The notes below the pieces were generated by a model that saw nothing but the letters and a program-made list of their open reading frames with translations, made no database searches and was not told the origin of the DNA. The translations under genes and the position numbers were made by a program. Below, piece by piece: positions 1-29,280 of a stretch of DNA of 29,280 bases. Where the stretch lies: contig DAOVIY010000001.1 in NCBI GenBank assembly GCA_030673525.1, positions 1 through 29,280 of the forward strand. The letters run 5' to 3'. How positions within the stretch are numbered: position 1 is the first letter of the stretch; each line of letters opens with the position of its first letter. The DNA comes from a bacterium. GTDB taxonomy: Bacteria > Patescibacteriota > Minisyncoccia > UBA6257.

Positions 1-325
1 ATGTTTTGGCAAAATTAACTCCAATCAAAAGGGATAAAATTAATCCGGGGCCTTTTGTAACAGCTACAAGATCTATTTTTGGAACAATATCTTTTTCATG
101 ACTAAATGCCTGCTTTAGGGCTTGTTTAGTTACTATTGAAATATTCTTTGTGTGTTCTCTGCTTGCTAACATAGGTACTACACCACCATATTTTCTATGT
201 ATTTTTATTTGGCTAGCCACTACATTAGAAAGTGGATTAATAAAAAAACCGGCTTTGGTTTTTTTAATTTCTAAAACACCAACAGCCGTTTCATCGCAAG
301 AAGTCTCAATTCCTAAAATTATCAT
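1..325 (-). CDS. tsaD: tRNA N6-adenosine threonylcarbamoyltransferase TsaD (partial, runs off window start; missing from ORF track)
   Basis: Manual translation from ATG at 325 gives [17 protein letters not shown]...[24 protein letters not shown]...VAVTKGPGL, which are TsaD/Kae1 signature motifs. Confidence 0.96.
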
Positions 326-344
326 AGATAAGAAAAATGAAAAG

Positions 345-419
345 TGCCGTCAATGGGATTTGAACCCATGTTACGGGACTGAAAACCCCGTGTCCTAAAC
401 CAAGCTAGACGATGACGGC
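345..419 (-). tRNA. tRNA-Glu (TTC)
   Basis: Cloverleaf GCCGTCA...TGACGGC-A; anticodon arm CGGGG-TTTTCAG-TCCCG; T-loop GGTTCAAATCC. Confidence 0.95.
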
Positions 420-453
420 AATATAATATATAAATAGTTCAAATTAGCATAAC

Positions 454-595
454 AAAAAAAAGATTATCTTACAAGCACGATTTTCACTACCACTCTTTTA
501 AAGATAACGCCTAAAGGCCAGCAGCTTTGTAAAAAAAATGCTATCGCTTTTCGAAATTAGATAGCAAGCTATTTAATATCTCCAAACGATAGCAT
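454..595 (-). ncRNA. Candidate small RNA / attenuator: two long hairpins each followed by a U-tract
   Basis: Inverted repeats ATGCTATCG (538-546/587-595) followed by T8 and TTATCTT (464-470/501-507) followed by T8; lies directly downstream of a consensus promoter; only an 8-codon ORF. Confidence 0.4.
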
Positions 596-599
596 CCTT

Positions 600-627
600 A
601 TTATAGCAAAGGAAAATAATTTGTCAA
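600..627 (-). promoter_or_regulatory. Sigma70-type promoter
   Basis: TTGACA-16 nt-TATAAT with TGn extended -10. Confidence 0.75.
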
Positions 628-666
628 GCCCATGTATGAAGTTACTGCTTTTGCACTGATTCTATA

Positions 667-1806
667 TTAGGCTTTATAATATCTACTAATACTTTCTCGC
701 CAATTAGTAAGTACTTCGTCAGAAATAGTGTTAGTTAACCTAGCTATATCGTCAGCAGTAATTTCCTGCTGACCTTGTTTTCCGATAATAACTACCTCTT
801 CTCCGGGAGAAATATTCTTAATATAAGTAATATCAACTACGGTCATATTCATACATACCCTGCCTAATATCTTGGCCTTTTTACCTTTTATTAAAACATA
901 ACCTTTATTGCTTAATTTACGATCCAAGCCGTCGTAGTAACCAATAGACAAAACAGCGATTTTAGTTTTTCTTTTGGCAACAAAAATACTACCATAACTA
1001 ATTTTACTACCAGTTAGAATCTCTTTGACTAAAGCAATTTTTGTTTTTACTGCTAAAACCGGTAAAAGTTTAATTTTTTGCTGACTACAAATCTTCTTTG
1101 CTAATTCATTAGGATAGTAACCATAAACAGCTAATCCCGGCCTTACCAGATTAAAATGACTACCTTTTTCTAATAAAGTAGCCGCGCTATTGGCACAATG
1201 AATTAAGGGTATACTTATTTCCTTTTGTTGTAAATTGGTTAGTATTTGCTGAAATGTCACTAATTGTTGATGAAAATAGTTTTGCCCAGCTATAGTAGGA
1301 ACATCAGCAGTAGCAAAATGAGTAGCTATTCCTTCTAGAGTTAAATATGGTAAATTACGTATCTTTTGTATTAAATTTTTAGCTTGAACAGCTAAAACTC
1401 CTATCCTACCCATACCAGTATCTACTTTAATATGAATTATAGCTTGCTGATGAAGTTTTTGGGCAATTAAGGAAATTTTACGCGCTGTAGAATAATCAGA
1501 AACAAAAAATCGTACTTTCAAAGAGAAAATTTTAGGTAAATCAGCATCAGGAATATAGCCCATTACTAAAATGGGCTGATTAATTTTAGACTTTCTAAGT
1601 ATTTCTGCCTCAGCTAAAGAAGTCACACTCAACCAATCCACTCCCTCATCCACTAATAGTTGGGCCATTTTCACTAACCCATGACCATAAGCATTAGATT
1701 TAACACAAGGAGCTAACAAAACCTGTTGGTCAATAAGACTACGCAGTATTCGCATATTATTTTTAGCTCTTGACCGAGATACTTCTATCCAAACCAAATC
1801 CTGCAT
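667..1806 (-). CDS. alr: Alanine racemase family PLP enzyme
   Basis: VKSNAYGHG (PLP Lys), HIKVDTGMGRIG, THFATAD, VRPGLAVYG, GYYDG, GRVCM motifs. Confidence 0.95.
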   Translation of the reverse strand: MQDLVWIEVSRSRAKNNMRILRSLIDQQVLLAPCVKSNAYGHGLVKMAQLLVDEGVDWLSVTSLAEAEILRKSKINQPILVMGYIPDADLPKIFSLKVRFFVSDYSTARKISLIAQKLHQQAIIHIKVDTGMGRIGVLAVQAKNLIQKIRNLPYLTLEGIATHFATADVPTIAGQNYFHQQLVTFQQILTNLQQKEISIPLIHCANSAATLLEKGSHFNLVRPGLAVYGYYPNELAKKICSQQKIKLLPVLAVKTKIALVKEILTGSKISYGSIFVAKRKTKIAVLSIGYYDGLDRKLSNKGYVLIKGKKAKILGRVCMNMTVVDITYIKNISPGEEVVIIGKQGQQEITADDIARLTNTISDEVLTNWRESISRYYKA

Positions 1807-1896
1807 AAATTATTTATAATTTATAGTATAACAAAAAAACCCTTGCAAAAGTAAGGACTTTTATTTAAAAGCTGAACCTCCGGGCAAATGTAAATG

Positions 1897-1970
1897 GGTG
1901 AGCGAGGAGATTTGAACTCCCAACCACTTCGGCCACAGCGAAGTGCTCTACCAATTGAGCTACGCCCACC
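1897..1970 (-). tRNA. tRNA-His (GTG)
   Basis: G-1 + GTGGGCG...CGCTCAC-C73; anticodon arm CTTCG-CTGTGGC-CGAAG. Confidence 0.95.
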
Positions 1971-2041
1971 ATCATCTAATCATTATAAATCAAAAAGTCT
2001 TTTCTTTCAAGTAAATATATGATAGAATAAAAATCATTAAT

Positions 2042-2115
2042 CTCCCTGTAGCTCAACTGGATAGAGCGACTCCCTTCTAAGGAGTAGGTTGCAGGTTCGA
2101 GTCCTGCCAGGGAGA
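2042..2115 (+). tRNA. tRNA-Arg (TCT)
   Basis: CTCCCTG...CAGGGAG-A; anticodon arm ACTCC-CTTCTAA-GGAGT; GGTTCGAGTCC. Confidence 0.96.
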
Positions 2116-2128
2116 CATAAAAATATAT

Positions 2129-2202
2129 CGGGGGATAGTGTAATGGTAGCACGAGTCCTTTGGGAGGATTTAGTCCGGGTTCAAGTCCCGGTTCCCCGAC
2201 CA
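2129..2202 (+). tRNA. tRNA-Pro (TGG), CCA encoded
   Basis: CGGGGGA...TTCCCCG-A-CCA; anticodon arm AGTCC-TTTGGGA-GGATT. Confidence 0.95.
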
Positions 2203-2208
2203 AATGAA

Positions 2209-2228
2209 AGGAGAGTTTTATCTCTCCT
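2209..2228 (+). terminator. Intrinsic terminator after tRNA-Arg/Pro
   Basis: AGGAGAG-ttttat-CTCTCCT followed by gtttatttcttt. Confidence 0.6.
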
Positions 2229-2318
2229 GTTTTATTTCTTTAAATTTGTTTAAATCTAAAATTCTTGTTATGCTATTTTAGATAATTTTAAATTTTAAAT
2301 AATGTAAATTTAATTAAT

Positions 2319-2389
2319 GGGCTCATAGTATAGTGGTAATATACTGCATTCGCATTGCAGAGACGCGAGTTCGATTCTCGCTGAGTCCA
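2319..2389 (+). tRNA. tRNA-Ala (CGC)
   Basis: GGGCTCA...TGAGTCC-A with the G3:U70 Ala identity pair; anticodon arm CTGCA-TTCGCAT-TGCAG. Confidence 0.93.
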
Positions 2390-2396
2390 CAAATAC

Positions 2397-2621
2397 TTTG
2401 TTTCACATTTTGTTTCACACAATGTTTGGCGATAAACGTTGCATTTATAATTACTTTGTAATTTTTGGCTCTATTAAGCCAAGGGTAGCTAAAATTGCCT
2501 GGTTTGCCTGTAAATAAGCTAAATTTAAACCAAGTTTAAACCAAATTTTTGAGCAAAAACTAGGAAATGGCTTTGTTAATATTGTTTCACACTTTGTTTC
2601 ACACAATGTTTGGCGACAAAC
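2397..2621. repeat. Two 40-bp direct repeats (2398-2437, 2582-2621), each containing a 12-bp-period TTGTTTCACA doublet
   Basis: ttgtttcaca[t/c]tttgtttcacacaatgtttggcga[t/c]aaac; 2 mismatches between copies. Confidence 0.9.
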
Positions 2622-2726
2622 ATTTTACTGAATTTTCGTCTTTTTAGTGATTATTTATAACGTTTACAAAAATTAGTCTTTTTCTCACTATCTGAGATAA
2701 ATATTAAAGTATCTAATTAAATGAAG

Positions 2727-2752
2727 AAGGGAAGGCAATTTTGCCTTCCCTT
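2727..2752. terminator. Strong hairpin, probable terminator for the islet genes
   Basis: Perfect 12-bp inverted repeat AAGGGAAGGCAA-tt-TTGCCTTCCCTT, just downstream of the minus-strand small ORF. Confidence 0.7.
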
Positions 2753-2770
2753 AAAACTAAGCGGACTTAT

Positions 2771-2875
2771 TTAATTTATAAACGATGCACACTGCACCCC
2801 ACAACTTATAGCCACTGCAACCAAGCATGATGTTACTATCACTAGAAATATTATTATTCCAGCTGACTTTGTCAT
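2771..2875 (-). CDS. 34-aa hydrophobic single-pass membrane peptide (missing from ORF track)
   Basis: MTKSAGIIIFLVIVTSCLVAVAISCGVQCASFIN; AAGGAG 9 nt upstream; alternative ATG at 2884; followed by a terminator hairpin. Confidence 0.55.
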   Translation of the reverse strand: MTKSAGIIIFLVIVTSCLVAVAISCGVQCASFIN

Positions 2876-2899
2876 CTTATTCATCTCCTTTTCTTAATT

Positions 2900-3550
2900 T
2901 TATTTAGTTTCTAGTACATTATCCTCATAATCATAAACTCTATAATAGTTTAAGTGGTTTAAGTTTTCTTCCACTTGATTCAAATAATGATGTACAACTG
3001 ATATAGGATTCTTATTAGCTTCTATTACATTGTTTTCATAATCATAAACTCTATAATAGTTTAAATAGTTTGAGCTTTTTCCCCTTTGATTTAAATAATG
3101 ATGTACAACTGATATAAAAGAATCAACATGAATAGGATTATATATCCAACAATCCGAATAAGTATATCCATCTTCATAATAAACACCCAATACATGACCA
3201 ACTGGTATCTGTAAAAACTTTGTAAAAACTATGTGTATCTGCCAAGTTTCGTATCTATTTATATGGGCTTTAAACACAGCATAAGAAGAATAATCATTAC
3301 AGTCTCCATTCTTGTATAACCATTGTTCAAAAGGACTGTAACTTATTTTATGTCTCTGGTAATTAAAATTATCTGCCATGTATTGACATATCTCTTTCGG
3401 GGTTTTTAAATCCCACAGACATGTCCAAAATCTAAAATCATTGGGCAAAATCCAAGTATTAAGATTAAACGGAGTCCATGTAAATGCTACAGCTGTCAAC
3501 ATTAAAACTAAAACCATTGTCATTAATCCGATTCGCAAGATTCTTTTCAT
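2900..3550 (-). CDS. Secreted transglutaminase-like (Cys-His-Asp) protein with duplicated C-terminus
   Basis: Start moved from 3610 to ATG 3550 (AGGAGG upstream, then signal peptide MKRILRIGLMTMVLVLMLTAVAF); GDCNDY, GHV and YSD motifs; 37-aa-period C-terminal repeat. Confidence 0.7.
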   Translation of the reverse strand: MKRILRIGLMTMVLVLMLTAVAFTWTPFNLNTWILPNDFRFWTCLWDLKTPKEICQYMADNFNYQRHKISYSPFEQWLYKNGDCNDYSSYAVFKAHINRYETWQIHIVFTKFLQIPVGHVLGVYYEDGYTYSDCWIYNPIHVDSFISVVHHYLNQRGKSSNYLNYYRVYDYENNVIEANKNPISVVHHYLNQVEENLNHLNYYRVYDYEDNVLETK

Positions 3551-3630
3551 CCTTCTTTTCCTCCTTTTTCTATATTTTAATCTATATTTAAATGTAAAAG
3601 TGCAACTCAATCTTCTTCATAATCACTCTA

Positions 3631-3659
3631 ATTATACACCTTCTCTCTCATCTTGTCAA
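3631..3659 (-). promoter_or_regulatory. Consensus sigma70 promoter for the islet genes
   Basis: TTGACA-17 nt-TATAAT. Confidence 0.8.
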
Positions 3660-3707
3660 CCCCCTATATCTATATTATCTTCTATATTATCTATTTAATA
3701 ATAGGGG

Positions 3708-3736
3708 TTGACTTTTCAAAAAAGACAAGATAAACT
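3708..3736 (+). promoter_or_regulatory. Sigma70 promoter of nusA-tig
   Basis: TTGACT-17 nt-TAAACT. Confidence 0.75.
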
Positions 3737-3751
3737 ATTAAAAGTAACGAT

Positions 3752-3779
3752 AAGATCGCCCAAAGGCGGTCTTTCTTAA
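3752..3779 (+). promoter_or_regulatory. Terminator-like hairpin in nusA leader
   Basis: AAGATCGCC-caaa-GGCGGTCTT followed by an interrupted T-tract, between the promoter and the nusA ATG. Confidence 0.55.
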
Positions 3780-3802
3780 TAAAATTAATTAATTTAAATA
3801 AA

Positions 3803-5059
3803 ATGTTAGATTTAAAAACCTTAAAACCATTAATTCGTCAGATTGCTGAAGAAAAAGGACTTTCAGAACAAAAAGTTTTTGAAGCTTTAGAAGTCGCTTT
3901 TGCTGCTGCTTATAAAAAAGAATATGGCAAAAAAATGCAAGTTATTCGAGCAGAAATTAATCCTGATAATGGACAAGTAAAATTCTCACAAGTAAAAAAT
4001 GTTATTGATAAATCTTCTGTGATTACTGAGGAGGAGGAAAAAAAGGAAGAAGAAATTAATTCAACAAAAAAAAGCAAGGGAAAGAAAGATGAAAATGAAG
4101 TTACTGAAGATGAGGATCGAAAAATCAAATTTAATCCTGAAAGGCATATCCTTTTAGAAGAAGCGAAAAAAATAAAATCAAATGTTAAGATCGATGAAGA
4201 AATTGTTACCCCTTTGGATGTAAAAAGCGATTTTAGCCGAATAGCTGCCCAAACTGCCAAACAAGTTATCTTACAAAAACTCAAGGAATTAGAAAAAGAA
4301 ACAATTCTTTCAGAATTTAAAGAAAAAGAAAGCACGGTAATAAGTGGAATCATTCAAAGAATAGAAAGACAAAATATCTATATCGACTTAGGAAAAACGT
4401 TTGGTGTTCTCTATGCCAATGAGGGAATACCAGGCGAACATTACCAAATAGGAGAAAGAAAAAAATTCTATATTCTTCGCTTAGAAGAAAAAGGACGAGG
4501 ACCAATAATTTTGCTTTCCCGTTGTCATCCAAAATTTGTTTCTCATCTTTTTGAAATGGAAGTTCCTGAAATAAGTGAAGGGGTAGTAGAAATAAAATCT
4601 ATTGCCCGTGAACCGGGAAATCGAACAAAAATTGCTGTAGATTCCAAAGATGAAAACGTAGATCCAGTAGGCGCTTGCGTTGGACAAAAAGGAACACGAG
4701 TAACAACGATTATTGACGAATTAAATGGTGAAAAAATAGATATTATTCCTTATTCTGAAGAACCAACTAAATATGTTGCGTCTGCTTTAGGTCCAGCAAA
4801 AATCAAAGAAGCCGAAATTATTTCCGAGAGAAGAGAAGTAAAAGTATTCGTTCCGCCTGATCAAATTTCTTTAGCTATTGGTAAAAATGGCCAGAACGTT
4901 CGTTTAGCGGCAAAACTTACTGGTTGGAAAATTGATATTCGTTCTGCTCTTGCACCAGAAGAAACAATAGAGGGAGGCGTAGCTAACATCAAAGAAGAGA
5001 AAAAACCTGATGAAACAAAAGAGAAAACAAGCAAAACAAAACAAGTTAAAGAGGATTAA
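3803..5059 (+). CDS. nusA: Transcription termination/antitermination factor NusA
   Basis: FSRIAAQTAKQV, S1 domain, AREPGNRTKIAV, GACVGQKG, AIGKNGQNVRLAAKLTGWKIDI. Confidence 0.98.
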   Translation: MLDLKTLKPLIRQIAEEKGLSEQKVFEALEVAFAAAYKKEYGKKMQVIRAEINPDNGQVKFSQVKNVIDKSSVITEEEEKKEEEINSTKKSKGKKDENEVTEDEDRKIKFNPERHILLEEAKKIKSNVKIDEEIVTPLDVKSDFSRIAAQTAKQVILQKLKELEKETILSEFKEKESTVISGIIQRIERQNIYIDLGKTFGVLYANEGIPGEHYQIGERKKFYILRLEEKGRGPIILLSRCHPKFVSHLFEMEVPEISEGVVEIKSIAREPGNRTKIAVDSKDENVDPVGACVGQKGTRVTTIIDELNGEKIDIIPYSEEPTKYVASALGPAKIKEAEIISERREVKVFVPPDQISLAIGKNGQNVRLAAKLTGWKIDIRSALAPEETIEGGVANIKEEKKPDETKEKTSKTKQVKED

Positions 5060-5076
5060 ACAATAAATTTGTAATC

Positions 5077-6357
5077 ATGAAAATAAAAATTACTTCCCTT
5101 CCAAAATCAAAGATTGAAATAATTGTTAATCTTGATAAAAAAGATCTTTTGCCCTTTAAAGATATCGCCTTAAAAGACCTTAATAAAGGTCTTAAAATTA
5201 ACGGGTATCGTGTTGGTAAAGTCCCTTTGTCAATTGCAGAAAACCATTTTTCCCCTTTAAAAATTTATGAAAAAGCAGCAAGCTTAGCTATTGAAAAATT
5301 TTATCCACAAATTATCAAAGAAGAAAAGATTCAAGCAATTGGGTATCCATCTGTTAATATCACTAAAATAATTCCTAATCAGGAGGTAGAGTTTAAAGCA
5401 GAAATATCTATTATTCCTGATTTAAATTTGCCTGATTATAAAAAAATCGCCAAAGATATGCAGACGAAAAAATTGAATGTTACAATAGAGAAAAAAGAAA
5501 TTGATGACGCATTACTATGGCTACAAAACTCTCGTTCTGTTTTAGAAAAAGTAGAGCGTCCAGCTGAAAAAAAGGATATTGTTACCATTGATTATCAAAT
5601 TAAAGAAAAGAAAAACTTAATCAAAAATGGCGAAGATAAAAACTATGCTTTTATATTAGGAAAGGGACATTTTATTCCAGGATTTGAAGAAAATTTAATT
5701 GGAATGAAAGCAGGAAAAAAGAAAATCTTCAATATAACAGTGCCAAAATCTTGGATTCAAAAAGATTTACAAGGCAAAAAACTTTCTGTTGAAATTTCTC
5801 TCAAGGAAATAAAAAAGAAAAAACTACCTCCTTTAAATGATAAGTTTGCCCAGGAATTGGGAAAATTTAAAAATTTAGAAGAATTAAAAAAGAATATTCT
5901 AAAAGGGCTCAAAATTGAAAAAGAAGCAAAAGAAAAAGAAAGATGGCGCTTATCAGTTTTAGATGAAATAATAACAGATACTCAAGTAGATTTGCCTGAA
6001 ATACTCATTCATACTGAAATTGAGAAAATGATGGAGGAATTAAAATCTCAGCTTGAAAAAATCCAATTAACTTTTGAAAAATATCTTGAACAGATTAAAA
6101 AAACAGGAGAAGAACTAAAAAAAGATTTCCAAGGACTAGCAAAAAAAAGAGTTTTCTCATCTTTGGTTTTAAGAGAAATCGGTCTTTTAGAAAAAATTGA
6201 AGTATCTGAAGACGAAATAAAAGAAAAAGTCAATGAAATCCTACAACAAATTCCTGACCCAAAAATTAAAGAAAAAATTAATCCTGAAGACTTAAAAGAA
6301 TTTGCATTAGGAATAGTACGTAATGAAAAAGTATTCCAAATACTAGAAAAACAATAA
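5077..6357 (+). CDS. tig: Trigger factor
   Basis: GYRVGKVP ribosome-binding loop, FKBP-type LGKGHFIPGFEENLIG, helical C-domain. Confidence 0.97.
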   Translation: MKIKITSLPKSKIEIIVNLDKKDLLPFKDIALKDLNKGLKINGYRVGKVPLSIAENHFSPLKIYEKAASLAIEKFYPQIIKEEKIQAIGYPSVNITKIIPNQEVEFKAEISIIPDLNLPDYKKIAKDMQTKKLNVTIEKKEIDDALLWLQNSRSVLEKVERPAEKKDIVTIDYQIKEKKNLIKNGEDKNYAFILGKGHFIPGFEENLIGMKAGKKKIFNITVPKSWIQKDLQGKKLSVEISLKEIKKKKLPPLNDKFAQELGKFKNLEELKKNILKGLKIEKEAKEKERWRLSVLDEIITDTQVDLPEILIHTEIEKMMEELKSQLEKIQLTFEKYLEQIKKTGEELKKDFQGLAKKRVFSSLVLREIGLLEKIEVSEDEIKEKVNEILQQIPDPKIKEKINPEDLKEFALGIVRNEKVFQILEKQ

Positions 6358-6395
6358 TCTTTCTCTTACCATTGTGAAAAGTACATTCGCTTCAC

Positions 6396-8483
6396 TCAGT
6401 ATAAACTCCGCGACGCGGTAATCTTTTTGGATTGCTTCGTATCGCCCTTTTGGTTTTGCCAAAAAGACAGATTTCGCAACAATAACAATAGAATCACCAT
6501 AAAACTACCTATAGACATCGCAAAGCCAATTTTATCCCAAATATTATAAGAATACTCTAAAGTTACTTCATTTTGAAAAGGAATTACCATCATAAAAGAT
6601 GGACTAATTAAATAAGGACCTTTTGCTCCTTTAACTTGCCAGCCGGGAAAATAACTATATTTTATTAAATGAGGCATTTCTAAATAATCAGTTGAAAAAA
6701 TCAAAGAATCATTTTTTATCTCTTTTATTTCAACGGTTGCATTCTCTGTTAGTTCCTTTTGCTGAAGATAGCCCCTTATATCCTCTAACTCTTTTTTATT
6801 TCGATAAAAAACTATGGGCTGAGATAGGTCCATTTTTTTATACCAATCAATTGACTCGTTTAACCATTCTTTTGTTTTCAATTTTAAGTTAATACCAGAA
6901 ACAACTTCAATTAAATCGGAATGTGGAATCTTATAAACTCTAAATCCGCCAACATCAGACAGTCTGATAAAATGTTCGTCAGCCAACTCTTTAATTTCAA
7001 ATGTATACGCGACAAAATATTGAGCTCCAAAATACTGCAAATGTTTTACTCCATTTTCAAAATTAAAAGAGGGATATTCTAATCCAGCAATAGCTGAAGT
7101 AGGCGTTTTGGTTGTCTCAGCTTGATTAATAAAATGAAAATAGCCAGAAATAGAAGACTCAATTAACAAACCTTCAAAAGTTGGTTTGTTAATAAAAATC
7201 GGCAGGTTTTCTAAAACGCGAGGAGTGCCAAATTTATCATATTCAGAACGATATTCCCACATTACCCTTCCATAAGGAAGATCTTTTAAATAATCTGAAA
7301 GACTTTTTAATTCTGGCCAGGCATCCTTGCTCTGCAATCCTTCATAATTCCATTTCATCCAAAAAGGAATATAAGAAATTGTTGAAGGAATATAGAAAAA
7401 TAACATATAGCCGGAAAAAACGAGCAAAACAATAAAAACAAATGGTTTTTTTATATATTGCATCCAACTTCCTAAAGTACACGCAGCAATCATCAAGCTA
7501 GCCATTAAAATAAATGGCAAAAATCTGGCATTCAATATGCTAGAATTATTAAGAAAAAGAAATGGTATTAAAGAAACGCAAATAATAAAAATAAGGGGAA
7601 AAAGTTTTTTGTCTTTTTTAAAAAAAGCATAAATGATTCCTAATATCGCAATAATCTGAAAAATCATTAAAGAAGTTGGAAAGATTTCTTCAAATTTAAT
7701 TATTTTAGTCCAACTCATTTTTGATGTATAAGAAAGAAGGCTTAAAAAAGGAAGTGACCAAAAAGCGGTAAAACCAAAAGCTAAACCAAAAACCTTAATT
7801 AAATACAAAAAAACCCTTTTTGCTTCTTTTTTTATTACACTTTGCAAAAAGATAATCACTGCAAATAAAACAGCAACCATGGCAGAGAAAGGATGGGATA
7901 AAATCATCAAAGAAAGAATAAAAATATTAATAACTAAATAACGATTTTCTTTTATTCCTTTTACTAATAAGCCAATAAATAAAAAGAAAAGAGCAAAAGC
8001 AAAAGAATATGAAAACACCCCTGATAAAGTACTTGGGATATTACCGCCATAAATAGAAAACTTTTCCAAAAACAAAAAGCTTAAGCTTAGAAGAGCTCCT
8101 AAAGAAGGGATAGGAAATTTGAAATCAAGAAATAATAAACAAAGAAAAACAGTCAAAGGTAAAAGAAATGTTCCTAAAAGTGTGATCAATTTAAAGGCAA
8201 TATTTAAAGGAATAACATAACTTAATAATATTGTTGTGTAATAAAGAAGTGGAGGGTAAAAATATAAAAAAGGAAAACCAGCATACCAATCAGGAGACCA
8301 CCATTTGATCTTTGGAAAAATCTCCTGAGCATAATAAACAACATAATTATGAGAACCTGTATCCCCTCCGCCAACCATTGTATCAGAAAAGATTAGATCC
8401 CATGGAATTTGAAGAATTAAATAACCAAAAATAAAAATAAAAATCAGAGCAACAGAAATCCTCTGAAATTTAAGGTATTTCAT
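6396..8483 (-). CDS. Polytopic GT-C-type glycosyltransferase-like membrane protein (YfhO / 'PTPS-related' membrane family)
   Basis: About 12 TM segments; GGDTGSH, WSPDWYAGFPFLYFYPPL and YFPGW motifs; overlaps the upstream GT2 gene by 14 bp. Confidence 0.75.
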   Translation of the reverse strand: MKYLKFQRISVALIFIFIFGYLILQIPWDLIFSDTMVGGGDTGSHNYVVYYAQEIFPKIKWWSPDWYAGFPFLYFYPPLLYYTTILLSYVIPLNIAFKLITLLGTFLLPLTVFLCLLFLDFKFPIPSLGALLSLSFLFLEKFSIYGGNIPSTLSGVFSYSFAFALFFLFIGLLVKGIKENRYLVINIFILSLMILSHPFSAMVAVLFAVIIFLQSVIKKEAKRVFLYLIKVFGLAFGFTAFWSLPFLSLLSYTSKMSWTKIIKFEEIFPTSLMIFQIIAILGIIYAFFKKDKKLFPLIFIICVSLIPFLFLNNSSILNARFLPFILMASLMIAACTLGSWMQYIKKPFVFIVLLVFSGYMLFFYIPSTISYIPFWMKWNYEGLQSKDAWPELKSLSDYLKDLPYGRVMWEYRSEYDKFGTPRVLENLPIFINKPTFEGLLIESSISGYFHFINQAETTKTPTSAIAGLEYPSFNFENGVKHLQYFGAQYFVAYTFEIKELADEHFIRLSDVGGFRVYKIPHSDLIEVVSGINLKLKTKEWLNESIDWYKKMDLSQPIVFYRNKKELEDIRGYLQQKELTENATVEIKEIKNDSLIFSTDYLEMPHLIKYSYFPGWQVKGAKGPYLISPSFMMVIPFQNEVTLEYSYNIWDKIGFAMSIGSFMVILLLLLRNLSFWQNQKGDTKQSKKITASRSLY

Positions 8484-9159
8484 AGTGATGAAATCTTATT
8501 ATTAATAAATCAAAAAACGTTTTCAATATACTGAAAAAATTAAAAGTTGACGATTGAAAAGAAAAAATCTCTTGCTCTACTACAGCTTTATTCACTGAAT
8601 AATTCAATTGTTTAGCCAAATAAAGTATTTCTATGTCAATTGCAAAACCATTGGTGAAACTAAGTGTAAATATCTTTTTCCCTTTTTCTGCAACAAAACC
8701 CTTCAAACCACATTGTGTGTCACGATATTTAAAACCAAATAAGATTTTTAATGCTAAATATAAAAAAGGCCTGAGCAGTTTTTTATAAAATCTATCATTA
8801 TAAAATCGTTCGCGATGACCCATTACTATAGATTTTTCCTTTTTTAATTCTTCAAATACTTTATCTATATATTCAACGCTAAAAGGCAGATCAGCATCAG
8901 TAAAAATCAAATATTTTCCTTGCGCTTTATTAAATCCTTTACGCAAACTGTACCCTTTCCCATAATTGATTTCATTTTCTAAATAAACAATTTTCTCACC
9001 AAATATATCTTTTATCTTTTTCGTATCATCTTTACTACCGTCATTAATTATAATAATCTCTGCCTGGGGAAAATATTCAATTAAAGATTGAATTGTATTA
9101 ATAATTAACTCTCCTTTTTCATAGGCGGGGATAATGATGGATAATTCTTTCTTTTCCAT
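8470..9159 (-). CDS. GT2 glycosyltransferase, polyprenyl-phosphate glycosyl synthase (DPM1/GtrB-like)
   Basis: SIIIPAYE, INDGSKD, NYGKG, FTDADL, DTQCGLKGF, GFAIDIEIL. Confidence 0.9.
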   Translation of the reverse strand: MEKKELSIIIPAYEKGELIINTIQSLIEYFPQAEIIIINDGSKDDTKKIKDIFGEKIVYLENEINYGKGYSLRKGFNKAQGKYLIFTDADLPFSVEYIDKVFEELKKEKSIVMGHRERFYNDRFYKKLLRPFLYLALKILFGFKYRDTQCGLKGFVAEKGKKIFTLSFTNGFAIDIEILYLAKQLNYSVNKAVVEQEIFSFQSSTFNFFSILKTFFDLLIIRFHHYEIP

Positions 9160-9206
9160 ATGAATTCATTATACTAATTTTATTTTATTTTTCAAAATCA
9201 GGAGGT

Positions 9207-9235
9207 TTGACAAAAAATTTAAAAACTACTATATT
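9207..9235 (+). promoter_or_regulatory. Sigma70 promoter of clpP
   Basis: TTGACA-17 nt-TATATT. Confidence 0.6.
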
Positions 9236-9274
9236 AAATGTATTACTATTATCACTATCACCTTAAACAAAAAT

Positions 9275-9889
9275 ATGAGTGATTCATTCCAAAAACCAAA
9301 TAATATGGTTCTTATCCCCACTGTTATTGAAAAATCCTCTATTGGAGAAAGAGTTTATGATATTTATTCCCGTTTGTTGAAAGAAAGAATTGTCTTCTTA
9401 GGAGGCCCAATTGATGACCCTCTAGCCAATACCACTATTGCTCAATTGTTATTTTTGGAACATCAAGACCCAAAAAAAGACATTCTCCTTTATATCAATT
9501 CCCCAGGAGGATCAGTTACTTCTACTCTGGCAATTTACGATACAATACAATATGTTAAATGTGATGTTTCTTCGCTTTGCTTGGGCATGGCTGCTTCTGG
9601 CGCTGCTGTCATCTTAGCTGCTGGTAAAAAGGGTAAACGTTTTGCTCTACCTAATGCAGAAATTCTTCTTCATCAGGTAATGGGAGAAGCCGGAGGACAG
9701 GCTACAGAAATAGAAATCGCGGCAAAGCAAATTCTCCGTGTCAAAAAACAATTAAATCAGATTTTGGCAAAACATACAGGACAACCTATCACAAAAATAT
9801 CAAAAGAAACTGACAGGGATTTTTGGCTTACTCCTGAAGAGGCAAAAGAATATGGAATTATTGATGAGATTATAAAAAATAAAAAATAG
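9275..9889 (+). CDS. clpP: ATP-dependent Clp protease proteolytic subunit
   Basis: [22 protein letters not shown], catalytic AAS / LHQ / DRD. Confidence 0.98.
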
Positions 9890-9903
9890 TAAAAAATTAA
9901 AAC

Positions 9904-10914
9904 ATGAAATTTAAAGAAATACCAACTAGTCCAACTCCTGAGAAAAAACCTTGGGAAAAAGAATTTGAAGAAAAAGTAAAAATAATTGAAGATTTAGACG
10001 CAGGGGAAGAAAAATTAAAAGAAATTGATGAAAAACGAAAAGACTTAGATGAAAGATATGAAGCAACAAATGATCAAGAAGAAAGAGAGAAAATAGAAAA
10101 AGAGCATGAGCAATTATCAAAACAAGCTAAAGAAATTGATAATAAAATATCAGGACTAGAAAAAGAAGTGGAAGAAAAGAAAAAAGATAAATCAGAAAAA
10201 GAAAAAATAAAAAAAGAACCGAAAAAAGAAAGAAAAAAACTTAATCTATTGGAAAGATATGAAAAACGCATAGAACTCTTATCAGATAATATCTTTTCAT
10301 CTCTTTATGAAGTAATAGGCCCCCTCCTATGGAACCAAGACCCAGAAGATCCTGACTACTATCTAGTGCAAAATCAATTAAAGCTTTCTAGAGAAGCCCC
10401 GGTTTGGGTTGAAAAAGAAACAAAGAAAAAAAAGTCCTCCTCTGCTAAAGCTACAGAGAATAAGGAAGAAAGACTAAAAAAAGGAAAGGGAGAAAAAGTA
10501 CCACCTGAAGAAAAGATCAAAGAACAATTAAAAGAAATGGAAGCTTCGTCAGTAATAGAAAAAATTCTCCAAGACCCTGAAGCATTGTCGAAAATTTTCC
10601 ATGAAGCTTTTGAGATTTCAAAAAATCCGGAAGTGCAGGAAAGATTTCAAGAACTTAAAGATACAGTAAAAAGAATAGCAAAGGAAAAAGAAGAAATCCC
10701 TGATTCTGTTGCTAAAGCAGCAGAGTTCATTAAAAAAGAAGAGGGAAACGAGAAAAAAGAATCTCAGTGGGGAACAGCTCTTGGAGCAATAGGTTGGTCA
10801 ATATTATTATTCATGGTTTTATTTATGTTACTAGAATTAAAAGGAATAAATTATCTTTTTGGGCAAACTACAGGTAAAAAGAAAGAAACAGGTAAAAAGC
10901 AAGAGAAAAAATAG
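9904..10914 (+). CDS. Lys/Glu-rich coiled-coil protein with C-terminal TM anchor, unknown function
   Basis: Highly charged low-complexity sequence; one hydrophobic helix GAIGWSILLFMVLFMLL near the C-terminus. Confidence 0.75.
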   Translation: MKFKEIPTSPTPEKKPWEKEFEEKVKIIEDLDAGEEKLKEIDEKRKDLDERYEATNDQEEREKIEKEHEQLSKQAKEIDNKISGLEKEVEEKKKDKSEKEKIKKEPKKERKKLNLLERYEKRIELLSDNIFSSLYEVIGPLLWNQDPEDPDYYLVQNQLKLSREAPVWVEKETKKKKSSSAKATENKEERLKKGKGEKVPPEEKIKEQLKEMEASSVIEKILQDPEALSKIFHEAFEISKNPEVQERFQELKDTVKRIAKEKEEIPDSVAKAAEFIKKEEGNEKKESQWGTALGAIGWSILLFMVLFMLLELKGINYLFGQTTGKKKETGKKQEKK

Positions 10915-10962
10915 GACACACAAAAAATTAAGTTAAACTATTAAATTTTAATAATATGTAAA

Positions 10963-11226
10963 ATGCAACAAAAATTTTTAAACAATTTTCCCCCCGAAAT
11001 CAAAAATACAGTTTCTCAATTATATGATACTATTTTAGAACGTTCGCTTATGCGAGCCTATAAAAATTTAGACGATGAGAAAAAAGCAATAATGGCAAAA
11101 ATATTCAATTCTGGTAATGAAAAAGAAAAAAATAATTTCTTAGATAACTATTTAGGAAATTTGCAAGATATTATGATGGAAGAAACAAAAAAGATAGTAA
11201 TGGAAATAAAACAAACAACCCGCTAA
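10963..11226 (+). CDS. Small helical hypothetical protein (resembles CPR DUF5663-type proteins)
   Basis: 87-aa ORF co-oriented with the clpP operon; family resemblance is from memory only. Confidence 0.6.
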   Translation: MQQKFLNNFPPEIKNTVSQLYDTILERSLMRAYKNLDDEKKAIMAKIFNSGNEKEKNNFLDNYLGNLQDIMMEETKKIVMEIKQTTR

Positions 11227-11234
11227 TTAGCGGG
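11219..11234 (-). terminator. Palindrome; probable terminator of the tRNA-Gly transcript
   Basis: CCCGCTAATTAGCGGG perfect palindrome followed on the minus strand by TTGTTTGTTTTATTT. Confidence 0.6.
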
Positions 11235-11249
11235 CCCTTTTAAAACTAA

Positions 11250-11286
11250 AGCGGCAGACCGGACTTGAACCGGCAATTTTCTCGTT
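11250..11286 (-). pseudogene. Orphan tRNA 3' half (positions ~37-73, Gly-type acceptor)
   Basis: AA-CGAGA-AAATT-GCCGG-TTCAAGT-CCGGT-CTGCCGC-T: intact T-arm and C70-G71-C72-U73; no 5' half nearby. Confidence 0.8.
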
Positions 11287-11294
11287 CTTTACAG

Positions 11295-11365
11295 AGCGGG
11301 GTACGAGAATCGAACTCGCGTCTCGACATTGGCAATGTCGTATATTACCACTATACTAACCCCGC
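11295..11365 (-). tRNA. tRNA-Gly (GCC)
   Basis: GCGGGGT...ACCCCGC-T; anticodon arm CGACA-TTGCCAA-TGTCG. Confidence 0.95.
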
Positions 11366-11490
11366 AATATTAAAATTTTATAAGCTTTTACTGGATAAAT
11401 CAATCCAAACTAATATTTTTTCTTTTATTTATCTGCTGTTACATATTATCATACAGATTTCATTGGTCAATCTTTGTCATAATGTAAAGG

Positions 11491-11519
11491 TTGACTTTTA
11501 AAAATTTTGGCTTTATGAT
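11491..11519 (+). promoter_or_regulatory. Sigma70 promoter of dksA-like gene
   Basis: TTGACT-17 nt-TATGAT. Confidence 0.65.
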
Positions 11520-11539
11520 AGAATGTTTCTATTAAAACT

Positions 11540-11923
11540 ATGGACAAAAAGACTTTTTCTGAATTAAAAAAGAAATTAGAACAAGAACGAACCCTTTTAG
11601 AAAAGGACCTGTTAAAATTTGCCGATAAAGATAAGAAGATATCTAATGATTATGACACCAGATTCCCAAATTTTGGAGGTCGTTCTTCTGCACCTGATGA
11701 AGACGCCAAAGAAGTAGAAATATATGAAAATCTATTGGCCGTAGAATACGCTTTGGAACTTCGACTTAAAGAAGTTAACGAGGCTTTAGAGAAAATTAAA
11801 AAAGATAATTATGGCCATTGTGAAATTTGTAAAAAAGATATTAAATTAGACCGTTTAAAGGCTAACTCTGCGGCTAAAACTTGCATAGCTTGCAATAATA
11901 AAAACAAACCACAGGAGAAATAA
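11540..11923 (+). CDS. TraR/DksA family C4 zinc-finger protein
   Basis: Coiled coil plus ALEKI..YGHCEIC..I..RL.A..AKTCIAC. Confidence 0.9.
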   Translation: MDKKTFSELKKKLEQERTLLEKDLLKFADKDKKISNDYDTRFPNFGGRSSAPDEDAKEVEIYENLLAVEYALELRLKEVNEALEKIKKDNYGHCEICKKDIKLDRLKANSAAKTCIACNNKNKPQEK

Positions 11924-11942
11924 ACTATAAAATATTCAAAAA

Positions 11943-11988
11943 AGCGACGGGTACATAAATTATATTATCTAAAATATATTCCGCCGCT
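11943..11988. terminator. Probable bidirectional terminator between dksA-like and M23 genes
   Basis: AGCGACGG...CCGCCGCT stem (perfect with one G-U on the minus strand), flanked by A/T runs. Confidence 0.55.
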
Positions 11989-12071
11989 ATTTTTGATTTA
12001 GAAACCACTTTGATTAAAATAGAAAAACAAACAGAATAAAACGAAATTTCCCTGGAATCAATATTAATAAT

Positions 12072-13148
12072 TTATCTTTTTACAAAAGGATTCTGGGCTC
12101 CCCTAACTTCAAAATGAAGATGACAACATTCAGCATTCCCTGTGTCACCCATTTTTCCTATTAAATCTCCTTGATAAACCTTATCTCCCTCTTTTACAGA
12201 TAATTCGCTTAAATGACCATAAACAGTCGTAACGCCATTATAATGTTGAATCTTAACTAAATTCCCATATCCGTAATTATATCTTCCTGTTCCTTTAGCC
12301 TCAACTACCATCCCATCAGCAGCAGCATAAATAGGGCTTCCACAAGAACTAATAATATCAACTGCATTGTAATAATGAAAAATCCCCCTATTCCAACCGC
12401 CAGAAGTAGGATAAGCAAAAAAACCATCAATCTTTGGCCAATGACTAACATCAATTGTCATAGGTTTAAGCCCAGCAGATAATGATAGAGAAGTAGTTGA
12501 AGAAAGCCGACCATTTGGAATAATAAGTTCTTGGCCAATTTTTATAGAACCTTCGTCTTTTAAATCATTAAAAATAAATATATCATCAGATGATGCCCTG
12601 TATTTTCTAGCTATAGAAGATAATGTGTCTCCTTTTTTAACTATATGCATTACTCCTGAAATTGGAAGAATGATAAGCTCCTGATTAGGTTTAATTATAG
12701 AGCTGGATTTTAAATTATTAACCCATAAAATTGTATTTAAACTTACTCCAAAATTTGCCGCAATTCTGCCCGGTGTATCTCCTTCCTGCACTATATAGGT
12801 AAAAACTGTATGACGCTGAGATGAAGGTAACAAAAATTTAACAGGAGAATTAATACCCAAAAAACTATCACTGTTTATAATAATTAAAAAATTCTGCTCA
12901 ACTGAATTATCCGTTTCAAAATCACCTTCAATAATTTGACTTCCATCTACACTCAAACATTCATGGTAGGCATAAGCTGTCTTCGCAAATGAACTACCTT
13001 CTAAAATGACGGGGCAACCGTCTTCTTTTATTAAAAACTCTTCTCCTTCTTTTTGAAGAAACATAATTTGAGAAGAAAGATAAGAATTGCCAAAAAATAA
13101 AGAAAGTAAAAATAAACCCATTACTATCTTTAATAAAGATGATGACAT
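12072..13148 (-). CDS. Secreted LysM(x2)-M23 peptidoglycan peptidase
   Basis: N-terminal hydrophobic segment; YIVQEGDT and HIVKKGDT LysM domains; HYYNAVD, YGHL, HLHFEV. Confidence 0.92.
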   Translation of the reverse strand: MSSSLLKIVMGLFLLSLFFGNSYLSSQIMFLQKEGEEFLIKEDGCPVILEGSSFAKTAYAYHECLSVDGSQIIEGDFETDNSVEQNFLIIINSDSFLGINSPVKFLLPSSQRHTVFTYIVQEGDTPGRIAANFGVSLNTILWVNNLKSSSIIKPNQELIILPISGVMHIVKKGDTLSSIARKYRASSDDIFIFNDLKDEGSIKIGQELIIPNGRLSSTTSLSLSAGLKPMTIDVSHWPKIDGFFAYPTSGGWNRGIFHYYNAVDIISSCGSPIYAAADGMVVEAKGTGRYNYGYGNLVKIQHYNGVTTVYGHLSELSVKEGDKVYQGDLIGKMGDTGNAECCHLHFEVRGAQNPFVKR

Positions 13149-13225
13149 TAAATGGTTGATACTTCTTATCTTTTTCTTAAGTTGTATTTTCCAGGTAAAA
13201 ATGGTAATTTAGAATAAATGCTATT

Positions 13226-13245
13226 AAAAAAGCCTTTTTGAAGGC
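13226..13245 (-). terminator. Short hairpin + T6 upstream of the M23 gene
   Basis: GCCTT-CAAA-AAGGC-TTTTTT on the minus strand. Confidence 0.45.
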
Positions 13246-13282
13246 CTTATCAGTAATTTTAACAAAATTATTTTTAATGTCA

Positions 13283-13313
13283 ACCCCGTCAGAAATAATA
13301 CTTCTAACGGGGT
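13283..13313. repeat. GC-rich palindromic element
   Basis: ACCCCGTCAGAA-ataatac-TTCTAACGGGGT; abuts a minus-strand TTGACA at 13278-13283. Confidence 0.75.
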
Positions 13314-13334
13314 AAAGAAAATATATTCTTTAGT

Positions 13335-14018
13335 CTATTTGGTTAAATTAGGAAAATCTATTTTCTTACAATTAAGCATTGCACCTTCTGAAATTTTTGG
13401 TTGACCTCCAGTTAGACCAAAATCCTGTAAAAAAGCTATGATTTCTCCTGTTTCATTATTTACAATTCTCACAATACCAAACGGGACTTTACTGCTAATC
13501 CATATCTCCATATCGTTTTCATCTATAAACTTAGCTATTTGAATTATTTTTCCAGTTACAGTAGTAAAAGTACCATAAGTATATTCATTATTTGGACTAT
13601 ATTTTTCTGGTGTTTTAATGGCTGGAAGTAAAGAATTAAATGAAGGTATAAGTATATTCATTAAAGAATCATCTATGCAAATCACTTCGTTTTTCCCTTC
13701 TAATTTGCTAACTATCTCCACTATCTCGTTTGACTTTTGATCCCGCCATACCTGCGTAATTGCACTCTTGTTTCCAGAAACAATTGACTCAATTTCTACT
13801 CCATATGTTGGTATATTATGAATAATCTTTTCCCCTAAATAAACTAATTTCTGCAAATCTTCTGCGCCATTCATAATTTCAGACCAAGCGCCTTCTTCTG
13901 GTTTTAAAAATCCAGCGTAAAGATTTTGATTACCTCTGCTTCTTATAAACAAAACCGCTATAATTGCTATGATAGCCAAACCAATGATAATCAAATTTTT
14001 GTATGTTTTTTTATTCAT
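13335..14018 (-). CDS. Membrane-anchored/secreted hypothetical protein
   Basis: N-terminal basic + hydrophobic anchor, beta-rich soluble domain (EIWISSKVPFGIVRI). Confidence 0.75.
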   Translation of the reverse strand: MNKKTYKNLIIIGLAIIAIIAVLFIRSRGNQNLYAGFLKPEEGAWSEIMNGAEDLQKLVYLGEKIIHNIPTYGVEIESIVSGNKSAITQVWRDQKSNEIVEIVSKLEGKNEVICIDDSLMNILIPSFNSLLPAIKTPEKYSPNNEYTYGTFTTVTGKIIQIAKFIDENDMEIWISSKVPFGIVRIVNNETGEIIAFLQDFGLTGGQPKISEGAMLNCKKIDFPNLTK

Positions 14019-14071
14019 TATTTTTATATAATTATTATGCTTACCTTTCTATTTTACCATTATAAATCCCT

Positions 14072-14893
14072 TTGTCAAAATTCTATATGATAACAAGAAA
14101 ACAAAAAAAATTAGGACAAGTTTTCCTTAAAGACAAAAAAGTTGTTCAAAAGATTATTCAAGCAATAAATATTAACTCTAAGGATCAAATTTTAGAAATT
14201 GGGCCGGGGAAAGGCATCTTAACCCAAGTCCTTTTAAAAACTGACGCTGAAATAATTGCTGTTGAAAAAGATCCAAAATTAGTAAAATTTCTTGAAAGTC
14301 ATTTCAAAAACAAATCAAATCTAAAAATTATCCAAGGAGATATTCGAGACTTTCTTCAAACCACTGAATATAAAATATTGAATACCGGATATAAAGCAAT
14401 AGGTAATATTCCTTATTATTTAACTTCGCATCTTCTGCGTTTACTTTTAGAAAACCCAATTAAACCTTCTTTAATAGTTTTAATGATCCAAAAAGAAGTA
14501 GCTGAAAGAATAACAGCCCAACCACCAAAAATGAATCTTCTATCTGCTTCTGTGCAATTTTACGCTCAACCGAAAATTCTTTATAATATCTCAAAAACCG
14601 CTTTCAATCCAAAACCTAAAGTTGACTCTGCTGTTATTAAAATAACTCCAATAAATACAAAAGAAAATATGGATAAAACACAAATAAAAGATTTCTTTAG
14701 TATTGTAAGAGCTGGTTTTAAACAACCAAGAAAATTACTTATAAATAATTTAAATAAAAATTTAAATTTAGAAAAATATTTTGTTCAAAAGATATTTTTG
14801 AAATTAAATCTTCCCTTCAATACCAGGGCACAAAATCTTTCCATAAAACAATGGGTTTCTCTTTCTTCCTTGTTAATCAAAAATATTGTATAA
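14072..14893 (+). CDS. rsmA: 16S rRNA dimethyladenosine transferase RsmA/KsgA
   Basis: LGQVFL, EIGPGKG, AVEKD, GNIPYYLTS, MIQKEVAERI, PKPKVDSAV; true start may be ATG 14087. Confidence 0.97.
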   Translation: MSKFYMITRKQKKLGQVFLKDKKVVQKIIQAININSKDQILEIGPGKGILTQVLLKTDAEIIAVEKDPKLVKFLESHFKNKSNLKIIQGDIRDFLQTTEYKILNTGYKAIGNIPYYLTSHLLRLLLENPIKPSLIVLMIQKEVAERITAQPPKMNLLSASVQFYAQPKILYNISKTAFNPKPKVDSAVIKITPINTKENMDKTQIKDFFSIVRAGFKQPRKLLINNLNKNLNLEKYFVQKIFLKLNLPFNTRAQNLSIKQWVSLSSLLIKNIV

Positions 14894-14939
14894 TAAAATT
14901 GTGTAATTATAATTAAGAAAAATATAAAAAATCATTAAT

Positions 14940-16958
14940 ATGAAAACAAAACATATATTAAAAATTGGGATTTTTAGTATCACGCTTTTTGCCTTACTAA
15001 TTAGCCCTATTTTAAAATCTAACACCGTTCAGGTGAATGCAAATGGCCTAACAGAAGAACAAAAGGAAACAATCGATGTTTATATACAAGAATTCGATGC
15101 TGACGAACTTTGTAAAGTAAACACAGATGATTGGATAAAGGAATGTAAAAAAACCGAAAGTGATGTTGTGTGCTACGCACAAGGATTTTTTGTTAAACAA
15201 TGGTGTCAGGTTGTAAAAGGTACGCTTGAAGGACTTGGAAAAATGTTTTCTGCAATAATAGGTTTAGAAATAAGTTGGATATTAAAAGCATTGGAGCCGA
15301 GCACTTATGGCGGATTTGTTAATAATCCAGGAGTTCAACAAATATGGATAATATTACGCAATATTGTAAACGCTCTTTTAATTTTAGGGTTTATAGGTAT
15401 TGCTATTGCCACAATAGTTGGTTATAAAAAATACGCTTGGAAACAAATCCTTTGGAAATTAATAATTGTTGCCTTATTAATAAACTTTAGTTTAGTGATA
15501 TCAGGAATAATTGTAGACGTTTCTAATTATCTTTCTGGATATTTCTTGCACGCTGCACAAGGAGAAAACGAAAGCCTTGCTCCTCGCATCTTTAAAGGAC
15601 TTGGCTATACAGAAAAAGAAGGCCAGTTAGTACCTCCGGATTTGTTTGGTGAAAATAAATCTAAAATACCAGCAATTCCAGAAGATGAAGATAAAGATCC
15701 TGGAGGTACATATGCATACAACTTACGATTAGGTAATTTCTTTATTATTAGTTTTGTAATGATACTGGTTGGTGGCTTTGCTATCATCGCTTTATTAGCT
15801 ATTTATTTAACAATAATATTCAGGGCCTTTTTGATGATCATCCTCTTAGGAATATCGCCAGTCGTTTTTGCAGCTTGGATTTTTCCTGACACAGAAAAAT
15901 ATTGGAAAATGTGGTGGCAACAATTCCTAAAATGGTGTTTTTTCCCTGTTAGTTTTGCTTTTATACTATATCTTGCCATAACAGTAATGAATAATATGAA
16001 ATTCGGGACTGAAGACTCAATGACTACAACAATAATTCAGATGGTTCTATTCTCTATGTTTTTAGTTGGAGGATTAATTTTCTCCCTCCAAAGCGGAGGA
16101 GCAGGATCTCAATTAGTCATAAAACAAGCTACTAAGGCTGGAGCAGTAGCTGGCGCCTTTGTTGGTCACAAAACATTAAAAGGAGTCACGGGCTCAGAAA
16201 CATGGAGAAAAGCTCAAAAAAGATTGGAGGACAGTAAATTTGCACCTACACATGACATAGGAGTTTGGATGAGTAGACAACCTGGAAAAATTCGATCAGA
16301 TGAACTAAAACAAATTGAAGAAAATTATAAAGGAAGAGCCCCAGATCAAATTAGAGCTGATATGGAATTACATAAAACAGATAAGGGAAGGATGGCTTTG
16401 GGTGTTAACACATTAATAGGAAAAGAATCACTGGATTATAAAAAAGATGATAAATTCATTGAAATAGCTAAAAATCAACCAAATTTAGATGTTTCAGGAA
16501 TTAAAAAAATTCATCCAGAACTTCATGCTAAATACTTTACAAAACCTGAAGATATGGACAAAGCAATAGAACAGATGAAGCAAAAACTTCATGGAGTCTC
16601 TGACGATGAAGCTAAAAATCGTGTTACCACTAATCTTATGGTAGAACAACTGCTAAAATCTTCACCTGATGATATAAAATCAGGTAATTGGGAAGATATT
16701 CTTGGAAGATTAGAAGAAAAAGGACCACAGCATACCAATCGATTTTTCTATGGTCTTTTAGATAAAAATCTTCCAGCTGGAAATTTTGCTGCTATGCTTA
16801 GGTCAACAAATGATACTGAAAAACAAACAAAATGGGTACAAAAACTTGTAAAATCTGTCCGAGACAAAATCCACGGAAATGAAGAAACTGTTAAACAAGA
16901 ACTCAAAAGAAGAAAATACGATAAAAATCGTTTCTTGGCAGAATTTTTGCCTTTTTAA
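14940..16958 (+). CDS. VirB6/TrbL-like polytopic T4SS membrane protein with charged C-terminal tail
   Basis: Signal-like N-terminus, multiple TM helices (LRNIVNALLIL..., ALLINFSLVISGIIVD, WWQQFLKWCFFP); first gene of a PrgI/VirB4 cluster. Confidence 0.7.
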   Translation: MKTKHILKIGIFSITLFALLISPILKSNTVQVNANGLTEEQKETIDVYIQEFDADELCKVNTDDWIKECKKTESDVVCYAQGFFVKQWCQVVKGTLEGLGKMFSAIIGLEISWILKALEPSTYGGFVNNPGVQQIWIILRNIVNALLILGFIGIAIATIVGYKKYAWKQILWKLIIVALLINFSLVISGIIVDVSNYLSGYFLHAAQGENESLAPRIFKGLGYTEKEGQLVPPDLFGENKSKIPAIPEDEDKDPGGTYAYNLRLGNFFIISFVMILVGGFAIIALLAIYLTIIFRAFLMIILLGISPVVFAAWIFPDTEKYWKMWWQQFLKWCFFPVSFAFILYLAITVMNNMKFGTEDSMTTTIIQMVLFSMFLVGGLIFSLQSGGAGSQLVIKQATKAGAVAGAFVGHKTLKGVTGSETWRKAQKRLEDSKFAPTHDIGVWMSRQPGKIRSDELKQIEENYKGRAPDQIRADMELHKTDKGRMALGVNTLIGKESLDYKKDDKFIEIAKNQPNLDVSGIKKIHPELHAKYFTKPEDMDKAIEQMKQKLHGVSDDEAKNRVTTNLMVEQLLKSSPDDIKSGNWEDILGRLEEKGPQHTNRFFYGLLDKNLPAGNFAAMLRSTNDTEKQTKWVQKLVKSVRDKIHGNEETVKQELKRRKYDKNRFLAEFLPF

Positions 16959-16972
16959 TTTTACTGAGGAAT

Positions 16973-17884
16973 ATGGAAGAAACGAACAAAAACAAATTCC
17001 TAAAATCATTCAATAAACTTCCATTTCGTATTCAGGACTTTTTGGCCTCTGATAAAATGGGAGCAATTATAGATGATGCTTTAAATTTAGGTAAAGTTTC
17101 ATCTGAAAGATTTTCTAGTGTTATGGACATCATAACAAAAATTTTATCTTTTCAATTATCTAAAGATCAATTTAAGAATGAATTAGAAAAAAGAATCAAT
17201 ATTCCTCCAGCATCGGCTCAAATTGTTAATAAAGTAATTGAAGAAAAAGTCTTTAAAATGTTTGAGAAAGAATTGGGCCAATACAAACCTCATCCCTTGA
17301 AACAAAGGATTCCGCAGGAAATAGGAATAAAAGAAACAATAGAGCCTTCAGAACCCCAAAAGATAAGACCTGTCATAAAAGAAGAGATAGAACAAACTAT
17401 CTCTGAACAACCCTCTTCTGAACAAATTATTCCTAAATATTCTTTTCCTGAGCCATCTGAAGTAAAGATAGAAAAACCGATTAGTAAAGTAGAAGAATTA
17501 AAAAAAGTGGTTATTCCAAAAGTTTCTTCGGAACAACAAGAAAAGATTCGAGAAAAACTATTGGCAGTGATGCAGAAAAAAGATATCAAACCTAAGATTG
17601 TTGAAGAAATGAAAAAGGTTTTTTTAAAAAAACCCTTACCTAAAAAAACAAAAAAGCCATTAAGAAAAAAGTCCATGGGAGAAGTGGCATCTTCTAAAGT
17701 TTTAAGTGGTGAAGGAAAAAAATTTGAGGATGAAGAAGCTTTTGTGAAAACTGAAAAAGAAAAACCGTATATTCTTGACGTTAAATTAAAAGAAGAACAA
17801 AAAAGAAAAGAAGAATTATCTACTACTAAGGAACCCATCCCTTATAAAAAATATCAGAAGAAAAGTCCTTTTGGCAAAGCTTAA
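16973..17884 (+). CDS. Hypothetical protein: helical N-domain plus P/E/K-rich disordered tail
   Basis: 303-aa ORF tightly coupled within the cluster. Confidence 0.75.
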   Translation: MEETNKNKFLKSFNKLPFRIQDFLASDKMGAIIDDALNLGKVSSERFSSVMDIITKILSFQLSKDQFKNELEKRINIPPASAQIVNKVIEEKVFKMFEKELGQYKPHPLKQRIPQEIGIKETIEPSEPQKIRPVIKEEIEQTISEQPSSEQIIPKYSFPEPSEVKIEKPISKVEELKKVVIPKVSSEQQEKIREKLLAVMQKKDIKPKIVEEMKKVFLKKPLPKKTKKPLRKKSMGEVASSKVLSGEGKKFEDEEAFVKTEKEKPYILDVKLKEEQKRKEELSTTKEPIPYKKYQKKSPFGKA

Positions 17885-17888
17885 AAAT

Positions 17889-18287
17889 ATGATCTATCAA
17901 GTGCCCCAATTTATAAAAGAGGAGACAAAATTAATGGGTTGGATTACTTTTACCCAACTATGGATTTTATTATCTTTTGGCGGATTTATTCTTTTACTTT
18001 TTTTTGTTTTTAAATCATGGCTTTGGTTGATTTTAGCAATAATTCTCGCTCCAATCGGTTTTTCCCTCGCATTTGGAAAGATCCATGGTGTTCCTATTTA
18101 TACACTCGCTATGGCTGCAATTCGACATTTTTGGCTTCCAAAATACTATCTATGGAAAAAAGAAAGAACTTTTTCGAAAATACCTCATACTGTTTCTCAA
18201 AAATCCAAACCTACAGTAAAAACACAAATTAAAAAACAATTAGATAAAAAAACACTCAAGCAATTAACCGATATATTAGATAAATAA
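17889..18287 (+). CDS. PrgI-family (VirB3-like) two-TM protein
   Basis: MIYQVPQFIKEETKLMGWITFTQL, two TM helices, P..Y.WKK; start moved from 17871 to ATG 17889. Confidence 0.8.
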   Translation: MIYQVPQFIKEETKLMGWITFTQLWILLSFGGFILLLFFVFKSWLWLILAIILAPIGFSLAFGKIHGVPIYTLAMAAIRHFWLPKYYLWKKERTFSKIPHTVSQKSKPTVKTQIKKQLDKKTLKQLTDILDK

Positions 18288-18968
18288 ATGCCTAAAGAAA
18301 CATTCAGCAGCCAATCCCTCATTTCCCTTCAACACATTAGAAAAGGGGTAATTATTCTTAAAAACGGCTCCCTCCGTTCGGTTTTAGAAGTGTCGGGTAT
18401 AAATTTTGATTTAAAATCAGAAGAAGAACAATCTTCCGTGTTAATGAGCTGGCGTAATCTTATAAATAACTTAGATTTTCCATTACAAGTCGTGGCTCAC
18501 TCCAGACGTGTTAATATTGAATCTTATTTAAATCTTCTTCAAGAAAGAATTGGTCAAGAAACAAATAATCTGCTTAAGCTACAGGGAGAAGATTATTATA
18601 CATTTATTAAAGGGCTTGTTACTGGAAACAATATTATGAAAAAAAGATTCTATGTCATAGTGCCCTATGACCCTATTCTGTTCAAGCCCAGAACCGCATT
18701 AAGCCAAATATTGGAAGCTTACAAAACATTGCTTAATTTAAGACACCAGGCATTTTCCGCGATAATCCCTCTTGCTGATGAAAATTTCAACCAGCATTAT
18801 CAACAATTAATAATCCGTCAAAATAATATTATCACTAATTTAACTAGAATGGGGTTACAATCACATCCATTGACTACCAAAGAATTAATTGAATTATTTT
18901 TCAATTCATACAATCCAGAAGCCTTTGAAAAAGAATCCATAAATATTCCGGAAGAATTTAACAAATAA
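18288..18968 (+). CDS. TraC/VirB4-associated protein
   Basis: GSLRSVLEVSGINFDLKS, LDFPLQV, KKRFYVIVPY, ELIELFFNSYNP; lies between PrgI and VirB4. Confidence 0.7.
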   Translation: MPKETFSSQSLISLQHIRKGVIILKNGSLRSVLEVSGINFDLKSEEEQSSVLMSWRNLINNLDFPLQVVAHSRRVNIESYLNLLQERIGQETNNLLKLQGEDYYTFIKGLVTGNNIMKKRFYVIVPYDPILFKPRTALSQILEAYKTLLNLRHQAFSAIIPLADENFNQHYQQLIIRQNNIITNLTRMGLQSHPLTTKELIELFFNSYNPEAFEKESINIPEEFNK

Positions 18969-18971
18969 AAT

Positions 18972-20762
18972 ATGCGTTTTCCAAACCCATTTAAAAGAAA
19001 ACCTAAAAGCTCACAAATATTAGCTCAATCCCAGGCTATTTCTACACTTCAGGACTTAATTGCCCCTGCTGGATTAGAAATTAATACTAATTTTCTCAAA
19101 TTAGGAAATAAATATTGTTCAACTATTTTTATTCTAACTTATCCAAATTATTTAGCCTCCAACTGGTTTTCCTCAATTATTAATTTGGATGAATCTTTCA
19201 ATATCTCAATCTTTTTTCATCCACTTAGTATCAATAAAGTTTTGAGGGATCTAAGAAAAAAATCTGCCGAAATTCAAGCCCAATTAAGTATTGAAGCAGA
19301 TAAAGGGTTAGTTCGTAATCCTTTATTAGAAGCTGCCTTAAATAATGTTGAAAAACTAAGAGATACTATCCAACAAGGTAGTGAAAAACTTTTTGAGGTA
19401 GGTGTTTATGTCACCTTTTTTGCCAATAATAAAGAAGAACTTATAAAAATTGAAAGTAAAATTAAAAATATATTAGAACAACAGTCAATTTATGCAAAAC
19501 CAACAATTTTTAGAGAGTTTGAAGGCATGGAATCTTCCTTACCATTGGGTCTGGATAGATTATTACTAACTACTCCTTTAAATTCACAGCCAGCTTCAAC
19601 TCTTTTTCCGTTTTCTTCTTTAGACCTCTCAGAAAACAAAGGAATCCTTTATGGCGTCAACCTACATAATAATAGCTTAATTATTTTTGATCGCTTTGTT
19701 TTACCAAACGCAAATATGGTAGTTTTTGCTCAAACTGGCGCAGGAAAAAGTTATGCTATAAAATTGGAAATTCTTCGTTCATTATTATTACGAACTAATG
19801 TATTAATTATTGATCCTGAAAATGAATACGAATACTTAGCTGATTCAATTGGCGGAAGCTATTTTAAAATATCTGTTGCTTCTGATGATAATATTAATCC
19901 ATTTGAACTCCCTCAAGTAAAAGAAGAGGAAACTGGTGAAGAAGTTTTCCGTAACCATATTTTAAATCTTATCGGCCTAATTAAGTTAATGCTTGGTGGG
20001 CTTTCCCCTCAGGAAGAACTTCTATTAGACAGAGCAATTGTACAAACATACGCAAGTCGAGATATTTTTCCTAAAAATATGGCTGAGAAAAAAAATCTAC
20101 CATTAATGGAAGATTTAGAAAATGTCCTTAAGAATACCGAGGGAGGCGGAGATTTAGCAGCAAAACTTTATAAATTCACCAAGGGAAGCTATTCTGGTTT
20201 TCTCAATCAACCATCAAATATTAATATTAACAATCGTCTGGTCATCTTTGGAGTAAGAGAATTAGAAGAAGAACTCAGACCTATTGCCATGTATGTAGTA
20301 TTAAATTACATATGGACAATGGTAAAAAAGGATTTAAGAAAAAGAATTGTAATAATTGATGAAGGATGGTGGTTATTACGCCACGAAGAAAGCGCATCTT
20401 TTCTTTTTGGTCTAGTTAAAAGAGCACGAAAGTATTATATGGGAGTAACCTTTATTACACAGGATATAGAAGATGCTTTAAAATCGCCTTATGGAAAGCC
20501 ATTAATTACTAACTCTGCTTTGGCTCTTTTACTAAGGCAATCGCCTGCCAATATTGATATTATAGGCAAAGCTTTAAATCTTACAGAACAGGAAAAAACT
20601 ATCCTTTTGCAATCTTCTGTTGGTACAGGTCTCTTTTTTGCAGAAGATAAACATGCTGCTATCCAGATCATTGCCTCTTATGCTGAAGACCAAATTATTA
20701 CCTCAAACCCAGCTCAGCTTATAGATATTAAGAAAGCTAAAGAAGAGTTTAAAAAAGAGTAA
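18972..20762 (+). CDS. virB4: VirB4-like T4SS ATPase
   Basis: Walker A AQTGAGKS, IIDPENEY, Walker B IVIDEGW, RARKY..G..FITQD. Confidence 0.93.
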   Translation: MRFPNPFKRKPKSSQILAQSQAISTLQDLIAPAGLEINTNFLKLGNKYCSTIFILTYPNYLASNWFSSIINLDESFNISIFFHPLSINKVLRDLRKKSAEIQAQLSIEADKGLVRNPLLEAALNNVEKLRDTIQQGSEKLFEVGVYVTFFANNKEELIKIESKIKNILEQQSIYAKPTIFREFEGMESSLPLGLDRLLLTTPLNSQPASTLFPFSSLDLSENKGILYGVNLHNNSLIIFDRFVLPNANMVVFAQTGAGKSYAIKLEILRSLLLRTNVLIIDPENEYEYLADSIGGSYFKISVASDDNINPFELPQVKEEETGEEVFRNHILNLIGLIKLMLGGLSPQEELLLDRAIVQTYASRDIFPKNMAEKKNLPLMEDLENVLKNTEGGGDLAAKLYKFTKGSYSGFLNQPSNININNRLVIFGVRELEEELRPIAMYVVLNYIWTMVKKDLRKRIVIIDEGWWLLRHEESASFLFGLVKRARKYYMGVTFITQDIEDALKSPYGKPLITNSALALLLRQSPANIDIIGKALNLTEQEKTILLQSSVGTGLFFAEDKHAAIQIIASYAEDQIITSNPAQLIDIKKAKEEFKKE

Positions 20763-20773
20763 ACAGGATCATT

Positions 20774-21163
20774 ATGGAAAATAAAATGTCCCTCACGATA
20801 TTTCTCTTCTTATTAATAACAGCTGTTATTAAAGATGTTATAGAAATCTTTTTGGGGTTTATTCCTGGAATTAACCTCTTTGTTTGGATTATTGTCCTAC
20901 CTCTCGTCATTTATATCTTTGTTATTACACTTATCAGCGGAATAAGAGGTACATGGATTTTTATTGGTCAAGCATTGGACCTTATACCATTTGCCAGTAT
21001 TTTGCCTATTGCGACTGTAACTGTTATACTTGTCTACGTATTCCAAAAATCACCAGCACCTGTTAAAAAAACAATAAAAACAGTAACTAAACTTACAGCT
21101 GTAACATCACCAAAGATAAAAACTAAATCCACTCCTGTAACATCACCAAAGATAAAGATCTAA
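20774..21163 (+). CDS. Small membrane protein with basic tail carrying a 12-aa duplication
   Basis: Hydrophobic core with D..IPGI / DLIPFASILP; 22-bp exact repeat at 21099-21120 and 21135-21156. Confidence 0.7.
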   Translation: MENKMSLTIFLFLLITAVIKDVIEIFLGFIPGINLFVWIIVLPLVIYIFVITLISGIRGTWIFIGQALDLIPFASILPIATVTVILVYVFQKSPAPVKKTIKTVTKLTAVTSPKIKTKSTPVTSPKIKI

Positions 21164-21184
21164 TTATTTTAAATAATAAATAAT

Positions 21185-22078
21185 ATGTTTAAAAAGAATA
21201 TTTTTGAAAAAATAAACAAAATTCTATTAATTATTTTAATATTAAATTTAGGGTTATGGAATTTGTTTTTCACGCCTATGCAAGCTCAAGCATGTTTAGA
21301 TAAAAATGGTCAACCAACTACAAATTGCCATTCTTGTAATTCTGCTGGCCAATGTGTTGATGACCCTGATGGGCCTTATTGGTGCGCGCAATGTTTTGGT
21401 AAATGCTCTGGGTCGTCATCTACTGGTTCTACTGGTAGTTCTGGGCCCATTGATGTTGTTATAGTTGGACCAACGCCGGATTGCATGCCAGTAAATCCGG
21501 ATGACTTCTTTAGCACAATATCAAATCTCTATGATGGTACAGAAATGGCGGAAAACACCAAGCAAGAACTTTTAAACATGATACAAAATGACGAAAAAAT
21601 TCCTGAAACTCTAAAGCCGTATCTCATAAGCTCAATACAAAATGACGAAAACATTACAGATGCTGTCAAAAACGAACTTATAAATATAATACAGGAAAAC
21701 GGAATCATCCCAGAGAATTTAAAATCATTAGTTATAAACGCTGTAAAGGGAAATGCAGATATTTCAGGGCTTATTAAAAATTGGGTTTTAGATTTATTAC
21801 TCGAACATATAGATATTCAGCATATCTGTAAATCACTTTCAGATGCAGCCGCAAATATAATGATTTTTGGCACAACAATTGGCACCCCAATTTCTGTTGC
21901 TATCACTCAATTATGTCCGATGATTTTACAAGAGCTTTTAGAGACGTTTCTGCAAACATTACCAAGGCCGCCAGCTCCTCCTGATACACAAATAATTCAA
22001 TATCATATCTTTGATTCTTATCAATGGGAAATAGGAATTCCAGGGCTAGTTAATCCTGGCGATATTACTCAATTTTAA
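21185..22078 (+). CDS. Secreted Cys-rich protein with 4 x 18-aa helical repeats
   Basis: Signal peptide ending AQA; Cys-rich N-domain; Ser/Gly linker; repeats at 21563-21778. Confidence 0.7.
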   Translation: MFKKNIFEKINKILLIILILNLGLWNLFFTPMQAQACLDKNGQPTTNCHSCNSAGQCVDDPDGPYWCAQCFGKCSGSSSTGSTGSSGPIDVVIVGPTPDCMPVNPDDFFSTISNLYDGTEMAENTKQELLNMIQNDEKIPETLKPYLISSIQNDENITDAVKNELINIIQENGIIPENLKSLVINAVKGNADISGLIKNWVLDLLLEHIDIQHICKSLSDAAANIMIFGTTIGTPISVAITQLCPMILQELLETFLQTLPRPPAPPDTQIIQYHIFDSYQWEIGIPGLVNPGDITQF

Positions 22079-22086
22079 TAAAACTT

Positions 22087-22839
22087 ATGGCTCCAATAAA
22101 TTTAATAGAGGTTTTAATTTGGTGGGCATTCCGTCTTGCTGGAATTTTAGCTTTTGCTATGATTGTTTTTGCTGGTTTTCAATACCTTACTTCTGGCGGT
22201 AATACTGCCCAACAAAAAGACGCTCAGGAAAGAATTGTGAGCGCCATTATTGGTCTGATTTTATTATTTGCCTTTTATATCATTCTCTATACTATCAATC
22301 CTGATATCTTAAAAGTTTCAACGATTGAAACTACTATTCCTTCTGGACAAGCAATAATCGCTAAAGATACTCCAGCTACCGAAGAAACAAAACTTCAACA
22401 AATTGAAAATTTTGTTTTAATTGGGGCAAATGCAGAATTAGATAACTATAATCTTATTCCTTTGTCTAACGAATTCTCTGATGGCGCCTATATTGACAAA
22501 GAAACAGCTGATAAATTAGTAAATTTAGCGAAAAAAGATCTCGGTAATTGGACTGTAACAGAAGCTTGTATAAACATTTCTAATGGTAAGTGTATTACAA
22601 CCATTGACCATGAATCAACATGTCATTCTCTTGGAACTTGCGTTGATGTAGGTTATGGTGGCGATCCAGGTGAAATTATAAGTAAGGCTTTTATTGACGC
22701 TGCCAATCAAACTGGATTTGATGTTATAGATGAATATACAAACGATACGTCGCTATGGTGTTCGTCTTCTGGTTCTGGATTTCATCTTGAGTCTAACAAA
22801 AGTAATTGCACAAACGACGGTTGTTGGTTCTGCAATTAA
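22087..22839 (+). CDS. TrbC/VirB2-type pilin fused to Cys-rich extracellular domain with M15-like metallopeptidase motif
   Basis: Two-TM pilin core (LAGILAFAMIVFAGFQYLTSGGN...AIIGLILL...INPDIL); C-terminal HSLGTCVD (H-x6-D) and distal GFHL. Confidence 0.75.
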   Translation: MAPINLIEVLIWWAFRLAGILAFAMIVFAGFQYLTSGGNTAQQKDAQERIVSAIIGLILLFAFYIILYTINPDILKVSTIETTIPSGQAIIAKDTPATEETKLQQIENFVLIGANAELDNYNLIPLSNEFSDGAYIDKETADKLVNLAKKDLGNWTVTEACINISNGKCITTIDHESTCHSLGTCVDVGYGGDPGEIISKAFIDAANQTGFDVIDEYTNDTSLWCSSSGSGFHLESNKSNCTNDGCWFCN

Positions 22840-22847
22840 GAATCAAA

Positions 22848-23336
22848 TCATATCTCAGTAGCTTCTCTTTCTTGCGGCTTTATTATAATATGCCTTTCTT
22901 TTCTTTCTCCAATACTCTCTGTAGATACATCGCTCCTTAAAGCAATCTCCAAATGGATAATTCTTCTATCTCGTGCTCTCATAGGTGGTAATTCTATCTC
23001 CTTTTGTGATAAAGATACGTGACGAGCCGCTTTTTTAGCAAATTCTCTTAATTTTTCTTCCTGTATTGCCCGATAATTATTAATATCTAAAATAATCCTC
23101 CAAGGATAATCATTAGAACATTTTTTTGAAAAGATATTTAATAAATATTCTAATGCTTGCAGATTTTCTCCATCACGTCCTATTAAAAGACCGCTATAAT
23201 TAATCTCTGAATCAGTTTTAATTGAAAATTGAATAAGTTTATCCTGAGGACTTTCTTGTGTACTAATCTCAAAATTTACAAAACCGACAATTGTAAGTAA
23301 TTCTTCTAAAAAAGTTTTTACCTTCAATGTTTCCAT
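22848..23336 (-). CDS. jag: Jag/EloR RNA-binding protein (KH + R3H, short form)
   Basis: LIGRDGENLQALEYL (KH), LPPM...RRIIH (R3H). Confidence 0.9.
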   Translation of the reverse strand: METLKVKTFLEELLTIVGFVNFEISTQESPQDKLIQFSIKTDSEINYSGLLIGRDGENLQALEYLLNIFSKKCSNDYPWRIILDINNYRAIQEEKLREFAKKAARHVSLSQKEIELPPMRARDRRIIHLEIALRSDVSTESIGERKERHIIIKPQEREATEI

Positions 23337-23338
23337 AA

Positions 23339-24031
23339 TTAACTAATAGCCTTTACCTCTGGTGTTTGATTTAGGGATTGAGTATCTTTTTTAGTCATAT
23401 ATTCCTGCAGAATATTTACTAAAGTAAATCCAATCCAATACAAAATAACAATCGAGGGAAATCTCTGATAGAAAAATAAGATTATAAAAGGAAAACCAAA
23501 TAACATTGCTTTGTTCTGGCCCGAGCTTGGTTGAATAAAAGTTAAAAAGGAATTTAAGCAAGCTGAAATAATAGCAAGAGCAAGACTTGGGGCTTTAAGA
23601 TTAATAATGCCAAGAAATAAATAATTTATTTGTTCTGGTAATTTAACAAAGTTATAAAGATAAAGGGCCCAGTCATTGACTATAGCTTGCTTAAAAAATA
23701 TAAAAAGTGAAATAAAGATAGCCATTTGGAAAAAAATAAAAAAGAAAGAACCGCCAGGATTAATCTTTTCTTCTCTAAAAATCTTTATTACTTCCTGATT
23801 ACCCTTTATTGGTTCTTTCTTAAACTTCTTTTGGATTTCTTTGATTTTGGGCTGTAATTTCGCCATCTTTCTTTGGTCTCCCATAGCTTTTTTATACCAA
23901 GGCCAAATAGCAAGACGAATTATTGCTGCCAAAATTAAAACAGCCAATCCTAAATCACCTTTTGTTAAATTAGAAAGCAAGGCTAAAAAATTATATAATG
24001 GTTGAAAAATTAATAACTGAAAAATATTCAT
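23339..24031 (-). CDS. yidC: Membrane protein insertase YidC (short form)
   Basis: IRLAIWP, MAKLQPKIKEIQKK, INPG, LYW; located in the rpmH-rnpA-yidC-jag operon. Confidence 0.93.
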   Translation of the reverse strand: MNIFQLLIFQPLYNFLALLSNLTKGDLGLAVLILAAIIRLAIWPWYKKAMGDQRKMAKLQPKIKEIQKKFKKEPIKGNQEVIKIFREEKINPGGSFFFIFFQMAIFISLFIFFKQAIVNDWALYLYNFVKLPEQINYLFLGIINLKAPSLALAIISACLNSFLTFIQPSSGQNKAMLFGFPFIILFFYQRFPSIVILYWIGFTLVNILQEYMTKKDTQSLNQTPEVKAIS

Positions 24032-24034
24032 AAT

Positions 24035-24370
24035 TTATTCAAATAGTTTTAATAATAATTCATCAAGAGATTCTTTCAACTTTGAAAAATTTATATTCAA
24101 ACAACCTTTCTTTGTAATAATCACAACATCAAATCCTCTTGAAAAAACTAGCAAAGAACTTCTGAGTATATTTCTAATTCTTCTTTTTAAAGCATTCCTT
24201 TGTACAGCTGACTTACTATTTTTCGCGCTTACAATAATTCCATACCTCGGATAATCTAAATCATTTTTTTTGAAAATAATTTTAAAACACTCGTTTTCTT
24301 TAACATTACCTTTAGTAAAAATTTCTTTAAAAGTAACAGAAGATGTAATTCTGTTTTTCTTTTTAAGCAT
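24035..24370 (-). CDS. rnpA: Ribonuclease P protein component
   Basis: RYGIIVSAK..KSAVQRNALKRRIR (RNR-motif variant); synteny. Confidence 0.93.
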   Translation of the reverse strand: MLKKKNRITSSVTFKEIFTKGNVKENECFKIIFKKNDLDYPRYGIIVSAKNSKSAVQRNALKRRIRNILRSSLLVFSRGFDVVIITKKGCLNINFSKLKESLDELLLKLFE

Positions 24371-24373
24371 TAC

Positions 24374-24508
24374 TTAAGGAATTAATTTTTTTCTTCCTTT
24401 TTGCCTTCGTCGACTAATAACTTTTTTTCCTGCTTTAGAAGACATTCTTTTTAAAAATCCATGCGTACGTGACCTTTTTTTCTTTTTTGGCTGATAAGTA
24501 ATCGACAT
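24374..24508 (-). CDS. rpmH: 50S ribosomal protein L34 (missing from ORF track)
   Basis: [44 protein letters not shown]. Confidence 0.97.
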
Positions 24509-24576
24509 AATAATGAATATGGGGTTTTAATCTAAAATAGCATACCAAAATATACGCTAAATATCAAACTCACTAA

Positions 24577-24641
24577 TTATCAACAGTTTATCCCCAAAAG
24601 AGAATAATTTTCTTGCGGAAACTAAATTTTATTTTTATACT
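24577..24641 (+). promoter_or_regulatory. dnaA promoter with two DnaA-box-like sites
   Basis: TTATCAACA (24577-24585), TTATCCCCA (24588-24596); TTGCGG-17 nt-TATACT (24613-24641). Confidence 0.65.
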
Positions 24642-24657
24642 ATAGAATATAAATATT

Positions 24658-26040
24658 GTGATTTCAATTATGAATATTAAAGAACTTTGGGAAGCAGCTT
24701 TGGGGGAAATTAAATTGAATATTTCTAAAGCCAATTATCTAACATGGTTAAAAGATACTTTTATTTTAGATATTAAAGAAGGGACAGTTTTTATAGGAGT
24801 CCCATCTAGTTTTACAAAGGAATGGCTGGAAAATAAATACCATAAACAAATTCTGCACGCTCTTTATAGCTTAAATCCTAAAATAAAAAAGATTGAATAT
24901 CTTGTCACTACTAATAAAGATTCTTTGAAAAAAATAAATACTAAAAAAACAAAACGTTCTTCAGTTATTTCAAAATCGTCAGTTTTAGATGAACAATTAG
25001 AATTTAATATTGACCCTGAGACTAATCTTAATCCAAAATATCTTTTTGAAAACTTTGTTGTCGGAACGAATAATGAATTAGCTAATGCAGCATCTTTAGC
25101 AGTGGTAGAAAATTTAGGAAAAAAATATAATCCTCTTTTTATTTATGGCGGCGTTGGATTAGGAAAAACACATCTTCTGCAAGCTATTGGTAATGAACTG
25201 AGTAGGAAAAAAAAGAAATTAAAAATTTTATATGCTACATCGGAAAAATTTACAGATGACTTAGTTAATGCTATCCGTAATCAAAAGATGACAGAGTTTA
25301 AAAAAAGTTTCCGAAATCTTGACCTGCTCTTAATTGACGATGTCCAGTTTATCGCCGGAAAAGATAAAACCCAGGAAGAGCTTTTTCATACATTTAATAC
25401 ACTTTATGAAAAAAATAAACAAATTGTTTTTACTTCTGATCGCCCGCCCAAATCTATTCCATCGATTGAAGAACGATTAAGGTCTAGATTTGAAGGAGGT
25501 ATGATAGCTGATATTGGTTACCCTGATTTTGAAACAAGATTGGCTATCTTAGAAAACAAAAGTCAGGATGTATCCTATCTTATAAATGATGATGTTCTTA
25601 AATATATAGCTGAGGCAATCCCAAAGAATGTCAGAGAATTAGAGGGAGCATTAAACAGAGTCATTGCGCATGCGCGCCTTAAAAATAGTCCAATCTCTTT
25701 AGAAGAAACCAAAAAAATATTGTCACTTATTTTAAATAAATCAAACAAATATATTTCACCAAAAGAAGTAATTAAAAAAATAGTTTCTTTTTATGACCTT
25801 AAAGAAAGTGATATTTTGGGCCATTCTAGAAAGAAAGAATTAGTAAAACCAAGGCAAATAGTAATGTATTTTTTAAGAGAAGAATTGCGTTATTCTTATA
25901 CCAGCATTGCTGAGAAATTAGGCAATCGTGACCATACCACTATTATTTATGCATATAAAAAAATATCTTCTGAAATTGAAAAAAATCCTGTTTTTTGTCA
26001 AGAAATAACAATTTTAAAAGAAATGCTGTATAATAAATAA
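24658..26040 (+). CDS. dnaA: Chromosomal replication initiator DnaA
   Basis: YLFENFVVG, GGVGLGKTHL, LLIDDVQF, RLRSRFEGG, NVRELEGAL, RDHTTII; start may be ATG 24670. Confidence 0.99.
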   Translation: MISIMNIKELWEAALGEIKLNISKANYLTWLKDTFILDIKEGTVFIGVPSSFTKEWLENKYHKQILHALYSLNPKIKKIEYLVTTNKDSLKKINTKKTKRSSVISKSSVLDEQLEFNIDPETNLNPKYLFENFVVGTNNELANAASLAVVENLGKKYNPLFIYGGVGLGKTHLLQAIGNELSRKKKKLKILYATSEKFTDDLVNAIRNQKMTEFKKSFRNLDLLLIDDVQFIAGKDKTQEELFHTFNTLYEKNKQIVFTSDRPPKSIPSIEERLRSRFEGGMIADIGYPDFETRLAILENKSQDVSYLINDDVLKYIAEAIPKNVRELEGALNRVIAHARLKNSPISLEETKKILSLILNKSNKYISPKEVIKKIVSFYDLKESDILGHSRKKELVKPRQIVMYFLREELRYSYTSIAEKLGNRDHTTIIYAYKKISSEIEKNPVFCQEITILKEMLYNK

Positions 26041-26414
26041 AAACCTATCCGCTTTGCTCGTAGAACTTTGTTTGCTTATTACATTCGAAAATGATAGTGG
26101 ATATATTGTTGATAAAATAATGTATAAACGCTTGATAAAATCGAGGATTAAAAATTAAAAATTAAAAATTAAATTACTATCCCCATATTTTCTCCAGATT
26201 ATTCATTGGTTATTCACTATTTATCCATCAAAAAAATCATTAATAATGAATACAGTCTTTTGAAAAAAGCATTTATACACAAAATATTGGGCCTTAATTA
26301 TAATAATATATTTATATATTAATAATAATTAATAATAATATATTTATATATTAATAATAATTAATAATAATTAATAATCAGAATAAACAGAATAAAAATT
26401 AGAATAAAAAAAAT
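26041..26414. other. Putative oriC
   Basis: dnaA-dnaN intergenic region; TTATACACA (26273-26281) plus degenerate boxes (26107-26115, 26210-26218, 26221-26229); GGGCC; AT-only tract with a 32-bp tandem repeat. Confidence 0.85.
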
Positions 26415-27551
26415 ATGAAATTTACCACTTTAGTCGATAATTTTAAAAAATCTATCAATTTAGCAGAAAAAATTACAGGAAAAAATCTAACGCTTCCTAT
26501 TTTAAGTAATATTCTTTTGAAAACAAATAAAAATAAGCTCTATCTTTTGGCCACTGATTTAGAAATTGGAATAGAATTAATCATTACAGGAAAAGTAGAA
26601 AAAGAGGGAAAATTCGTCATTCCAGCAAAAACTTTTTCTATGTTTTTAAATAATCTATCTGAAGAAAAAATTACAATCGAAGAAAGCAAAAATGTTTTAT
26701 CGGTAAAAAGTGGAAATTATAATACAACATTCCAAGGAATAAATCCCGATGAATTTCCAATCATTCCAGAAACCAAAACAGAAAAATATATAGAAATAGA
26801 AAAAAAAGATTTCGAAGAAGCATTAGAACAAGTGATTCCGAGTGTTGGTTATACTTCCCCAAAGCCAGAATTGAACGGTATTTTATTTAAATTAGAGAAC
26901 ACCACTGCAAAAAGCGTCCTGAAATTAGTTGGCACTGATAGTTTTCGTTTAGCAGAAAAAAATATTTTATCTCAAAAAATTAAGACTAATATAAAAGAGA
27001 ATTTAGAAATAATAATTCCATTAAGAACCGCGCAAGAAGTTTTGAGAATTATTCAAGAAGAAATAGAAGAAGTTAGTAGTGTAGTAAGGATTTTTCCAGA
27101 GTCTAATCAGATTCAGTTTTCATTCAATGATGTTCGTTTAATATCTAGACTTATTAATGCTGAATACCCAAAATATTCTTCAATTATCCCGTCTAGTTTT
27201 GAGAATCAAACAATTTTAAATAAAAAGAAATTAATTGAGGCCGTTAAAATAGTTGGTTTATTTAGCGGGAGGGTCAATGATGTTATGTTTGATTTTAATG
27301 CATCAAAAAAGGAGATTGTTATTGAGGCTCAAGACCCTTCTTTAGGGGCAAGTCATACAGTTCTCATTCCAGAAGAGATAAATGGCAGTTCATTAAAAAT
27401 GAGTTTTAATTATCATTTTTTATTAGATGGATTATATTCGATTAAGGAAGATGAGATTATTATTAAATTAAATAAAGAAATTAATCCTGGCTTGATTCAT
27501 GGAAAATCTAATGATAATTTTTCTTATATTTTAATGCCAATTAAAATTTGA
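26415..27551 (+). CDS. dnaN: DNA polymerase III beta sliding clamp
   Basis: LPILSNILL, ATDLEIGI, GTDSFRLA, SRLINAEYPKY, YILMPI. Confidence 0.98.
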   Translation: MKFTTLVDNFKKSINLAEKITGKNLTLPILSNILLKTNKNKLYLLATDLEIGIELIITGKVEKEGKFVIPAKTFSMFLNNLSEEKITIEESKNVLSVKSGNYNTTFQGINPDEFPIIPETKTEKYIEIEKKDFEEALEQVIPSVGYTSPKPELNGILFKLENTTAKSVLKLVGTDSFRLAEKNILSQKIKTNIKENLEIIIPLRTAQEVLRIIQEEIEEVSSVVRIFPESNQIQFSFNDVRLISRLINAEYPKYSSIIPSSFENQTILNKKKLIEAVKIVGLFSGRVNDVMFDFNASKKEIVIEAQDPSLGASHTVLIPEEINGSSLKMSFNYHFLLDGLYSIKEDEIIIKLNKEINPGLIHGKSNDNFSYILMPIKI

Positions 27552-27567
27552 TTTAGTATTTTGTTTT

Positions 27568-27864
27568 ATGGCTTTTATATCAATTAGGCAAGCATTAAAG
27601 GGTTGGTCAAACACCAAAAGATTTAAAAGTTTTTTTCAGGGTCAGGACGCGATTAATGTGATAAACCAATATTTTAAAGAGAGAAAAAACTGGCCCTTGA
27701 ATATAGCTAGGGCTAGTTCTTTAAAACAAGGGATATTAACAATTAAGTGTTGTAGAGCTATTATTTCGTCAGAATTACGATTAGAGGAATCGCAATTAAG
27801 GGCTTATCTTAAAAAGAGAATTCCTAAGATAAAAATTAATAAGATTTTTTATAAAATTGGATAA
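27568..27864 (+). CDS. dciA: DciA/DUF721 family protein
   Basis: GILTIKC....SSELRLEESQL pattern; directly after dnaN. Confidence 0.75.
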   Translation: MAFISIRQALKGWSNTKRFKSFFQGQDAINVINQYFKERKNWPLNIARASSLKQGILTIKCCRAIISSELRLEESQLRAYLKKRIPKIKINKIFYKIG

Positions 27865-27889
27865 AATTAGATGAATAATTATGAGTGCG

Positions 27890-29280
27890 TCATAATTTGA
27901 AAATGATTATTGACGCCGCACTTTTTTGATTGAAGCCATCAATGGCTTCAATTTTTATTTCATTTTGATCAATTAAATCATTTACATTTATTTTATAAGA
28001 ATAAACATCATTATCTATTTTATTTAATTCCCCAAGCAATATCTTATTAAGATAAATTTGGGTATTTATTATTTCAATAGGGCTATTAATTTTAATAGTG
28101 AAGTCTATATCAGCATTAACAAAATTGCCATTTTGAGGTGAAATAAATTCAATTTTAGGGATATCAGGAAAATTTATTGTTGTCTGCGGAGTATTGGTAT
28201 TAATAGATATATAATCAACGCCTAAATATTTATTATACTCTTCACTGAAATTAATAATGTTTTTGTGTGCCCATAAAAGCACGGGAATTTCCCAATTCCA
28301 AAACTGTGGATCGTCTAATGGGTTTATAGGTGGAGATTCGAGAATATTATTTTTCTTAACATAATAAAGAATATTATGGATTTCATTGATACTCATAATT
28401 TCTTCGGTCTGAATATTTTTATATTCTTTTGTATTTACATAACTTCCATTAAGCATTGGGATAGAATTTTTAATTGTTTGATCATTAGTATATGGGAGTG
28501 GTTCAATAAAATTTGTTGGAGGATAAAATTCTATTGATTTTTCCATAAATTCATGCCAGCAAGGAGCTGCTAACATAGATCCTGGTGCTCCTGTTTCACT
28601 AACTACAGATCTGTCGTTATTTCCAGCCCAGACTCCGCTAACCAAGGATGTAGTATAGCCGATTGTCCACGCATCGCGATATTCAGAATCTGTTCCAGTT
28701 TTTGCTACAGCTTGAAAATCAGGAAAATATAATTGATTATTCCATCCAAATGTAGGGGCCCTTGCACTATTATCTGATAGGATACTATTAATAAGACGAG
28801 CTATTTGTGAATCTAAAACCACTTTATTTTTTAAAGAGAATTCTTCAATTGTTTGGTTATTTTTGTTTTTTATTTTCAAAATACTTATTTGTGGGTGATA
28901 GATTCCCTCTTGATTAAAAACTGCGTATGCATGAACCATTTCAATTAGTCTTACACCCCCCCCACCGAGAACTAAACTTAATCCATAATGTTCTGGCGGA
29001 TCATTAAGTGTTGTAATACCAAAATCCTGCGCTGTTTTAATAGAATCTTTTATACCAGCTAGATATAAGATTTTAACTGATGGAATATTTAGAGATTGAG
29101 CAAGGGCTTGTCTAAAAGTAACTGGTCCTCTGGTTTTTTCATCATAGTTTCGGACTAAATAAGGATTTTGTGGATCAGTAGAAAAATTGGCTATTTTGTC
29201 ATCTATTGCAGCATCAAAAATAATACTTTCAGGAAGAAATCCTTTTTTAAAAACTGTAGCATAAACCATTGGTTTAAAAG
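27890..29280 (-). CDS. Penicillin-binding protein (transpeptidase domain + C-terminal Ig-like domain), partial
   Basis: FKP (end of SxxK) at the window edge, SLN (SxN), KTGT; frame is open beyond ATG 29269 to the window end. Confidence 0.92.
   Translation of the reverse strand, partial: FKPMVYATVFKKGFLPESIIFDAAIDDKIANFSTDPQNPYLVRNYDEKTRGPVTFRQALAQSLNIPSVKILYLAGIKDSIKTAQDFGITTLNDPPEHYGLSLVLGGGGVRLIEMVHAYAVFNQEGIYHPQISILKIKNKNNQTIEEFSLKNKVVLDSQIARLINSILSDNSARAPTFGWNNQLYFPDFQAVAKTGTDSEYRDAWTIGYTTSLVSGVWAGNNDRSVVSETGAPGSMLAAPCWHEFMEKSIEFYPPTNFIEPLPYTNDQTIKNSIPMLNGSYVNTKEYKNIQTEEIMSINEIHNILYYVKKNNILESPPINPLDDPQFWNWEIPVLLWAHKNIINFSEEYNKYLGVDYISINTNTPQTTINFPDIPKIEFISPQNGNFVNADIDFTIKINSPIEIINTQIYLNKILLGELNKIDNDVYSYKINVNDLIDQNEIKIEAIDGFNQKSAASIIIFKL

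Follow-up and report, generated by a model that had tools for sequence, protein, structure and literature searches.

An orphan tRNA-Gly 3′ half in a Patescibacteria genome, a probable remnant of a resident gene displaced by a homing-endonuclease-like cassette

Introduction

Partial copies of tRNA genes, the attL/attR duplications, are found at the ends of integrated genomic islands and prophages, and Nanoarchaeum equitans has split tRNA genes. Free-standing endonucleases can reportedly act together with an intron in what Zeng, Bonocora and Shub are said to have called 'collaborative homing' in 2009. Group I introns with homing endonucleases occur in the anticodon loops of bacterial tRNA genes (reviewed in PMC3984707). 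SegB of phage T4, in the account given in PMC2988022 (table 1, with reference to Brok-Volchanskaya 2008), is a free-standing GIY-YIG homing endonuclease that lies in the T4 tRNA cluster and drives inheritance of the region. Co-localization of segB with tRNA genes is presented as widespread across phages (PMC13096335).

Here we analyze a stretch of 29,280 nt (the window), which is the entire contig C16 of a 529 kb assembly (31% GC, 77 contigs, 92.6% complete). A first-pass annotation had pointed to an orphan 3′ half of a tRNA-Gly gene within it and had offered three readings: a relic of an older tRNA-Gly that has since been replaced, an att scar, or one half of a split tRNA. We conclude, with a probability of about three in four, that the half is the dead 3′ remnant of a resident tRNA-Gly(GCC) gene that was displaced by a cassette consisting of a homing-endonuclease-like gene and a tRNA gene. 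We favor displacement because of the homology of the half, the synteny of the locus, the remnant of a linked gene beside it and the series of states seen in relatives. Our literature search found no description, in Patescibacteria, of such tRNA relics or of the HTH and LAGLIDADG-like gene family that is found beside tRNA genes here. Below, type A is the working tRNA-Gly(GCC) of the window and type B is the full-length gene of its relatives.

The Orphan tRNA Half

The following features make up the half and the transcript that contains it.

11295–11365, minus strand: working tRNA-Gly(GCC), type A, with no encoded CCA (ARAGORN; Rfam tRNA, 67 bits)
11287–11294, minus strand: 8-nt spacer CTGTAAAG joining the type A tRNA to the relic (an identical spacer precedes the decayed relic in contig L037)
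11250–11286, minus strand: orphan 3′ half, tRNA positions 37–73 of the displaced resident tRNA-Gly(GCC), type B (direct sequence reading and homology)
11274–11258, minus strand: T arm of the orphan half, stem GCCGG/CCGGT, loop TTCAAGT
11257–11251, minus strand: acceptor 3′ strand of the orphan half, CTGCCGC
11250, minus strand: discriminator T of the orphan half
11217–11236, minus strand: intrinsic terminator hairpin, common to the convergent 87-aa ORF, which ends the transcript of tRNA plus relic

The orphan half is 37 nt long (11286 to 11250) and reads, from its 5′ end, AA, the 3′ strand of an anticodon stem (CGAGA), a variable region (AAATT), T stem, T loop, acceptor strand and discriminator. 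The T stem has 5 bp, four of them Watson-Crick pairs and one a G-U pair. The half starts 8 nt past the tRNA-Gly(GCC) and is separated from the terminator hairpin by a 12-nt spacer. The first-pass description of a 37-nt half at tRNA positions ~37–73, between the tRNA-Gly and the terminator, was accurate on re-reading. So was its remark that the half does not copy the 3′ end of the adjacent tRNA, since the two are identical at just 18/37 positions. A strict T-arm scan of the whole assembly returned two T-arms outside annotated tRNAs. The orphan half is one of only these two and is thus far beyond chance. An exact 23-mer of the half had no matches in the metagenome contigs or genome contigs. The variable region AAATT, which is AGGTC in type B, was at one point read as decay; this was dropped, as an intact tRNA-Gly in locus L101 has CGAGA followed by AAATC.

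The other orphan T-arm of the assembly is on the 2.6 kb contig C7 of the same assembly (G000), at 702–718. That contig also encodes a second, quite different tRNA-Gly(GCC) with discriminator A (1235–1305), and the assembly has duplicate tRNA-Glu(TTC) and tRNA-Ser(TGA) genes. Given these duplicates, the second tRNA-Gly(GCC) may represent contamination or strain mixture (3.7% estimated).

A Conserved Slot With Two Alternative Occupants

The half is identical at 33/37 positions to the 3′ half of type B. In a search of 60 relatives, several genomes gave 37-nt matches at 84–89% identity (E about 6e−8 per genome), and each match that we fetched is the 3′ half of a complete 72-nt tRNA-Gly(GCC) gene whose 5′ end is GCGGCAG. 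This is exactly the 5′ acceptor strand that the first-pass annotation had predicted for the missing half. Type A and type B are identical at just 47/74 positions.

Two genes frame the site.

10963–11226, plus strand: 87-aa ORF (orf87), left marker of the conserved slot (tblastn synteny, 15+ loci)
11540–11923, plus strand: DksA/TraR zinc-finger protein gene, right marker of the slot (Pfam PF01258; synteny)

With the neighbors in the window as tblastn queries, the same order was found across the family: a 336-aa ORF, the 87-aa ORF, a tRNA-Gly(GCC) on the opposite strand, the dksA-like gene and an M23 peptidase. The genes near the site are housekeeping genes (ClpP, DksA-like, M23 peptidase, KsgA). 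The slot between orf87 and the dksA-like gene is occupied by type B in eight relatives from four genera (G001, which is of the same genus, and G008, G015, G018, G020, G022, G023 and G024). It is occupied by type A in G003, G004, G005 and G025, whose copies are 99–100% identical to that of the window, and in six metagenome contigs (L033–L038). Whether type A or type B is present, homology of the promoter and terminator flanks extends to the very edges of the tRNA gene, and homologous terminator hairpins sit 3′ of either tRNA in the relatives. Type A followed by a recognizable type B half occurs in one of the 27 species representatives of the family, the genome of the window. The relic is absent from G003, G004 and G005 and from 26/27 family genomes overall. 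Synteny, full-length homologs in the same slot and a decayed junction in a sister lineage (below) bear out the first-pass suggestion that the half is a relic of an older, since replaced, tRNA-Gly.

The conserved slot also bears on the suggestion that the half is an attR-type scar, left by an integrase-encoding element that recombined in the anticodon loop of a tRNA-Gly. Partial tRNA copies beside tRNA genes are the classic mark of integrated islands, and the break here does fall in the anticodon loop. However, both flanking genes are in their ancestral positions, and only about 190 nt are foreign, from the promoter region to the relic. The half repeats no intact tRNA of the genome, and neither an intact type B nor a second copy of the half is present in the assembly. 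There is no island and no integrase in the window, the only tyrosine recombinase of the assembly being on contig C52. Among the relatives, we did not find one with an integrase-bearing island between the 5′ portion of type B and its 3′ half. We regard an att scar as very improbable and set this part of the first-pass annotation aside.

Several other sequence features lie near the slot or resemble its occupant. A palindrome, GTCAATTGAC, is located in the divergent promoter region between dksA and the tRNA, both in the window (11465–11497, minus strand) and in loci L002, L003 and L035. In several genomes, its center is interrupted by short inserts that are bounded by inverted repeats (CCCCGTTAGAG... 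/ ...CTCTAACGGGG) and resemble miniature mobile elements; the palindrome of the window carries a 20-nt insert. A 7-nt complement of the spacer CTGTAAAG, ~190 nt upstream (near 11487), was judged to be a chance match. The tRNA-Ala(CGC) gene of the window (2319–2390) has a 55-nt core that is 87% identical to the type A tRNA-Gly(GCC), and one tRNA body may have been recruited for another identity.

Decayed Relics in Related Lineages

Metagenome contig L037 has type A in the same slot, followed by the identical 8-nt spacer and then by a 37-nt decayed relic. The relic matches that of the window at 23/37 positions without gaps (P about 5e−6 against shuffles). Its T arm is destroyed, and it is followed by the spacer that lies 3′ of type B in G001 and 3′ of type A in G003 and G005. 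Since the same junction is found in a decayed form in L037, it was inherited and is under no selection. The junctions indicate that one ancestral replacement event produced the arrangement of type A, 8 nt and type B positions 37–73, and that the relic was later eroded in one lineage and removed in others. The removal could plausibly have occurred by deletion between the common CCGCT-C ends, which would bring type A directly against the old downstream flank, as is observed. The 8-nt spacer is probably the 3′ trailer of the incoming cassette itself.

A second species of the same genus, G002 (locus L054, G002:C13), has in the same slot an intact HTH and LAGLIDADG-like gene (L054 1501–2154, minus strand), a third variant of tRNA-Gly(GCC) and a decayed relic of type A. 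This relic retains traces of the T arm and the acceptor strand of type A. It lies 38–56 nt downstream of the tRNA-Gly (L054 1427–1498, minus strand) and before the ancestral terminator. G002 thus represents a second wave of replacement. The slot has been invaded at least twice, and each time the 3′ part of the previous occupant was left behind.

These decayed copies weigh on whether the half could be functional, either as part of a split tRNA joined in trans or as a structured 3′ trailer for processing or stability. Its T arm and acceptor strand are intact and it is co-transcribed with the tRNA, and in an assembly that is 92.6% complete the partner could be unassembled. On the other hand, the arrangement is found in 1/27 family genomes, and the sole other copy, that of L037, has a broken T arm. 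The first-pass annotation had found no 5′ half in the window, and our search of the window agrees. The genome-wide check that it proposed, for a lone 5′ half, likewise found none in the assembly, and no orphan Gly-type 5′ halves exist in any of the related loci (about 160). The half has no promoter of its own and sits in a 3′ trailer. The RNA fold of the region reaches a z-score of just −2.0, driven by the tRNA itself, and nothing was predicted beyond the tRNA, the T-arm hairpin and the terminator. Rfam at permissive E-values returned the tRNA and chance matches only for 11150–11450. We find a functional half hardly credible. The split tRNA that the first-pass annotation had mentioned as speculation does not fit a promoterless trailer that is decayed or deleted in relatives. 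The relic is a discarded 3′ trailer with no function.

A Gene Remnant Upstream of Type A and Its Family

The region upstream of the type A tRNA contains a gene remnant and two promoter-like sites.

11381–11479, minus strand: gene remnant with two in-frame stops, comprising the final 33 codons of an HTH and LAGLIDADG-like gene (profile match)
11375–11403, minus strand: promoter-like site TTGATT-17-TAAAAT, located in the gene remnant and ~10 nt upstream of the tRNA (consensus scan only)
11470–11443, minus strand: second promoter-like site TTGACC-16-TAATAT (consensus scan only)

The ~100 nt that precede type A show no relationship to the ancestral promoter. In other families of the order, they are conserved with a codon-like pattern in front of type-A-like tRNA-Gly genes, where they are the 3′ end of a gene of 217–220 aa on the strand of the tRNA. 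In the window, this stump corresponds to profile positions 185–217 of 217 (E 2.5e−9 genome-wide), is the sole copy in the genome and, at the nucleotide level, is 82–85% identical to the 3′ ends of other copies, whether intact or gutted. Its location directly upstream of type A, which the first-pass annotation had missed, points to how the replacement happened. Internal deletions of the gene were also found in G025 and L038, where the copy before type A has lost positions 49–170.

The gene belongs to a family of >300 sequence clusters, all from Patescibacteria-type genomes and annotated only as HTH or hypothetical proteins. The family is patchily distributed, being found in 121 of the 301 genomes that make up the order. 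A genome has up to six copies, and some copies contain stops or deletions. Nearly all of the best 30 loci are directly upstream of a tRNA gene on the same strand. The closest subfamily precedes tRNA-Gly(GCC), and other subfamilies precede tRNA-Ile(TAT) or tRNA-Arg(TCT). In 80 further genomes from many candidate phyla, 76 intact copies are immediately before a tRNA-Gly(GCC), and at the remaining four loci the contig ends before the tRNA would appear. The linked tRNA-Gly genes include type-B-like bodies and have very diverse anticodon stems. Because of the type-B-like bodies, a division into a resistant type A and a sensitive type B is an oversimplification. A single possible downstream relic was seen among the 76 intact gene-tRNA-Gly loci; most insertions thus leave either no scar or one that quickly disappears. 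Between genera, nucleotide identity is 82% for the stump and 100% for the tRNA, and 72–75% for the flanking genes. The cassette is thus just modestly more alike than its flanks, which hints that it may have spread laterally and recently.

Individual loci of the family show further features. In L095, an intact family member lies between two tRNA-Gly(GCC) genes (895–967 and 1867–1942). Upstream of it is a type-A-like tRNA gene. The tRNA gene downstream, which is linked to it, has a type-B-like body and a mismatched anticodon stem, and replacement may be under way there. In L051, L052, L054, L058, L060 and L062, the promoter of the gene lies between inverted repeats TTGAAC...GTTCAA, about 50–100 nt upstream of the start; these repeats are candidate operators for autoregulation by the HTH domain. 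In many lineages (L081–L160), the gene lies between tRNA-Phe(GAA) and tRNA-Gly(GCC) within a Leu-Val-Phe-Gly tRNA cluster.

Family members also occur at other tRNA genes with halves or broken anticodon loops. In G026 (L069, G026:C7, about 2157–2440), a family member is followed by tRNA-Ile(TAT) and, 8 nt on, by an orphan tRNA 3′ half. Beyond it, a complete tRNA-Val(GAC) is enclosed by two matching tRNA halves, a 5′ half with acceptor GGGCGAT before it and a 3′ half (ATCGCCC-A-CCA) after it. The enclosing halves have complementary acceptor strands and an 11-bp extended anticodon helix (…CCCGCCCTTT / AAAGGGCGGG…). We did not find an inverted-repeat 'clamp' of this kind around type A in the window. 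Paralogs of the gene in L066, L070, L071 and L076 are directly upstream of a tRNA-Phe(GAA) with a group I intron in its anticodon loop. The introns of L066 and L070 match Rfam RF00028 with 61–67 bits. None of the interrupted tRNA-Phe(GAA) genes is called by ARAGORN.

The linkage of gene and tRNA has to be weighed against local turnover, in which a second tRNA-Gly(GCC) arose by unaided recombination or duplication, the resident lost its 5′ half and the stump is a mere passenger. Such a history is just as compatible with the relic and the synteny. Deletions between short direct repeats occur in reduced genomes, and both tRNAs begin with GCGG and end with CCGCT; the nuclease activity of the linked protein, moreover, is a prediction. 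Local turnover nevertheless does not account for the position of the stump next to type A, nor for the gutted or intact copies next to the incoming tRNA in G025, L038 and G002. The linkage between the gene and tRNA-Gly is essentially invariant in the 80 genomes, an intact tandem of type A and type B was not found among the sampled relatives, and the break is in the anticodon loop, as in the nested tRNA of G026. We consider unaided local turnover unlikely, and prefer displacement by the cassette.

Is the Linked Protein a LAGLIDADG Enzyme?

Sequence searches with the linked protein recovered its HTH domain. Pfam gave an N-terminal HTH only, with no LAGLIDADG model matching any of 30 family members. 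PHROGs returned HTH families only, and the HTH was likewise all that was matched by Foldseek and by a profile-sequence search against the PDB. The remainder of the protein was compared by structure, based on an AF2 model with a pLDDT of 93.7. An exhaustive structural alignment of residues 85–219 had as its top matches the TliVMA intein endonuclease (Z 7.1), I-DmoI (Z 6.5, rmsd 2.6 over 83 residues) and E-DreI (6.0), where Z values of 5.2–7.1 are in the middling range according to the alignment tool's own note. Further matches were WhiA, I-Tsp061I, I-Vdi141I and I-MsoI. The first helix of the domain contains a YW-EGD motif in which Y103, W104, E106, G107 and D108 are invariant in 30 sequences, and a conserved acidic residue, as expected for LAGLIDADG enzymes, is present at the close of the motif helix.

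A homodimer model of residues 85–219 scored 0.72, compared to 0.00 for the best of three controls; among proteins of known structure, 20/30 solved as homomeric pairs and 1/23 solved as single chains reach this mark. Contacts agreed at 100% between runs, with a partner pLDDT of 86. The predicted interface packs the motif helix (91–106) on its twin, as in single-motif LAGLIDADG dimers. The model supports a putative self-binding of this domain. The linked protein is most likely a putative single-motif LAGLIDADG-type homing endonuclease with an added HTH domain.

A Proposed Mechanism of Replacement

Type B would originally have occupied the slot, with the 87-aa ORF on one side and the dksA-like gene on the other. 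A cassette of the HTH and LAGLIDADG-like gene plus its tightly linked type A tRNA-Gly(GCC) would then have entered the slot and been joined to type B in its anticodon loop, with the junction falling between tRNA positions 36 and 37. Later deletions would have removed the 5′ half of type B and most of the nuclease-like gene. This would leave the unit of the window, in which the 33-codon stump, type A, the 8-nt trailer and the old 3′ half precede the old terminator, the RNA being a single transcript up to that point. The states of the window and of L037 could have arisen from one ancestor by two deletions, one from the old promoter into the nuclease gene and the other between the two GCGG starts.

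As to how the cassette entered, we infer that the linked protein has nuclease activity and cleaved the resident tDNA at the palindrome of its anticodon stem-loop, and that the cassette was copied into the break during repair. A homodimeric LAGLIDADG enzyme would be expected to prefer a near-palindromic site, and the DNA of an anticodon stem-loop would be such a site. An intron in the anticodon loop, as in the tRNA-Phe(GAA) genes above, would also break a target of this kind. After a double-strand break, the side with the 3′ tail would keep its sequence up to the break, and the start of the relic at position 37 fits a cut in the anticodon loop. The nuclease gene, type A and the 8-nt trailer would be copied in and joined by microhomology. 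The general form of this proposal is a 'self-compensating' homing cassette, in which a dimer cuts the resident tDNA and copies in both the nuclease gene and a cleavage-resistant tRNA of the same anticodon, leaving decaying halves behind. We hold this form of the mechanism only tentatively, with the odds somewhat against it. If true, an essential gene would be destroyed and replaced in one step, and such cassettes would, throughout Patescibacteria, be a general driver of the turnover of tRNA genes and a source of layered tRNA relics.

The slot is found in four states: the resident tRNA, the invader with a fresh relic, the invader with a decayed relic, and the clean invader. The sister species adds a second wave. 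The value of the half, by itself a scrap of pseudogene, is that of a dated snapshot. These states are tied to a large unannotated HTH and LAGLIDADG-like family that adjoins one particular tRNA gene, so that tRNA-locked endonuclease-like genes and layered tRNA relics are linked at one locus in ultra-small bacteria. Type B tDNA versus type A tDNA provides a concrete, testable target. For annotators, the locus is a warning that such halves are not split tRNAs.

Comparison With Known Systems

The att duplications of islands and prophages resemble this locus in that a tRNA fragment lies beside an intact tRNA gene and is broken in a loop region. They differ from it in that no integrase or island is present here, the fragment is from a different, older gene and is not a duplicate of the intact one, and the element carries a complete replacement tRNA with it instead of restoring its target. 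The split tRNAs of Nanoarchaeum equitans are similar in that a half starts at about position 37/38. In contrast, the half described here is from a bacterium and lacks a partner half, leader complementarity, its own promoter and conservation.

Group I introns share the anticodon loop as their entry point, and paralogs of the linked gene do precede intron-bearing tRNA-Phe(GAA) genes. At the tRNA-Gly locus, however, there is no ribozyme, and the host would be rescued by the replacement gene that is carried along, not by splicing. By analogy, T4 SegB is also a free-standing selfish nuclease gene among tRNA genes that promotes a linked tRNA region, with the nuclease activity putative in our case. 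SegB is a GIY-YIG enzyme of a phage, whereas the genes described here are HTH and LAGLIDADG-like and reside in the cellular chromosomes of Patescibacteria. Unlike with SegB, any given subfamily goes with a single tRNA species, and halves of the displaced gene stay behind as relics. By itself, the orphan half is a pseudogene fragment of an ordinary kind; what is new is its context, a variant form of free-standing homing-endonuclease biology.
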